DNA of 64,000 nt, taken from contig DGSC01000003.1 of the NCBI GenBank assembly GCA_002391275.1, positions 23,338-87,337 on the forward strand. The letters are read 5' to 3'. Position 1 is the first letter of the stretch. Each line of letters opens with the position of its first letter. The stretch comes from Prevotellaceae bacterium UBA4372 (GTDB lineage Bacteria; Bacteroidota; Bacteroidia; Bacteroidales; Bacteroidaceae). The notes under the pieces were generated by a model. The model was given only the letters and a program-made list of their open reading frames with translations, was not told the origin of the DNA and did no database searches. This document shows positions 1-64,000 of the stretch, piece by piece. A program made the translations under genes and the position numbers.

Positions 1-2543
1 TTGTTGTCGGTGCTCAGACCTTGGTCGAAGGTACGTTTGTAGACGATATCCTTGGCTTCGAACAGTTCAGGCGTCACGAAGTCGTAGCCATCGGTGACGA
101 CGATGCTTTCCGCTACCCCTTTTCTGACGATGTTTGCACCACATCCGGCCGGCGCCACAGCCCCTTCATCCAAGAAATAGAGCGTGTTGGGATTGCCTCC
201 CGAGAGTTGCGAGATTGCACTGTTGTTCCTCAGATCAACGGCTGTAGCCTCCGCAGGAACAGCAACGGTGGCTTCTGCGTCTACGGCAACCTTCGTGCCA
301 TCAGCGAGGTAGTAGCTCATTCCCGAGACCGCTTCGTAACGTGTGTTAAAGAGCTCTTTCGGATTCACCCGTTCCCCGGCACGTGTGTAGGCGAAATCAA
401 AGGAGTAAGTGGTACCGTTTGCAACGTCGTAAGTATTGGTCACAGTAAGAGTCTCCTCGGGATAGATCGTATATTTTTTATACGAATACCTGATACTTGC
501 TCCTCCGCCCGGCTGCCAAGTGTAGATATAGAAGTACAGCTGACCTTCATACAACTTGTTGGAGGGATTGGTGACCGTCCACGTTACCGTGGCCTGTTTG
601 CCTACAATCTTCTTGCCGTCATCCGAGAGGGTGTTGATGGTGGGTTCGTAGACGAGTTCTATATCATCGGTTTTCTGCAAGGCTTCAAGCACTGTTATCG
701 AGCCTGTGCCAATCACATGCGCACCCTCTTCGTCCGTAGCAACCCACAGATTATATTTACCAGCCGCAGCAGGAGTGAACTCGAAAGAAGTCTCTATCGC
801 CTGTCCTGCCAGCACGGTGACACCACCTTTGGCTACGTAAGCGCCTTTTTCGCCGGTTTGGCTTGCAAAGAGATAGAGCAAACCATAGTACTCGGCATCA
901 CCGGTATTCGTGATTCTCGCTTCTATTTCTGCCACACCGTTGGCATAAATCTTTTTAGGAGCCACGATATCGGTGGCCTTCAGCTCAGACACTGGAGTGA
1001 CATACTCGCATACCGTGGCCTTGCCTCCCGAGATAACGCAACGGACATATTCCGTCTCATAATTCTTGGCAGCACACCATTTCTCGGCTCCCTCAAGGCG
1101 CGACACAGGCACAATCCTGTACGTTCCGTCAGGCAGGCCGGCAACATCGAACTTAACGTCATTGCCCCAGCCACGTTCAAGATCCATAAAACGTGAAGCC
1201 TGAATGGTCACGAGAGAACCGTCGTCAGCGATGTAGGCGATACCAAAATCAATCGTAGCCTTTTCTGGGTAAGAACTATAGTAACTCGACTCAATCCAAG
1301 CCGTTCCCTCGTTAATGCCCATATTAATGACCTCCATATCCATCGGTGCCGCATCTTCTTGAGAAACAGGCAGCTCGCCTTCGTCTTTCTTAATACCAAT
1401 CACGGCCACTTGATCAAAGCTATAGCCGTCGCTGCTCTTGCTGGCGCCTGCTCCATCCGTGCCACCTGGTTTCAGCACTGAAAGTAGGAAGTAACCATTA
1501 TAGAGTCCGCCCCAGCCCCAGTTGACATGGAAGTAGCCTTCGCCGTCATATCCGTCTACAAGGAAAGCATGTCCGCCTCCCGAAGACTGTCCGCTATAAT
1601 AGACAGGGCGTGCCTCTGCCAGTTCGCTGTAGATCAAATCCGTCCATTCATCATAGAGATAGTCGGAGCGATAGACGAGCCGGGCGAGAGCGCTGTAGTC
1701 GAAATAATCGCGCAGAGCGGGCACCACTTCATTGTCGTAGGCGCTTGAGCCTTGGTTGGAATAGTCCATGTGTACAGCTGCACCGCACGCAGCCACCAGC
1801 TTAGCTACGGCCTCATTCTGGCTGGCCGTTGCAGTCACCTTGCTGTAGTCGGGCAACATGTTGTCCCAATCGAAGACAAGACCTTCACTAATCCCATCTA
1901 CGGTTATCTGTCCGTAGCCAACCCAATTGGTCTCACAGGTGTAGGAGTCGATTGTCTTCGCCAGCTTGGCAGGCCACTTGTGGTAATACATCAGCTGCGA
2001 CATAGCTGTAGCCACACATCCTGTGAGCGCTTTTCCAAAAGTAAAGAAGTCCGGGCACGAGTTGTTGAAGGGCTCGTGCTGGTTCCATAATGTCTGGATT
2101 AAGGGGGCTATGGCACTCTTTGTCAAGGCGCGTCGCGGTGCACGGCTGGCTTCTGCCTGATTCGCGAAGTCCGGGTGTGTCTCCAACCACTTCATCTGCT
2201 CAACATAGGCACTGAGCCATGCCTTGAGATTGTCGGGCAATTGTGTATCGTCGAACGAGCCTTTGTCTGTATAGCCAATGATAGCTTCGGTGCGGTCGTC
2301 ACCGCTGACGACAACGAACCCTTTGTCGTTGCCGATATTGAATACGTGATAGTACGCTTCATTCGAAGCTGGTTTGAGCGCCATTCTACTTGACACGGCT
2401 TTGATGTTCCGTCGCGAATCGCGAGGATGATGCTTGGCAACGAAGTCGCTGGCCAATTGCTGTGCCGCTTCACGTGTGACAGGTGCGGCAACGGCCGTAA
2501 GGCCTGACAGCATAAGCAAAAGGAGAAGGAACTGTTTTTTCAT
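1..2543 (-). CDS. C10-family cysteine peptidase (streptopain/interpain-like) with N-terminal Spi-type prodomain; C-terminal part runs off the window
   Basis: Absent from the ORF track because there is no stop inside the window. Hand translation from the ATG at complement 2543-2541 gives MKKQFLLLLLMLSGLTAVAAP (signal peptide), LIQTLWNQHEPFNNSCP, LTGCVATAMSQLMYYHKWP (catalytic Cys region) and SSGGGHAFLVDGYDGEGYFHVNWGWGG (catalytic His region). The frame is still open at position 3 (...EAKDIVYKRTFDQGLSTDN). Confidence 0.85.
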   Translation of the reverse strand, partial: MKKQFLLLLLMLSGLTAVAAPVTREAAQQLASDFVAKHHPRDSRRNIKAVSSRMALKPASNEAYYHVFNIGNDKGFVVVSGDDRTEAIIGYTDKGSFDDTQLPDNLKAWLSAYVEQMKWLETHPDFANQAEASRAPRRALTKSAIAPLIQTLWNQHEPFNNSCPDFFTFGKALTGCVATAMSQLMYYHKWPAKLAKTIDSYTCETNWVGYGQITVDGISEGLVFDWDNMLPDYSKVTATASQNEAVAKLVAACGAAVHMDYSNQGSSAYDNEVVPALRDYFDYSALARLVYRSDYLYDEWTDLIYSELAEARPVYYSGQSSGGGHAFLVDGYDGEGYFHVNWGWGGLYNGYFLLSVLKPGGTDGAGASKSSDGYSFDQVAVIGIKKDEGELPVSQEDAAPMDMEVINMGINEGTAWIESSYYSSYPEKATIDFGIAYIADDGSLVTIQASRFMDLERGWGNDVKFDVAGLPDGTYRIVPVSRLEGAEKWCAAKNYETEYVRCVISGGKATVCEYVTPVSELKATDIVAPKKIYANGVAEIEARITNTGDAEYYGLLYLFASQTGEKGAYVAKGGVTVLAGQAIETSFEFTPAAAGKYNLWVATDEEGAHVIGTGSITVLEALQKTDDIELVYEPTINTLSDDGKKIVGKQATVTWTVTNPSNKLYEGQLYFYIYTWQPGGGASIRYSYKKYTIYPEETLTVTNTYDVANGTTYSFDFAYTRAGERVNPKELFNTRYEAVSGMSYYLADGTKVAVDAEATVAVPAEATAVDLRNNSAISQLSGGNPNTLYFLDEGAVAPAGCGANIVRKGVAESIVVTDGYDFVTPELFEAKDIVYKRTFDQGLSTDN

Positions 2544-2558
2544 ATACTATAAAATTAA

Positions 2559-3251
2559 TTAAAAAGGGAACCAGACAAATGCAGCCGCATCCCATAGCGC
2601 GTGGCTAAGGACGATGGCCGTGAAATGCTGAGGCATCAGCCTGTAGAGCCCACCCCATGCGATGCCACACACCAAGGCGGCCATGATGAGCATGAAGTTG
2701 AGCGAGGGCACATGTATGAGCGTATAGGCTGCCGTAGCGCAGATGAAAGCAAGATTGTGTGCTTTCGTCTGCGCTTTTTTCGTTTGCTGATGCCGCGTGG
2801 CAAAGAAGCGTGCGAGGTGTTCCTGCACGTAGCCACGCCAAACGATTTCTTCACCGGGACCAATGATGCAAAGGAGCAACAAGCCCACAAGCGAGCCCGA
2901 AGCATTGGCTTTAATGCCATAAATCTGGTCGACCTGTGGCCTTGCGAAGTCAAAGAGCAGTTGCGAACATTTATCGCCCAGCCAAAAGACGCCCCACAGC
3001 ACTACGGCGATACCCGCGCCAAGCAACAGCTCACGCCAGTCAAGACAGAGACGTGGCCATCCGCCAAAAGCTATGGCGCAGAAAGTGAGCGAGAGGGAGG
3101 CGCACGTCATGATGGACCAAAATCCTGGAAGCAAACAAGACTCGCCTACAAGAGGAAGTTGAATCTGGCCAAGCTCAAAACCTAAGTAAGGGAAGAACAT
3201 AAAGAACCAGAACAGAGCTGCCAATGCTATGGAAAAAACAACGCGGCGCAT
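2559..3251 (-). CDS. CPBP-family intramembrane glutamic endopeptidase (CAAX protease/Abi family)
   Basis: 230-aa polytopic membrane ORF with motifs GPGEEIVWRGY (EExxxR) and LSHALWDAAAF (HxxxD/N). Confidence 0.8.
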   Translation of the reverse strand: MRRVVFSIALAALFWFFMFFPYLGFELGQIQLPLVGESCLLPGFWSIMTCASLSLTFCAIAFGGWPRLCLDWRELLLGAGIAVVLWGVFWLGDKCSQLLFDFARPQVDQIYGIKANASGSLVGLLLLCIIGPGEEIVWRGYVQEHLARFFATRHQQTKKAQTKAHNLAFICATAAYTLIHVPSLNFMLIMAALVCGIAWGGLYRLMPQHFTAIVLSHALWDAAAFVWFPF

Positions 3252-3287
3252 AGGAGTAACTATTTAGCAGGCTCAAAAAGAGCCGGT

Positions 3288-4202
3288 TTACAACAATCCA
3301 CTGAGAACAAGCCCCACGATAAGCAGGAGGCTGAACATGAGCTGCAACTTGGCCGTCATCTCGTCGAGCGACGCATAGGATTCCGGTCCGTTTTGCTCAT
3401 AGGCCAGCATCGTCCGTGCATTCTTCAGCGCAACGGGCAAAGCTGCAAAAGCCGTCAACAACCACCAGGGCTCAATGCCGAAAGCCATCAGTCCAAGCAG
3501 CCAAACGAAGGGAAACAGCACTTCGAAAGCATAGAGACGTGCTCCAAAAGGACGCCCGGTCAACATGGCAAGGGTTGTGATGCCTGCACGATCGTCGGTC
3601 TCAATGTCGCGAACATTATTGGCATGGAGGATGGCCACCGTAATCAACCCTACAGGCACGGCCAGCCACAACACCTTCCACAGGATGGTTCCAGAGACGA
3701 TAAGCGAGGTACCCATCATAGGCAGCAATGCATAGCACAGAGCTATCACGAGATCGCCCAAAGCCATGTACTTAAGGCGTGGATAACAGAAGGAGAGCAA
3801 AATGCCTGCAAAGCCTATGCCCAATAGGCTTAGGGCCTCAGCCTGTCCGTAGACGACGTATAAGACGGCAACCATGGCCAGGCCAGATAGGACTGCCAAG
3901 GCGTTCAGGCACAACGAAAGACGCCGGAACTCGCCGACTGTGAACTGGCCATCGACGAGGGTGCGCACACCAAAGGTATCGGAGGCATCAACGCCACTGC
4001 GATAGTCGGCAATGTCGCTCCATACATTGCCGGCGGCATGCACGAAGATGATATTCACCAGCGCCCAAAGGCCCAGACACCAGTTGACGTCTGCACCTTG
4101 AGCCCATGACCATACGATAGTTACTGCCACTGGCATGGCTGAAGCAGGGAACGACCAGGGGCGCGTTGCCAGCAACCATTCCTTAAGCGAATGTCTTTTC
4201 AT
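3288..4202 (-). CDS. UbiA-superfamily prenyltransferase, MenA/UBIAD1-like (probable 1,4-dihydroxy-2-naphthoate prenyltransferase)
   Basis: 304-aa polytopic ORF. N-terminus is LATRPWSFPASAMPV. Asp-rich motifs are NVWSDIADYRSGVD and NNVRDIETDDRAGI. Confidence 0.7.
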   Translation of the reverse strand: MKRHSLKEWLLATRPWSFPASAMPVAVTIVWSWAQGADVNWCLGLWALVNIIFVHAAGNVWSDIADYRSGVDASDTFGVRTLVDGQFTVGEFRRLSLCLNALAVLSGLAMVAVLYVVYGQAEALSLLGIGFAGILLSFCYPRLKYMALGDLVIALCYALLPMMGTSLIVSGTILWKVLWLAVPVGLITVAILHANNVRDIETDDRAGITTLAMLTGRPFGARLYAFEVLFPFVWLLGLMAFGIEPWWLLTAFAALPVALKNARTMLAYEQNGPESYASLDEMTAKLQLMFSLLLIVGLVLSGLL

Positions 4203-4644
4203 TGTTTACAATTTATTTGTTTTCGGCTACAAAGATATAAAGAAATGAAGGATAATGAACTAAGAATGGATATTTATTTTACAAAAGGAGGGGATATTCC
4301 GTAAAAATCGGAACATCCCCTTCTTGGATTAACATCATGGATGGCTCTTGCATGAATACTCGCCATATAGATTTGTGCCTGCTTATCAAAAGCTAATGTC
4401 TGCGTGCCATAGGCGTATGTCAGCCTGCCATCGCTGCCCACCATATATTCGTACCTTTGGCCATGGCATATTTCTCTATCGGGCACTGCTGCAAGAGACG
4501 AGGGAGAAGGCAGCACTCATTGCAAAGACGAGTCTTCAAATATTCATTGTTTCAATTGAATGTGATTATAAGTGCTATATTTTCGGCTTGTTAAACCACC
4601 AAAAGCAGAAAATCTTGCACCGCCGAGCATTAAACGTTATTAAA

Positions 4645-4686
4645 CAAGAAAAAGGGCAGCGTCGGCACGAAGACCGACGACTGCCC
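4645..4686 (-). terminator. Orphan rho-independent terminator-like hairpin (minus-strand sense)
   Basis: GGGCAGCGTCGG (4654-4665) pairs with CCGACGACTGCCC (4674-4686) with one bulge. The A-run at 4648-4653 becomes a U-run in the minus-strand transcript. No annotated minus-strand gene lies upstream of it. Confidence 0.4.
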
Positions 4687-4998
4687 TTCGAAGAGAGCGT
4701 GTATTTATGGCCATTAATAGTCGATTGCGCTCGCTCTGTTCTGCATGGCTGCCTTTGCGACGGCTCTTGGTGGCGTTGAACTTTCAGGAGAGGTTGAAGC
4801 TTATGCGGCGGGCATCGCCCAAAATGCGCTTTTAGGGTTCAATGGACTTGTCAAATGGCAAAATTGCTTCAGCAGCTTATGCGTTAAAACTCCGATAAAT
4901 TTTTCAATAATTTCGCCCGTATCATACAAGATACAAAGGAATATACTATCTTTGTAGCACACTACCAAAGTGATATACTTTTAGATGATTATCTAGTA

Positions 4999-5006
4999 TA
5001 CTTTTG
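4999..5006 (+). promoter_or_regulatory. Bacteroidota -7 promoter box (TAnnTTTG) upstream of the AraC-type regulator
   Basis: TACTTTTG lies 24 nt upstream of the ATG at 5030. A second box, TATCTTTG, is at 4947-4954. Confidence 0.4.
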
Positions 5007-5029
5007 CTTTATCACTTACACCGTTCCAT

Positions 5030-6700
5030 ATGAACCAACGAACCATATTTCTCTTATTCCTGCTTATAGCCATGGGCACCATGGCTCAGGCCTATTCTGC
5101 ATCTGATGTTCCGTGTCCGGTGGAGCGTGTGGAAGTGGTGCCTTTGCCAGATCTTTCTATACCTCGAATGGGGCACGCGGTCTTCGTGACGAATGGTGAG
5201 CTGACAGTGGTCGGCGGGCACACCACAGGTTTTGTGCCCACACCCACTGCTGAGTATTACAAGGACGGGAAGTGGCATCTCATGAATATGACCTATACTC
5301 ATGACGATGGGCTTTGTGTTCCTCTTCGGTCGGGAAAGGTGCTTTTGGCAGGCGGTCATAGCGAACCCTTGGGCATTGGTCAGACCTTCTCGGCTGAGAT
5401 GTACGACCCCGTGCGACACACATTCCAAGGTTTTGGTTGCCTTTCCCGCAAGCGTGCGCTGACCTCGGGCGTGGAGTTGGACAGCGGCAAAGTGGTGATA
5501 GCAGGCAACTGGTATCACGACGATGGGGTGGAAATCTTCGACGGCAGGCGTAACTTCACAGATGTGAAGGAAGTCACCTGTGGGCGTGTGGCTCCCTTCA
5601 TCTTGCGCACCTCGCCTTGCGATGCCATCATTCTGGGCAGCAAGGGCAGCAGATATGAAGATATTCCCCTTTCTCATGTAGACCGCTTGCGGGGCGAGCC
5701 CTTCACAGTTCCCATGCTGGAAAAATGGCATTGTACGTCAGGGATGACTAACGCCAAGGAAGAAAACTTCGTGGGCGATGAGCAAAAGGGGCTCTATGCG
5801 TACCTGATTCCGGTGGCGGACAGTACGGGGCAGGTGGCCATCATGAAGGTCGAGGGAGAAGAATTCTCATTCTCATTGTTGCCTACCACTTGTCCCGTGC
5901 CGATGATGTGCGGAACCGACAGCATCCAATGGCTGAGCCACATTATGGCCGACCGTCAGCGTGGCAGAGCCTATCTATGCGGCACATGGGTACCTGCTCC
6001 CCATTACATGTATGTCCTCGCTATTGACTATCGGCCCGATGTGGCTCGTCTCACACTCCTCCGCACCGACTCCATTCCTGACATCGGCTCCATGCAGCCT
6101 GTCCTGACACCCGAGGGAAACATTGCCCTTGTGGGTGGTTGCCCGAGCGACAATTTCAATCCGCTTTCTTCTGCCTATCTGCTCAAACTCACTGAATCCA
6201 AAACCATTGCAATCGGTCGTAGTTGGTCGCTTTGGCCATTATTTGCTGGCTCTTTGGTTGCTCTGCTCCTTGGTGGCATTTGTTGGCTCGTGCTGCGCAA
6301 GAGAAAGAGTGCAAGACCAGATGTAGAGCCAATCCCGGAGGAGGACAAAGACGAAAAAGTCAGTAGCCTGATATATCGCATTTGCCAACAGATGGAGCAG
6401 AACCGTCTCTATCTGAACAGCGAACTGAAGTTGGCAGACATGGCCACAGCCCTTGGCGTTACGCCACGTGCCATTTCCGACTGCATTAACCAATGCAAAG
6501 GCTGTTCCTTCCCGCAGTGGGTGAATACCTACCGCGTGGAGCATGCCAAGCGGCTCTTGTCCCTACAACCTGATATCAAGATAGTCACGCTCTGCATGGA
6601 ATCAGGCTTCAGCAACGAGGCCACCTTCTTCCGCATCTTCAAGTCTCTGACGGGTATGACCCCTCGCGAGTGGCAGGAAGAATCGACTCGCAAAAGCTGA
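5030..6700 (+). CDS. Single-pass transmembrane AraC-family transcriptional regulator with an extracytoplasmic Kelch-like beta-propeller domain
   Basis: Signal peptide MNQRTIFLLFLLIAMGTMAQA. Propeller-like strands VVGGHT, LLAGGHSEP and VVIAGNWY. TM helix WSLWPLFAGSLVALLLGGICWLVL. C-terminal HTH_AraC: LADMATALGVTPRAISDCI...ESGFSNEATFFRIFKSLTGMTPREW. Confidence 0.8.
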   Translation: MNQRTIFLLFLLIAMGTMAQAYSASDVPCPVERVEVVPLPDLSIPRMGHAVFVTNGELTVVGGHTTGFVPTPTAEYYKDGKWHLMNMTYTHDDGLCVPLRSGKVLLAGGHSEPLGIGQTFSAEMYDPVRHTFQGFGCLSRKRALTSGVELDSGKVVIAGNWYHDDGVEIFDGRRNFTDVKEVTCGRVAPFILRTSPCDAIILGSKGSRYEDIPLSHVDRLRGEPFTVPMLEKWHCTSGMTNAKEENFVGDEQKGLYAYLIPVADSTGQVAIMKVEGEEFSFSLLPTTCPVPMMCGTDSIQWLSHIMADRQRGRAYLCGTWVPAPHYMYVLAIDYRPDVARLTLLRTDSIPDIGSMQPVLTPEGNIALVGGCPSDNFNPLSSAYLLKLTESKTIAIGRSWSLWPLFAGSLVALLLGGICWLVLRKRKSARPDVEPIPEEDKDEKVSSLIYRICQQMEQNRLYLNSELKLADMATALGVTPRAISDCINQCKGCSFPQWVNTYRVEHAKRLLSLQPDIKIVTLCMESGFSNEATFFRIFKSLTGMTPREWQEESTRKS

Positions 6701-6800
6701 TTTTGATAGCAGAAAAGCAGATATCGAGAGTCTTTTGTTGTGCTTTACACCTACCTTTGGAGCGTTATTTTTGTAATGTTTAACGCAAAGACAAAGGTTT

Positions 6801-7280
6801 ATGAAGCGATTTTTACTATCCTTTTTGGCGCTCTGCTGCATGGTGTCGGCATGGGCGCAAGGCGATATCACGCAGCGTTTGGTGGTATGGCAGCGATCGG
6901 GCGAGAAAATTTATATCGACCTTACGGAAGAGCCCGAAACCACTTTTGAGGACGGGATGCTGGTATTGAAGACCAGCAAGAACTCCTATATGTTCCAGCT
7001 GCAGAACATCCTGCGCTACACCTACGAGGGCACGATTACAGCCATAGAGTCGCTCTCAGCGAATCCCAATGAGTTGCGCATCTCACAGAACAACGAGGCC
7101 ATGAAGTTTGAGGGGCTGCCCGAAGGCACACGTCTCGAAATCTATGCCATGGACGGCAAGCTGCTCACCACCCAGAGTGTGGTGAAGGGCCAGCCAACCA
7201 TCGTGTCTCTGAAGGGTCAGCCCACGGGCACCTATATTGTGAAAGCCGGTGATGTAACTTATAAATTTCTGAAAAAGTAG
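6801..7280 (+). CDS. Small secreted protein with a T9SS type A C-terminal sorting domain
   Basis: Signal peptide MKRFLLSFLALCCMVSAWAQ. The C-terminus LEIYAMDGKLLTTQSVVKGQPTIVSLKGQPTGTYIVKAGDVTYKFLKK matches the Por/T9SS CTD pattern. Confidence 0.7.
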   Translation: MKRFLLSFLALCCMVSAWAQGDITQRLVVWQRSGEKIYIDLTEEPETTFEDGMLVLKTSKNSYMFQLQNILRYTYEGTITAIESLSANPNELRISQNNEAMKFEGLPEGTRLEIYAMDGKLLTTQSVVKGQPTIVSLKGQPTGTYIVKAGDVTYKFLKK

Positions 7281-7284
7281 AGCC

Positions 7285-10122
7285 ATGAAAAACCGAAATA
7301 AACTTTTTCTGTCTGTGCTCATTGCTTTTGCACAGATATTTGCTCCCTCCCTCTTGGCCCAAGATGCCTTCTACATTTATCGTAACGACGGAAACTTTGA
7401 CGGATTCTTCTTCGACGAGGTTGTCCGTATGGGCTACTCCAAGGTGGGTCTGGACTCGGTGGAGCATGATGTGTTTGTGGTGCAGGATATAGAGACGGCG
7501 GACAGCACTTACCGCATTCCTCTTGCTGCCATCGACTCGGTAGGTTTCCAGCAGCCAGAGCTTCGCTTTAGTCCTCGCTTCAAGAACATGGACGAGCTGG
7601 GCATTACGCCCTACATCACGCAGACTTCGGGCTGGAACTCAGCGCGATTGGGCCTTTCGAAGAAGATTCCCGCCCATTTGCTTCCACAGATTGGCGATGT
7701 CATGGCCACATGGGATTCTTCCATCTATGAAGGCAAAGGATGGGTCTATAAGATAACAGGCACATCATCACCCGCATCTTGGCTCGACGAAGATGACAAT
7801 AGTTATTACTTCAATGTGGAAAGTATAGAGAGTGTCAATGACATATTCGACCAATACATCACGGTGGAAGACATTGGTGTGGATGAGCAGAACAACGTCG
7901 TGCGCCGCCGCATTGCGGGCTGCAATCCAGACGGCACTATCCGCAAGGCCTCGGAGGGCAGCGCTGGGGTGAACCTCATCAATCTCTCAGGCACATTCAC
8001 CCGCGAATGGCATCCAGGAGGGGACTCCAAGATAGCCCTTTCGGCAGATGTGGGCGTGAAACTGAGGTTGCGTGTGGCGTACAACATTGGTTGGAGCAGG
8101 CTTTTTGTGAAGCTTTCGCGTGAACTGATTGTAACGGCAGAACCTTCCGTGAGCATGTCGGTTTCGAAAGGCTTTGAATATACTTTCGCCGACATCTATG
8201 GGCTGCCAGGCATCACGTTCCCCGCCACATGTCCCATATTCGAGACCAATCCCGTGCCTGAACTCTTTGTGCGTGGCGAAGGCTCGATGAGTGCGGCGCT
8301 CAATTTCCCGTCTGTGGAGTTAGGGTTTGGCGAGGACATCATCCTCGATACCCGCAACACCTTCCCCGTCAGCTATGACATGCACATGGTCCCCTCAGAG
8401 AAGAAGAGTGATGATGAAATCATCGACACGGGCTCGGCTTCGGTGTCCTTCAGCGGATACCTGCAAGCCGGCGTAAAGTTCACAGCCAATCTGGCCACTG
8501 CCAGTTGGTTCCGCAAGGTACTTTGGGGCGACATTGGGCTCAGTCTCTATTGCGGCCCAAAGGCATCTGGGACAGTGGAATTTACGAAAGAATTTACACC
8601 AGTTGTTGACGAAGGTGGTTATACCTACGATCCCTTCTATATACTTGATCATGGTGAACTCGATTTGTCTCTGCTTTCCTTCGACCTCGAGGCCAAGGCC
8701 CAGGCTTCTGTCCTGTGGAAAGACCCGGAGGAGAAGACCTTCTTCTCCAAGAATTGGTCGTTCCTGTGCGACACCTTGCGTCTCATTCCAAAGTTTGAAA
8801 AGGTAGATTTGAAGATAGAGGGCAACAATGTCACTGCCACCATGCACACCAGACCCTACAAGACCCTGGGCTATACCGTGGTTTCTGCCGGTGTGTTCGT
8901 GAAGGATTCGGATAAAATCATCAAGCACTTCGGCAATTTGGTATATTCCCACAAGAAGCAGGAATATGAGATTACCTTCTCGCTCGACGAACTCAAGAAC
9001 TTGAATAGTGCAAGAGCCTACGTCGTGCGACCCGTGATAGCTTGGGCAGGCCGTGAGCCTCATGTGACCTGGGGTTCGTCCGTAGAGTTCCACGTGCCTG
9101 AATGGGTGGAGGTGGGGAACACCTCCCTCGAGTTTGGCGCTTCGGAAAACCTTGAGAATACTGTGAGGATAAAGACTAATATGGAGTTTGATGAGTATGA
9201 CGATTTCCTGTACAATAATAGTAATAAACATATAAGGAATAATTACTACGCCTACAGAGCTAGGTGGGGCCACAAGGTTCATGCGGTAGATAAGCAAAAC
9301 GGAATCTATGACATCACGTTCAAGGTGGAGCCTAACACAGACATGTTCTATCGCGAACTGACCGAAAAGGAATGCCACATGGGAGAAGAATTTGACGAAC
9401 CGACAGCCCAATACGTAGAGAAGCCAATACATAACTGCCCTTACATTTTAGTCACCAAGCAATACGGAAAGTGGCCTGAGCGTTACAAGGACGAAAGATA
9501 TACCTTCGCCGCTGAGGTGGATACCATCTTCTTTACGTTCCGTCAGGCTGGAAGTGACGAGGCCATAACAGATCGTCAGGTGAAGTTTTCTGCGAGCGAT
9601 TTTGCTAAAGAATGTGGGACGAATCTGAGGATTAGCCGTATCAATTCATCCTCCTTGACCAACTATACGTTTGGCAATACCGATAAAGAGAGCATGACGA
9701 TGGCGCGTGACGGGGACAGCCGCGTAGCGGTGACCTGCACCGTGAATGAGAATTCCAGTGAAAACTACCGAAATTGGGAAAATACCTACACAAGAACGTA
9801 TAAGGAGCAAGGAACGATGACGTTCGTGATAGCAAGAAGCAAGGACAGCACTTGGGAACAGAATTTCCATGATATATTAAGTGGGCAGTGCAGCAGTTCG
9901 GTAACAACTACTGATAATGGAAAGAAAACAAGTGAATATAACAATCCTACATCCCATTCTCATCAAACAACGAATTTCACCTTCAGTGCTAATCATGACG
10001 AAGAGAAAGAACTGAAATCGGCCACAACGACATTCAATTATACTTTGGCGGATGGTACTACGAGAAGTGGCACCTATTCGCTCTCGTCAGCGTCATCCAA
10101 GGGCTTCACGCTCTCTTACTGA
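7285..10122 (+). CDS. Large secreted hypothetical protein (945 aa), no recognisable domain
   Basis: Starts 4 nt after the upstream stop, so it is likely in the same operon. Signal peptide LSVLIAFAQIFAPSLLAQ. N-terminal module FYIYRNDGNFDGFFFDEV...IPLAAIDSVGF. Asn/Thr/Ser-rich C-terminus. Confidence 0.75.
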   Translation: MKNRNKLFLSVLIAFAQIFAPSLLAQDAFYIYRNDGNFDGFFFDEVVRMGYSKVGLDSVEHDVFVVQDIETADSTYRIPLAAIDSVGFQQPELRFSPRFKNMDELGITPYITQTSGWNSARLGLSKKIPAHLLPQIGDVMATWDSSIYEGKGWVYKITGTSSPASWLDEDDNSYYFNVESIESVNDIFDQYITVEDIGVDEQNNVVRRRIAGCNPDGTIRKASEGSAGVNLINLSGTFTREWHPGGDSKIALSADVGVKLRLRVAYNIGWSRLFVKLSRELIVTAEPSVSMSVSKGFEYTFADIYGLPGITFPATCPIFETNPVPELFVRGEGSMSAALNFPSVELGFGEDIILDTRNTFPVSYDMHMVPSEKKSDDEIIDTGSASVSFSGYLQAGVKFTANLATASWFRKVLWGDIGLSLYCGPKASGTVEFTKEFTPVVDEGGYTYDPFYILDHGELDLSLLSFDLEAKAQASVLWKDPEEKTFFSKNWSFLCDTLRLIPKFEKVDLKIEGNNVTATMHTRPYKTLGYTVVSAGVFVKDSDKIIKHFGNLVYSHKKQEYEITFSLDELKNLNSARAYVVRPVIAWAGREPHVTWGSSVEFHVPEWVEVGNTSLEFGASENLENTVRIKTNMEFDEYDDFLYNNSNKHIRNNYYAYRARWGHKVHAVDKQNGIYDITFKVEPNTDMFYRELTEKECHMGEEFDEPTAQYVEKPIHNCPYILVTKQYGKWPERYKDERYTFAAEVDTIFFTFRQAGSDEAITDRQVKFSASDFAKECGTNLRISRINSSSLTNYTFGNTDKESMTMARDGDSRVAVTCTVNENSSENYRNWENTYTRTYKEQGTMTFVIARSKDSTWEQNFHDILSGQCSSSVTTTDNGKKTSEYNNPTSHSHQTTNFTFSANHDEEKELKSATTTFNYTLADGTTRSGTYSLSSASSKGFTLSY

Positions 10123-10329
10123 TTAATTTTATTGCCTCCGTTCGCCTGTTCCACGCGTGGTACTGACGGGTACCAGCCATGGTACTGCCACACACCAAGT
10201 GCCGTTCAGACGCTGATTGCATGTTGCTCAACCACTTATTGCGTGCAAATGGGACAATAATAGCTTGCTACGTTGTGCTTAGTCCTGCTGTAAGTTGACG
10301 GAGAATCTATCACTCTCTGGCCCAATCTA

Positions 10330-10383
10330 TCACATCTATCACTTATCCAGGCCCGATAAAACCTCAATTAGTGATAGATGTGA
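10330..10383. repeat. Perfect 14-bp inverted repeat (hairpin) in a gene-free region
   Basis: TCACATCTATCACT (10330-10343) and AGTGATAGATGTGA (10370-10383) are separated by a 26-nt loop. The half-site ATCTATCAC also occurs at 10305 and 10325. Confidence 0.6.
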
Positions 10384-10764
10384 CGGAATAACCTATATGT
10401 TCGAGATCACCCTCAGCCTTGGTTGTATCTGTAACTCTCAACCCTCCCGACTACAAGAGGCTGGCAAGGTCGTGCGCACTGGTGTATGGCTTCTGGAATA
10501 GAATTCTATTGTTCTTTGTATAAAATAAAACGACCCGCCGATTTAAGCATTGAAAAGAGGCTTGGCGGGTTCTCGTGTTACAAAGGTATGGCTTTAAATT
10601 GTAACAGCTATACCTTTTGCAGAGAAAGGATAAATGTTGCCAAAGGAAAAACAATTTTGCATCAAAGTGCCACCTTTACGCTTCTTCTTCCTTACTTTTT
10701 CCAAATCAATTTGCACCAATGTTTACCTGTCTACGACACAAATGTCACGATTGATAATTAAACA

Positions 10765-10812
10765 ACGTGAGTTCGACGAATCCTAAATAGTTTCATCGAA
10801 CTCACGTTTTTT
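10765..10812 (+). terminator. Rho-independent terminator with no obvious upstream gene
   Basis: ACGTGAGTTCGA (10765-10776) pairs perfectly with TCGAACTCACGT (10796-10807) and is followed by TTTTTT. The nearest plus-strand CDS ends at 10122. Confidence 0.6.
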
Positions 10813-11003
10813 AATATCAACGAGTTGTTATATCTTTCTCGTTTTTGAAGGTTGGTTTTGCTCTGCAGCGCTCAAAGATCTGCCTTTTTCTACGAATGAT
10901 GTATTTGCATCATTCAACTTCCTGGCGATCTCTTTTCTTGTTGCTTTGCAACTGCTTACGAGAGTCCAAAACTTTCCCTTATGATGTTTCCTTCGATTGA
11001 GTC

Positions 11004-12614
11004 TTAGAAGCTGACGCTAACACCGACGCAGAAGACGTCGTTGGTGCGATGCAGACGATCGTTGCCAGGAGTCTGAGCCGCACTGATGTTGTCTACTCTC
11101 TCACTCAAGTCTTTAATAACGGCCAATTGCTGGGGCGCTTGTTCACTACCGCTCTGACCAATCTCTTGAGCGATGTTCTTGACCTGCTTCTTCACATCAG
11201 CAAGCAGATCACCGAAGTTAGCTTTTATGCCGTTGTAGTCGGCCTGAGCCTTATCGTAGTGCTGGTAAAGGGTCTTGAAATACGAGACGTCGAGGGCCAC
11301 TTTCTTCGAGAGGTGGAAGCGAGCACCGAGGCCTACGCTGTTTGAACTGCATACGAAGCTCATGTCGCTTATGTAGCGGCTGTTCTCACCCAAGCCATAG
11401 TTGGTGGTCTGCCAACCAGCACTGACGGTGACGAGGTCGCAGATGTCGTACTCGGCGCCGGCCGTGATTTCCCAGGTCTGACCGTCGAGTTCCTTCTCGC
11501 GATGGCCGTACTGTGTGGCTTGTTTGTCAAAGTAGACATGGCCACCAGCATTGATGCGCACCTTCTCGATGGGGCTGTACTGAGCGCCTACATAGAGGAT
11601 GGCAGGCAGGTCGGCAGCCACTTTCTTACCGTCGGCATACTCGTCGAGCTGGGCCAAGGCTGAACCGCTGGCCGATTCGCCACTCTCGTTTTCGAGGCGC
11701 ATGCGGGTCTTGAACTCGTATTTGGCTGCTACGTTCCAGTGGTCGTTAATGCGCCAGTCTACACCGATGATAGGTGTTATCCCCCACCCTTTCTGGTCGC
11801 AGTTGAGGTTGACGTCGCCAGCTACGCCTGCGACGTTAGTCATAACGGAAGCCAACTGCGGCACTGCTGTGGCCAACTGCATGATCATAGGGTCCATGGC
11901 TGTTTTCACGGGTACCTGCTGGCCCGTAGGCGTCACCACTTTCATGTCGCTCACATAACCGTAGTAGTTGCATATTGCATATACAGCACGCAGGCCGAGG
12001 GCTACATTCAGGTTGTCGGTAACCTTGTAGGAGCCATTCAGCTGTCCGCCGAAGTAGTACTGCTTTCCACGCATGTAGGTTTCCATGGCATAGCCTGTAG
12101 CTGCCTGAGTGCCGGCAAAGGCGTTCATCACGGAGGGCAGCATCGCCACTTTGCTCTCGAACGAACCAAGGCCGTCCTTGAACTCACACTTGCCGCCGCC
12201 ACCGACGACGCCAAAGTGGAAGGCCAGACTCCAACGGTCCTGAACGTAAGCGAGGTCGAGCGACGGAATGACAGGTGCTGTGGCTGTGCCCTTATACTTT
12301 TTCGTTGCGGCCGTGTTCTTCTGGCCGTTGACATAACCGAGGGCAAAAGGTCCCCTGTCTGGATCTACGAACCACGACTCAGCCGTGCGTGTCTGAAACG
12401 CGCTTTGATTAGAGAATGCAAAATGCCATCCAGGCGTGAGAAAGCCCACACCGGCGGGGTTGGCGTAAGTAGCCATAACGTCAATCATGGCTTCCTGCGA
12501 GAGGTTGCGGCCGAAAGCTGCATTCTGATTTGTGTTTGTGAGGTAGCCGCCTGCCATTGCCGACGTAGACGCCAGCGCCAGTGTGGCTGCCATAACGAGT
12601 CTTGTTGTCTTCAT
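11004..12614 (-). CDS. FadL/OMPP1/TodX-family outer-membrane transport protein
   Basis: Signal peptide MKTTRLVMAATLALASTSAMA. N-terminal GGYLTNTNQNAAFGRNLSQEA...ANPAGVGFL is typical of FadL-type barrels. The C-terminus ends in an aromatic residue (...GVSVSF). Confidence 0.75.
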   Translation of the reverse strand: MKTTRLVMAATLALASTSAMAGGYLTNTNQNAAFGRNLSQEAMIDVMATYANPAGVGFLTPGWHFAFSNQSAFQTRTAESWFVDPDRGPFALGYVNGQKNTAATKKYKGTATAPVIPSLDLAYVQDRWSLAFHFGVVGGGGKCEFKDGLGSFESKVAMLPSVMNAFAGTQAATGYAMETYMRGKQYYFGGQLNGSYKVTDNLNVALGLRAVYAICNYYGYVSDMKVVTPTGQQVPVKTAMDPMIMQLATAVPQLASVMTNVAGVAGDVNLNCDQKGWGITPIIGVDWRINDHWNVAAKYEFKTRMRLENESGESASGSALAQLDEYADGKKVAADLPAILYVGAQYSPIEKVRINAGGHVYFDKQATQYGHREKELDGQTWEITAGAEYDICDLVTVSAGWQTTNYGLGENSRYISDMSFVCSSNSVGLGARFHLSKKVALDVSYFKTLYQHYDKAQADYNGIKANFGDLLADVKKQVKNIAQEIGQSGSEQAPQQLAVIKDLSERVDNISAAQTPGNDRLHRTNDVFCVGVSVSF

Positions 12615-12859
12615 TCGTGTTCCTGTTTATGGATGAATAATGTTTTCTTAACCTTAGTAAAGGAGGTCGCGAGTTAGGCATCCTGCACGTACTCCTTTTC
12701 CAAATCGACGCAAAGGTACACCTTTTAAGTGAAACAGCAAAACAAATTGCACAAAACCATCATAGCTGTGCAATAAACTTATCCTATGTCAAGAAAGCAT
12801 CTTTCTTCTCTTTTCTGCCCATCGAGAGGAACAATTCGCAATCGAGGAATTGGAGGACT

Positions 12860-12903
12860 AAAAAAATGCGGCCAGCCTAATTGGCAAATTAGGTTGGCCG
12901 CAT
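12860..12903 (-). terminator. Rho-independent terminator of the DUF4837 gene
   Basis: 17-bp stem, ATGCGGCCAGCCTAATT (12866-12882) with AATTAGGTTGGCCGCAT (12887-12903), including one G-T pair and a 4-nt loop. The A7 run at 12860-12866 gives a U-run in the minus-sense RNA. Confidence 0.8.
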
Positions 12904-12908
12904 CGGGC

Positions 12909-12975
12909 TATTCTCTTAGGTGCATTGACCAATTCTCTTAGGTGAATTAACCAATTCTCTTAGGAGCATAAAAAC
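12909..12975. repeat. Three tandem units of a 22-bp repeat (CTTAGG family)
   Basis: TTCTCTTAGG starts at 12911, 12933 and 12955, an exact 22-bp phase. The units lie between the DUF4837 stop (12985) and its terminator. Confidence 0.85.
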
Positions 12976-12984
12976 AAGGGTCTT

Positions 12985-13992
12985 TTATTCGTATGTCCTT
13001 AGGGCAGCTTCCATCTCACGGAGAATTGTGCGCTTGGGCGAATGTGGCGAATAGATGAATCCCTCGGTCACGACCACACGCTGCCGGGCAGTATCGATGT
13101 GCTCCATCGCCACGAAGGCACCGCCAAGGGCGCCGTTGTGCATCTCCCATAAGCCATGTACCTCGTGTATATATTTATTATTTATAGTACGCGCGCGTGA
13201 GACAACAAGAGGTTGCTCATCCTCCCTTGCCGTCTGCATCCATTGGTCAGGACGCGCACCTGGGATGTTAGCCTTCAACGCACTGTCGCGCTTGGCCACA
13301 TACTGCCCCGCCGAGAGCGGTCGGCCATCCCAAGGATAGGAATAGTAGACGAAATTCTGGTCGCGATCGTTGAGGTTCGTTCCCGTCCATAGGAAATCCG
13401 TTGCGCGTTTCGACGCTTTCAATGCCGCCGGCACACAGATGCTATGACCTGTGAGCTCGGCAAAGGCTTCAGCCGTAGCCTTATTGTGCTTTTTCCGCAG
13501 CGACTGGGCCATATAATTCAACTCGGCATCCACCAGAATATCGGTGATGCGCTGCCGCTGCTGCCCCAGCAAGAGGGCAAGCTCATGGGCATTCGGAGCC
13601 TCCACCATGACTTCAGTCTGCGGCACGGCAACGGTATTCCGGGCTACTCCCCACGTTGCTTCCGCCGCCTGTTTGTTCAACCTCAATATGCAACGGAGCC
13701 TGAACGTCCGCCAAGGAGTAAGGTTGGCATCGGCCCAAACCATGTTTAGACGGAACATAGGTTCGTGCTGAGGCAGGACTGGCGTAGAGGCACTCACGAG
13801 CGCATCGAGCGAATCGCGTACCTCACCCGCATAAAGCTGTTGGGGAATAATCACGACAAGTTCGAAGGGCAGTCCTCGCGAGGCAGGCTTATGCCCCACT
13901 TCTTCATCGGCAGCAGAACCACCCGAACGGCCGCCACACGAAATCAGCAGGAAAAACAAAGCCAGATAGAAGGGCAAAAGAATGAATCTCAT
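12985..13992 (-). CDS. DUF4837-family lipoprotein (paralog 1)
   Basis: The ORF track gives 12985-14031. The likely true start is MRFILLPFYLALFFLLISCGG (lipobox) at 13992. It resembles the second copy at 32716-33831 (LPFELVVIIP.../RPYEVMVVMS..., ...VVVTEGFIYSP/IVIVVEGFVFAP). Confidence 0.7.
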   Translation of the reverse strand: MRFILLPFYLALFFLLISCGGRSGGSAADEEVGHKPASRGLPFELVVIIPQQLYAGEVRDSLDALVSASTPVLPQHEPMFRLNMVWADANLTPWRTFRLRCILRLNKQAAEATWGVARNTVAVPQTEVMVEAPNAHELALLLGQQRQRITDILVDAELNYMAQSLRKKHNKATAEAFAELTGHSICVPAALKASKRATDFLWTGTNLNDRDQNFVYYSYPWDGRPLSAGQYVAKRDSALKANIPGARPDQWMQTAREDEQPLVVSRARTINNKYIHEVHGLWEMHNGALGGAFVAMEHIDTARQRVVVTEGFIYSPHSPKRTILREMEAALRTYE

Positions 13993-14108
13993 AGGATAAA
14001 AAGCGCTTATTCGTGTGCAAAGATAAACCAATAATAAAAGCTATTCGTAAAAACGTCTCTTAATTATTTATTTTTCACTTTTCCCTTCCGACTTTTCGTC
14101 ATAAATAG

Positions 14109-14116
14109 TAATTTTG
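14109..14116 (+). promoter_or_regulatory. Bacteroidota -7 promoter box upstream of the TonB-dependent receptor
   Basis: TAATTTTG (TAnnTTTG) lies 60 nt upstream of the ATG at 14176, in an AT-rich intergenic region. Confidence 0.45.
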
Positions 14117-14175
14117 CGCGCGAAATCATACATCTATTCATTTAATTAATCCTTTAATTCTATCCACTCACTACT

Positions 14176-17100
14176 ATGCAGAAAAGACTTTTCTTTCTGA
14201 TGGCAGCCCTGCTGCTGGCGTGCGCCGGCGCTGTGGCTCAGGTGACGACGTCAGGCATGAGCGGCCGCGTGACGCTCGACAATGCCAAGGGCGAAAGCGT
14301 CATCGGTGCCAACGTCGTTGCTACGCACGAACCGACGGGCACTCGCTATCAGGCTGTCACGAATGCCGACGGCCGCTTCAACATTCAAGGTATGCGCACG
14401 GGCGGTCCCTACGCCGTCACGGTGTCGTACATCGGTTTCCAACCCAAAAAGCTCAGCAACATACAACTGGTGCTGGGCGAGACCTACAACATGGCCGTTT
14501 GGCTCGAAGAGAATGCCAGCGAGATGAACGAGGTGGTCATCACCGAGAGAGCATCCAAGTTCTCGGCTGAACGAACAGGCGCCTCCACGAACATCTCCAA
14601 CGAACAGCTGATGAACCTGCCCACCATCAGCCGCTCAATCACCGACATCACACGCCTCTCGCCCTACGGTGGCAAAGGCATGAGTTTCACCGGAAGCGAT
14701 GGCCGTATGGGCAACTTCACGGTCGACGGTGCCAACTTCAACAACGACTTCGGTCTCTCCGAGAACCTGCCCGGCGGCGGCAACCCCATCAGCATCGACG
14801 CTATCGAAGAGCTGCAAGTGGTGATCTCGCCCTACGATGTGCGCCAGACCAACTTCATCGGCGGCGGCGTGAATGCGGTCACTAAGAGCGGTACAAATAC
14901 GTTCAAGGGCTCGGCCTACGTCTACCACCGCAACGAGAATATGCGAGGCAGCGCCGTGGACCACGAGCAGATAGCCACCGCACGCGACAAGGACCGCACC
15001 ACCACCTACGGCTTCACACTCGGCGGCCCCATCATCAAGGACAAACTCTTCTTCTTCGTCAACGGCGAGATGGTAAAGACGCCAACCGTGGCCAACCGCT
15101 GGCGCGCATCGGTCGACGGCGTAGCCGATGCCGACAACTTCGTCTCGCGCACTACCGAGGCCGACATGCAGCGCGTGTCCGACTTTGTGAAGCAGAAGTA
15201 TGGCTACAACACCGGCTCCTACAACAGCTTCCCTGCCGACCAGAACAACTATAAGCTGCTGGCGCGAATCGACTACAACATCACCGACCGCCACCACTTG
15301 GCAGCACGCTACAACTACACGAAGAACAACTACTGGGTAAGTCCCAACGCCTCTTCGATGGACGGCGGCACACGCTCGCCATACTCCCGCATGTCGCAGT
15401 ACTCAATGGCTTTCGCCAACTCGATGTACGGAATGGACAACCTCGTTCACTCGGCATCGCTCGACCTCAACAGCCGTCTGACCGACAACCTCTCGAACCA
15501 GTTCCTCGTAGCCTTCGCAAAGAAGGATGACATCCGTTCATCTAACTCCAGCGAGTTCCCCTTCATCGACATTCAGGACGGCTCGGGCAACAACATCCAG
15601 TACATGAGCCTCGGCTACGAGCTCTTCACCTGGAACAATGCCGTGCACTCCACATCGCTGAACATCAAGGACGATATCAACTACTATCTCGGCGCCCACA
15701 AGATCATGGCCGGCGTAAGCTATGAATACCAGATGGACGACAACCAGTACATGCGAAACGGCACGGGCTACTACCGCTACCGCTCGATGGACGACTTCTT
15801 CAACGGTGCCACGCCCGAGGTCGTGTGTCTCACCTATGGCTACGACGGCGAGACGAAACCTGCAGCACGCGTGCGCTACAACAAGCTCGGCGTGTATGCC
15901 CAGGACGACTGGAACATCACCGACCGCTTCAAGCTCGCCTACGGTCTGCGCATCGACGGCCTCTTCTTCAACCACGGCGACCTCCTTACTAACGCCGCCA
16001 TCAAAGCCCTCGACTACCACGACCCCGACGGCGACCTCCGTCACATCGACACCGGCAAATGGCCGTCGGCCAACATCATCTTCTCACCGCGCGTAGGCTT
16101 CACCTGGGATGTCTTCGGCAACCAGAGCCTAAAGATGCGCGGCGGCACAGGCCTCTTCAGCGGTCGCCTGCCCCTCGTGTTCTTCACCAATATGCCTACT
16201 AACGGCGGCCTCGTGCAGTATCAGGCACAGCTCGGCCCGAGCACCAAGTATGCCAACCTGCCGGCTGACGTCCGCGCCAAATACTCCGACATGGGCGCCA
16301 TCATGAGCGAGTTCGCCGGAGGCCTCGTCACCGACGCCAACGGCAACGCCAACATCGCAGCTCTCCAGCAGAAGCTCTTCCAGATGGGATTCCCGCAGAC
16401 CGTGCGCCCCGAAGACGGCACCGTGCCCAGCTCCATCTCGGCTGTCGACGACCACTTCAAGATGCCGCAGGTGTGGAAGACATCACTCGCGCTCGACTAT
16501 CAGCTGCCCGTCAGCTTCCCCTTCACCGTCACCGTCGAAGGTCTGTTCGAGAAAACGCTCAACGCCACCACCATCTCCGACTGGAGCATGCTACCCGTCG
16601 AAGGCTATGCACGCTGGAATGGCGCCGACAACCGCCCCATCTTCCCCTCCGAGTTCCGTAGCGGCACAAAGGCTTTCGTGCTCTCCAACACGAATAAAGG
16701 CTACCTCTGGATGACCAACATCACCCTTGAGGCACAGCCCGCCAAATGGGTCAGCCTCATGGCATCCTACACCCACACCATGCGAAAGGAGCTCACAAGC
16801 ATGCCCGGCAGCAACGCCGAGAGCGCATTCACTTACGTGCCCGCAGTATCCGGCCCCAACAACCTGAAGCTCCACAACGCCTACAACGTCACACCCGACC
16901 GCTTCATCGCAAACGCCACCTTGCACGACAAGAGCAACAACCACTACAGCCTCTTCTACGAGACATGGCGCGGCGGCTACAACTACTCCTACATGCTGGC
17001 CAATGACATGAATGCCGACGGCTATGCCTACGACGCTCTCTACATTCCCACCGACGCTGAGGTTGAGAACGGGCAGTTCCGCTTCGCATCAGCAGGCGAC

Positions 17101-17508
17101 CGCGAGCGATTCATGAACTACGTGCACGACGACAGCTACCTTAGCAACCATCAGGGCGAATATGCCGAGGCTTACAGCCTCTATAACCCTTGGGTACACC
17201 GCATCGATATCGCCTACAAGCACGACTTCGTCGTACGCGCCGGCAAGACCAAGAACACCCTGCAGCTCGGCTTCGATGTGAAGAACGTCCTCAACCTCTT
17301 CAACTCCTCATGGGGCGTCACGAAATACATGAATCCTGCCCTCAACGAAGGACGCATACTCAAGTACGAATCGACCGACGCACAGGGCTATCCCGTATTC
17401 TCCACGCCTTCGGCCGTAGGCACCAACATCAAGACCTTCGTGCCCTACAAGGGTAACATCGGACAGTGCTGGTACGCAAGCATCGGCGTTCGCTACATCT
17501 TTAACTAA
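14176..17508 (+). CDS. TonB-dependent outer-membrane receptor with an N-terminal carboxypeptidase-regulatory-like domain (Oar-like, not SusC-like)
   Basis: 1110 aa. Signal peptide. The MSGRVTLDNAKGESVIGANVVATHEPTGTRYQAVTNADGRFNIQGMRTGGPYAVTVSYIGFQ region is a CarbopepD_reg-type domain, followed by plug and barrel. C-terminus is ...ASIGVRYIFN. Confidence 0.9.
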   Translation: MQKRLFFLMAALLLACAGAVAQVTTSGMSGRVTLDNAKGESVIGANVVATHEPTGTRYQAVTNADGRFNIQGMRTGGPYAVTVSYIGFQPKKLSNIQLVLGETYNMAVWLEENASEMNEVVITERASKFSAERTGASTNISNEQLMNLPTISRSITDITRLSPYGGKGMSFTGSDGRMGNFTVDGANFNNDFGLSENLPGGGNPISIDAIEELQVVISPYDVRQTNFIGGGVNAVTKSGTNTFKGSAYVYHRNENMRGSAVDHEQIATARDKDRTTTYGFTLGGPIIKDKLFFFVNGEMVKTPTVANRWRASVDGVADADNFVSRTTEADMQRVSDFVKQKYGYNTGSYNSFPADQNNYKLLARIDYNITDRHHLAARYNYTKNNYWVSPNASSMDGGTRSPYSRMSQYSMAFANSMYGMDNLVHSASLDLNSRLTDNLSNQFLVAFAKKDDIRSSNSSEFPFIDIQDGSGNNIQYMSLGYELFTWNNAVHSTSLNIKDDINYYLGAHKIMAGVSYEYQMDDNQYMRNGTGYYRYRSMDDFFNGATPEVVCLTYGYDGETKPAARVRYNKLGVYAQDDWNITDRFKLAYGLRIDGLFFNHGDLLTNAAIKALDYHDPDGDLRHIDTGKWPSANIIFSPRVGFTWDVFGNQSLKMRGGTGLFSGRLPLVFFTNMPTNGGLVQYQAQLGPSTKYANLPADVRAKYSDMGAIMSEFAGGLVTDANGNANIAALQQKLFQMGFPQTVRPEDGTVPSSISAVDDHFKMPQVWKTSLALDYQLPVSFPFTVTVEGLFEKTLNATTISDWSMLPVEGYARWNGADNRPIFPSEFRSGTKAFVLSNTNKGYLWMTNITLEAQPAKWVSLMASYTHTMRKELTSMPGSNAESAFTYVPAVSGPNNLKLHNAYNVTPDRFIANATLHDKSNNHYSLFYETWRGGYNYSYMLANDMNADGYAYDALYIPTDAEVENGQFRFASAGDRERFMNYVHDDSYLSNHQGEYAEAYSLYNPWVHRIDIAYKHDFVVRAGKTKNTLQLGFDVKNVLNLFNSSWGVTKYMNPALNEGRILKYESTDAQGYPVFSTPSAVGTNIKTFVPYKGNIGQCWYASIGVRYIFN

Positions 17509-17579
17509 TTCATAATTCGCAATTCATAATTCACTATACGTTAAACGCTAATCGTTAAACGCAAAACGACAATCCAATT

Positions 17580-19352
17580 ATGAAACTAAAATATATCTTC
17601 GGTCTCGTCCTGGCTGCACTGATGGCCGTCGGTTGCTCCGACGACAACACAGTCGACCCGCTCGCCAGCATAGCCATCGACCAGACCTTCGTCAGCATCC
17701 CCGTAGAGGGGGGCGACGCCACCATCACCATAACCGCGCAAGGCGACTGGGCCTTCGACAAAGTCATTAGCGCAGGCAAAGACGCCGACGGCAAAGCCAT
17801 CTTCACCGAGCTGCCCGCATGGCTCACTGCCGACAAGATCAGCGGCAGCGCCGGACAGACCACCGTCACCTTCCACGCCGACGCCACCGAGGCCGGCCGC
17901 GAAGCCGAGCTCCGCATTGCCACCGGCACCGACAGACAGTTCATCATCGTTCGCCAAGGCTCACTGGATGCTTCCGAAGCCACATGCGCCGACGTCATAG
18001 CAGCACCCGACGGCAAGACCTTCCGCGTAACCGGTACCGTGGCCAATATCCTCAACACTCAGTACGGCAACTGGGACCTTGAGGACGAGACGGGCACCAT
18101 CCGCATCTACGGCACCAACGACAAGGAGGGCAAGAAAGGCAACAACCCCATCGACGGCGCTGACGGTTGGGGATTCGAAGTAGGTGACGTCGTCACCGTT
18201 GAAGGTCCCAAGTCCACCTACGGCACCACCGTCGAACTCGTCGACGTAACGGTCATCTCTGTCAAGAAGTCGCTGCTCAAGGTCGTAACGCCCGAGCAGA
18301 CCGTAGGCATCGAAGGCGGCGACATCGACGTCAAGCTTGCATACAAAGGCAGCGGAGCTTACGCCGCACTGCCCGCCGACTGCGACTGGATCACTATCAC
18401 CGGCGAGGACTACGTGGCCGGCAAAGCCACGCTCTTCGAGCCTAACCCGGCCGACACCGCAATCGTGCACCTGCGCATAGCCCCCAACGCCAGCAACGGC
18501 CGTAAGGCTGCCATTGACTTCAGCTCAAGCAACGCCAGCACCACCAGCACCATCACTTGGACTCTCACCCAGAATGCCTTCACGTTGCCTCACGGCGAGA
18601 GCGCCGACGACCCATTCACCATTGAAGAAGCCATCGCCAAGTGCATCGAGATCGGCAGCACCTCCGACGGCGTCATCTACTACGCACGCGGCTACATCAG
18701 CAGTATCAAGGAAGTCTCCACCTCCTACGGCAATGCCACCTTCAACATCAGCGACGACGGCAGCAACGACAACGCCCTCACCGTCTACCGTTCCAAGTGG
18801 CTCGAGAACGCGTCTTTCACTGCCGAGAATCAGATTGGCGTGGGCGACGAGGTCATCATCCGCGGTAAGCTTGTCAACTTCACACGCGATAACGTCAACT
18901 ACACACCTGAATTCAGCGGCGACGTCTTCGTAGTATCGCACAAGGCTGCCGGCCCAGGCTCGCGCCTCCGTCCCTTCACCGCCGACGAAGCCACCGACTT
19001 CATCATGAACAACCTTGAGGTGGGTCAGTCGACCGACGACGAATACTACATCGCAGGCGAGATTGTCCGCATTGACAGCCCTGAGAAGAACCTTTTCAAC
19101 GCACAGTACGGCAACGCCTCGTTCTATATCGCCGATGACGAAGATCCCGCCAACACGCAGTTCTACGTCTATCGCACCTTCTACCTCGGCAACCGCAAGT
19201 GGGTCGAGGGCGACACGCAGATCCAAGTCGGCGACAAAGTAGTCGTCTGCGCCAAGCTGACCAAGTATAAGGACAGCAAGACAGGCGACATCATCCCCGA
19301 GACCGTCCAGAAAGCCACATACCTATACTCGCTCAACGGTAAGAAACAATAA
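17580..19352 (+). CDS. Surface lipoprotein with two BACON-like Ig domains and three OB-fold-like repeat modules
   Basis: Lipobox LMAVGCSDD. BACON-like segments: VSIPVEGGDATITITAQGDW...TTVTFHADATEAGREAELRIATG and VGIEGGDIDVKLAYKGSG...AIVHLRIAPNASNGRKAAIDF. Three repeats follow the pattern YGN(A/W)(T/S/D)F.I.DD...VYR....VGD.V.V.G.L..Y. Confidence 0.7.
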   Translation: MKLKYIFGLVLAALMAVGCSDDNTVDPLASIAIDQTFVSIPVEGGDATITITAQGDWAFDKVISAGKDADGKAIFTELPAWLTADKISGSAGQTTVTFHADATEAGREAELRIATGTDRQFIIVRQGSLDASEATCADVIAAPDGKTFRVTGTVANILNTQYGNWDLEDETGTIRIYGTNDKEGKKGNNPIDGADGWGFEVGDVVTVEGPKSTYGTTVELVDVTVISVKKSLLKVVTPEQTVGIEGGDIDVKLAYKGSGAYAALPADCDWITITGEDYVAGKATLFEPNPADTAIVHLRIAPNASNGRKAAIDFSSSNASTTSTITWTLTQNAFTLPHGESADDPFTIEEAIAKCIEIGSTSDGVIYYARGYISSIKEVSTSYGNATFNISDDGSNDNALTVYRSKWLENASFTAENQIGVGDEVIIRGKLVNFTRDNVNYTPEFSGDVFVVSHKAAGPGSRLRPFTADEATDFIMNNLEVGQSTDDEYYIAGEIVRIDSPEKNLFNAQYGNASFYIADDEDPANTQFYVYRTFYLGNRKWVEGDTQIQVGDKVVVCAKLTKYKDSKTGDIIPETVQKATYLYSLNGKKQ

Positions 19353-19430
19353 GCCCGGCACCTGTGACAAGCAGCCCCGCCGCTTGCCACTGCATCCTTT
19401 GCCGACCGAGGCTCAGCCTCATACACAAAA

Positions 19431-19466
19431 ATGCCCGCCCGTCCTCACCCGAGGACAGGCGGGCAT
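19431..19466 (+). terminator. Rho-independent terminator after the lipoprotein gene
   Basis: ATGCCCGCCCGTCCTC, loop ACCC, then GAGGACAGGCGGGCAT. The stem has one mismatch and is followed by TTTCCTT. Confidence 0.6.
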
Positions 19467-19577
19467 TTCCTTAAAGGATGTTTATTATTAGCGCGTAACC
19501 ATAAGATAATTAAGTGAAAATGCTTTTTATTATAAGATAATAATCATCTTTGCATAAAATTAAAGGCCATTCCATCC

Positions 19578-20072
19578 ATGATTAATCCATTCATTACTTA
19601 AGGATACATTTCTCCTCAGTATTTCTGCGACCGAATAGAGGAAACGAAGAACCTCCTGTCGCTGATTCATAACGGCAATAATATTGTGCTGATGTCACCC
19701 AGAAGGATGGGAAAGACATGGCTCATTCGCCATTGCTTTCAGCAAGATGAGTTGCGCGAACAAGCTTATACGTTCTTGGTGGACATCTATGCGACAAACA
19801 ATCTCAGCGAACTGGTGTTTCAACTTGGTCAGACTGTGTTGGGGGTGCTTAAGTCACGTGGACGCAGAGTGTGGGAGACGTTTCTGAATGCAATATCTTC
19901 TCTTCGCCCCAGCATTACATTTGATATAAACGGAAATCCAGAGTGGAGCATAGGGCTCGGAGATATCAAAAAACCTGTAGCGACCTTGGATGAGATTTTC
20001 AGCTATCTTAATGGGTGCGATAGGCGATGCATCGTTGCAATTGATGAATTCCAAACTAAGGGGTCTGGCTGA
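19578..20072 (+). pseudogene. Truncated AAA ATPase (PF01637-like ATP-binding protein) with an in-frame stop
   Basis: ATG at 19578 gives MINPFIT. An in-frame TAA at 19599-19601 follows, then GYISPQYFCDRIEETKNLLSLIHNGNNIVLMSPRRMGKTWLIRHCF (Walker A) in the same frame. The reading frame ends after ...AIDEFQTKGSG, only about one third of the usual length. Confidence 0.7.
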
Positions 20073-20248
20073 AACCTTTGTCTGTTCACAGTTGATAGGT
20101 CGCTTCGCCGAATGCAACGGGTCGCAAGTGGATGCACGACAAGTTGTAAAGCCCGATTCAACAGGTAGAAACGGCGGATGCAACTGGTAGCGTGGCGAAG
20201 ATCAACTGGGACTTTTGGTTGTTCGGTCGCGAGCGAACGACTGAATCT

Positions 20249-20314
20249 ATTAAGAGTTTAGGCCAAAAGTCTTAAGAGCTCAGGCAATAAGTCTTAAGAG
20301 TTTTAGGCTAACTA
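20249..20314. repeat. Three tandem units of the 22-bp CTTA(A/G)G repeat family
   Basis: TAAGAG occurs at 20251, 20273 and 20295, an exact 22-bp phase. The unit CTTAAGAGCTCAGGCAATAAGT aligns with CTTAGGAGCATCGGGCAAAACC at 32635. Confidence 0.8.
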
Positions 20315-20394
20315 TAATTTGCCAAAGGCGCAGCAGAATCGGAGACTCCGTTGGTGGCTGAATAGTTTTAGGCTAACTATAATTTGCCAAAGGC
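20299..20394. repeat. 31-bp perfect direct repeat, two copies 65 bp apart
   Basis: AGTTTTAGGCTAACTATAATTTGCCAAAGGC occurs at 20299-20329 and 20364-20394. Confidence 0.9.
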
Positions 20395-20437
20395 TCGACA
20401 GGATAAATCGTTTATGCAACATCTATAGCGGATAAAC

Positions 20438-20481
20438 AAAAAACGGCCAAGGGTTCAGGCATGAACCCTTGGCCGTTTTTT
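20438..20481. terminator. Bidirectional rho-independent terminator
   Basis: Perfect 15-bp stem, AACGGCCAAGGGTTC (20442-20456) with GAACCCTTGGCCGTT (20463-20477), and a 6-nt loop. It is flanked by an A-run on the left and a T-run on the right. Confidence 0.85.
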
Positions 20482-20554
20482 AGATAAAATATGTTGTTTC
20501 ACTTGTGAACTCTTGGCTGTGTGTGCGAGGTCGGTTGGTCGTGTCCAACGGAAC

Positions 20555-20752
20555 GACTGGTTGAAACTGATGTTTCGACTGGTCGAACCGGGTGTAATGA
20601 CTGGACGAACTGGGTGTAACGACTGGTCGAACCGGGTGTAACGACTGGTCGAATAGCGTATAACGACCAGGCGAATAGCGTATAACGACCAGGCGAATAG
20701 CGTATAACGACCAGGCGAATAGCGTATAACGACCAGGCGAATTTACTAAGGC
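20555..20752. repeat. Nine tandem units of a 22-bp repeat (a tenth degenerate unit at 20533)
   Basis: Units start at 20555, 20577, 20599, 20621, 20643, 20665, 20687, 20709 and 20731. The sequence grades from GACTGGTCGAACCGGGTGTAAC to GACCAGGCGAATAGCGTATAAC (three identical copies). The array lies between the MscS stop (20795) and the terminator at 20481. Confidence 0.95.
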
Positions 20753-20794
20753 GAGCGGCCGAAGCTGATGTTGCGACTAGTCCTTGACCCTCGG

Positions 20795-23416
20795 TCAATC
20801 TTTCTTCACGCGCACCTCACGCTGCGGGAACGGAATCTCGATGTTGTTGGCGTTGAGCGTCTGATAAATAATTTCCTTGACGCGCCCCACAAGCATTGTT
20901 CGTTCTTCCACAAGCATCCACAGCGCCACATAAAGGTCGACGCTGCTATCGCCGAAGTCCGAGAAGACGACGGCAACAGGGCGCGCGGGGTCAATGATGT
21001 GCTTGCCAGCAACGTTGCACTCGCGGGAGAGTGGCTGCAGGGCTGCGGTGAGGAGGCTGCGGACGTGCTCGACATCGGTGCCGTAGGCTACGCCAACGGG
21101 CACACGGACGAAGGCGTAGCTGTGGTTGCGCGTCATGTTCTTGAAGTTACCGTTGAAGAGGGCTTTGTTGAGGAACGAGATGACGTAGCCGTCGAGCGTT
21201 ACGACCTGCGTCGATTGGTAGGTGATGCTCTCGACTTTGCCTATGACGCCGTCGCACTCGATGAAGTCGCCTACACGCAGGCGCCCCGTCATGAGCGAGA
21301 GACCGTAGAAGAAGTTCTCGATGAGGTCCTGCATGGCAAAACCCAGGCCGGTGGCCAGACCTGCCGTGACGATGGAGATGCCGCTCTTGGGCACGTTGAG
21401 GATCACTAAGACGGTGATGATGTAAAGGCCCCAGCAGAGGATGGCAATGATGTTGCGCGCCAAGGTGGTATTGACCGAATCGTCCTGCCCAGTGTGCCGA
21501 CGGAAATAGACGTAGAAGCTGCGGATGGCGTAGTTGAGGTAGCGGAAGACGAACCACAATGCGGCCACGACGCAGAGCTTGTAGAGCGAAATCTGCACGA
21601 GGTCCTTCTGGTCGATGAAGTTGCGGAAAAATATCTTAAGGCAGATGCTGGTCATCTCGAAGATGTCGGCACTCCAGTAGATGCAGGCCAGCACCGAAGC
21701 TACGGCAAGGATGGGCACAAGCGTCAGGCGGAAGAGGTCGTAGAGCCATGTCGTGGTGATAAACTTGCCTTGTGCCATAGCTTTCAGCAGTGGTGCCGCC
21801 TCGGCCTCGACGTCGTCGCCTGCAATGATACGCTCCCGTAGTTCGGGCTTCAGACGGGCTATCATATAGCGGTTCTCGAACATCGAGAGGAGGTCGTACA
21901 GGCAGGTGATGGTCATGATGGCTGCAAGTTGGAAAGTCCACCAAACAAGCACCTGCACGGCCATGAGCGTATAGCCTACCCAGGCGGCAAAGGTGGCCAC
22001 AAGCATGACAAATGTGGTGATGTGAGAATAGATGACGTCGGAGAGGGGCAAGCCCTTGCGATGGCGGCCTACCATCCATATCTGCCACAGCGTGAAGGCC
22101 AGCAGCACTGGCGGGAAGACGAGGTTCAAGAGGCTGTTGGGCACAAGCACTACGCGCAACATGATGACCAACGACGACAGGAGCATCAGTGGCGTATAGA
22201 TGAGCACGGCATGGCGCATCTGGCTACCTTTCAAGCGGATGAAGATTGAAAGCGATACAATCTCCAGCAGCCAAGCCATGGTGATGATAAGTGCCGTGGA
22301 CATCTGAATGAAGTTGCGTTCGACGAAATGACGGACTATCATCACGAGAATGGCAAAGAGGGCAAAACCGACAACAAGGGTGAGCACCTGACGACAGTAT
22401 TTGCTTGCTGTCTGGAACCAGCGACGGGGCAGTAGCCAGCGCACAACGGCAAACGCCACTACCAAGGCTCCGCCCAGATAGATAAGCACAAAGAGGCTGA
22501 TGAACAGCACGGGCACGCCGCGCCACTCGGAATAGGTGCTGCCGTGACCTTGCAGCGGAGCATACTTGGTCGCTGCCGAGCGGGTAGCCTGATGGATGTG
22601 CTGCGGCAGGCGGGCAAGGACGCTGAAATAGTTCGGACTGCCGTTGACGTAGATATTGTCCTGCAACATCTTGTAGCGTGACTGAGCAAATGAGCCCAGC
22701 TCGCGCACCTTCTCCTGAACGCTCTTGTAGTAGCTGCTCTCGGCTTCGAGGCTCTCAAGGAACTCCTTCATATTGTCACGGAGCACGGTGGCGTAGCCTA
22801 TACATTCCAGACGATCCTGCAGCTGTTGCCCAGTCAGGTAGAGCGGCTCGTGCAACCCTTCTTCAGGTACCTCATCGGTGAGCGGGCGCGCCTCGGCGTC
22901 TGGGCGAGCAGCCATGGCCGTATCTACGCGTGCCTCCAACGAGTCGATAGCGCTGAGCAGGTGGCTATCGCTCTCGGACAACGAGTCCTGATTGAGGACT
23001 GGAGGAATACTGTTGAGCGACATGATGAGCGAGTCGTAGCGCTCAATCTCATGGCGCATGTAAGCAATCATCTTGTCATAAGGCAGCGAGCGCCCGCTAC
23101 GGCTGTTGAGCTGACGATAGAGGTTGACGGCCTGCTGGCAGGCGTAGGCCATGTCGAACGTATTGTCGGGCGTCTGCGAATAAAGCATCAGTCCAATCTG
23201 TTCGCATTGGTTCATATACCACACCAACTGTTCGTGCTGGGCTGCACCTTGCTGTTCGTAGCGCGCCTTGAAAGCCTGCTGCCGGCGATAGTCGGCCTGC
23301 AGTTCACCACGCAGCACGCCAAGCGTGCGAGCCAAATCGCGTTCCTTGAGCACAGCCCAAGAGGGAAATACGGCCACGAGAATGGCAAAAAGGAAGACTA
23401 ATAATCGTCTCATCAT
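20795..23416 (-). CDS. Large mechanosensitive ion channel, MscS family (MscK/KefA-like architecture)
   Basis: 873 aa. Signal peptide, a long periplasmic helical domain, about 11 TM helices, and a C-terminal MscS core: GLGFAMQDLIENFFYGLSLMTGRLRVGDFIECDGVIGKVESITYQSTQVVTLDG. Confidence 0.85.
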   Translation of the reverse strand: MMRRLLVFLFAILVAVFPSWAVLKERDLARTLGVLRGELQADYRRQQAFKARYEQQGAAQHEQLVWYMNQCEQIGLMLYSQTPDNTFDMAYACQQAVNLYRQLNSRSGRSLPYDKMIAYMRHEIERYDSLIMSLNSIPPVLNQDSLSESDSHLLSAIDSLEARVDTAMAARPDAEARPLTDEVPEEGLHEPLYLTGQQLQDRLECIGYATVLRDNMKEFLESLEAESSYYKSVQEKVRELGSFAQSRYKMLQDNIYVNGSPNYFSVLARLPQHIHQATRSAATKYAPLQGHGSTYSEWRGVPVLFISLFVLIYLGGALVVAFAVVRWLLPRRWFQTASKYCRQVLTLVVGFALFAILVMIVRHFVERNFIQMSTALIITMAWLLEIVSLSIFIRLKGSQMRHAVLIYTPLMLLSSLVIMLRVVLVPNSLLNLVFPPVLLAFTLWQIWMVGRHRKGLPLSDVIYSHITTFVMLVATFAAWVGYTLMAVQVLVWWTFQLAAIMTITCLYDLLSMFENRYMIARLKPELRERIIAGDDVEAEAAPLLKAMAQGKFITTTWLYDLFRLTLVPILAVASVLACIYWSADIFEMTSICLKIFFRNFIDQKDLVQISLYKLCVVAALWFVFRYLNYAIRSFYVYFRRHTGQDDSVNTTLARNIIAILCWGLYIITVLVILNVPKSGISIVTAGLATGLGFAMQDLIENFFYGLSLMTGRLRVGDFIECDGVIGKVESITYQSTQVVTLDGYVISFLNKALFNGNFKNMTRNHSYAFVRVPVGVAYGTDVEHVRSLLTAALQPLSRECNVAGKHIIDPARPVAVVFSDFGDSSVDLYVALWMLVEERTMLVGRVKEIIYQTLNANNIEIPFPQREVRVKKD

Positions 23417-23482
23417 GAAAGAAAAGATAAAGCCTCACAATGGTCCCTGTAGAGACTAATTGTGAGGCTTGTTTTGTATCAA

Positions 23483-24421
23483 TTAATCGTAATATTCGTG
23501 GCGGGCAGCAGCAAGCGTGTTCTGCATAAGCATGCAAATGGTCATGGGGCCTACGCCGCCCGGGACGGGAGTAATCAGAGAGGCGATGGGCGCCACGGCT
23601 TGGAAGTCGACATCGCCCTGCAAGCGCCAACCACGTGCACGGGTATCGTCCTTAACGCGCGTCGTGCCTACATCGATAATGACGGCACCGGGCTTCACCA
23701 TGTCGGCCGTAACGAATGCGGGCTGACCAATAGCGGCGATGATGATATCGGCTGCACGACACTCATCCTTGAGCGTCTTAGAGCGCGAGTGGCAGACGGT
23801 GACGGTGGCGTCGACGCCTTTCTGCATCATCAGCTGCGACATGGGCTTGCCGACAATGTTCGAGCGACCAAGGATGACGCACTTCTTGCCCGACGTCTCT
23901 ACACCATAGCGGCGAAGGAGCTCAAGGATGCCCTTGGGCGTGGCCGAGATGAAGGTGGGCAGGCCGATGGCCATACGACCGACGTTGATGGGATGGAAAC
24001 CGTCGACGTCCTTGCGATAGTCGATGGCCTCGATGACCTTCTGCTCGTCGATGTGGCGGGGCAGAGGCAACTGCACGATGAAGCCGTCGATGTCGGCATT
24101 GGCGTTGAGCTTGGCAACCTCGGAGAGCAAGGCCTCTTCGCTGAGGTCGTCCTCGAAACGAAGAAGGGTACTGCGGAAACCGCACTCCTCACACGCGCGT
24201 ACCTTATTATTTACGTATGTCTCTGAGCCTCCGTCGTGGCCTACGAGGATGGCTGCCAGGTGAGGGCGCTTGCCGCCGGCGGCTACGATGCGCTCCACTT
24301 CTTCTTTAATTTCGGCCTTGATGGTGGCGGCTGTCGCCTTGCCGTCGATAAGAGAGACAGACTCTCCCCCCGTCCTCTCTGTCAAGGAAGGAACGGAATG
24401 TTTCTGACTGGATGTATTCAT
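23483..24421 (-). CDS. folD: Bifunctional methylenetetrahydrofolate dehydrogenase/methenyltetrahydrofolate cyclohydrolase
   Basis: [62 protein letters not shown] and [16 protein letters not shown]. The ORF has a roughly 20-aa N-terminal extension. Confidence 0.95.
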
Positions 24422-24508
24422 ACTTATATAATTATAAATGTCATCTAATATGTTTACACTTCTTGAAAGATATTCGCTCCCTAACAGGGAGGGCGGGGGA
24501 TAAGTCTT

Positions 24509-25834
24509 CTACTTCCTCGGCATCCGTGCCATCATCTGCGCCATCTTGGGGTCGGTGACCATCTTCATCATCTTACGTGTCTGGTCGAACTGCTTGATGA
24601 GACGGTTGACAGCGGCGATGTCGGTGCCCGAGCCGGCTGCGATGCGACGACGACGCGAGGTGTTGAGCAGTTCCGGATGGCTACGCTCCTTGGGCGTCAT
24701 GGATAGTATGATGGCTTCGATGCCCTTGAAAGCATCGTCGTCGATGTCGATGTCCTTCAGAGCCTTGCCTACACCTGGAATCATCGAAGCAAGGTCCTTG
24801 ATATTACCCATCTTCTTGATCTGCTGAATCTGAGCATAGAAGTCGTTGAAGTCGAACTGATTCTTGCGGATTTTCTTCTCCAAGCGGCGAGCCTCTTCCT
24901 CGTCGTACTGCTCCTGAGCACGCTCAACGAGGCTGACGATATCGCCCATGCCGAGGATACGGTCGGCCATACGAGCGGGGTGGAAGGGGTCGATGGCTTC
25001 CATCTTCTCGCCCGTGCCCACAAACTTAATAGGCTTATCGACGACGGTGCGGATTGAGAGGGCTGCACCACCGCGAGTGTCACCGTCGAGCTTGGTGAGC
25101 ACTACGCCCGTGTAGTCGAGACGGTCGTTGAACTCCTTAGCGGTGTTCACGGCGTCCTGACCCGTCATGGCATCAACAACGAAGAGCGTTTCATCAGGAT
25201 TGATAGCGGCCTTGATGGCAGCAATCTCCTGCATCAGCTTCTCGTCGATAGCCAGACGGCCGGCGGTGTCGACGATGACGGTGTCGTAGCTCTTGGCCTT
25301 AGCCTCGTGGATGGCGTTCAAGGCAATCTGCACGGGGTCTTGGTTGTCGAGCTCCATGTAGACGGGCACTCCAATCTGCTCGCCCAAAACCCTCAACTGC
25401 TCCACGGCTGCAGGACGATAGACGTCGCAGGCTGCGAGCAAGGGCTTACGCTGGCGCTTGTTCTTGAGCATATTCGCCAACTTTCCGGCAAAGGTGGTCT
25501 TACCCGCACCGTTCAGACCTGCCATGAGGATGACGGCCGGATGACCGGCGAGGTTCAGTTCAGCAGTCTCGCCGCCCATGAGCATGGCCAGCTCGTCGTG
25601 CACAATCTTCACCATCATCTGCTGCGGCTTCACGGCCGTGAGGACGTTCTGCCCGAGTGCTTTCTGCTTGACAGTGTCGGTGAACTGCTTTGCTACCTTA
25701 TAGTTGACGTCGGCATCGAGGAGTGCACGGCGCACATCCTTGAGCGTCTCGGCGACGTTGATTTCAGTGATTTTGCCTTCGCCCTTCAGAATCTTGAATG
25801 AGCGTTCAAGGCGTTCGGATAGATTTTCAAACAC
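24509..25834 (-). CDS. ffh: Signal recognition particle protein Ffh
   Basis: MFENLSERLERSFKILKGEGKITE..., GLNGAGKTTFAGKLA, DTAGRL, and a Met-rich M domain (MTDPKMAQMMARMP). Confidence 0.97.
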   Translation of the reverse strand: MFENLSERLERSFKILKGEGKITEINVAETLKDVRRALLDADVNYKVAKQFTDTVKQKALGQNVLTAVKPQQMMVKIVHDELAMLMGGETAELNLAGHPAVILMAGLNGAGKTTFAGKLANMLKNKRQRKPLLAACDVYRPAAVEQLRVLGEQIGVPVYMELDNQDPVQIALNAIHEAKAKSYDTVIVDTAGRLAIDEKLMQEIAAIKAAINPDETLFVVDAMTGQDAVNTAKEFNDRLDYTGVVLTKLDGDTRGGAALSIRTVVDKPIKFVGTGEKMEAIDPFHPARMADRILGMGDIVSLVERAQEQYDEEEARRLEKKIRKNQFDFNDFYAQIQQIKKMGNIKDLASMIPGVGKALKDIDIDDDAFKGIEAIILSMTPKERSHPELLNTSRRRRIAAGSGTDIAAVNRLIKQFDQTRKMMKMVTDPKMAQMMARMPRK

Positions 25835-25900
25835 AGATTTATTTCAGTTTTAATGATTAAACAATATGATATTACGCATTATGGCCAACGTACAAATACG

Positions 25901-28333
25901 TTATTTCCTGACAAAAACCTCGTCCACCACTACTCCATCGTCGAGAGCAGCAAAGACAAGGCTGTGATCACCAGCAAGCTTTGTCACGGGTAAATAAGCT
26001 TTGACTACAGCATAGTTCTGAAGAACATTCTGTTTCCACTGCTCACTTCGCCCCTTCGTTTCGTAGGTGAACACTTGAGGCTCTGCTCCATCAAGCGAAA
26101 GCGTGAAGCGTTGCTGAGCATCTATCGGATGAGTGGGCAGCATGTGCACTTCCACTTCAACCATTTTCTTGTCAGCCGGGAAACTGTATGCAAAGTTGTA
26201 GGTGATGTTGCAGTCCTTAGGCACAGGCATAGCCCTAATGCTCGCGCCAAGTCCCAGCACGGGATCGAGCACCATACTGCCAGTGAAAGACGAAGCATTG
26301 TAAGAGGCTCCATAGAAAGTGGCTATCGTAGGCGGATCTACAGGCAAGGGATTGGGGCTGGCAATATGTGGTACTGGCTGGAACACCGTAAGGGCACGTG
26401 GATTAGAGTTCATGATTCCCTGCCATTTACCGCCCCGTTGAGCATTATATTGTATCGTGAGTTGTTGAATACGATTATGGGCATTATCAGAACGCAACCA
26501 AGTCTGCTGTACACTTTCTCGCGAGAGGTAGCTAAGTCCATGCCTTGCAAGCTGTGCACAGAGGTATTTCTCGTTTTGCAGAGCTGCACACATGATCGGA
26601 TATTCTACAAGCTGGAAAAAGGCATCGTAGCGCGACGGGTGTGTGCGACGGACGCTGTCGGCAACCCAACGCACGTTGCGTTGCATAAGATCGTAACGGG
26701 AAAGACGGTGACGAATTTTCTTCTCACTCCAAGGTAAATCCCTGACGGCCGACCAATTGTTGACGCCGTCGTTAGGTTCTTCAACACGCGTTCCGGCTAA
26801 ATGCTCGGGCTTGCGCTGGAACGAAAGGTGATAGTGTTCCTTGAGATAGATAGAAGACAAACGTGCCACATCCCGCCCGACATTGGCCGCGATAAATTCC
26901 TCGATGTGCTTTCCTACAGAGAGGGTTCGCACGGCATCGAGGTCCCAGGCCATATCCGTGAACAGTGAAATCTGGTATTCTGACGGCTTGATATCGCCCA
27001 CATTAAGCACCCACATCCTATTGGCCCCGTGGTATGCAGCCTCAGAGAGTTGCTGGAACATCAGGAAAGGACTGGCCGTTCCCAGCCATAGGTAGTCGTG
27101 AGGACGCCCCCAGTAAGAGACATGATAGTAGACACCGTTGCCGCCCGAACGGGCACGCTCATGCTCGTTGGGGAAATGGCGTATGTAGCCGTAGTTATCG
27201 TCGGTCCACATCAGGGTGACATCGTCAGGAACATGAAGCCCTGCGGCATAGAGGTCCATCACTTCTTTGTAAGGGATGAACACTTGCGGCACCATATAAA
27301 GCGACTTGGTGATATACTGTCCGAGCAGCGACCGCTGGGTCTGTATCACCTGTTCCAACGCCTGGCGACTGGTTTCGGCATCGCTATAGCCCTGCATGGG
27401 TCCGTCGTGTACGCCACGCATCCCGAGCGTATAGACCATCGGAATTGATGTCGTCTCAACGACTCGCTTCTCCCAAAACGCCTTAACCGCAGCGCTATTG
27501 TCGGCCCAATTATATTCGCCTTGGCCGCGCAACGGCCATTCACCAGCGACGTCGCATCCCATTGGCTCGCAATGGCTTGAGCCAATGTAGATGCCATACT
27601 TGACAGCTAATTCGGCGTTGCCAGCCGTAAGGAAGAACGGCAGAGTGTGCTCGTGCATGGGTGGCCAATAAAGATTGGCCCTAAGACGGAGCAAGAGCTG
27701 GAAGATACGCTCTGTCGTGCGGGGTCCTACAGCATTCTGTGCGTTAGGCTCATGGGTATACATGGCCCAAGGCAAGAGCCCCCAGTCCTCATCATTGATG
27801 AAAATACCACGGAACTTCACGTCGGGCGATTGCTGCGTCCTGAAATTATCGGGAAGGGTGAACTCGGCACGTGGTTCTGGTTCCACATCGGCCCACCACT
27901 CCCAAGCAGATACGCCGAGCAGACGCGTCAGCTCAATGATGCCATAGGCCGTACCAGCAGGATCGCTTCCGACGATAGAGAGTCGCCCCTCAGCATCCAC
28001 GGCCATGACGAAAGCCTGAGAGCGGCCTGTAAGGTACGATAGGTCGATTCCAGCTTTGGCTACGCGCTTGGCATTAGCTCCACCTAAAGTTCCGATGATG
28101 ATGGAGGCATCATGGTCGCCGATGCTGGCGACAGATGACAACACACGCTGGCAATCGGACTGCAACAAATCGACAGCCGTGATGACCACCGGAGCCTCGT
28201 CAGCACTGACAGAAGCCACAATGGGAGCACCGCTCCGTAAAACGAAAGCGCTGGCCTGCACGGTCAGCGCTATGAGGGCCGCAACGAATGCTGAGGCCGT
28301 ACGTCTGAGGATGTTACCTAACATGAAGCGCAT
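25901..28333 (-). CDS. Glycoside hydrolase family 115-like protein (alpha-glucuronidase type)
   Basis: 810 aa with a signal peptide. GH115-type motifs are SIVGSDPAGTAYGIIELTRLLGVSAWEWWADV, FRGIFINDEDWGLLPWA, LLLRLRANLYWPPMH, GSSHCEPM and YTLGMRGVHDGPMQG. Confidence 0.7.
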   Translation of the reverse strand: MRFMLGNILRRTASAFVAALIALTVQASAFVLRSGAPIVASVSADEAPVVITAVDLLQSDCQRVLSSVASIGDHDASIIIGTLGGANAKRVAKAGIDLSYLTGRSQAFVMAVDAEGRLSIVGSDPAGTAYGIIELTRLLGVSAWEWWADVEPEPRAEFTLPDNFRTQQSPDVKFRGIFINDEDWGLLPWAMYTHEPNAQNAVGPRTTERIFQLLLRLRANLYWPPMHEHTLPFFLTAGNAELAVKYGIYIGSSHCEPMGCDVAGEWPLRGQGEYNWADNSAAVKAFWEKRVVETTSIPMVYTLGMRGVHDGPMQGYSDAETSRQALEQVIQTQRSLLGQYITKSLYMVPQVFIPYKEVMDLYAAGLHVPDDVTLMWTDDNYGYIRHFPNEHERARSGGNGVYYHVSYWGRPHDYLWLGTASPFLMFQQLSEAAYHGANRMWVLNVGDIKPSEYQISLFTDMAWDLDAVRTLSVGKHIEEFIAANVGRDVARLSSIYLKEHYHLSFQRKPEHLAGTRVEEPNDGVNNWSAVRDLPWSEKKIRHRLSRYDLMQRNVRWVADSVRRTHPSRYDAFFQLVEYPIMCAALQNEKYLCAQLARHGLSYLSRESVQQTWLRSDNAHNRIQQLTIQYNAQRGGKWQGIMNSNPRALTVFQPVPHIASPNPLPVDPPTIATFYGASYNASSFTGSMVLDPVLGLGASIRAMPVPKDCNITYNFAYSFPADKKMVEVEVHMLPTHPIDAQQRFTLSLDGAEPQVFTYETKGRSEQWKQNVLQNYAVVKAYLPVTKLAGDHSLVFAALDDGVVVDEVFVRK

Positions 28334-28335
28334 GC

Positions 28336-28713
28336 TTAATTGGCAGGAGCCTCTGCCGGAGCCTCGGTAGCAGGAGCCTCTGTTGCAGGAGCCTCTTGCA
28401 CGTCAGTAGCAGGAATGCCAGGCAGATTAGTGGGGGCTGTTGCTTTCTGCTCGGTAGCTATACCTTCCATGACAGACATGTCGGTGCTTGCACGAGGAAT
28501 AAAGAACACAGAAAGCACGCTAAAGAGAACCATTGCAATGGCCAGCGCCCAAGTCATTTTCTCGATAACATCGGTGGTCTTGCGAACGCCCATAACTTGG
28601 TTACCACTGGCAAAGCCACTGGCAAGGCCGCCGCCCTTTGACTCTTGAACGAGTACGATGAGGCACATGAAGATGGATGCGATGACCACAAGGATTACAA
28701 GTAAATTGTACAT
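28336..28713 (-). CDS. secG: Preprotein translocase subunit SecG
   Basis: MYNLLVILVVIASIFMCLIVLVQESKGGGLASGF...KMTWALAIAMVLFSVL. The C-terminal tail carries a low-complexity APATEAPATEAPAEAPAN repeat. Confidence 0.85.
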   Translation of the reverse strand: MYNLLVILVVIASIFMCLIVLVQESKGGGLASGFASGNQVMGVRKTTDVIEKMTWALAIAMVLFSVLSVFFIPRASTDMSVMEGIATEQKATAPTNLPGIPATDVQEAPATEAPATEAPAEAPAN

Positions 28714-28747
28714 TGTTGTTTAGATATTATTTGATTATTATTTCCTT

Positions 28748-29611
28748 TTATTGCTGTGATTCCTGGGTGATTTTATGGCTTTCGTTAAGCAATAATTTCT
28801 CAAGGAACCGAATTTGGTCTGCAAAGTAACGGTTTTTTTGTGGATAAAGCAAACTTATTCGTCGAATAATTTCAATTGCCTTAGCATATTTACCCTGTTT
28901 GATGTAAATTCGGGCCAAAGTCTCTGTAAAATAGGTGTCAGAATTGTCATTTACAGCACTTTCATCTGCAGGTTCGTCGGCAGGTTCTTCTACATCGGAG
29001 AGTGTGTCCAGATGCTCCTGTTCGCTCTCTTCCAAGTTTACAGACGGCTGTTCGGACGCGTTTTGCTGGTTGGCTGCAGCATCGTTGTGTTCAGCTTCTG
29101 CGGCAGACTCTGGCACGGCCACGGCATCGTCGAGCTGAAGCAGATAAGCTGTGTAGTCGACTGCAGCCTCAGCCGGTCGGGGGCGACGTGTGGGCGCAGG
29201 CTGAGGTTGCTGCCCTAAGAACGTATCGATGAGTGTCAGTGTGCGATCGGTTCCGCCCGAAGTTTCGCTGCCAGGTTGGGCTGGAGTTAAAGCCCGTGCC
29301 ACCGCCCCTTTTCGGTCGGCGACCAGTGCTTCCTGCAGCAATTCTGTCTCAAAGAGTTCGAAGAGCCGTTCACGGCTGGGCATGCAGATTGCGGTGCGAC
29401 TCAACTCTGCTCCGAAGCGCCCGTCTTGCAGTTGATAGAGCCCTCGCAACAGCAGAAGGCGGGCCGCCTGGAACGAGGGGTATCGTTCGACGAGCTGGTA
29501 GAGTTCGTCTACCACGGACGCATCGATGCTATCCGGATTATTAATGTATGTCGATAGAGATTGCATGTAGGTGAAGGTAAATGAGTTCTCTGCATTGATG
29601 CTACGGAGCAC
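28748..29611 (-). CDS. Hypothetical protein with an acidic linker and a C-terminal TPR-like motif (conserved lptE-secG neighbour)
   Basis: 287-aa ORF. The start may be the internal MQSLSTYINN at 29566. C-terminus is YFTETLARIYIKQGKYAKAIEIIRRISLLYPQKNRYF. Confidence 0.6.
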   Translation of the reverse strand: MLRSINAENSFTFTYMQSLSTYINNPDSIDASVVDELYQLVERYPSFQAARLLLLRGLYQLQDGRFGAELSRTAICMPSRERLFELFETELLQEALVADRKGAVARALTPAQPGSETSGGTDRTLTLIDTFLGQQPQPAPTRRPRPAEAAVDYTAYLLQLDDAVAVPESAAEAEHNDAAANQQNASEQPSVNLEESEQEHLDTLSDVEEPADEPADESAVNDNSDTYFTETLARIYIKQGKYAKAIEIIRRISLLYPQKNRYFADQIRFLEKLLLNESHKITQESQQ

Positions 29612-30102
29612 TACCAGTTGGCCACTGCGGCATTAAAGATCTGGTCGGTGATGTCTTTTGTCATCTGTGTGACCAATTCTTCTTGTACGTTGACGAGCTG
29701 TTGGGTAGCATCGTACTCGGTTGTGGCAGAGAACTGGCGTTCGAAGTCCTCCTTATGATTCTTATTATTGGTAAACCTTACGTTCACAGTCATTTTCAGC
29801 TGCACTTGCGAGCTATATCCGTCGCTGCCCACGCCTTTGTTGAACTGGTCGAAGCCTGTTATCTCTCCCGAGAGCACAAGGTCGCCTCCTCGTTTCACTT
29901 GTTGGAGCTTGGTCTGCTGAGAGAATATGTCGGTGAGTCGATTGTTGAAGATAGATTGCATCGGTGCCCATACATACGAGGAACGGATGGGGAAGGGATC
30001 GATCTGAATGGTTTTGGTCTTGGTGTAATCGATGCTTGCGCCATTGAATTTATAGCTTATGGCACAGGATGCGAGCCCAACAATCAGTATGATGGAGGCC
30101 AT
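29611..30102 (-). CDS. LptE-family LPS-assembly lipoprotein
   Basis: The ORF track extends to 30195, which overlaps the upstream gene. The likely start is MASIILIVGLASCAISYKF (lipobox) at 30102. The Bacteroidota LptE-like pattern includes ...VLSGEITGFD. Confidence 0.6.
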   Translation of the reverse strand: MASIILIVGLASCAISYKFNGASIDYTKTKTIQIDPFPIRSSYVWAPMQSIFNNRLTDIFSQQTKLQQVKRGGDLVLSGEITGFDQFNKGVGSDGYSSQVQLKMTVNVRFTNNKNHKEDFERQFSATTEYDATQQLVNVQEELVTQMTKDITDQIFNAAVANW

Positions 30103-30175
30103 AACGGACAGAAACCTGCCGGCAAGCCTGTGGATGCTGCGTGCACGTCCACGGGAGCAAAGGCAGGCGTGACAA

Positions 30176-31444
30176 TCAAATTTCTTCGAGTCCATATTCC
30201 TTGATTTTTCTGTACAACGTGCGTTCGCTTATATGCAGTTCTTCGGCTGCTTTCTTACGTCTGCCCCGGTTCTTTTCAAGGGCTTTGATGATGAGCCGTT
30301 TCTCCTGTTCGTCGATCGAGAGGGATTCTTCGATATATTCCTCGGCGTACGGGGTGGCATCGTCGCGGCTGGGTGAGAGGTGTTCGTCGGTGCTTCTTGC
30401 GGGTGCCACATGTGCATGGGTGACCATCGACACAACAGGTGCATCGGTAACGGGCACGTTCGCAGCTACTTGGACGGATGGATTTGCCGCAGAGGGAGCA
30501 GCCATGGTGGAGAGTTGCTGTTTCAGCTCGCTGACTTCATGATGAAGGGCATTGATCATCTGGAAGAGCATTTCACGCTCATTGTCGTAGGAATGGGAGT
30601 TCCCGTTGGAGTGGTTCAAGCGCACGAGGCCTCCGTTTTCTTCGATCGTAGGCCATATCTCATAGTCGGAGAGGACGGCGGGAGTGACGATACGCGAATC
30701 CTGCATGAGGATGGACATCTGCTCAGTGAGATTCTTCAGCTGGCGTATATTACCAGGCCACTTGTAGCGTTTCATCACTTCTTCCGCCTCGGGCGAGAGG
30801 GATATACGCTCGGGCATTTGGTATTTAGCTGCGATCTCCATGGCGAACTTCTTGAAGAGCAGCAGGATGTCGTCGCCTCGCTCGCGCAGAGGGGGCATCT
30901 TGATAGGGATGGTATTGAGGCGATAGAAGAGGTCTTCGCGAAACCTTCCGTCGCGTATGGCCAGTTGAATATTGACATTTGTGGCAGCCACGACACGCAC
31001 ATTGGTCTTGCGCACTTCGCTGGAGCCCACGCGAATGTATTCGCCATTCTCGAGCACACGCAGCAGTCGTGCCTGGGTGCTCATGGGCAATTCGCCTACC
31101 TCGTCGAGGAAGAGCGTTCCGCCGTCGGCGGCTCCGAAGTAGCCTTCGTGCTCACCAATTGCGCCTGTGAAGGCTCCCTTCTCGTGTCCGAAGAGTTCGC
31201 TGTCGATGGTTCCCTCGGGTATGGAGCCGCAGTTGATGGCAAAATACTTGCGCATACGTCGCAGGCTGTTGTCGTGGATGAGCCGGGGGATAATTTCCTT
31301 ACCGACGCCGCTTTCGCCGGTGATGAGCACCGACAAGTCGGTCTTTGCCACCTGCAAGGCCGTGTCAATAGCATGATTGAGGGCTTCACAGTTGCCTACG
31401 ATTCCATAGCGTTGCTTTATAGGTTGTAATTCTTTGGCATTCAT
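30176..31444 (-). CDS. Sigma-54-dependent transcriptional activator (AAA+ plus Fis-type HTH, no receiver domain)
   Basis: VLITGESGVGKE (Walker A), GHEKGAFTGA (GAFTGA), LFLDEVGEL (Walker B), and the C-terminal HTH AAEELHISERTLYRKIKEYGL. Confidence 0.9.
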   Translation of the reverse strand: MNAKELQPIKQRYGIVGNCEALNHAIDTALQVAKTDLSVLITGESGVGKEIIPRLIHDNSLRRMRKYFAINCGSIPEGTIDSELFGHEKGAFTGAIGEHEGYFGAADGGTLFLDEVGELPMSTQARLLRVLENGEYIRVGSSEVRKTNVRVVAATNVNIQLAIRDGRFREDLFYRLNTIPIKMPPLRERGDDILLLFKKFAMEIAAKYQMPERISLSPEAEEVMKRYKWPGNIRQLKNLTEQMSILMQDSRIVTPAVLSDYEIWPTIEENGGLVRLNHSNGNSHSYDNEREMLFQMINALHHEVSELKQQLSTMAAPSAANPSVQVAANVPVTDAPVVSMVTHAHVAPARSTDEHLSPSRDDATPYAEEYIEESLSIDEQEKRLIIKALEKNRGRRKKAAEELHISERTLYRKIKEYGLEEI

Positions 31445-31493
31445 AGATGTAACAAGCCTTGAAGCTTATTTCTGACAAAGGCATCGGCAAGCG

Positions 31494-32561
31494 TCAGCCT
31501 CTTTCGCTGCGGTCGCGCTTGTCGATGTAGAGTTTCTCAAGGGGATTGGCATGAGCCTCATCCCATGCCTTACGATTGCGCAGGACGTCGATGGCGACAT
31601 AGATAGCCTGACGGAACGAATTCTCGTTGGCCACGCCCTGACCTGCAATGTCGTAACCGGTGCCATGGTCGGGGCTGGTGCGTACGACGTCGAGCCCGGC
31701 TGTGAAGTTTACGCCATCTTCCATGGCTAACATCTTGAACGGAGCCAGTCCTTGGTCGTGGTACATCGCCAGCACACCATCGTAGTGTTCGTAGGCGTGG
31801 ATGCCGAAGAAACCATCGGCAGCAAAGGGGCCGTACACGGTCATCCCTTCTGCCTCGGCCTGAGCTATTGCGGGAATGATTGCCGTTTGTTCCTCGCTTC
31901 CCAGCAGGCCGTCTTCTCCGGCATGCGGGTTGAGCGCCAACACTGCAATGCGAGGGTTCGACATACCGAAGTCGCGACGTAGCGAGCTGTTGAACAGACG
32001 CAGGTGGTTGAGCACTTTCTCCTCAGTGATGGCAGCCGCCACCTGAGCCATAGGCAGGTGGGTTGTCACGAGAGCGACGCGCATCCGCTCGTTGAGCATG
32101 ATCATGAGCGCCTCCTGATTGTCGTGCCCTACGCGGTCTTGGATGTATTCCGTATGTCCGGGGAAGTGGAAAGCATCGTTCTGGATAGTATGTTTGTTAA
32201 TAGGTGCCGTCACGATAACATCCACAAGTCCTGCCTGCCAGTCCTTGACGGCGCGTTCGAGGGCTGCGTAGGCTGCAGCACCCGCCTCGGCCGACGGCTG
32301 CCCCAGCTCAACCTTCACCTCGTCGGCCGTGACGTGTATGAGGTTGAGGGCTCCGTCAATCGCATCCTGAGGCGAGCTGACGGTGTTGAAGTTGGTCGAC
32401 AGATTGAGCGTCTTGCGATGGTAGCTGGCTATCTTCGGCGAGCCGTAAACGATGGGGCAACAGAGCTCCAGCATCTCGGGGTCTGCGAAGGTCTTCAATA
32501 TAATCTCATAGCCGATGCCATTCGTATCGCCATGAGTGATTGCTATTTTAAGTTTTTCCAT
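31494..32561 (-). CDS. pdxA: 4-hydroxythreonine-4-phosphate dehydrogenase
   Basis: MEKLKIAITHGDTNGIGYEIILK, FPGHTEYI, ALNPHAGE and VRTSPDHGTGYDIAG. Confidence 0.93.
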   Translation of the reverse strand: MEKLKIAITHGDTNGIGYEIILKTFADPEMLELCCPIVYGSPKIASYHRKTLNLSTNFNTVSSPQDAIDGALNLIHVTADEVKVELGQPSAEAGAAAYAALERAVKDWQAGLVDVIVTAPINKHTIQNDAFHFPGHTEYIQDRVGHDNQEALMIMLNERMRVALVTTHLPMAQVAAAITEEKVLNHLRLFNSSLRRDFGMSNPRIAVLALNPHAGEDGLLGSEEQTAIIPAIAQAEAEGMTVYGPFAADGFFGIHAYEHYDGVLAMYHDQGLAPFKMLAMEDGVNFTAGLDVVRTSPDHGTGYDIAGQGVANENSFRQAIYVAIDVLRNRKAWDEAHANPLEKLYIDKRDRSERG

Positions 32562-32630
32562 TGTTTTTATAGTGTGGAATTAACATAATTCTTGTTGAAA
32601 AGGCTCTTGCTTCATAACCGTGTTAAAAAA

Positions 32631-32712
32631 AACTCTTAGGAGCATCGGGCAAAACCCTTAGGAGCATCGGGCAATTCTCTTAGGCGCATCGGCCGATTCT
32701 CTTAGGCGCATT
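32631..32712. repeat. Four tandem units of the 22-bp CTTAGG repeat family
   Basis: CTTAGG occurs at 32635, 32657, 32679 and 32701, an exact 22-bp phase. Units are CTTAGGAGCATCGGGCAAAACC and CTTAGGCGCATCGGCCGATTCT. They lie between the stop of DUF4837 paralog 2 (32716) and the pdxA start (32561). Confidence 0.9.
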
Positions 32713-32715
32713 TTT

Positions 32716-33831
32716 TCACCTGCCTTGCCGTGCAGCCCTACGGTCCTCGGCCGTGACGGCTACCTCCTCCATTGTGGTGACGATGGGTGAGGTCTGCTCG
32801 TCGGGAAGGTTGAGGGTGTAGAGCGATCCTTCGAGGCGGCGCATGAGGCCTCGCTTCATCTTCTCAGGCGCAAAGACAAAGCCTTCGACGACGATGACAA
32901 TGTTGCGGGTAGTGTCCACGCGTGAATGACTGACAAACGGCCCTCCCATGCCATCATTTTCCATGTACCATAGGCCACGGGCTTCGAGGGCATACTGGTT
33001 GTGGACCACGATAGGCTTGACGGTGGTGCACAGGGTGTCCGTAGCCATGTGCATAGAGGGCAAGGTGCCGGGGATATTCGCGGCCATGACGCTGTCGCGC
33101 TTGGCCAGGACATATTGCTTGTTGAAAGTCTGAGGACCTTCGTAGGGATAGCTGTACATACATATATTCACCATGCCCGAGGCTCCGTTGGAACTGGTCC
33201 AGAAGAAGTCCTTGCCTTTCTTGTAGCTCTTGATCTCGTCGGGGGCATGGAGCTCGCAGTCGAAGAGTTCCTTGGCCAGCTCAGCCGTCTTCGTGGAATA
33301 CTTGTCCTTGAGTTCCTTGACGAGGCGGTTCATCTCCATCTTCGTAAGAAAGTCGATGATGTCTTGTCCGTGGTCGAAACAGTAGTCAGCAAACTCCTCG
33401 GGAGTTGGGCTTTGAATTGTAAGCACAATCTGTCCGATGGAATATTTGTCGCGGGTGAACTTCATCGACGTCTTCGTGTATATCTGCTTGTTGATATCAA
33501 CGAGGATAATATTACGGAAGATGTTCAGTACATGGTCGAAATGTTTGGGTTCGACATGCGAGATGTGGAACGAGCGCTCGGGCTGAGGCAGGCCGGGGAT
33601 GTCGGTGTCGAGCACAGCAAAGAGTGCACGTCCCTGAGTGGCCTCCCAGTCGCGGTCGCTCATGACCACCATCACTTCGTATGGACGCCCACTGGCACGA
33701 GGCATAATGAATTCCTTCTTGCAGGAGGCAAAGAGCATGGTGAGCAGGAATAACAGCCACACCCCTCTACCCTTCCCCTGTAGAGAGGCGGGCAGAGACC
33801 TTTGTAAATGATGTATGTTCATGTGATTCAT
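32716..33831 (-). CDS. DUF4837-family lipoprotein (paralog 2)
   Basis: Lipobox LFASCKK. ASGRPYEVMVVMSDRDWEATQGRALFAVLDTDIPGLPQPERSFHISHVEP is collinear with the ORF at 12985-13992. Confidence 0.75.
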   Translation of the reverse strand: MNHMNIHHLQRSLPASLQGKGRGVWLLFLLTMLFASCKKEFIMPRASGRPYEVMVVMSDRDWEATQGRALFAVLDTDIPGLPQPERSFHISHVEPKHFDHVLNIFRNIILVDINKQIYTKTSMKFTRDKYSIGQIVLTIQSPTPEEFADYCFDHGQDIIDFLTKMEMNRLVKELKDKYSTKTAELAKELFDCELHAPDEIKSYKKGKDFFWTSSNGASGMVNICMYSYPYEGPQTFNKQYVLAKRDSVMAANIPGTLPSMHMATDTLCTTVKPIVVHNQYALEARGLWYMENDGMGGPFVSHSRVDTTRNIVIVVEGFVFAPEKMKRGLMRRLEGSLYTLNLPDEQTSPIVTTMEEVAVTAEDRRAARQGR

Positions 33832-33904
33832 TATCGTCTATGGTTTCTATGAGTATTTGATTTGACAGGGTTTCCTTTACCTGTAAAGCTGCAACTCCAC
33901 TAAC

Positions 33905-34996
33905 CTACAAGGGAGTGGCAGAAGGGGATGAATTATCCATCACTGACGTGGCAGTGGAGAGCGTCTTCTCTTTGGTATTGAGCAATCCGCACGCGGCATC
34001 GATATCCTGACCGCGAGAGGCTCGGATGGTGCAACGGATGTTGCGATGTGTAAGGTAGTCGCGGAAGGCTGCCATGCGCGTGGCGTCGGCTTCGTGAAAA
34101 CGATCTTCATCTGGCAATGCGTGCCAACGGATGAGGTTCACACGGCACTCCAAGCCTCCAAGCAGCCTCACGAGCTCGCGGGCATAACGATTGCTGTCGT
34201 TCTGTCCGCCGAAAACAATATATTCAAAAGAAAGACGACGCTGGCCGCTCCAATCATACTGGCGCAACAAGTCCACTATCTCTTCTATGGGATAGCTCCG
34301 CTCGGCAGGCATAATAGCCGCACGCTCATTAGCAAACGGATTGTGAAGACTAATGGCCAGATGGCAAGGACTCTCGTCGAGGAAACGCTTCAACCCCTTG
34401 CGCAGACCAGCCGTCGACACTGTGATCCGCCTCGGGCTCCACGCCCAACCGTAGTCTGCCATCAGATGACGCGTGGCTGAGAGAACGGCATCGAGGTTGT
34501 CTAAAGGCTCACCCTGCCCCATAAACACGATGTTCGTCAGCCGATCACGTTCGGGAAGGGAGTAAATCTGGTTGAGAATATCTGCCACGGAGAGCTGACC
34601 CTGAAAGCCTTGGCGACCGGTCATGCAGAACTGGCAAGCCATCTTGCAGCCTACCTGACAGCTGACGCATACCGTGCCGCGGTCGTCATCGGGAATAAAG
34701 ACAGTCTCTACGGTGTGCCCATCGCGCGTCGGGAAGAGATATTTGGCTGTGCCATCGGTGCTGTGTTGCTCGGCAATCGGAGCTGTCAGACCAATAGTAT
34801 ACTGCTCCGACAGACGTTCACGGGCAACTTTGCTCAAGTTGGTCATCTCTTCGAACGTAGACACACCCTTCTGATAGAGCCATTGAAGCAACTGCTTAGC
34901 CGTGAAGGCTGGCAGGCCCATGTCTGCCACTATAGTCTTCAACTCATCAGGTTGCATGCCCATCAAAGCGGGTTTCATCGGTTCAGAATGTATCAT
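33905..34996 (-). CDS. rlmN: 23S rRNA (adenine2503-C2)-methyltransferase, radical SAM
   Basis: TVCVSCQVGCKMACQFCMTGRQGF (CxxxCxxC), FMGQGEPLDN, and DIDAACGLL at the C-terminus. Confidence 0.93.
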   Translation of the reverse strand: MIHSEPMKPALMGMQPDELKTIVADMGLPAFTAKQLLQWLYQKGVSTFEEMTNLSKVARERLSEQYTIGLTAPIAEQHSTDGTAKYLFPTRDGHTVETVFIPDDDRGTVCVSCQVGCKMACQFCMTGRQGFQGQLSVADILNQIYSLPERDRLTNIVFMGQGEPLDNLDAVLSATRHLMADYGWAWSPRRITVSTAGLRKGLKRFLDESPCHLAISLHNPFANERAAIMPAERSYPIEEIVDLLRQYDWSGQRRLSFEYIVFGGQNDSNRYARELVRLLGGLECRVNLIRWHALPDEDRFHEADATRMAAFRDYLTHRNIRCTIRASRGQDIDAACGLLNTKEKTLSTATSVMDNSSPSATPL

Positions 34997-35163
34997 CTCG
35001 TATCTTTTTACGTGTCCTTACACACGCGCGTACATTATTAAATAAAAATAAGCGGCGCAGCGGACACCAGCATAAACACTGGCAACCACTGCGCCGCAAA
35101 TTTACGCAAAGCCGCGTGAACGACAAAGCTTTTAATGTTTTTTATGCCAAAATGGCAGTATTT

Positions 35164-35904
35164 TTAATCCCTACCACGTCCGAAAAGGCGTAGGATATAA
35201 AGAAACAGATTAATAAAGTCGAGATATAGCGACAGCGAACCGAGAATGGATACACGACGAATTGCTGTTGCATCGCCAGACTCAAGGACAGCAGCACTCA
35301 TTGACTTTATCCGCTGCGTATCGTAAGCCGTCAGACCCACGAAGATAAAAACGCCACAATAGGTTATGATAGTGTCTACGATTGAGTTGGACCAGAAGAT
35401 GTTGATTACAGAAGCAATCACCAATCCGATCAAGGCCATAAACAAAATGCCACCGAGGCTGCTCAAGTCATGCTTTGTTGTAGCGCCGAAAATGCTCATG
35501 GCTCCAAAGGTGAGCGCCGATGCTGCAAATGCCTGATAAATTGTTCCTAAAGAATAGGAAAAGAAGATGCTTGCCATTGTCAAGCCGTTCAGCACTGAAT
35601 AGAAGATAAAGAGGAGCGCAGCCGTCTTTGTCGAGATTCGGTTGATGCCCCAGGACAATCCCATCACCAAGGCTACTTCTCCAATACAAAGGAATAGGAT
35701 GGAAAGGCGGTTGCCAAAAATCATGGAAAGCACTTCCGGCGACTTGGCCACGTAAGAGGCTGTGATGGCTGTAATGAACAGAGCCAAGGTCATCCAGCCA
35801 TAGACTCGCGTCATCACACGCGAAAAGGCAATCTTCTGAACAGGCTCGACCCGCACGTTCTCACGGCGGTCGTAGTTGTCGTGAATTTCAATGTAGTCGT
35901 TCAT
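35164..35904 (-). CDS. Bax inhibitor-1/YccA-family membrane protein
   Basis: 246 aa with seven TM helices. RVMTRVYGWMTLALFITAITA..., and C-terminus LYLDFINLFLYILRLF. Confidence 0.85.
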   Translation of the reverse strand: MNDYIEIHDNYDRRENVRVEPVQKIAFSRVMTRVYGWMTLALFITAITASYVAKSPEVLSMIFGNRLSILFLCIGEVALVMGLSWGINRISTKTAALLFIFYSVLNGLTMASIFFSYSLGTIYQAFAASALTFGAMSIFGATTKHDLSSLGGILFMALIGLVIASVINIFWSNSIVDTIITYCGVFIFVGLTAYDTQRIKSMSAAVLESGDATAIRRVSILGSLSLYLDFINLFLYILRLFGRGRD

Positions 35905-36011
35905 TGTCTTTATGTTTGATTAATAATGTGGGCGCGAACAACCGCGCCCACTAATTCACCAAGCAAGGTGTATGCCAAAGGGTTGCACTATGGCAACATG
36001 AGAGCTATCTT

Positions 36012-37598
36012 TTAACGTTTTTTGGGATGAATCTTCTTGGTCTTCTTTATTTTGTCCTTATCATATTTCTCCCAAAGCTTTTTCTTTACGCACAGGGCTT
36101 TCTGCGCTTCTGTACTCTTAATGGCTGCTGCCTCGGCTGCTGCTTCAGCTTCAGGCTTGGCCCAAGCGAACTGGAAGCCTTGCACCTTGTTCCATCCGCC
36201 ACGGGTGAAATCGGGGAAAGCTACGCTGGCGCAGTTGTTGTCCATAGAGAGGGCACCAAGCTCAGCCAGGCAGCACCACTCGGCAAGGTCATAGACGTCC
36301 ATGTCGAGGGGCAGTCCGTTCTGGAGGCAATAGACGAGACGGGCATCCATGAAGAAGTCCATACCGCCATGACCGCCTACCTTCTGTGCCATCTCACCAT
36401 ATTTCTTAATGATGGGGTGAGTGTACTTTTCAACAAGGGCATTCTGCTCTGCTGCGGGCAGGAAACCGTGGCTGCTGAGATCATCAACCTTCGGAGCCAC
36501 ACCGCTGGCCGTGAGCTGACTCTTGTCGAGAGCATAGTGTTGTTCGGGATACTTGGTGGCATAGCCCTTGGTGCCTGTGAGCTTATACAGGCGGTTGTAG
36601 GGCTGCGGGTTCATGACGTTGTGCTGAATCTCTACGACCTTGCCTTCGGCGGTACGCATGAGAGTGGTTGTCTGGTCGCCATTACGGAAATTATTGGGAC
36701 GTGTGCCGGTCTTAGCCTCTACATAGTCGGGACCGTGAACTGCTTTGGTATCCATGGCCACAAGAGTCGTAAAGCGATCGCCACGGTGAATGTTCATAGC
36801 GAGTGCCACAGGGCCAAGTCCGTGAGTAGCATAGACGTCGCCACGGTTTTCCATATTGTACTTCATGCGCCATCCAAGCTTTGCCTGTGCGGGGTCGGCA
36901 GGATTCTTCCAGTAGTAATCCCAGAAGTCGTCGAGGTTGTGGATGTAAGCACCTTCACCACGAAGCACTTCACCGAACACACCGTTCTGAGCCATGTTTA
37001 GGGTGTTGAGCTCATACCAGTCGTAGCAGCAGTTCTCGAGTATCATGCAGTGCTTGCGTGTGCGCTCACTCAGTTCAATGAGCTCCCAGCACTGTGCCAG
37101 GTTCATGGCGGAGGGCACCTCGATAGCGGTATGCTTTCCGTTCTCAAGGGCACACTTGGCAACAGGGAAGTGATGATCCCAATCGGTGGCAACATAAACG
37201 ATGTCTATGTCGGGGCGTTTGCAGAGCTCCTCGTAGCCCTTCTCACCACTGTAAATGGCAGCAGGGGGCAGACCGGCATCGCGAAGATACTTCTGACAAC
37301 CTTCAGCGCGTGCTTCCTCGTAGTCGCAGAGGGCTACAATCTGAACGCCAGGGATGAAAGTCCAACGGGCAACGGCACCAGGACCACGCATACCCAGACC
37401 TACGAAGCCTACACGAACGGTCTCAAGTTTCGGAGCAGTGAGCCCGATGACGTCGTTCTGACCGGCTGGACGCTGTGGTGTATTAATAACAATAGTACCT
37501 TTCTCCCAGTGCCAATCTTTGTCTGTTACTGAAAGAGACTGTGCACTTCCTGCCAAAGAGCAGAAGGCTACAGCTACAAACATTAAAAGTTTTTTCAT
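36012..37598 (-). CDS. Gfo/Idh/MocA-type NAD-dependent glycosidase, GH109-like (alpha-N-acetylgalactosaminidase family)
   Basis: Signal peptide MKKLLMFVAVAFCSLAGSAQS. Rossmann motif VGFVGLGMRGPG. HCMILENCCYDWYELNTLNMAQNGVFGEV. Unusual Lys-rich C-terminal tail KKKLWEKYDKDKIKKTKKIHPKKR. Confidence 0.75.
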   Translation of the reverse strand: MKKLLMFVAVAFCSLAGSAQSLSVTDKDWHWEKGTIVINTPQRPAGQNDVIGLTAPKLETVRVGFVGLGMRGPGAVARWTFIPGVQIVALCDYEEARAEGCQKYLRDAGLPPAAIYSGEKGYEELCKRPDIDIVYVATDWDHHFPVAKCALENGKHTAIEVPSAMNLAQCWELIELSERTRKHCMILENCCYDWYELNTLNMAQNGVFGEVLRGEGAYIHNLDDFWDYYWKNPADPAQAKLGWRMKYNMENRGDVYATHGLGPVALAMNIHRGDRFTTLVAMDTKAVHGPDYVEAKTGTRPNNFRNGDQTTTLMRTAEGKVVEIQHNVMNPQPYNRLYKLTGTKGYATKYPEQHYALDKSQLTASGVAPKVDDLSSHGFLPAAEQNALVEKYTHPIIKKYGEMAQKVGGHGGMDFFMDARLVYCLQNGLPLDMDVYDLAEWCCLAELGALSMDNNCASVAFPDFTRGGWNKVQGFQFAWAKPEAEAAAEAAAIKSTEAQKALCVKKKLWEKYDKDKIKKTKKIHPKKR

Positions 37599-37710
37599 GA
37601 GTGAATGATTAGTTAGTTTGAAAAAGATTATTTATTTTGCTGCAAAGATAGTATGAAAAGATGAATTTTAATTATCTTTGTGGCAAATTTTTGAAAAAAA
37701 AGTGATTCAC

Positions 37711-40700
37711 ATGCAAAGAATAAGTTGTTTTTTACCTTTCTCCGAACTGCAAGAAGGGAAACAGACGATAGAGGCTCTGAGCCAGGATGAGAACGTAGCC
37801 GACATACACCTTATTGACAATCCGTTTCAGTCGAGAGTATTAAGGCAGGTTGCCCTTGACGCTACATCACCATACATTTTATTATATACTAAAAGGTTTG
37901 AATTGCAATTAGGCTACCATGCACTGACTCGCCTCCTTACGGTTGCAGAGGACACGGGAGCATCTATGGTCTATGCCGACCACCGCATACAACTTCCGTC
38001 TGGGGAAATTCAGCCCCGTCCCCTTATCGACTACCAACTTGGGAGCGTTCGCGATGACTTTGATTTCGGCTCAGTTTTATTACTGAGGACAAGCGATGTA
38101 CGAGAATATTTCGCTCAGGAGCATTTACGAGAGTACCAATACGCTGGGCTTTACGATTTGCGGCTGTTCTTGTCACGAAAGATGTTGCCGCTACACGTGA
38201 GCGAATCTCTGTATACTGAAGTGGAGACAGACACCCGTCTCTCTGGACAAAAACAATTCGATTATGTCGATCCTCGCAACAGAGCAAGGCAAATTGAAAT
38301 GGAACGTGCATGCACGCGACACCTGAAGGCCATCGGAGCTTTGCTGGCACCTGACGAGTTCGACGAAATAAAGTTCGACATCGAGGACTTCCCTGTAGAA
38401 GCGACGGTAGTCATTCCCGTGCGCAATCGTGTGCGGACCATTGAGGATGCCATTCGCAGCGTGCTGAAACAGAAGACGACGTTCCCGTTCAACCTCATTA
38501 TAGTGGATAACCACAGCGACGACGGAACGTCGGCTGTCATAGACAGCATAAAGGACGATGGACAATTAATCCATTTAGTGCCCGACCGCGACGACCTTGG
38601 CATCGGCGGCTGCTGGAACTTGGCTGTGCACCATCCGCAGTGCGGACGGTTCGTTGTGCAGCTCGATTCTGACGACCTCTACAGCGGCGAAGACACCTTG
38701 CAGCGCATCGTCGATGCCTTCCGCGAGCAGCGGGCGGCGATGGTCATCGGCTCGTACCGCATGACTAACTTCCAGCTCGAGACACTTCCTCCAGGGCTCA
38801 TCGATCACCGCGAGTGGACGCCACAGAACGGCCGCAACAACGCTCTGCGCATCAATGGTTTGGGCGCTCCGAGAGCCTTCTACACTCCCGTTCTACGTAA
38901 GATACAGATTCCTAACACCAGCTATGGCGAGGACTATGCCTTAGGTCTCATGATTGGGCGTCGCTACCGCATTGGTCGCATCTTCGACGAGCTTTACCTC
39001 TGTCGCCGTTGGGAAGGTAATAGCGATGCAGCACTCTCTACGGAGAAGGTCAATAAGAATAACCTTTACAAAGATCAGTTGCGTACAACAGAGATTCTTG
39101 CCCGACAAGCATTGAACCGGAAATGGCGTCGCGAAGTAACAGAAAGCGAGGTAGAACAGTTCTTCGAACAAGAACTTGAAGAATGGCCAACAGCACGAAA
39201 GCGCTATGACGATTTGAAAGCTCAGGTGCAACAACGTGTTCTTGTGCTCAATTCACCCAATGAAGCGCCTGGCGAGAGCTCATCTTCAACAACGACGACA
39301 TCCGATGTCACACTGACAGCACAATGGAATCCATCACGCATAGTTTCCACGGGGGCTAAGATTGATAAGGCCAGCATCGAGGCGCGGCCATGCTTTCTTT
39401 GCGACGAAAACCGGCCTAAAGAGCAACACGCTCTCATGATCGAGCACCACTATCAAGTGTTGGTAAACCCCTACCCTATCCTGCCGCAACATTTCACCAT
39501 CCCTACACGGAGGCATAAACCGCAAAGCATCTGGGAACACTTTGGCACCATGCGCCATCTGGCTTGGACTATGCCCAACCATATCATATTCTATAACGGA
39601 CCGCAATGTGGCGCATCATGCCCCGACCACATGCATCTGCAGGCTGGGTCAAGAGGCTTGGTGCCGATAGAGAGGGACTGGGAGCTCTTCGAGAATCAGC
39701 TTGAAAAGTTATATCCTCTCACTGGAAGCGAAACCCAAGAGATGATGGATGCCGGCAACGTCAGCCAACGTTGCGGACTTTTTCTGCTGAAGAATTACGT
39801 TTGCCCGGTGTTTGTGATTCGCTCGCTACCAGAAGAAACCGACAGCATCTTGTGTCAGCGCCTTTACCGTGCGTTACCCATACTCGAGGGAGAAAACGAG
39901 CCTCGCATGAATGTCATCTGTTGGCGACAAGCTGGCGACGAGAGCAGGTCTGACGAAATAGTAACCCTCATCTTTCCGCGTAAGAAGCATCGTCCTGATT
40001 GCTACCAGACTTCACTTCTTGTGTCGCCTGGCGCGCTCGACATGGGCGGCCTCATTATCACTCCTCGAGAGGAAGATTTCCTAAAACTGACACCTGAATG
40101 GGCTGCCGATGTTTTGCGGGAAGTAACGATGACCGAGGAAGAACTGAAAGAAGTCATTGAAAAAGTCACGGATAAACCAACTCCTAACACGCCAACTGAT
40201 GATACAGCCATAGAGGGCGCTGCCACATCCGACATGCATTCACAATCAAGCTCCCAGCTCCATTCCACCTCTTTTCAAGACGGCAAGTTGACCGGGTTGA
40301 GCTCAGCCCTCTCCGTCGGGCTCCTTTCAGCGCAACGTATTCGTTTCTCACTCAACGGGAAATACACAGCCAAGGGCAGCACCTTGGATGGAGAGCAAGA
40401 GGTAGTGTATAACGACGGTGGACTGTTGTGGAACGGACAGATATATCGCCAATTAACCTTTACGCCTACGAGTGATTCGGCCAGCTTCACCATGGAGGAC
40501 GTAGTGATTGGCAAAGACTTTCATTGGGAGCGGCAAGAAGCACAAACTTTCAAAGGTGCCTTGCGTTTAGTAGTCGACGAGGACAATATCGTATGCATCA
40601 ATGACATTGACATTGAGAGCTACCTTGAAAGCGTAATCAGCAGCGAAATGAGTGCCAATTGCTCCTCTGAGTTCCTGAAGGCCTCAGCCGTTATCAGCAG

Positions 40701-41532
40701 AAGCTGGCTTTACGCCCAGATAGAGAAACGGCGCAAAATGAACGAAGGCAATCACGGATTTTTCTCTTTCACCAAGACAGATACGGAACTCATTCGCTGG
40801 CACGATCGCGAGGACCATACCATCTTTGATGTCTGTGCAGACGATCATTGTCAACGCTACCAAGGCATAACCCGTGCATCAAGACCTGAAGTAAGAGCGG
40901 CCGTGGCAGCCACACGCGGGCAGATACTGACTTATCAAGGCAACATCTGTGACGCCCGGTTCTCCAAATGCTGCGGCGGACGAACAGAAACTTTTGAAAC
41001 TTGTTGGGAGGACGAACACCATCCCTATCTCGAAAGCATCGAAGACCCATTCTGCAATACAGACGACCCAGCTATCATCAGTCAGGTAATGAACGACTAT
41101 GATTGTGAAACACGCGACTTTTATGAGTGGCAAACAGTACTTCCGCAAGAGAAGGCTAAGGAATATCTTTGCCACCATCTGAAAATGGACTTCGGCGACA
41201 TCATTGACTTGCAGCCCCTACAGCGCGGCCCTGGCGGCCACATCATTCGCCTTAAGATCGTTGGTTCAGAACGTTCCTTCACTATCGGCAAAGAATTAGA
41301 AATCCGTTCAGCACTAAGCGACACACATCTCAAGAGCGCCAACTTTACCATTGAACGGCAACAAATTAACGAAGATGGCATTCCAGCTTCATTCCTGATT
41401 AAAGGACGGGGGTGGGGACATGGCGTTGGCATGTGCCAAATCGGAGCAGCCGTAATGGGCGAGCAGGGTTATACATATGAACAGATCCTCAAACATTATT
41501 ATTCAAATTCAGAAGTCACAAAAATCGAATAA
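37711..41532 (+). CDS. Triple-fusion protein: GT-A/GT2 glycosyltransferase, DUF4922 (HIT/GalT-like nucleotidyltransferase-phosphorylase) and SpoIID/LytB domain
   Basis: The ORF track starts at 37678 (non-ATG); the likely start is MQRISCF at 37711. GT2: [22 protein letters not shown]...[20 protein letters not shown]4922: [11 protein letters not shown]...[14 protein letters not shown], with HMHLQ (HxHxQ) encoded at 39628-39642. SpoIID: [55 protein letters not shown]. Confidence 0.8.
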
Positions 41533-41535
41533 GCT

Positions 41536-43761
41536 ATGAAACTTAATTTTATCCTTGCTGCCTTACTGCCTTTAGCAGCAATGGCCGACGATTTCACACA
41601 ATTCGTCGACCCACGCATCGGCACGGGCGACCATGGGCACGTCTTCGTAGGCGCCAACGTGCCTTTCGGCATGGTCAACGCAGGCCCTACTCAGCTTGAG
41701 GAAGGCTGGGACTGGTGCTCGGGCTACCATGAGAGCGGCACCAAGCTGATAGGGTTCGGGCAACTCCACCTCAGCGGTACAGGCTGCTCCGACCTGGGCG
41801 ACGTCACCATCCTGCCCGTCACGGGCGACGCGACCTATTCACGCGAAGGGCTGGCTACGCCCTACTGCCACGACAACGAAGAGGTGAGACCCGGATACTA
41901 CAGCGTGCTGCTCGGCACGGACACGAAAGCCGACGACGCCTCCAAGTTCATACGCACCGAAGTGACGGCTGCCGCACGCAATGCCATGTACCGTATCACT
42001 TACCCCAAGGGTGCTCAGGTGACCGACCTCATCGTGAACTTGAAAGATGCCGTGAGCGACAACATCCGCCATTCCGACCTCAACATGATTGGCGACCGCC
42101 TCTGCGTAGGGTTCCGCAACAGTCATGGCTGGGCTAACGACCAACATTGCTACTTCGGCATACGCTTCTCGCGTCCCGTCAAGGAAATGACCAACCCGGC
42201 ACAGCACTACTACCGCCTGCGTTTCGAGCCCTCCGACGAGCCGCTCATCGTAACCGTTGCCCTCAGTCCCGTCTCGGAATCCAGCGCCCTGCACAATATG
42301 CTGCCCGCAGCTGCCACTTTCGATATGACGCGTAAGATGGCCGATAACAAATGGAACCAGTTCCTCAGCCGCGTTCAAGCCACCTTCCAGAACGATCGCG
42401 ACCGCCGCATCTTCTACACCGCCATGTACCACTTCATGGTGGCGCCTCAGCTGTGGGACGATGCCAATGGCGACTGGCGCGGTGCCGACAACCGCGTCTA
42501 TCGCACAGACCGTCCATGGCCTGCGATAGCGCCGACGCCTTTTGACGAGCACCCCCGCTACCTCACGACGCTCTCGCTCTGGGACACCTACCGCGCCGCA
42601 GCACCCCTCTCCACCATCATCCTGCCCGAGATGATGCCCTCCATCGTAGAGACCTACCTGCGCATCTTCCGCGAGCAAGGCAAGCTGCCCGTGTGGCACC
42701 TCATGTCGCAGGAGACCAATTGCATGGTGGGCTGCCCTGCCGTGCCCATCCTGGCCGACGCCCTGCTGAAAGGCTATGTCAAGGACTCCCTCGCTGCCGT
42801 GAAAGCCATGACCGCCTCGCTGCTCATGGACGAGCGGGGATTGGACGACATGAAGCGCTACGGCTACGTCGCCAACGACCACCACGGCGAGAGCCTCTCA
42901 CGGACGCTCGAATACATGCTGGCCGACTGGTCGGCTGTCCAGGCCGGCAAGGCTTATCTCAAGAGCCACAACGACGAAGCGCTCGCCAAGACCATCGACT
43001 TCCTCGACCGCCGCTCACACGGCTATCCACAGCTCTACGACAAGCGCGTAGGCTTCATGCGCGGCAAGAACTCCGATGGCTCGTTCGCGACGGCCGACGG
43101 CTTCAACCCGCAGCACCAGACGCGCGACTTCACCGAAGGCAACCCCTGGCAGTACCTCTGGCTCGTACCACACGACGTCGAAGGCCTCGCCGAGATGCTC
43201 GGCGGTCGCGAGACAGCCCTCCGCCGGCTCGACAGCCTCTTCACGGCCGACAGCCAGCTCAATGCCGAAGCCAACCCCGACATCAGCGGTCTCATCGGGC
43301 AATATGCCCACGGCAACGAGCCTTCGCATCACACCGTCTACCTCTACGCCCTCATGGGCCAGCCACGCAAGACGGCCAAGCTCGTCCGTCAGATACAGCG
43401 TGAGCTATACACCGACCAGCCCGCCGGTCTCTGCGGCAACGAGGACGTCGGGCAGATGTCGGCCTGGTACGTGCTCTCGGCCCTCGGCTTCTATCAGGTG
43501 GAACCCTGCGGCGGGCGCTATGTCATCGGCTCGCCGCTCGTCAGCGATGCCACCATGCACGTCGGGGGCGGCAAGACCTTCACCATCCGCACCCACGGTC
43601 TCAGCGACAAGGCCATGTTCGTGAAGAAGGCTGTGCTCAACGGCCGCCCGCTGAGGCGCCAAGCCCTCGACCATCCGCGTCGCGGCGAGGAAGGTGCACT
43701 CATCCTGCGCCACGAGGACATCATGCGCGGCGGCACGCTGGACATCTACATGACCAAGTAA
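41536..43761 (+). CDS. GH92-family alpha-mannosidase
   Basis: Signal peptide. FVDPRIGTGDHGHVFVGANVPFGMVNAGP, YAHGNEPSHHTVYLY and GLCGNEDVGQMSAWYV. Starts 4 nt after the upstream stop. Confidence 0.9.
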   Translation: MKLNFILAALLPLAAMADDFTQFVDPRIGTGDHGHVFVGANVPFGMVNAGPTQLEEGWDWCSGYHESGTKLIGFGQLHLSGTGCSDLGDVTILPVTGDATYSREGLATPYCHDNEEVRPGYYSVLLGTDTKADDASKFIRTEVTAAARNAMYRITYPKGAQVTDLIVNLKDAVSDNIRHSDLNMIGDRLCVGFRNSHGWANDQHCYFGIRFSRPVKEMTNPAQHYYRLRFEPSDEPLIVTVALSPVSESSALHNMLPAAATFDMTRKMADNKWNQFLSRVQATFQNDRDRRIFYTAMYHFMVAPQLWDDANGDWRGADNRVYRTDRPWPAIAPTPFDEHPRYLTTLSLWDTYRAAAPLSTIILPEMMPSIVETYLRIFREQGKLPVWHLMSQETNCMVGCPAVPILADALLKGYVKDSLAAVKAMTASLLMDERGLDDMKRYGYVANDHHGESLSRTLEYMLADWSAVQAGKAYLKSHNDEALAKTIDFLDRRSHGYPQLYDKRVGFMRGKNSDGSFATADGFNPQHQTRDFTEGNPWQYLWLVPHDVEGLAEMLGGRETALRRLDSLFTADSQLNAEANPDISGLIGQYAHGNEPSHHTVYLYALMGQPRKTAKLVRQIQRELYTDQPAGLCGNEDVGQMSAWYVLSALGFYQVEPCGGRYVIGSPLVSDATMHVGGGKTFTIRTHGLSDKAMFVKKAVLNGRPLRRQALDHPRRGEEGALILRHEDIMRGGTLDIYMTK

Positions 43762-43860
43762 ACCCGACTACATGACCAAGTAAACCCCGACCTATCCGTC
43801 ATGAGGCCTCAACAGCCTCCATCTCCATTACCCAACATTTCAAAGAACGCTTTTTCCGTG

Positions 43861-43991
43861 CAAGCCTGGGCGACCTTCGCTCAGGCTTGTGCATTTATTC
43901 GTTCAAGCCCTTGCGTCTATTCATGCAAGTCCTTGCGTCTGTTTGCTCAAGTCTTTGCTCCTGTACGTTCAAGCTCTTGAACATCTCGTGA
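43861..43991. repeat. About six degenerate tandem units with a 22-bp period
   Basis: CAAG/CAGG anchors occur at 43861, 43882, 43904, 43926, 43948 and 43970. Units include CAAGCCCTTGCGTCTATTCATG, CAAGTCCTTGCGTCTGTTTGCT and CAAGTCTTTGCTCCTGTACGTT. The array starts 100 nt downstream of the GH92 stop. Confidence 0.8.
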
Positions 43992-44232
43992 ACGCTCCCA
44001 CACCTGTTCGCTTTGCGCACAGCGAGCAGCAGCAGGAGCACTCTCACGCCTTTCGACGCTGCAAAGATACAACATTTCGGGCGGCCGTGCAATAGGATTC
44101 GAAAAAGTGAGGGGCGCGCGAAGGCCGTTTTTTTTGTGTGTCCTCAGGGCATTATCGTTTGCTGTTCGTTCGTTCGCTGTTCGTTCGCCGTTCGGTAGCC
44201 CTGACTGTCATCGCTTGTTGTTCCCTCCTCTG

Positions 44233-44402
44233 TACCGAACAGCGAACGAACGAACAGCGAACAGACAATTGAAATGTCATCGGGTGCATAGGCCAATAAG
44301 ATAGGTTATATTATATATATATATAATATAACCTATCTTATTGAACATTTTTCCCCCATTTACCGAACAACCGTTCGCTGTTCGTTCGTTCGCTGTTCGG
44401 TA
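44233..44402. repeat. 170-bp MITE-like element with perfect 30-bp terminal inverted repeats around a 50-bp palindrome
   Basis: TACCGAACAGCGAACGAACGAACAGCGAAC (44233-44262) is the exact reverse complement of 44373-44402. A third, imperfect arm in the same orientation as the right arm lies at 44161-44197. Confidence 0.85.
44294..44343. repeat. Perfect loop-less 50-bp palindrome with a (TA)n centre
   Basis: CAATAAGATAGGTTATATTATATAT|ATATATAATATAACCTATCTTATTG. I checked every one of the 25 base pairs by hand. Confidence 0.95.
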
Positions 44403-44464
44403 AGTGAGGGCTTAATCAACCGCATGAGCATGATGCGTTTGATGATGTAATCCATGTTGAATCG

Positions 44465-45931
44465 CTACACCTTACGGACAGGGTCGCATGTCAGTCCGCA
44501 GCCTAACTTCTTGAAAATCTTACGGTCAACCTCGCTGAGCATGACCGTGGCATGAACCTGACAACCATCAAGAAGCGGAAGGGTTTCGAGTGCACGGCGG
44601 CAATTATCGTCATGCTGGGACAGCACAGCAAGCGCCACCAGCACCTCATCCGTGTGCAGACGTGGGTTATTCCCATGCAACATCGATGTTTTCATGCGCT
44701 GAATAGGTGTGATCATGTCTTGTGGAATCAACTTGAGAGCATGATCAATTCCTGCCAGATATTTGGTTGCATTAAGCAACAAGGCAGCACAAGGTCCCAA
44801 TAGGTCGGAAGTGTCGGCAGTGATGATGGTGCCGTCTTCCAGTTCTATTGCAGCCGAAGGCGTACCGCTCTGCAAGCGACGTTCGTAGGCCGCTACAGTA
44901 GTGGCACGGTTGGCTGTAGTGAGCTTCAGCTGCTTCATGAGCAGCGCAATCTTGACCACTTCCTCGTTGCCTTTGCGACCATCCAGCATCTCGCCCAAAG
45001 CTGCATAATAACGGCGGATAATCTCTTGCTTCGATGCTTCGCAACATACGGAGTCGTCGGAGATGCAGAAGCCAGCCATGTTCACGCCCATATCTGTGGG
45101 CGATTTATAGGGACTTTCACCGTAAATCGACTCGAAAATGGCGTTCAACACGGGGAAAATCTCGATGTCGCGGTTGTAATTGACTGTTGTCTTACCGTAG
45201 GCTTCAAGGTGAAAATGGTCAATCATGTTGACGTCGTTGAGGTCGGCCGTAGCCGCCTCGTAGGCTACGTTGACAGGATGTTTCAGGGGAATTGACCAGA
45301 TGGGGAAAGTCTCGAACTTGGCATAACCAGCCTTGACGCCACGGCGGTTCTCACCCCATAGCTGACTCAGGCACACAGCCATCTTGCCGCTGCCAGGGCC
45401 AGGTGCCGTCACAACGACTAATGGCCGTGTTGTTTCTACAAAATCATTCTTGCCGAAGCCTTCCTCGGAATCTATCAACTCGACATTGGTTGGATAACCC
45501 TCAATAAGATAATGGTAATACACGCGCACGTGACCGAGGCGTTCCAATTGCTCGCGGAAAGCAATGGCTGAGGACTGACCGTTGAAATGGGTGATCACAA
45601 CGGAACTCACCAGCAAGCCACGGTCTGAGAACACATCCCGCAGGCGAAGGACATCTTCCGTATAAGGGATGCCCAAATCACTACGCACCTTGTTACGCTC
45701 AATGTCCTCGGCAGAGATGACGATAATGATTTCAGCATCGTCCTTCAGCTGCATAAGCATCCGAAGTTTGCTATCGGGCTGGAAGCCGGGCAACACCCGC
45801 GACGCATGGAAGTCGTCGTAGAGTTTACCACCGAACTCCATGTAAAGTTTGTCGCCGAACTGAGCGATACGTTCCTTAATGTGCTCCGATTGAATGCGGA
45901 GGTATTTCTCATTATCAAAACCTTGTTTCAT
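44465..45931 (-). CDS. DUF1846/UPF0371-family protein
   Basis: The likely start is MKQGFDNEKYLRIQSEHIKERIAQFGDKLYMEFGGKLYDDFHASRVLPGFQPDSKLRML at 45931; the ORF track extends to 45982. Confidence 0.85.
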   Translation of the reverse strand: MKQGFDNEKYLRIQSEHIKERIAQFGDKLYMEFGGKLYDDFHASRVLPGFQPDSKLRMLMQLKDDAEIIIVISAEDIERNKVRSDLGIPYTEDVLRLRDVFSDRGLLVSSVVITHFNGQSSAIAFREQLERLGHVRVYYHYLIEGYPTNVELIDSEEGFGKNDFVETTRPLVVVTAPGPGSGKMAVCLSQLWGENRRGVKAGYAKFETFPIWSIPLKHPVNVAYEAATADLNDVNMIDHFHLEAYGKTTVNYNRDIEIFPVLNAIFESIYGESPYKSPTDMGVNMAGFCISDDSVCCEASKQEIIRRYYAALGEMLDGRKGNEEVVKIALLMKQLKLTTANRATTVAAYERRLQSGTPSAAIELEDGTIITADTSDLLGPCAALLLNATKYLAGIDHALKLIPQDMITPIQRMKTSMLHGNNPRLHTDEVLVALAVLSQHDDNCRRALETLPLLDGCQVHATVMLSEVDRKIFKKLGCGLTCDPVRKV

Positions 45932-46177
45932 AGAACATCTTATCTTGAGGTGAGCGTCTGAACATACTAATTTTGGGCACAAAGGTACGCTTTTTTGGTG
46001 GAAAAGCCAAATAAACGTATATATAATATTATTTTTTTCTGCATAAAAAGGTCTGTCTTTTTATCCGAATGGCTCTTAGGTAACTGCTACAACAGTTTGT
46101 CCACAACAAGCTCCAAAGAAAAACGAGCTGATGCCGGAGATTACCTTCAAAGCACTCTCGTCGCAAAGCTTATTTTA

Positions 46178-46206
46178 CAACAAAAGGGTCGCTTCACAGC
46201 GACCCT
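46178..46206 (-). terminator. Rho-independent terminator downstream of the BadF-type ATPase gene
   Basis: GGGTCGC, loop TTCACA, then GCGACCC (46186-46206). The plus-strand A-run before it gives UUUUGUUGU in the minus-sense RNA. Confidence 0.55.
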
Positions 46207-46347
46207 ATTGCTTCAGTCTTTAGGTATTAGTCCGTTTAAGGTAAAAAGATTGTCTTATTTCAGGATAACGGCCACAAAGATAATTGCAAATGCAATAAGT
46301 TGGAGCGTTTAACCACATGTTTTACAACATATTTTACAACACCCTAT

Positions 46348-47235
46348 TCATAAGTTCTCACTGGCATGATTGTGGAAATCAGCCATCAGCTTTATCGGTG
46401 CCTTTTCTATACGCCCGACAATAAAATGTTCGCATTCAGCAGATTGCCGCAACTCTTGTTCGAATTGATAAGCAATTCCCCCAACAAAGTTGACAGGCAA
46501 ATCCGGTCGCTCATATTTAGCTACATTGCGAACAAAAAAATCGCAAAAAGCTCGATGAAGCAGCTCCTGAATGCGGCCATCAGCCCTGTTTTCAACGAGA
46601 AATGGCACTAAAGAAGCCAAAAACTTATTGGCTTGGGGTTTTCGATAAACAGCTTCTATGATTGAACCTTGTGTAAGCCCAAAACGATCAAGAAATGCAG
46701 CGCGCAAATCGTTGCCCAAGCATCCTTTCAGAGCATCGCCGACAAGACGACGGCCTAACACGGCTCCGCTACCTTCATCGCCCAGAATCCATCCTAAAGG
46801 CGACACATTAGCTACAATCGACTGGCCGTCATAGAGGCACGAATTACTGCCCGTACCCAAGATGCAGGCAATGCCTTCACTCGTGCCACACAACGCACGG
46901 GCTGCACCAAGGAGATCGCTCTCAACAACAACACGGCTTCCCGTAAAAGTCTCTGCGAGCACCCGCTCAACCACTTCCTTAAAAGGCTCTATACATCCGG
47001 CCCCGTAGAAATAAATGCTCAGCGAAGGTCCCCACTGCGGCTGGAGCAGGTTCGCAGGGTCTACGGCAAGAACTGCCGCCAAGCTGCCGGCCACACCTTG
47101 CACTACACGAAGAATGTGGGAAGCTTCATCGCGGACAGGATTTATGCCCACACTCTCCACCAAAATATCTGGGCTGCCGGCTCGGCCAAGCAGCCATGCG
47201 GTCTTACTCGAACCGCTATCTACTACTAATCGCAT
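46348..47235 (-). CDS. BadF/BadG/BcrA/BcrD-type ATPase (N-acetylglucosamine kinase-like)
   Basis: MRLVVDSGSSKTAWLL (phosphate-1 motif), ACILGTGSNSC and GWILGDEGSGAVLG. Confidence 0.75.
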   Translation of the reverse strand: MRLVVDSGSSKTAWLLGRAGSPDILVESVGINPVRDEASHILRVVQGVAGSLAAVLAVDPANLLQPQWGPSLSIYFYGAGCIEPFKEVVERVLAETFTGSRVVVESDLLGAARALCGTSEGIACILGTGSNSCLYDGQSIVANVSPLGWILGDEGSGAVLGRRLVGDALKGCLGNDLRAAFLDRFGLTQGSIIEAVYRKPQANKFLASLVPFLVENRADGRIQELLHRAFCDFFVRNVAKYERPDLPVNFVGGIAYQFEQELRQSAECEHFIVGRIEKAPIKLMADFHNHASENL

Positions 47236-47356
47236 AATGGTGTTTCTTTAACCAAAAGAATTTAAGGATTATCCATTTTCGTCTACAAAATTATACAAAA
47301 GATTTGATTTGTGATCTTTTTTCCACATAAAACAAGGCTTTATAAGTGCTTTTTAC

Positions 47357-47364
47357 TATCTTTG
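47357..47364 (+). promoter_or_regulatory. Bacteroidota -7 promoter box for the DUF3078 gene
   Basis: TATCTTTG lies 27 nt upstream of the ATG at 47391. It sits inside the over-extended track ORF that starts at 47346. Confidence 0.5.
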
Positions 47365-47390
47365 TGCCCAAATATATAATTCATTTCTTT

Positions 47391-48722
47391 ATGAAAAAGT
47401 TCCATTTCATCATCACCGCAGCTTTAGCTTCTATGCTACCTGCCAATGCAGCACGTATCAACTCGAATAAAGGGCTGCATGCTCTTTCTACGGCCACTGA
47501 TTCAATCATACAAAACTACAGCGACTCGCTGGCTTCACTCGTAGAGCGCCTGGATGAACAGCCAACAACGGCCACCTCACCATCGCCCTATCTCTTTCGT
47601 CTCTTAGGACAAGGCACCTTGTATAACAGCGCACTCGTCCAACAGATGTCCCAGCAACAGCCTGTCGCCAAAGCCAACATACTCCCCTCTCTCGGATCTA
47701 CGGACGACGATCAGCTGCTACTCGTAGAGGCCTCCAACAATCAATTGGCAAGAGCCTACACCAGCTATCCTCAACTCTTCAAGACCACAGAGAATGTCCT
47801 CACAGAGACCGGAGGACTACGTACCGACATCTCGCAACCGATTGTCGAAGAGACAAAGCTCGCCGAGAAGATCGTAGAGGAGCTGCCCGACGTAGAAGTT
47901 GAAGAAATTGAGCCCGAAGTGAAGAAACCTAATTTCTGGACTTATAAAGGTAATGGCGGACTGCAATTCACCCAAAGCTATTTCTCCAAGAACTGGTACA
48001 AAGGCGGTGAAAACAGCTACACCATGCTCAGTTTGCTCAGCTTCGATGCCAACTACAACAACCAACGCAGGGTACAACTCGACAACCGTTTCGAAGCACG
48101 ACTGGGATTCCAGACGACAAACAGCTATAAACCGAAATTCCGCCCCACCGACAACCTTTTGCGTTTCACTTCTAACTTGGGCATAAAGGCAATCGGCAAC
48201 TGGAACTATTCAGCACAACTACAGCTTCAGTCGCAGCCCTACAGAGGCTACGAAGGGAGCAGCACCAAGGTTATCTCCGACTTCCTCTCACCGCTTTACG
48301 TTCGTTCGTCTATCGGTATGGACTTTAACATTAAGAAAGAACGCTTCACAGGAAAGCTGCACCTCGCACCGCTCTCTTATGTCATCACATACGTCCACGT
48401 TGACAGCCGCGTCACACGCTATGGCATCAAACAAGGCCACAATTCAAAACATGAATGGGGTCCAAATATCGAATTCACTTTCGACTACAGAATAACGAAA
48501 GACATCTTGTGGAAATCCAGAACCTATTGGTTCACCACATTCAAGCTCACACGTCTTGAAATGGAAAACACCATCAACTTCGCCATCAACAAATACCTCT
48601 CGGCAAAGTTGTTCGTGAACCCAAGATTCGAAGACACACGTTACTGGGGCAACGAAGATGCCCGACGCACCCACTGGATGTTGCAAGAAAGTTTCTCACT
48701 CGGTCTCAACTACGACTTCTAA
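47391..48722 (+). CDS. DUF3078-family outer-membrane protein
   Basis: Start is MKKFHFIITAALASMLPANA (signal peptide). PNFWTYKGNGGLQFTQSYFSKNWYKGGENSYTMLSLLSFDANYN. C-terminus ends in F. Confidence 0.65.
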   Translation: MKKFHFIITAALASMLPANAARINSNKGLHALSTATDSIIQNYSDSLASLVERLDEQPTTATSPSPYLFRLLGQGTLYNSALVQQMSQQQPVAKANILPSLGSTDDDQLLLVEASNNQLARAYTSYPQLFKTTENVLTETGGLRTDISQPIVEETKLAEKIVEELPDVEVEEIEPEVKKPNFWTYKGNGGLQFTQSYFSKNWYKGGENSYTMLSLLSFDANYNNQRRVQLDNRFEARLGFQTTNSYKPKFRPTDNLLRFTSNLGIKAIGNWNYSAQLQLQSQPYRGYEGSSTKVISDFLSPLYVRSSIGMDFNIKKERFTGKLHLAPLSYVITYVHVDSRVTRYGIKQGHNSKHEWGPNIEFTFDYRITKDILWKSRTYWFTTFKLTRLEMENTINFAINKYLSAKLFVNPRFEDTRYWGNEDARRTHWMLQESFSLGLNYDF

Positions 48723-49361
48723 ATGATTATCAACAGCGCCACATACCTCAAGAGCAGCGCCTTCATCAGCCAATGCCCTATCAACAACGGATTACCAGAG
48801 TACGCGTTCATAGGACGATCGAACGTTGGCAAGTCGAGTCTCATCAACATGCTAACCAACAACAAAAAACTGGCTAAGACATCGGCTACTCCTGGCAAGA
48901 CATTGCTCATCAATCATTTCGAGATACGCTCCTCAGACAGTTCTGCCACCAAGAAGACAGACACATGGTTCCTCGTAGACCTCCCAGGCTACGGATTTGC
49001 CAAGCGGAGCAAGACCGAACGCACGAAGTTGGAGAACATGATATCCAGCTACATTCTGCAACGCGAGCAACTCACAAACCTTTTTGTGCTTATCGACAGC
49101 AGGCATGCCCCACAGCAAGTGGACCTCGAATTCATGCGATGGCTCGGAGAGAGCGGAGTGCCTTTCTGCATTGTATTCACCAAGGCCGACAAGCTCTCCA
49201 GACAGGCACTTCAAAAGAGCATCGAGACTTACCTCCAACGCCTCGCAGATGACTGGGAACCTCTCCCACCACACTTCATCACTTCCTCCGAGACTCGCCT
49301 CGGTCGCGTTGAGCTTCTCGGGTACATCCAGTCCATCAACAACGGGCTCACACAAGCTTAG
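48723..49361 (+). CDS. engB: Ribosome-biogenesis GTPase YsxC/EngB
   Basis: [20 protein letters not shown] (G1), DLPGYG (G3) and TKADK (G4). The ATG directly abuts the upstream TAA. Confidence 0.93.
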
Positions 49362-49483
49362 CGAAACAACCATTCAAGGCCACGCCACTGCCTCTTTACC
49401 TCCACCTACATCTCCAAACCGAAATTTATAATGACAGTGCTCGGCGATTCCATCGCCGAGCACCAACACACTAACAATAGACA

Positions 49484-51382
49484 ATGGACAAAAACACTAT
49501 CACAGGATTCGTCCTCATGGCCATCGTGCTCATCCTATTCTCTTGGTACAGCCGTCCCAGCGAGGCACAACTCAAAGCACAACGCGAGCGCGACTCCATC
49601 GCTGCCGCACAACTCGAAGCAAAACAACAAGCCGAAGCCGAACAGAAAGCAATCAGCAATTCCACCGCTGAAGCCAATTCTCACCCACTCGACTCCGCAT
49701 CCCTCCTCTTCGCTGCCTCACAAGGCACAGAACAGCTCATCACACTCGAGAACGACCTCGTTCGCGTCACAATCAACACGCATGGCGGCATGATAGAAGA
49801 AGCTGAGCTCAAGGGACATAAAGACCAACAGAAAAACAACGTACGCCTCCTCACCAAGAAGGACGCCGCCATGACCCTCTCCCTCGCCGGCAAGCAGGAG
49901 AACATCGTCACACGCGACCTCTACTTCCAACCCATAACAAAGAGTGCAACCAGTGGCTCTGCTGTAGACAATTCCGTCACACTCCGTCTACCCCTATCCA
50001 CAGGCTCTCTCGACATCGACTACACCCTTCGTCCCGACGCCTACATGGTCGACATGGTCATCCACGCTAACGGCATTGCCAATCTGTTTGCACCCTCAAT
50101 GCGCACGCTCGACATCCAATGGACCGACCGCGCACGCCAACTCGAGAAAGGCTTCGATTTCGAACAGCGCTATGCCTGCATCCGTTACCACCGTGCAGAC
50201 GGTAAAACCAAGAACCTTTCCGAGACCTCTGATCAGGAGAAAGACATCGAAGAAGCTCTCGACTGGGTTGCATTCAAAAACCAGTTCTTCTCAGCTGTAC
50301 TCATCAGCCAACAGGAACTTACCAACGCCCACCTCAAATCCCAAATGTATAAAAAGGGACAGGGCTACCTGAAGAACTACGAAGCCACCATGCAGACGGC
50401 TTTCGACCCCTCTGGCGCTCAGCCCACACAACTCCAGTTCTACCTTGGTCCTAACGACTTCCACACCCTGAAGGCTCACAACAAGCTCAGCCTCGACGGC
50501 AACAAAGATCTCGAACTCGAAGACCTCGTATATCTCGGATGGCCTATTGTACGATGGGTCAACCGTTGGTTCATCATCTACCTCTTCGACTGGCTCAAGG
50601 GCTTCGGCCTCCACATGGGGCTCGTACTCCTCCTCCTGACCATCATCGTCAAGGCCCTCGTCTACCCTGCCACCAAGAAAAGCTATTTGGCCAGCGCACG
50701 TATGCGAGTACTTAAACCTAAGATGGATGCCCTCAATGCCAAATATCCTAAACCAGAAGATGCCATGAAGAAGCAACAGGAGATGATGCAGCTCTACAGC
50801 CAGTACGGCGTCTCGCCCATGGGTGGATGCTTGCCGGCGCTCATCCAGATGCCTATCTGGATTGCCCTCTTCAACTTCGTACCTAACGCCATCGAGCTTC
50901 GTGGACAGAGCTTCCTCTGGGCCGACGACCTCTCGGCTTACGACGACGTCATCAGCTGGGGCAAGGACGTATGGCTCATCGGCGACCACCTCAGCATCTT
51001 CTGCGTCCTCTTCTGCATCATGCAGATTGTCACCACATGGATCAGCATGAAGCAGCAACAGAACGCTGCCATGTCGCCCGAGCAGGAACAAAGCATGAAG
51101 ATGATGCGATGGATGATGTACTTCATGCCCCTCATGTTCTTCTTCGTGCTCAACAACTACAGCTCCGGCCTCAACTACTACTATTTCCTCTCGGGTCTTA
51201 TCACAGTCCTCATCATGTGGTTCCTCCGCAAGACCACCGACGACGACAAGCTCCTGGCGCAAATGGAAGCTTATAAGGCCAAGAACGCCAACAACCCCAA
51301 GAAAGCATCTGGCATGGCCGCCCGTCTCGAAGCCCTCCAACGCATGGCCGAAGAGCAGCAGCGCCTGCAACAGAAAAGATAG
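49484..51382 (+). CDS. yidC: Membrane protein insertase YidC
   Basis: 632 aa. N-terminal TM helix, a large periplasmic domain, and a C-terminal 60-kDa IMP core: MQLYSQYGVSPMGGCLPALIQMPIWIALF... Confidence 0.93.
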   Translation: MDKNTITGFVLMAIVLILFSWYSRPSEAQLKAQRERDSIAAAQLEAKQQAEAEQKAISNSTAEANSHPLDSASLLFAASQGTEQLITLENDLVRVTINTHGGMIEEAELKGHKDQQKNNVRLLTKKDAAMTLSLAGKQENIVTRDLYFQPITKSATSGSAVDNSVTLRLPLSTGSLDIDYTLRPDAYMVDMVIHANGIANLFAPSMRTLDIQWTDRARQLEKGFDFEQRYACIRYHRADGKTKNLSETSDQEKDIEEALDWVAFKNQFFSAVLISQQELTNAHLKSQMYKKGQGYLKNYEATMQTAFDPSGAQPTQLQFYLGPNDFHTLKAHNKLSLDGNKDLELEDLVYLGWPIVRWVNRWFIIYLFDWLKGFGLHMGLVLLLLTIIVKALVYPATKKSYLASARMRVLKPKMDALNAKYPKPEDAMKKQQEMMQLYSQYGVSPMGGCLPALIQMPIWIALFNFVPNAIELRGQSFLWADDLSAYDDVISWGKDVWLIGDHLSIFCVLFCIMQIVTTWISMKQQQNAAMSPEQEQSMKMMRWMMYFMPLMFFFVLNNYSSGLNYYYFLSGLITVLIMWFLRKTTDDDKLLAQMEAYKAKNANNPKKASGMAARLEALQRMAEEQQRLQQKR

Positions 51383-51585
51383 CTCTTTTCCTGTACGCCC
51401 CAGAGCCCAGCGCCAATCCCCCCGATACCGCCCTGCGGCTTTGAACACGGAACCAAGCGTCAATGCCCCCCGATAGCGCCCTGCGGTTTTACCGCAGGGT
51501 TCCTATACAATAACAACTCCTCTCCGTTGGCCTCGGCGGTTCCACCGTCGAGCCCTTCCCCATCCACTCACCCACCTTTCCAACA

Positions 51586-53760
51586 ATGAAAACAGCATTG
51601 AAAATCCTCTCCGCCTCAGCCATCCTGGCCACCGTCGCCCCCCTCACTTCATGTACGGAGGACGTTGGCGACAACATCATCCATCGTAGCGACATCACCC
51701 TTGCCTCCGACACCCTCACCCCCGAAGCCCTGTGGGCCATGGGACGCATAGGCAGCTACGCCACTTCGCCCGACGGCAAGCACGTCTGCTACCAAGTCAC
51801 CTATTACAGCGTCGAGGAAGACCGCAGCAACACCCTCCTCTACACCCGTCCTGTATGTTGCGACTCTGTCGCAACCAACGACGAAGAACTCCTCCTCGGC
51901 CTCGGCTCCTCCCCCGCCTGGCTCTCTGATGACTGCATCGCCTTCTCTCAAAACGGCGAGCTTTGGACTATGAACGCCAACGGCAAGAGCCGCAAGCAGC
52001 TCACCCACACCGAAGGCGCTGTCGAAGGCTTCCTCTTCTCGCCCGACCAGAAGCGCGTCATCCTTATCAAGGCAGTGCCCTTCCACGACATCATCAAAGA
52101 GCGCCCCGCCGATTTGCCCAAGAGCACCGGCCGCGTCATCACCGACCTGATGTATCGCCACTGGGACCACTACGTCGAGAGCATCCCGCATCCCTTTGTC
52201 CTCGACCTTGAGAGCGGCGAAGAGTTCGACATCCTCGAAGGACAACCCTTCGAATGTCCCATGGAACCCTTCGGAGGCATCGAACAGCTTGCTTGGAGCC
52301 CCGACAGCAAGAGCATCGCCTACACCTGCCGCACCAAAACAGGCTTAGCCATGAGCATCAGCACCGACTCCGACATCTTCCTCTTCGACGTCGAAGCCCG
52401 AACAGCAAAGAACCTCTGCAAACCCGAGGGCTATGTTGAACCGCAGATTGAGCCCTCCAAGACAATGAAGTTCCAAGAAGTCAATGCCGAAGCCAACCTC
52501 GCCAACAACCCCGGCTACGACCAGAATCCCAAGTTCTCGCCCGACGGACGCTACCTCGCATGGCTCAGTATGCCCCGCAATGGTTATGAAGCCGACCGCC
52601 AGCGACTCTGCGTCCTCGATCTCCAGAGCGGTGAGAAGCGCTATGTCACCGAGTCCTTCGACTCCAACGTCGACGACTTCGTATGGGCTGCCGACAACAC
52701 CACCTTATATTATATAGGTGTCTGGCACGCCACCGTCAACCTCTACCGCACCAACCTCGAAGGCCAAGTTGCCCAACTCACCAACGACCAAGCCGACTGG
52801 GGCGCCCTGCAACTGGTAAATGGCAAATCTGATTGCCTCCTCATGGAGCGCCACGACTACTTCCACCCCGCCGACCTCTACCTCGTGACAGTGCTCGGCG
52901 ATTCCATCGCAAAGGAATCCCGCCTCACCGCCGAGAACGACCACATCCTCTCGCAGCTTGCCCCAGGCTCATCCGAGCCCCGTTGGTGCAAGACCACCGA
53001 CGGCCAGCAGCTCCTCTACTGGGTCATCAAGCCCCCCCACTTCGACCCCTCGAAGAAGTACCCCACACTCCTCTTCTGCGAAGGTGGCCCCCAGTCGCCC
53101 GTCTCGCAGTTCTGGTCGTATCGCTGGAACTTCTACATCATGGCATCGCAGGGCTACGTCATCATCGCCCCCAACCGCCGCGGCCTCCCCGGCTTCGGCC
53201 AGGAATGGCTTGAAGAAATCTCTGGCGACTGGACAGGTCAATGCATGCGCGACTACCTCAGCGCCATCGACGATGCTTGCGACTCGTTGCCCTACGTCGA
53301 TCGCGACCGCATGGGTGCCGTAGGTGCCTCGTTCGGCGGCTTCAGCGTCTACTACCTCGCCGGCCACCACGACAAGCGCTTCAAGTGCTTCATCGCTCAC
53401 GACGGAGCCTTCAATCTCGAAGCCATGTACACCGAAACCGAGGAAAACTGGTTCTCCAACTGGGAGTACGACGACGCCTATTGGAACCGCGACCGCACAG
53501 CCAATGCCGACCGCACCTATCGCAACTCACCCCACCTATTCGTCGACAAGTGGGACACCCCCATCCTCTGCATCCATGGCGAGAAGGACTACCGCATCAA
53601 CGCCACACAAGGCATGAGCGCCTTCAACGCCGCCCGTATGCGTGGCATCGAAGCTGAGCTTCTCCTCTACCCCGACGAAAACCACTGGGTGCTCCATCCC
53701 CAGAACGGCATTCTCTGGCAGCGCACCTACTTCGACTGGCTCACACGCTGGCTGAAGTAA
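51586..53760 (+). CDS. S9-family serine peptidase (prolyl oligopeptidase/dipeptidyl-peptidase type)
   Basis: Signal/lipobox LTSC, a beta-propeller region, and a catalytic domain with GASFGGFSVYYL (GxSxGG), ...IHGEKDYRI... and ...DENHW. Confidence 0.85.
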   Translation: MKTALKILSASAILATVAPLTSCTEDVGDNIIHRSDITLASDTLTPEALWAMGRIGSYATSPDGKHVCYQVTYYSVEEDRSNTLLYTRPVCCDSVATNDEELLLGLGSSPAWLSDDCIAFSQNGELWTMNANGKSRKQLTHTEGAVEGFLFSPDQKRVILIKAVPFHDIIKERPADLPKSTGRVITDLMYRHWDHYVESIPHPFVLDLESGEEFDILEGQPFECPMEPFGGIEQLAWSPDSKSIAYTCRTKTGLAMSISTDSDIFLFDVEARTAKNLCKPEGYVEPQIEPSKTMKFQEVNAEANLANNPGYDQNPKFSPDGRYLAWLSMPRNGYEADRQRLCVLDLQSGEKRYVTESFDSNVDDFVWAADNTTLYYIGVWHATVNLYRTNLEGQVAQLTNDQADWGALQLVNGKSDCLLMERHDYFHPADLYLVTVLGDSIAKESRLTAENDHILSQLAPGSSEPRWCKTTDGQQLLYWVIKPPHFDPSKKYPTLLFCEGGPQSPVSQFWSYRWNFYIMASQGYVIIAPNRRGLPGFGQEWLEEISGDWTGQCMRDYLSAIDDACDSLPYVDRDRMGAVGASFGGFSVYYLAGHHDKRFKCFIAHDGAFNLEAMYTETEENWFSNWEYDDAYWNRDRTANADRTYRNSPHLFVDKWDTPILCIHGEKDYRINATQGMSAFNAARMRGIEAELLLYPDENHWVLHPQNGILWQRTYFDWLTRWLK

Positions 53761-53828
53761 CGCTACCATCATATTAACATCACCTCAAGAATACCTACAA
53801 GGAAGCATCCCCTCAACATCCTTTATAC

Positions 53829-53874
53829 TCCGCCGCCAGCACACTCATTGAAGTGTCTGGCGGCGGATTTTTTT
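53829..53874 (+). terminator. Rho-independent terminator of the S9 peptidase gene
   Basis: TCCGCCGCCAGCACAC...GTGTCTGGCGGCGGA followed by TTTTTTT. Confidence 0.8.
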
Positions 53875-53956
53875 ACGTTAGCCCTTACGAACATGCGTGG
53901 GGGAATAACATGAACGTCTGTCCATGTGACAGACATTTCGCTAAAGTCCTGACTTT

Positions 53957-54427
53957 TCAACCAAGAACATTCCAGAAGTCACGCGGCAAGCTGATGTTCT
54001 CCACGCCTTTGGCTTCAACAAACAACGGCGCAATCTCCTCGGCATCGAAGCCAGCTATGCCACAGCCGATACGCGTGACGAGGAACTGCACTTCCCTATG
54101 CTCCCGAGCAAAAGCTATGAACTCATCAACATAGGGCGCTATCGTCTCTACGCCGCCCTGCATCGTTGGGATGCCGTAACTCTGTCCCTGCAGTCCAACA
54201 CCCTGTCCCAGCTTGGCACCGAACTTCTTCAGCGCGATATACGCAGCTCCACCGCCGTGCATACCGGCCAGATTACTGCCAAACACAAAAATCTCATTTT
54301 CTGCCAAATCCATGATAAGGTCAGGCGTAATACGTTTTGCGTCCATTTTGTCTATAATAAAAGTGATAATCTGTTTTTCTGTCAGCCTATAGATGTAGTC
54401 CGTCATGTCCCAGGCCTCGTATGACAT
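53957..54427 (-). CDS. Small protein of the macro-domain-like 'phage non-structural protein' (A1S_2505-like) family
   Basis: 156 aa. I recognise the core IFVFGSNLAGMHGGGAAYIALKKFGAKLGQGVGLQGQSYGIPT from that family, from memory only; no search was possible. Confidence 0.5.
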   Translation of the reverse strand: MSYEAWDMTDYIYRLTEKQIITFIIDKMDAKRITPDLIMDLAENEIFVFGSNLAGMHGGGAAYIALKKFGAKLGQGVGLQGQSYGIPTMQGGVETIAPYVDEFIAFAREHREVQFLVTRIGCGIAGFDAEEIAPLFVEAKGVENISLPRDFWNVLG

Positions 54428-54606
54428 CGTTGCCTGTCATGCTGCAAAAGTAGTGAATAGCACACATTTCCGAAAGCTTTTACATGAAAAAATAAAAAAT
54501 CAACACCCAGTTTAAATTCCCACCTCCTCAAGTCGTTATGCAGAAAGCAAAAAGGTGCAACATTAGATGTATCCAACCATTCCAAGGACATCGAAAGTAT
54601 GGCAAT

Positions 54607-54690
54607 AAAAAAAGCCCCCGTTAAAGGACGAGGGCAGGAACCTGAATGTTTTCACAACGGAATAATCCTTATTGTGAATTGCTGAAATTC
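54607..54690 (-). ncRNA. tracrRNA of the type II-C system
   Basis: Minus-strand RNA: GAAUUUCAGCAAUUCACAAU (anti-repeat, pairing with the first 21 nt of the crRNA-sense repeat GUUGUGAAUUGCUUGAAAUUC with one bulge), then AAGGAUUAUUCCGUU (nexus-like; compare AAGGCUAGUCCGUU in S. pyogenes), then ...GCCCUCG-UCCUUUAA-CGGGGGC and U7 (terminator). The 5' end is inferred from the promoter box. Confidence 0.85.
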
Positions 54691-54695
54691 GATGG

Positions 54696-54703
54696 CAAAG
54701 GTA
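54696..54703 (-). promoter_or_regulatory. -7 promoter box of the tracrRNA
   Basis: Plus-strand CAAAGGTA equals minus-strand TACCTTTG (TAnnTTTG). It ends 5 nt before the anti-repeat. Confidence 0.6.
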
Positions 54704-54766
54704 GATATTATGAATGAATAAACAAACTTTTCAGCATACTTTTGACCTCCTTCAAGGTTTTTTACT

Positions 54767-54774
54767 TATTTTTG
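54767..54774 (+). promoter_or_regulatory. Candidate -7 promoter box of the cas operon
   Basis: TATTTTTG lies 28 nt upstream of the cas9 ATG. A second box, TACTTTTG, is at 54737-54744. Confidence 0.45.
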
Positions 54775-54801
54775 CCCTCAAAACATTAACTCATTTACCG
54801 C

Positions 54802-57800
54802 ATGAAACACATCTTAGGATTAGATTTAGGCACCAATAGTATCGGCTGGGCTATTGTAAACGCAGAACAAATTGTTCGCGAGGATGAAACGAATTATCTG
54901 AAGCCTGTGAGTATTAGTTCTGCAGGTAGTAGAATTATCCCGATGTCTGCAGACATTCTTGGAGATTTTGACAAAGGCAATTCTATTTCACAAACAGCAG
55001 AACGTACACGGCTTAGGATGGCTCGCCGACTTAGGGAGCGCAACCTATTACGCCGTGAGCGGATGCTTCGAACATTGAAGCTCATGGGGTTCTTGCCTTC
55101 ACACTTTGCTAAGGAGATTGATATTTTTGGCAAGTTATTTAGCAACAAAGAGCCTAAGCTAGCCTGGAAAAAGAATGAAGAGGGCAAAAATTTATTCATT
55201 TTTCAGGATTCATTCAATGAAATGTTGGAAGATTTTGCGTGTCATCAGCCTCAATTGGTTGCTGAAGGCAGAAAAGTTCCATATGATTGGACGATATATT
55301 ATCTCCGCAAGAAAGCTTTGACTCAAAGAATTACTAAAGAAGAACTTGCCTGGATTTTATTACAATTCAATCAGAAGCGTGGATACTATCAGTTGCGAGG
55401 CGAAGACGAAGAGGATGATAACACAAAACGGGTTGAATACCTTGCTCTAAAAGTAGAACGGGTTGAGGCGACAGATGAAAAGAGAGGCGATGAAGTCTGG
55501 TACAACGTTTATCTTGAAAATGATATGGTCTATCGACGTACAAGTCGATATCCTCTTGATTGGGTTGGAAAAGTGAAAGAGTTTATTGTAACTACAGACC
55601 TTGAGAAAGATGGTAGTCCTAAAAAAGACAAGGAAGGGAATATAAAACGTTCTTTCCGCGCACCAAAAGAAGATGATTGGACATTGTTGAAAAAGAAGAC
55701 CGAAAATGACATTGAAAACAGCCAGAAGACTATTGGCTGCTATATTTATGACACCCTTTTGCAAAAGCCAAATCAAAAGATTATAGGTAAACTTGTTCGT
55801 ACCGTTGAGAGAAAATACTATAAAGACGAACTGCTTAGGATTTTGAGAAGGCAGCAAGAACTCATTCCCGAATTGCAAGATACTGAACTCTATAAGAAAT
55901 GTATAGAAGAATTATATCCCAATAATGAAGGACATCGTAGTAACCTTGCCAAATCTGATTTCGTCAATCTGTTTGTCAATGATATTCTGTTTTATCAGCG
56001 CCCTTTAAAAAGTAAGAAGTCTCAGATTGAAAACTGTCCTTATGAGTTTCATAAAGGCATAGATGGGAATTTATATCCTGTGAAGTGTATTGCTCAGTCT
56101 AATCCTTTATTCCAAGAATTCAGGCTTTGGCAGTTCATACAGAATCTACGTATATATCAACGCGAGAGAATCATCACCGATGGACAATTGGCCTTATTCG
56201 GAAGTACACATACAGGGAAGTTACAAACTGATGTTGACGTTACGGCTGAGTTTCTCAAATCAGAGGAAGATTATGTCAAACTATTCGATTGGCTAAATAA
56301 CAGAAATGCCATCAAGCAGGACACATTGCTCAATTCTTTTTTCAAAATAAAAAAAGAAAGAGGGAAGGACAAATACCCCTATCGATGGAACTATGTCGAA
56401 GACAAAGAATACCGGTGCAACGAGACACGAGCAGCGATGCTTACAGGATTAGAGAAGTCTGGAATCCGTACTGATGTTCTTACCCATGAAATGGAAATGG
56501 CATTATGGCACATCCTCTACTCCGTTGAAGACAAAACAGAAATAGGAAAAGCACTAAAGACATTTGCTAAAAAGAACAACCTTGGTGAAATGTTTGCAGA
56601 TGTCTTCTGCAAGATGAAACCATATAAAAAAGAATATCGTTCGTACTCAGAAAAGGCAATCCGAAAATTCCTTCCACTCATGCGAATGGGCAAATATTGG
56701 AACAAAGAGAACATTGACGACAAAACATTATCAAGAATCGAGAAAATCATCACAGGAGAATACGATAAAACCATCAAGAATCGAGTGAGAGAGAAAGCCA
56801 TTAACCTAACTGACATTGACCACTTCAAAGGATTGCCTGTATGGTTGGCTTGCTACATTGTTTACAATCGCCATTCTGAAGCAAGAGAGATTGAAAAGTG
56901 GGACAAGCCTGAAGACATAGATCGCTATCTGAACTCCTTCAAACAGCACTCTCTAAGAAATCCTATTGTCGAACAAGTTATTACTGAAACTTTACGCACT
57001 GTACGTGATATATGGAAGCAGGAAGGTGACATTGACGAGATTCATGTGGAGTTGGGTAGAGAAATGAAGAATCCTGCTGATAAGCGCAGGCTAATGACCG
57101 AACGTATTCAACAAAACGAGAATACCAATCTACGAATTAAAGCCTTGTTAATGGAATTCCTTAACCCTGAACTCGGAATAGAAAACGTTCGTCCACACTC
57201 CCCGAGCCAACAGGACATCTTAAGGATTTACGAAGAGAATGCTCTGGATAATCTCACCAAAGAAGACGCAGAATATGAATTTGTTACAAAGATATCCAAG
57301 ATGGCTCAACCTTCCAAATCAGACATCATTCGCTACAAATGTTGGTTGGAACAGAAATACAGATCGCCATATACAGGCAAGATGATTCCACTAAGCAAAT
57401 TGTTTACACCTGCATACGAGATAGAACATATCATTCCCCAGTCACGCTATTTTGATGATTCTTTCAGCAACAAAGTAATATGCGAGGCAGAGGTAAACAA
57501 GCTAAAGGACAGATTGCTTGGATATGAGTTCATCAAGGAACATGCTGGCGAGATTGTTCAACTAAGCCAAGGAGACACAGTGAAGATTCTCTCTGTGGAG
57601 GAATATGAGAAATTCGTAAAAGATTATTATGGCTCTAACAGGACAAAGATGAAGAAGCTGTTAATGGATGATATCCCTGATGGATTCATTGAACGGCAAC
57701 TGAATGATAGCCGTTACATTAGTAAGGTCATCAAGACACTACTTTCAAATATCGTACGTGAGAAATTAGAGAATGGAGAATACGAGCAAGAAGCTGTTTC

Positions 57801-59424
57801 CAGAAACCTTATTTCATGCAATGGTTCCATTACTGACCGCCTAAAAAAAGACTGGGGCATGAACGATGTATGGAATCATATTATCCTGCCTCGCTTCCAG
57901 CGTTTGAATGAACTTACAGGGACGAACCTCTTTACAACTCAAAATCACGAGGGGCATGAGATTCCTGCAATGCCATTTGAATTACAAAAGGGATTCAATA
58001 AAAAACGTATTGATCACCGCCATCACGCGATGGATGCTATTGTTATTGCCTGTGCAACTCGCGACCATGTCAACTTACTAAACAACGAAGCGGCTCATTC
58101 TAAGCACAACGCTAATCGATATCAGTTACAACGGAAGCTGAGACGATTTGCAAAGATTACTATCGACGGGAAAGAACGTGAGATTGCTCAAGAGTTCTTA
58201 AAACCTTGGCCTACTTTCACATCAGATGCCTTACGAACAATACAAAGCATCATCGTTAGTTTTAAGCAAAATTTACGTGTCATCAATAAGACAACAAACT
58301 CCTATCTGCATTATGATGAGTATGGAAAGAAGATATATCATAAGCAGACGCAGGGTGAGAGTTGGGCTATTCGGAAGTCCATGCATAAAGATACCGTATT
58401 CGGAGAAGTTAATCTGCGCAAGAAAAAATCAGTTTCAATTAAAGAAGCTATCGTGAAGCCAGAAGCCATTGTAAACAAAGAATTCAAAGAAAAGGTAAAA
58501 GAACTCATCGCTCAAGGTCATGATGCCAAATACATAAAAAAATACGTTGAGGATAATAAAGACATATGGTCAGATATAAACCCGTCGAAGATAGACGTTT
58601 ATTACTACACCCGAGATGAAAAGAAACAAAATGGCGAACCCAAAGAACGCTATTTTGCCACACGTAAGCCATTGGATACATCCTTTGACCAGAAGAAAAT
58701 CAAAGAGAGTATAACTGATACAGGCATACAAAAGATACTATTAGCCCATTTGGAGTCTAAAGGAAACGACCCCGAACAAGCCTTCTCACCTGATGGTATT
58801 GACGAGATGAATCGGAATATTGTGACCTTGAATAAGGATAAATTTCATCAACCGATTATCAAAGTGCGCGTCTATGAAAAGGCTGACAAATTCTGCATCG
58901 GACAGAAAGGGAATAAGAAGAAAAAATTTGTGGAGGCGGCTGACGGAACAAATCTCTTCTTTGCTGTTTATGAAACTGCAGATAAGAAGAGAGTGTTCGC
59001 AACCATTTCATTAGGCCTATCTATAGATTGCCAAAAAGAAGGTTCCCAATATTGGATTAAGCTACTTGATGAAAGGCTAAGAGACAAGACACCCACAGAA
59101 GAATTACAGCCTTATCAGAAAATGGATATTCCTACTGATGCTCATTTGTTATTCATTCTTTCCCCAAATGATTTAGTTTATGTCCCTTATGATGGTAAAC
59201 CTACGGATTTAACGCAGGTTGACAGGGATAGAATTTATAGGGCGGTTAGTTTCAATAAAAAACAATGTTTCTGCATTAAGTGTAATGTGGCCACCCCCAT
59301 TGTAAACAAAGTTGAATACACAACTTCAAACAAAATGGAACGCGCCACTACCGGTGAAATGATAAAAGAGGTCTGCGTCCCCATTAAAGTAGATAGACTT
59401 GGCAACATCACTAAAATTGGATAA
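54802..59424 (+). CDS. cas9: Cas9, type II-C, Bacteroidota large form (1540 aa)
   Basis: RuvC-I MKHILGLDLGTNSIGWAIV. Arg-rich bridge helix RTRLRMARRLRERNLLRRERMLR. HNH YEIEHIIPQSRYFDDSFSNKVICEAEVNKLK. RuvC-III IDHRHHAMDAIVIACAT. Confidence 0.97.
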   Translation: MKHILGLDLGTNSIGWAIVNAEQIVREDETNYLKPVSISSAGSRIIPMSADILGDFDKGNSISQTAERTRLRMARRLRERNLLRRERMLRTLKLMGFLPSHFAKEIDIFGKLFSNKEPKLAWKKNEEGKNLFIFQDSFNEMLEDFACHQPQLVAEGRKVPYDWTIYYLRKKALTQRITKEELAWILLQFNQKRGYYQLRGEDEEDDNTKRVEYLALKVERVEATDEKRGDEVWYNVYLENDMVYRRTSRYPLDWVGKVKEFIVTTDLEKDGSPKKDKEGNIKRSFRAPKEDDWTLLKKKTENDIENSQKTIGCYIYDTLLQKPNQKIIGKLVRTVERKYYKDELLRILRRQQELIPELQDTELYKKCIEELYPNNEGHRSNLAKSDFVNLFVNDILFYQRPLKSKKSQIENCPYEFHKGIDGNLYPVKCIAQSNPLFQEFRLWQFIQNLRIYQRERIITDGQLALFGSTHTGKLQTDVDVTAEFLKSEEDYVKLFDWLNNRNAIKQDTLLNSFFKIKKERGKDKYPYRWNYVEDKEYRCNETRAAMLTGLEKSGIRTDVLTHEMEMALWHILYSVEDKTEIGKALKTFAKKNNLGEMFADVFCKMKPYKKEYRSYSEKAIRKFLPLMRMGKYWNKENIDDKTLSRIEKIITGEYDKTIKNRVREKAINLTDIDHFKGLPVWLACYIVYNRHSEAREIEKWDKPEDIDRYLNSFKQHSLRNPIVEQVITETLRTVRDIWKQEGDIDEIHVELGREMKNPADKRRLMTERIQQNENTNLRIKALLMEFLNPELGIENVRPHSPSQQDILRIYEENALDNLTKEDAEYEFVTKISKMAQPSKSDIIRYKCWLEQKYRSPYTGKMIPLSKLFTPAYEIEHIIPQSRYFDDSFSNKVICEAEVNKLKDRLLGYEFIKEHAGEIVQLSQGDTVKILSVEEYEKFVKDYYGSNRTKMKKLLMDDIPDGFIERQLNDSRYISKVIKTLLSNIVREKLENGEYEQEAVSRNLISCNGSITDRLKKDWGMNDVWNHIILPRFQRLNELTGTNLFTTQNHEGHEIPAMPFELQKGFNKKRIDHRHHAMDAIVIACATRDHVNLLNNEAAHSKHNANRYQLQRKLRRFAKITIDGKEREIAQEFLKPWPTFTSDALRTIQSIIVSFKQNLRVINKTTNSYLHYDEYGKKIYHKQTQGESWAIRKSMHKDTVFGEVNLRKKKSVSIKEAIVKPEAIVNKEFKEKVKELIAQGHDAKYIKKYVEDNKDIWSDINPSKIDVYYYTRDEKKQNGEPKERYFATRKPLDTSFDQKKIKESITDTGIQKILLAHLESKGNDPEQAFSPDGIDEMNRNIVTLNKDKFHQPIIKVRVYEKADKFCIGQKGNKKKKFVEAADGTNLFFAVYETADKKRVFATISLGLSIDCQKEGSQYWIKLLDERLRDKTPTEELQPYQKMDIPTDAHLLFILSPNDLVYVPYDGKPTDLTQVDRDRIYRAVSFNKKQCFCIKCNVATPIVNKVEYTTSNKMERATTGEMIKEVCVPIKVDRLGNITKIG

Positions 59425-59426
59425 GC

Positions 59427-60632
59427 ATGAATGCAAACAACATAACTACCTACAAGCCTGCTGCTGAAACCATCAAGCAGGCTATTCTTCAAGGCCAATA
59501 TGAGGCTGCAAAGGGCGTTAACCGAATCCAGTTAGCCGTATATTTTGCTATCGGCAAATATATTTCTCTGAATACCCGTAAAGGTAAATGGGGAACCAGT
59601 GCATTGGAGTCCATCAGCCAGATACTGCGTAAGGAGTTGCCTGGGTTGAGAGGGTTCTCGGCAACAAACATGAAAAATATGCGTACTTTTTACGAAGCGT
59701 GGATTATATTAAATCCCAATTCGTCAGCCACGGCTGACGAATTACAACAAATTGATACTGTAGAGATTAGTAATTCGTCAGCCATGACTGACGAATTAGA
59801 CTCTAAGGAATCTGCAGTTGATATCAACGATTTTCAACGCACCCATATTGACATTTATACGGCTATCCAAATACCAGAAATAAAAAACTTCCCTATTGAT
59901 GACTTTTTCAGAGTTCCATTCACTCATCATCTCATGATTATTGAGAGAGAAAAAACACTTGAAGGGAGATATTATTACATCCATCGTACTGCAGAAGAGA
60001 ATCTTCAGAAAAGAACGCTTGAAAAGCTCATCAAAGAGGATGCCTATGGTCATCGCGATGCGATGCCAAGCAACTTTTCACAAAACATTCCCGATGCAAC
60101 ACTGGCTCGCAAAGCCGTGATGATGTTCAAGGACTCCTATCTGCTGGACTTCATCAACGTAGAGCAGATAGGGGAACGAGAAGCTATTGATGTGGATGAA
60201 CGAGAGGTTGAGCAACAGATTGTGCAGAATGTCAAGCAGTTCATCATGACTTTCGGACGTGACTTCACGTTCGTTGGCAACCAATACCACTTGGAAATAT
60301 ACGGAGTGGAACATTTCCCCGATTTGCTGTTCTTCAATCGCGAACTCAATGCCCTTGTGGTCGTTGAATTGAAAACAGGAGAATTTAAGACATCATATTT
60401 AGGCCAACTCATGGGCTACCTCTCCATTCTGGAAGCCAAAGTGAAGAAACCGCATGAGAATCCACCCATCGGCATTGTTCTATGCAAAGAAGCGAATCGG
60501 GAATATGTGGAGTTTGTCATACGGGATTACGCCAAGCCCATGGGCGTTGCTACATATAGGACAACAACCGACATGCCAGAGGAACTGCGGAATACCATGC
60601 CTGACATCGAAGAGCTCAAGAAACTGTTATGA
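59427..60632 (+). CDS. YhcG/DUF1016-family PD-(D/E)XK nuclease embedded in the cas operon
   Basis: 401 aa. N-domain: VNRIQLAVYFAIGKYI...GFSATNMKNMRTFYEAW. Core: FKDSYLLDFINV...FIMTFGRDFTFVGNQYHLEIYGVEHFPDLLFFNRELNALVVVELKTGEFKTSYLGQLMGYL...PPIGIVLC, with the D...ExK triad intact. The ATG is 2 nt after the cas9 stop, and the stop is 7 nt before the cas1 ATG. Confidence 0.85.
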   Translation: MNANNITTYKPAAETIKQAILQGQYEAAKGVNRIQLAVYFAIGKYISLNTRKGKWGTSALESISQILRKELPGLRGFSATNMKNMRTFYEAWIILNPNSSATADELQQIDTVEISNSSAMTDELDSKESAVDINDFQRTHIDIYTAIQIPEIKNFPIDDFFRVPFTHHLMIIEREKTLEGRYYYIHRTAEENLQKRTLEKLIKEDAYGHRDAMPSNFSQNIPDATLARKAVMMFKDSYLLDFINVEQIGEREAIDVDEREVEQQIVQNVKQFIMTFGRDFTFVGNQYHLEIYGVEHFPDLLFFNRELNALVVVELKTGEFKTSYLGQLMGYLSILEAKVKKPHENPPIGIVLCKEANREYVEFVIRDYAKPMGVATYRTTTDMPEELRNTMPDIEELKKLL

Positions 60633-60639
60633 CCTGCCT

Positions 60640-61578
60640 ATGATCAAGAAAACGCTTTGCTTCTCTAACCCTGCTTACCTTAGCCTGCGCAACGGACAAT
60701 TAGTCATCCAGATTCCCGACGTGGAAAAGAATGAAAGCTTGACGCATGAGTTCAAGAAAATGAACGAGCGTACAATCCCGATTGAAGACATTGGCGTGGT
60801 GGTGCTTGACAACAAACGCATCACCATCACTACGGGTGCCATGGAAGCGCTCTTAGAGAACAACGCAGCCCTCATCACCTGCGACAGCCGCAGCATGCCC
60901 GTGGGACTGATGCTGCCACTCTATGGCAACACGCTCCAGAACGAACGCTTTCGTGAACAACTCGATGCCTCTCTGCCTTTACGCAAACAGCTTTGGCAAC
61001 AGACCATCCGACAGAAAATAGCCAACCAAGAGGTTGTGCTGCGTCGTCATACCGAGGCTGAGACACGTTGTATGCAAGTATGGGTGGATGAGGTGCGCAG
61101 CGGCGATGCAGACAACCTCGAAGCAAGAGCCGCGGCTTACTACTGGCGCAACATATTCCCACAGCTTCCTGACTTCGTACGTGGACGCGATGGCGAACCG
61201 CCAAACAACCTCCTAAATTACGGCTATGCTATCTTACGTGCCGTCATAGCCCGTTCTCTTGTAGGAAGTGGATTATTACCTACATTAGGAATCCACCATC
61301 ACAATCGCTACAACGCCTACTGTCTTGCAGATGACATCATGGAGCCTTACAGACCCTATGTGGATGAGCTCGTCATAAAAATTATCCATAAGTATGCCGA
61401 CTATTCCGAACTCACCAAAGAGCTGAAAGCCGAACTACTTGCAATCCCTGTGCTGGACGTAGTCATTGACGGCAAACGCAGCCCACTGATGATAGCTGCA
61501 ACGCAAACCACAGCCTCACTCTATAAATGTTTCAGCGGGGAGTTGCGCAAAGTGAGTTATCCACAAATGGAAGGATAA
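60640..61578 (+). CDS. cas1: Cas1 integrase (type II)
   Basis: The true start is MIKKTLCFSNPAYLSLRNGQLVIQ at 60640; the track ORF from 60454 overlaps the nuclease gene. NLLNYGYAILRAVIARSLVGSGLLPTLGIHHHNRYNAYCLADDIMEPYRPYVD. Confidence 0.95.
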   Translation: MIKKTLCFSNPAYLSLRNGQLVIQIPDVEKNESLTHEFKKMNERTIPIEDIGVVVLDNKRITITTGAMEALLENNAALITCDSRSMPVGLMLPLYGNTLQNERFREQLDASLPLRKQLWQQTIRQKIANQEVVLRRHTEAETRCMQVWVDEVRSGDADNLEARAAAYYWRNIFPQLPDFVRGRDGEPPNNLLNYGYAILRAVIARSLVGSGLLPTLGIHHHNRYNAYCLADDIMEPYRPYVDELVIKIIHKYADYSELTKELKAELLAIPVLDVVIDGKRSPLMIAATQTTASLYKCFSGELRKVSYPQMEG

Positions 61579-61582
61579 AACT

Positions 61583-61930
61583 ATGATTGCCGCAGATGCC
61601 TCACGTTTCAGTCAGTATCGTGTGATGTGGATTCTCGTTTTCTTCGACCTACCAACCGACACTAAGAAGGAACGCAAAGCTGCAGCCAAGTTCCGAAAGG
61701 ACATCATGGGCGACGGCTTCACTATGTTCCAATTCTCCATATATATCCGGCATTGCGCCAGTCGCGAGAACATGGACGTACACATTAAGCGTGTCAAAGC
61801 TGCATTGCCTGAATATGGAAATGTTGGCATATTGGGAATCACGGACAAGCAGTTCGCAGACATTGAACTATTCTATGGCAAGAAAGAGAAAGCACCGTCT
61901 ACTCCAGGACAACAGCTTGAACTCTTCTGA
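61583..61930 (+). CDS. cas2: Cas2 (type II)
   Basis: 115 aa. YRVMWILVFFDLPTDTKKERKAAAKFRKDIMGDGFTMFQFSIYIRHC. Starts 4 nt after the cas1 stop. Confidence 0.93.
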   Translation: MIAADASRFSQYRVMWILVFFDLPTDTKKERKAAAKFRKDIMGDGFTMFQFSIYIRHCASRENMDVHIKRVKAALPEYGNVGILGITDKQFADIELFYGKKEKAPSTPGQQLELF

Positions 61931-61958
61931 CGTACACATCACCTTGACTCTTCTTTGC

Positions 61959-62014
61959 GATAGCGGATTCTGTTTTACTCTGCAGAACCCGCTATCAAAT
62001 CATAAACTTTTTTT
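61959..62014 (+). terminator. Possible cas operon terminator (weak)
   Basis: GATAGCGGATTCTG (61959-61972) pairs with CAGAACCCGCTATC (61983-61996) with one mismatch. The T7 run begins only at 62008, 11 nt after the stem. Confidence 0.35.
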
Positions 62015-62067
62015 GAATCCTAATTTCATCCGTAAATCTTTGACTTATACTATCTTATACACATCGT

Positions 62068-63037
62068 GGTGTTTATGATAGTGCAAAGATGAAGAATTTC
62101 AAGCAATTCACAACTGGTACTCGTAGATGTTACCCCACCACTGCGGTGTTTATGATAGTGCAAAGATGAAGAATTTCAAGCAATTCACAACTTTGTTAAT
62201 TCCTAATATTTTTGCAAAAAAGGTGTTTATGATAGTGCAAAGATGAAGAATTTCAAGCAATTCACAACGGTTGCCATAGCTCGATACGAGGTGACTCGGG
62301 TGTTTATGATAGTGCAAAGATGAAGAATTTCAAGCAATTCACAACCTGCATGGCCTCGCCACGCTCACTCGCCTGGGTGTTTATGATAGTGCAAAGATGA
62401 AGAATTTCAAGCAATTCACAACTATTTTTCTAAGTATTCGTCTTTTGATAAAGGTGTTTATGATAGTGCAAAGATGAAGAATTTCAAGCAATTCACAACT
62501 ATTCAAGGTGAAGGTATACAATTTGAAACGGTGTTTATGATAGTGCAAAGATGAAGAATTTCAAGCAATTCACAACGGCCATTGGATCAACCATCCTTGA
62601 TTATCAGGTGTTTATGATAGTGCAAAGATGAAGAATTTCAAGCAATTCACAACGTGCGACAACTGCGAGGACTATGAGCCGGAGGTGTTTATGATAGTGC
62701 AAAGATGAAGAATTTCAAGCAATTCACAACGGAGGACTGAACTATGGCAAGGAAACTATCGGTGTTTATGATAGTGCAAAGATGAAGAATTTCAAGCAAT
62801 TCACAACTGTACGCGAGCAGACATGATTTTTTTCTTGGTGTTTATGATAGTGCAAAGATGAAGAATTTCAAGCAATTCACAACTGCCATAATGTTAAAAC
62901 AGTTTTTGGTCTTGGTGTTTATGATAGTGCAAAGATGAAGAATTTCAAGCAATTCACAACAACAATGAGTAAAGTCAAGTACAGAGTTCGGGTGTTTATG
63001 ATAGTGCAAAGATGAAGAATTTCAAGCAATTCACAAC
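62068..63037 (-). CRISPR. CRISPR array: 13 identical 47-nt repeats and 12 spacers (eleven of 30 nt, one of 29 nt)
   Basis: Plus-strand repeat is GGTGTTTATGATAGTGCAAAGATGAAGAATTTCAAGCAATTCACAAC. crRNA sense is the minus strand, GTTGTGAATTGCTTGAAATTCTTCATCTTTGCACTATCATAAACACC, as shown by tracrRNA complementarity. Repeats start at 62068 plus 77n through repeat 10 (62761). After the 29-nt spacer 10, repeats 11-13 start at 62837, 62914 and 62991. Confidence 0.98.
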
Positions 63038-63075
63038 AGTATGTCAAAGATCTCAATATGCCTTTAATGACTTCG

Positions 63076-63083
63076 CAAAGGTA
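63076..63083 (-). promoter_or_regulatory. Candidate leader promoter (-7 box) of the CRISPR array
   Basis: Plus-strand CAAAGGTA equals minus-strand TACCTTTG. It ends 38 nt upstream of the first transcribed repeat, in an AT-rich leader. The context GCAAAGGTA.ATA is the same as at the tracrRNA promoter. Confidence 0.5.
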
Positions 63084-63254
63084 AATAAAAATATTGAAAG
63101 GTCATGAGAATATAGAAATAAAAGAATAATAGAAATTAGAGAATAATGAGTTCCTTAGCCTATATGAACGCACCAGCAATGCCTGTTTGACATGGTTAAC
63201 GTTAATTTAGATAGGTTTGCCGCTTATATCGATGAAGAACCTTTGGAACCTCAA

Positions 63255-63408
63255 AACCATACAGCAGTATGCATATAGCTGGAATTCCAGGAAACAAAGA
63301 AATACAATCAGTAGTATCAGCCTATACAAACGGAAGCATCAAACAACACAACCTGAAGAATCTGCCTATACAATCGCATGCATCAACCTATACAAACAGA
63401 AGCACTGG
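63255..63408. repeat. About seven degenerate tandem units with a 22-bp period
   Basis: CCTATACAA occurs at 63321, 63365 and 63387 (spacings of 44 and 22). Related units are AATACAATCAGTAGTATCAG at 63301 and CCATACAGCAGTATGCAT at 63258. Confidence 0.6.
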
Positions 63409-63653
63409 TTGTTCAGTCGTGACCGAACAACCCGCATCCTTAAAAGTTTTTTCGCCATTGCATGCTTCCGAGCCCTCTCCTCTACATTCGTTCCTGCACC
63501 ACCTATCAGAAGCATCAAGTCATCCCGCTTCACCCTATGTCCCGAGGTGCTGGAGCTACACACCACCCCTCTGGCACGTTTTATAAATCGCCTCTGGTAT
63601 AATCCCAAGGTCTCGTATGGGCTCTGTCAGAAGCTGTTATAGCATTGCCATTC

Positions 63654-64000
63654 TCATTCTATGCTTTCTATTTCAACGCCATCCAGCCCCGTCATAAAAT
63701 GGAGTATCTGTTCTCCGTATTTGCTACGCGATGTCTTGAGCTCCAATTTCATCGTGTAACGTCGAAAGACTCGGTTGGCGGCTTTAGTTTCCACGGACTC
63801 GCCATCAAAAGTACTGTCTCCGTCAAGAGCTATAGCTGACGGCGATACCGAGCCATCGGGTGACACAACAGGCTGAGGACCAAAGGCTTTCTCGCTGAGC
63901 GAAAAGTTAGCTATAGCCACTCCGTCGTCCTTCAGATGCTGCAAAACAGCCTGTAATGAAGCACGATCGTTGGCACAAAGGGTGACGTCGATATTGCGAT
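63654..64000 (-). CDS. C-terminal part of an unidentified protein (gene continues beyond the window)
   Basis: The minus-strand frame is open from the window edge (...RNIDVTLCANDRASLQAVLQHLKDDGVAIANFSLSEKAFGPQP...) to the stop at 63654. The track lists only the TTG-initiated 96-aa part. Confidence 0.5.
   Translation of the reverse strand, partial: RNIDVTLCANDRASLQAVLQHLKDDGVAIANFSLSEKAFGPQPVVSPDGSVSPSAIALDGDSTFDGESVETKAANRVFRRYTMKLELKTSRSKYGEQILHFMTGLDGVEIESIE

Follow-up and report, generated by a model that had tools for sequence, protein, structure and literature searches.

A YhcG/DUF1016-family nuclease gene in the cas9/cas1 slot of a Bacteroidales type II-C CRISPR-Cas operon

A gene of the YhcG/DUF1016 family, encoding a predicted PD-(D/E)XK nuclease, was identified in the window (the whole 64-kb stretch of DNA analysed here) within a complete Bacteroidales type II-C locus, in which cas9, the YhcG ORF, cas1 and cas2 follow each other in this order on the plus strand. 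The ORF is probably cargo that was inserted at the cas9/cas1 junction, and its product is predicted, with moderate confidence, to be a defence nuclease that acts autonomously as a second layer while being co-transcribed with the cas genes. Several swappable defence-candidate passengers appear to use this slot, and the ORF looks like one of them and not like a core part of the CRISPR system. A gene-neighbourhood check showed that the arrangement is not a one-off. YhcG between cas9 and cas1 is undescribed in the literature searched, whereas RhuM in the same slot of Bacteroides fragilis has already been published. The preliminary description of this DNA, which knew of no type II-C variant with the gene, was borne out by these searches, although a brief mention in Makarova 2015 or Chylinski 2014 is possible.

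Locus layout and transcription

The gene order and coordinates given in the preliminary description were exact (Table 1). The YhcG ORF is separated from cas9 by 2 nt (GC) and from cas1 by 7 nt (CCTGCCT). The locus was assigned to type II-C on the basis of cas9, cas1 and cas2, the lack of csn2 and cas4, and the presence of a putative tracrRNA and a CRISPR array, whose orientation on the minus strand was deduced from its complementarity to the anti-repeat. The Cas1 N-terminus (MIKKTLCFSNPAYLSL) is common to all relatives.

Table 1. Coordinates of the features in the window
Feature	Positions	Strand	Details
tracrRNA terminator hairpin with T-run	54614-54635	-	
Putative tracrRNA unit	54614-54726	-	promoter, anti-repeat and terminator hairpin
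Anti-repeat	54659-54683		within putative tracrRNA unit; inverted repeat to CRISPR repeat
Bacteroides-type promoter of putative tracrRNA unit	54696-54726	-	motif match
Bacteroides-type promoter (TTTG..N..TAnnTTTG)	54741-54774	+	28 nt 5' of cas9 ATG
cas9	54802-59424	+	1540 aa, type II-C; TIGR01865 1.5e-112, HNH_4 and RuvC_III; TAA stop 59422-59424
YhcG/DUF1016-family PD-(D/E)XK nuclease gene	59427-60632	+	401 aa; ATG 59427, TGA 60630-60632; in cas9/cas1 slot
DUF1016_N helical domain	59472-60047	+	aa 16-207; Pfam match
26-nt palindrome, copy 1	59718-59743		AATTCGTCAGC-CACG-GCTGACGAATT; codes NSSATADE(L)
26-nt palindrome, copy 2	59772-59797		AATTCGTCAGC-CATG-ACTGACGAATT; codes NSSAMTDE(L)
YhcG_C PD-(D/E)XK nuclease domain	60123-60602	+	aa 233-392; Pfam 1.2e-46
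cas1	60640-61578	+	312 aa, type II; TIGR03639 cas1_NMENI 3.3e-93; ATG at 60640
cas2	61583-61930	+	115 aa; TIGR01573 1.9e-20
CRISPR array	62069-63038	-	13 identical 47-nt repeats, 12 spacers of ~30 nt; repeat begins GTTGTGAATTGC

Promoters were located with the Bacteroides-type TTTG/TAnnTTTG motif, which matched the 64-kb window 8 times where 1.0 was expected; a sigma-70 promoter scan was dropped as uninformative for Bacteroidota. The match upstream of cas9 was the only one on the plus strand from there through cas2, with no further match between positions 54802 and 62000, and terminator-like sites were not found on the plus strand between cas9 and cas2. The single operon proposed earlier thus agrees with the sequence, and a common cas9-YhcG-cas1-cas2 transcript is predicted. 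Among the YhcG copies compared, a TAnnTTTG motif was present upstream of 50 of the 85 non-cas copies, as opposed to none of the nine cas-embedded copies. The latter lie 2-114 nt from cas9 and 3-33 nt from cas1 and, having no promoter of their own and being so tightly spaced, must therefore use the cas9 promoter.

The YhcG protein and its gene

The earlier assignment of the product to the DUF1016 and restriction-endonuclease-like families was confirmed by Pfam matches to DUF1016_N (PF17761; 84.4 bits, cut-off 32.8) and YhcG_C (PF06250; 158.9 bits, cut-off 32.5), which follow each other in the N-to-C order of the YhcG/DUF1016 family (COG4804), and by a full-length BLASTP alignment with E. coli YhcG (26% identity, E 4e-28). 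The DUF1016_N domain is split by a hypervariable linker (aa ~96-140). The predicted catalytic residues are E262, D299 (gat, 60321-60323), E314 (gaa, 60366-60368) and K316 (aaa, 60372-60374), the last three in the motifs FPD299LLFF and VVVE314LK316. In an alignment of 49 Bacteroidales and enterobacterial YhcG sequences, E262, D299 and K316 were invariant and position 314 was E or D, so that the D...E-x-K triad is indeed intact and falls in conserved columns. The dN/dS values of 0.05-0.09 reflect strong purifying selection on the gene; over ~20% divergence, it acts on the entire protein, catalytic residues included.

Structure prediction with AF2 from a shallow alignment (30 sequences, all at least 75% identical) gave a pLDDT of 53.5 and an unusable nuclease core; addition of 25 enterobacterial YhcG sequences raised the pLDDT to only 62.6. 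DUF1016_N was modelled as all-helical (pLDDT 74-92 outside the linker) and had no structural match in the PDB, and the nuclease core showed an alpha-beta-beta-beta-alpha-beta topology. Two Foldseek searches of the PDB returned no match at E <= 1e-3. The model with a pLDDT of 62.6 hit 5gke_A and 2vld_B with a probability of 1.0 but E values of 0.04-0.05, and the weak matches to 5gke, 2vld and 1ob8 (E 0.03-0.08) were not significant. Since Foldseek as well as phmmer against the PDB sequences, which did not match the ORF, gave nothing significant, Pfam and published work are the main basis of the structural claims.

YhcG proteins with 77-80% overall identity occur outside cas loci, alone in defence islands, and are nearly invariant in the nuclease domain. 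Their neighbours include DarT/HD, Macro, DUF3644, methylase, RhuM and integrase genes, and the gene consistently keeps to defence islands and R-M operons rather than to the vicinity of transposases. DUF1016 and RhuM genes are both strongly enriched beside phase-variable type I R-M genes (PMC9881135). In PADLOC, residues 4-400 of the window protein were matched by the PDC-S02 model PDLC04795 (1.5e-113), and more than 20 further PDC-S02 models matched as well. The defining feature of PDC families is that their genes are nested within operons of other defence systems (BREX, DISARM or type I R-M), and PDC-S02 is a phage-defence candidate family only (Payne et al. 2024, bioRxiv 10.1101/2024.01.29.577857).

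The ORF also carries two copies of a 26-nt palindrome (Table 1). Its stem positions covary (96.7% paired; observed score reached by 0/500 shuffles), and the segment 59705-59810 folds as RNA with -38.8 kcal/mol (z = -7.9). A nucleic-acid structure is selected at this site, at the peptide's expense. A genome-wide REP/MITE-like element was considered and rejected, because the palindrome was confined to YhcG genes in the ~2.5 Mb of loci scanned. The palindrome poses a puzzle separate from the cargo question.

The cas9/cas1 slot and the spread of the embedded cassette

The preliminary description had named one combined outcome as speaking against its functional proposals: absence of the gene from closely related II-C loci together with identical copies elsewhere next to IS, integrase or R-M genes and no enrichment near cas genes. 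This was largely what was found. Near-identical proteins are encoded beside integrase, methylase and defence genes, and YhcG was present in 0/80 of the nearest Cas1-anchored II-C loci (Cas1 70-95% identity). At one of these relatives (L093), which shares the chromosomal flank and has a Cas1 95% identical to that of the window, the slot consists of a 55-nt hairpin spacer only. About 20 of the 80 relatives (~25%) carry RhuM, Bro-N or frameshifted or decayed remnants in the slot, while it is empty in the rest. RhuM (PF13310, PDC-S05; found in the slot of L122, L138, L151 and L153) and Bro-N (PF02498, PDC-S13) are not nuclease families, and this non-YhcG cargo decays readily.

At least 11 sequence lineages (77-98% identical) have YhcG in this slot, in the same orientation as cas9 and cas1 and, in all 11, directly 5' of cas1. 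The census was a sample, made up of 79 GTDB loci, 80 metagenome loci and 12 context look-ups. The gene is thus nested and co-oriented inside a multi-gene defence system in 11 lineages, as in PDC-S02, with a host system (II-C) that differs from the defining ones. The embedded lineages involve at least four unrelated Cas9 types at differing chromosomal sites; the Cas9 proteins encoded alongside are 23-77% identical to that of the window and, across the deep groups, 23-35% identical to each other. Some lineages have kept YhcG together with a closely similar cas1-cas2 pair while cas9 was swapped. Travel of YhcG with cas1-cas2 as a block was nevertheless only partly true: the YhcG ORFs of the window and L001 have a nucleotide identity of 98-100%, in contrast to flanks that are 83-92% identical or unrelated, and dS between the two loci is 0.04 for YhcG versus 0.38 for cas1, a tenfold gap. 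The L192/L193 lineage has an intact YhcG next to a cas1 that carries a frameshift in two independent assemblies. Several YhcG paralogues can occur per genome (e.g. L048/L049 and L064/L070).

The insertion left a scar. In L202, the cas1 start recurs as a duplicate (44/47 nt) at -98..-51, and decayed copies occupy the same position in L173 and L192; the 47-nt cas1 5' end was hence duplicated by the insertion and is retained in the less streamlined relatives. Embedded cassettes have the leader CAACAAAGCATTAACAGAAACGTTATAATAAC in common, and the 7-nt junction to cas1 is shared by the lineages read at the DNA level; in the lineage of the window, the cassette has been compacted to 2-nt spacing. The embedded cassette appears to derive from a single capture, as judged from the shared scar position and leader. 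Neighbour-joining trees did not settle monophyly: embedded copies were monophyletic in the first tree and not monophyletic with denser sampling, and the bootstrap for the split between cas and non-cas copies was 20/60. No substitution in the aligned nuclease domain distinguished cas-embedded from stand-alone copies; residue A369 was tried as a marker of embedded copies and failed, as the cas-embedded P0012 has N369.

Candidate roles and comparison with known systems

According to the favoured reading, a YhcG/DUF1016 gene was inserted into the cas9/cas1 junction of a Bacteroidales II-C operon, with duplication of the 47-nt cas1 5' end, and the embedded copy must be read from the cas9 promoter. 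The cassette has been kept under purifying selection and has spread among II-C loci with unrelated cas9 genes, the slot being a hotspot that alternatively takes up RhuM or Bro-N. The helical N-domain may mediate target sensing or DNA binding, and the C-terminal core would be a metal-dependent PD-(D/E)XK endonuclease from the NucS/Hjc-like branch. The protein would act alone as a second-layer nuclease against phages or other mobile genetic elements, which is presumably also how its near-identical, self-promoted relatives work in defence islands. Embedding would provide co-regulation and co-transfer with CRISPR-Cas, possibly also a back-up on Cas9 failure, and would entail no part in spacer acquisition. 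An alternative, which we regard as unlikely, is that Bacteroidales II-C operons keep the cas9/cas1 junction as a docking site dedicated to interchangeable modules (YhcG, RhuM and Bro-N) wired to CRISPR immunity, which would serve as sensors or back-ups firing on Cas9 inhibition or as adaptation helpers, with the palindromes as a regulatory or self-recognition element.

The cargo reading was weighed against three further explanations. The preliminary description had suggested a second, Cas9-coupled effector. In such a scheme, YhcG would be a guard wired to II-C as PrrC is to EcoprrI, staying silent under intact Cas9 and Cas1 and being released by anti-CRISPRs or Cas9 failure, or would degrade DNA after Cas9 cleavage. 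The embedding logic that Payne et al. (bioRxiv 10.1101/2024.01.29.577857) set out for PrrC and BrxU, the strict co-orientation without an own promoter and the long retention within cas operons agree with this, but the same protein also exists outside cas loci. Given the varied Cas9 partners, from at least four deeply different groups, and the presence of YhcG at a degenerate locus with a broken cas1, YhcG is unlikely to sense Cas9 through a specific protein-protein contact, and we consider a guard or back-up function rather improbable. Spread of the cassette could be explained by hitch-hiking alone. A selfish passenger, i.e. a homing-like or recombination-promoting nuclease that has no defence role, is carried by linkage to a selected and often-transferred locus and uses the palindromes as its own recombination or target sites, would fit the near-identity of the window and L001 ORFs within divergent flanks, the multiple paralogues, the gene-restricted, covarying palindromes and the ready decay of other slot cargo. 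It is at odds with the strong purifying selection on the whole protein and with the association with defence islands and R-M operons instead of transposases, and pairs of empty and filled sites with co-converted flanks were not seen; this explanation is improbable.

The other earlier proposal was a Cas4 analogue: in a II-C system devoid of Cas4, the nuclease would associate with Cas1-Cas2 and either trim or orient prespacers or make PAM selection better. This reading is improbable, too. Besides the shared nuclease superfamily, it could draw on the constant position 3-33 nt upstream of cas1 in all embedded lineages and on the retention of YhcG with similar cas1-cas2 genes despite cas9 swaps, and work cited in PMC5704561 provides a precedent from Campylobacter, where II-C adaptation can be influenced by a Cas4-like nuclease. 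Long retention of a cassette from an apparently single capture (~20% protein divergence), always directly 5' of cas1, and its compaction to 2-nt spacing in the lineage of the window would look like a link to the adaptation module as well. Against it stand the lack of the gene in all 80 of the nearest Cas1 relatives, the acceptance of non-nuclease families by the same slot, the absence of substitutions marking cas-embedded copies in the nuclease domain, the different histories of YhcG and the adjacent cas1, and the lineage in which YhcG accompanies a broken cas1. The protein also has no Cas4 hallmarks, and a Cas4-like role is unlikely.

Cas4 is the adaptation-module PD-(D/E)XK nuclease of type II-B and class 1 systems. 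Like the window YhcG, it belongs to the PD-(D/E)XK superfamily and is encoded beside cas1. YhcG_C, by contrast, is a different family, probably NucS/Hjc-like and not RecB-like, and the protein has an additional 200-aa helical N-domain. Searches of Pfam and NCBIfam gave no Cas4/DUF83 or PDDEXK_1 match to the ORF at E <= 0.01, the only cas-related match being to the loose PADLOC profile 'PD_DExK, associated' (3.8e-17, residues 168-314). Cas4 requires four Fe-S-binding cysteines (PMC5704561); the window YhcG contains a single one, C353, and a 4-Cys Fe-S cluster is therefore impossible. [quoted passage not shown] For annotators, an extra nuclease beside cas1 should not automatically be taken for a Cas4 analogue. 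E. coli YhcG shares the two-domain architecture of the window protein in addition to its sequence similarity but lacks the palindrome-bearing linker of the Bacteroidales subfamily. In the comparison with E. coli YhcG, NucS/EndoMS and archaeal Hjc, the window protein has the E-D-(E/D)xK motif. Profile and fold comparisons are reported to link YhcG_C to DUF91/NucS and Hjc (PMC1189080), a direction in which the weak, non-significant Foldseek matches also point.

A close published parallel comes from type II-C loci of Bacteroides fragilis, where ORFs with a RhuM domain occupy the cas9/cas1 slot (Tajkarimi and Wexler 2017, PMC5704556). These loci agree with that of the window in slot, bacterial order and subtype (47-nt repeats), and the extra gene is likewise linked to type I R-M. 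The cargo of the window is a PD-(D/E)XK nuclease instead of RhuM, and the YhcG variant is absent from that report. The same three candidate families (YhcG, RhuM and Bro-N) nest in both type I R-M operons and the cas9/cas1 slot. Being compact, with four genes under a single promoter, and existing in nature as filled, empty and decayed alleles, the locus offers a test bed for distinguishing autonomous defence from a back-up or a hitch-hiker. PDC-S02 (Payne et al. 2024) is the same family and has the same habit, a single co-oriented gene nested in another defence operon. Its host here is a type II-C CRISPR-Cas operon, whereas that study did not include a CRISPR analysis, and 'guilt by embedding' is thereby extended from R-M, BREX and DISARM to a class 2 CRISPR operon. 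Different from PDC-S02, the window copy has lost its own promoter, and its relatives retain the scar of the cas1 duplication.

The II-C locus of the window and its relatives

The window carries a complete II-C system. Its order cas9-YhcG-cas1-cas2 and the coordinates of the ORF are exactly as in the preliminary description, which had also seen no room for a separate promoter or terminator in the operon; a scan of the window likewise predicted neither a Bacteroides-type promoter nor a terminator-like site on the + strand from cas9 to cas2. Immediately downstream of the array, small ORFs (63217-63642) contain a 22-nt unit repeated in tandem about five times (63301-63410). A scan limited to the sigma-70 consensus gave promoter-like hexamers within the CRISPR repeats, on the minus strand at 62075-62179 and again in every subsequent repeat. 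This is the crRNA-yielding strand, on which promoters within repeats are known for some II-C arrays.

Features of the II-C locus and palindromes within its YhcG ORF (window coordinates)
Feature	Position	Strand	Details
tracrRNA-like unit, terminator	54614-54635	minus	upstream of cas9
tracrRNA-like unit, anti-repeat	54659-54683	minus	upstream of cas9
tracrRNA-like unit, promoter	54696-54726	minus	upstream of cas9
Bacteroides-type promoter	54741-54774		immediately ahead of cas9
cas9	54802-59424	+	1540 aa, stop TAA; TIGR01865, 1.5e-112 (HMM search)
YhcG ORF	59427-60632	+	401 aa; ATG 2 nt past cas9 stop; DUF1016_N and YhcG_C
Palindrome copy	59718-59743		inside YhcG ORF
Palindrome copy	59772-59797		inside YhcG ORF
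cas1	60640-61578	+	starts 7 nt after YhcG ORF; type-II Cas1, TIGR03639, 3e-93
cas2	61583-61930	+	next after cas1; Cas2 by HMM search
CRISPR array	62069-63038		13 identical repeats, 47 nt each

The arrangement is conserved. Context look-ups of YhcG homologues (77-98% identical) located it at P0006, P0010, P0012, P0014, P0021, P0022, P0024, P0027 and P0073, and locus L015 was added by a scan of GTDB species genomes, giving 11 lineages with an embedded copy, window included. Their chromosomal neighbourhoods differ (glycosidases, Tex, ThrRS, VapE-type mobile element), and their Cas9 proteins (1224 to ~1775 aa) form at least four groups of only 23-35% mutual identity, which argues against the earlier proposal of a Cas9-coupled second DNA-degrading effector. 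Some YhcG-bearing II-C loci adjoin HU-HIG, VapE/BT4734-like primase and HTH_17 genes (L001 11849-17206; L189 1-384), suggesting that they travel on, or sit next to, an integrative mobile element.

YhcG is not a core component of the II-C system. It lay within cas operons at only 3 of 79 GTDB loci (YhcG 60-83% identical), and the 80 metagenomic loci whose Cas1 comes closest (70-95% identity) all lack it. Homologues P0042, P0087 and P0036 (77-78% identical), examined in detail, lie outside cas operons, with DUF1848/LRR neighbours, in a DarT/HD-Macro-DUF3644-methylase-RhuM-integrase island, or alone. Locus L093 shares the upstream S9-peptidase gene with the window (84-90% nt identity), its Cas1 is 95% identical, and its Cas9 shares 91% identity with the Cas9 of YhcG-bearing L001; its cas9-cas1 gap is only a 55-nt spacer containing a hairpin, without YhcG. 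The survey of homologue neighbourhoods proposed in the preliminary description largely goes against its inference of a Cas4 analogue or Cas9-coupled effector: the position does recur across lineages, but close Cas1 relatives lack the gene, and the copies outside cas operons include one in an integrase/methylase island.

Cargo, insertion scar and recombination at the cas9|cas1 junction

In related II-C loci, cargo recurs at one hotspot, the junction between cas9 and cas1: ~25% of 80 Cas1-anchored loci carry intact genes or decayed remains there. Intact RhuM (PF13310, PADLOC PDC-S05) was found at L122, L138, L151 and L153 and a partial one at L141; intact Bro-N (PF02498, PDC-S13) at L123, L142, L152 and L155-L159; and frameshifted or decayed remnants of RhuM/Bro-N at L097, L117, L119, L146 and L162-L164. 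Homologues of both also occur near non-cas YhcG copies. The PDC (phage-defence candidate) families are untested candidates defined by embedding in BREX, DISARM or type I R-M operons (Payne et al.), and strong enrichment near phase-variable type I R-M genes is known for DUF1016 as well as RhuM (PMC9881135).

In L202 (372-476), the cas9 stop is followed directly by a second copy of the cas1 5' end, matching it at 44/47 nt and placed at -98..-51 from the YhcG ATG. At the equivalent position, L173 (~5902-5941) and L192 (~2656-2707) have decayed copies, both scoring above all 200 shuffles, and L008 has a borderline one. After the scar position, L008, L173, L189, L192 and L195 share a conserved leader of ~35 nt. 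In the five lineages examined as DNA sequence (window, L001, L006, L008, L015), 7 nt separate the YhcG stop from cas1; gene coordinates put this gap at 3-9 nt in most others and at 33 nt in L173. Given the duplicate cas1 start, shared leader and shared junction, the cassette entered 47 nt into cas1, duplicating its start, and this most likely happened once. The window carries no such scar, which was later deleted there and in L001, L006, L015, L201 and L195, leaving spacings of 2-40 nt. Trees did not confirm monophyly of the embedded copies (bootstrap 20/60), since the conserved domains are too similar.

Recombination is rampant. Between the window (59440-60640) and L001 (8014-9214), nucleotide identity is 98-100% for the YhcG ORF (dS 0.04) and 83-92% for the cas1 next to it (dS 0.38), and cas9 is unrelated; the ORF was recently converted or exchanged on its own. 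Compared with L093 and L001, the leader/tracrRNA region and cas1-cas2 of the window (54603-54862 and 60638-61740) show 84-88% nucleotide identity, and the Cas9 proteins only 26% identity; cas9 alleles have been swapped, and these II-C loci are recombination mosaics. Two independent assemblies, L192 (3965-4895) and L193 (3879-4809), share a cas1 frameshift near codon 214, despite which the embedded YhcG is intact; their contigs end just upstream of a cas9-like ORF of only ~800 aa.

Of the non-cas YhcG copies, 50/85 have the Bacteroides -7 motif TAnnTTTG in the 150 nt upstream; of the embedded ones, 0/9 have it in the 200 nt upstream (first, hand-checked set: 5/7 non-cas versus 0/9 embedded, Fisher p = 0.005). 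Because the motif is absent there, embedded copies probably depend on read-through from cas9.

The YhcG protein and its intragenic palindrome

The DUF1016/YhcG assignment and intact D...E-x-K motif described previously were borne out: DUF1016_N (84 bits) and YhcG_C (159 bits) scored far over the Pfam cut-offs in the HMM search, and E262, D299, E314 and K316 are all present, their conservation extending from Bacteroidales to E. coli YhcG. No PDB relative was found by sequence. AF2 modelled a confident, all-helical N-domain and, with moderate confidence (pLDDT 62.6), an alpha-beta-beta-beta-alpha-beta core. Foldseek with this model returned no significant match; its highest-probability hits, EndoMS/NucS and Hjc, are in line with what Kosinski et al. 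obtained by profile analysis (PMC1189080), and a Cas4-family protein ranked lower. Purifying selection is strong (dN/dS 0.05-0.09 where dS is unsaturated), and the protein matches PADLOC PDC-S02 at 1.5e-113. The nuclease domain is almost invariant between embedded and stand-alone copies, its alignment containing no substitution that marks the former, which are a small twig of a very large family (11,018 clusters at 50% identity, E <= 1e-3).

Within the hypervariable linker of this subfamily lies a palindrome of 26 nt, with a stem of 11 bp and a loop of 4 nt, in 1-3 copies per gene. All YhcG genes in L001-L092 and L173-L203 have it, at ~+290..+400. In ~2.5 Mb of fetched loci it is confined to YhcG genes, embedded and stand-alone alike. 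Stems are perfect in 42/67 distinct instances. At stem positions left free by the search pattern, 96.7% of cells are paired, with 72 double-sided changes, a covariation score reached by 0/500 shuffles (slid controls <=52%). The RNA fold of the region has -38.8 kcal/mol (z = -7.9). The encoded peptide varies (NSSAMTDEL, NSTIMIVEL, NSPIAIGEL, others) in ways that preserve the palindrome, compensatory changes maintaining its stem; selection is on DNA or RNA structure.

Interpretation and relation to known systems

On balance, YhcG is probably an embedded, co-transcribed and autonomously acting defence-candidate nuclease, one of several interchangeable cargo genes of the slot. Models with a functional link draw on the long retention of the cassette, its invariable position directly upstream of cas1, the loss of its own promoter and the compaction of the window lineage. 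Among them, a Cas-wired guard or back-up is unlikely, and so is the Cas4-like role in adaptation put forward in the preliminary description: the protein lacks Cas4 hallmarks, having a single cysteine and no hit to Cas4 or PDDEXK_1, and none of the nearest-Cas1 loci carries it. That YhcG is a purely selfish passenger is likewise unlikely.

Our literature search found no paper linking DUF1016/YhcG to Cas9, just as no II-C variant with this gene had been known to the preliminary description. RhuM ORFs between cas9 and cas1 have already been reported in B. fragilis (PMC5704556). The general idea of PD-DExK proteins near CRISPR loci also exists, given the loose 'PD_DExK, associated' profile of the PADLOC cas set, which matches the ORF at 3.8e-17, and the 'less common PD-DExK families' mentioned by Hudaiberdiev et al. 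Beyond these precedents, novelty seems to lie in the YhcG variant, in the view of the slot as a hotspot, in the insertion scar and in the palindromes.
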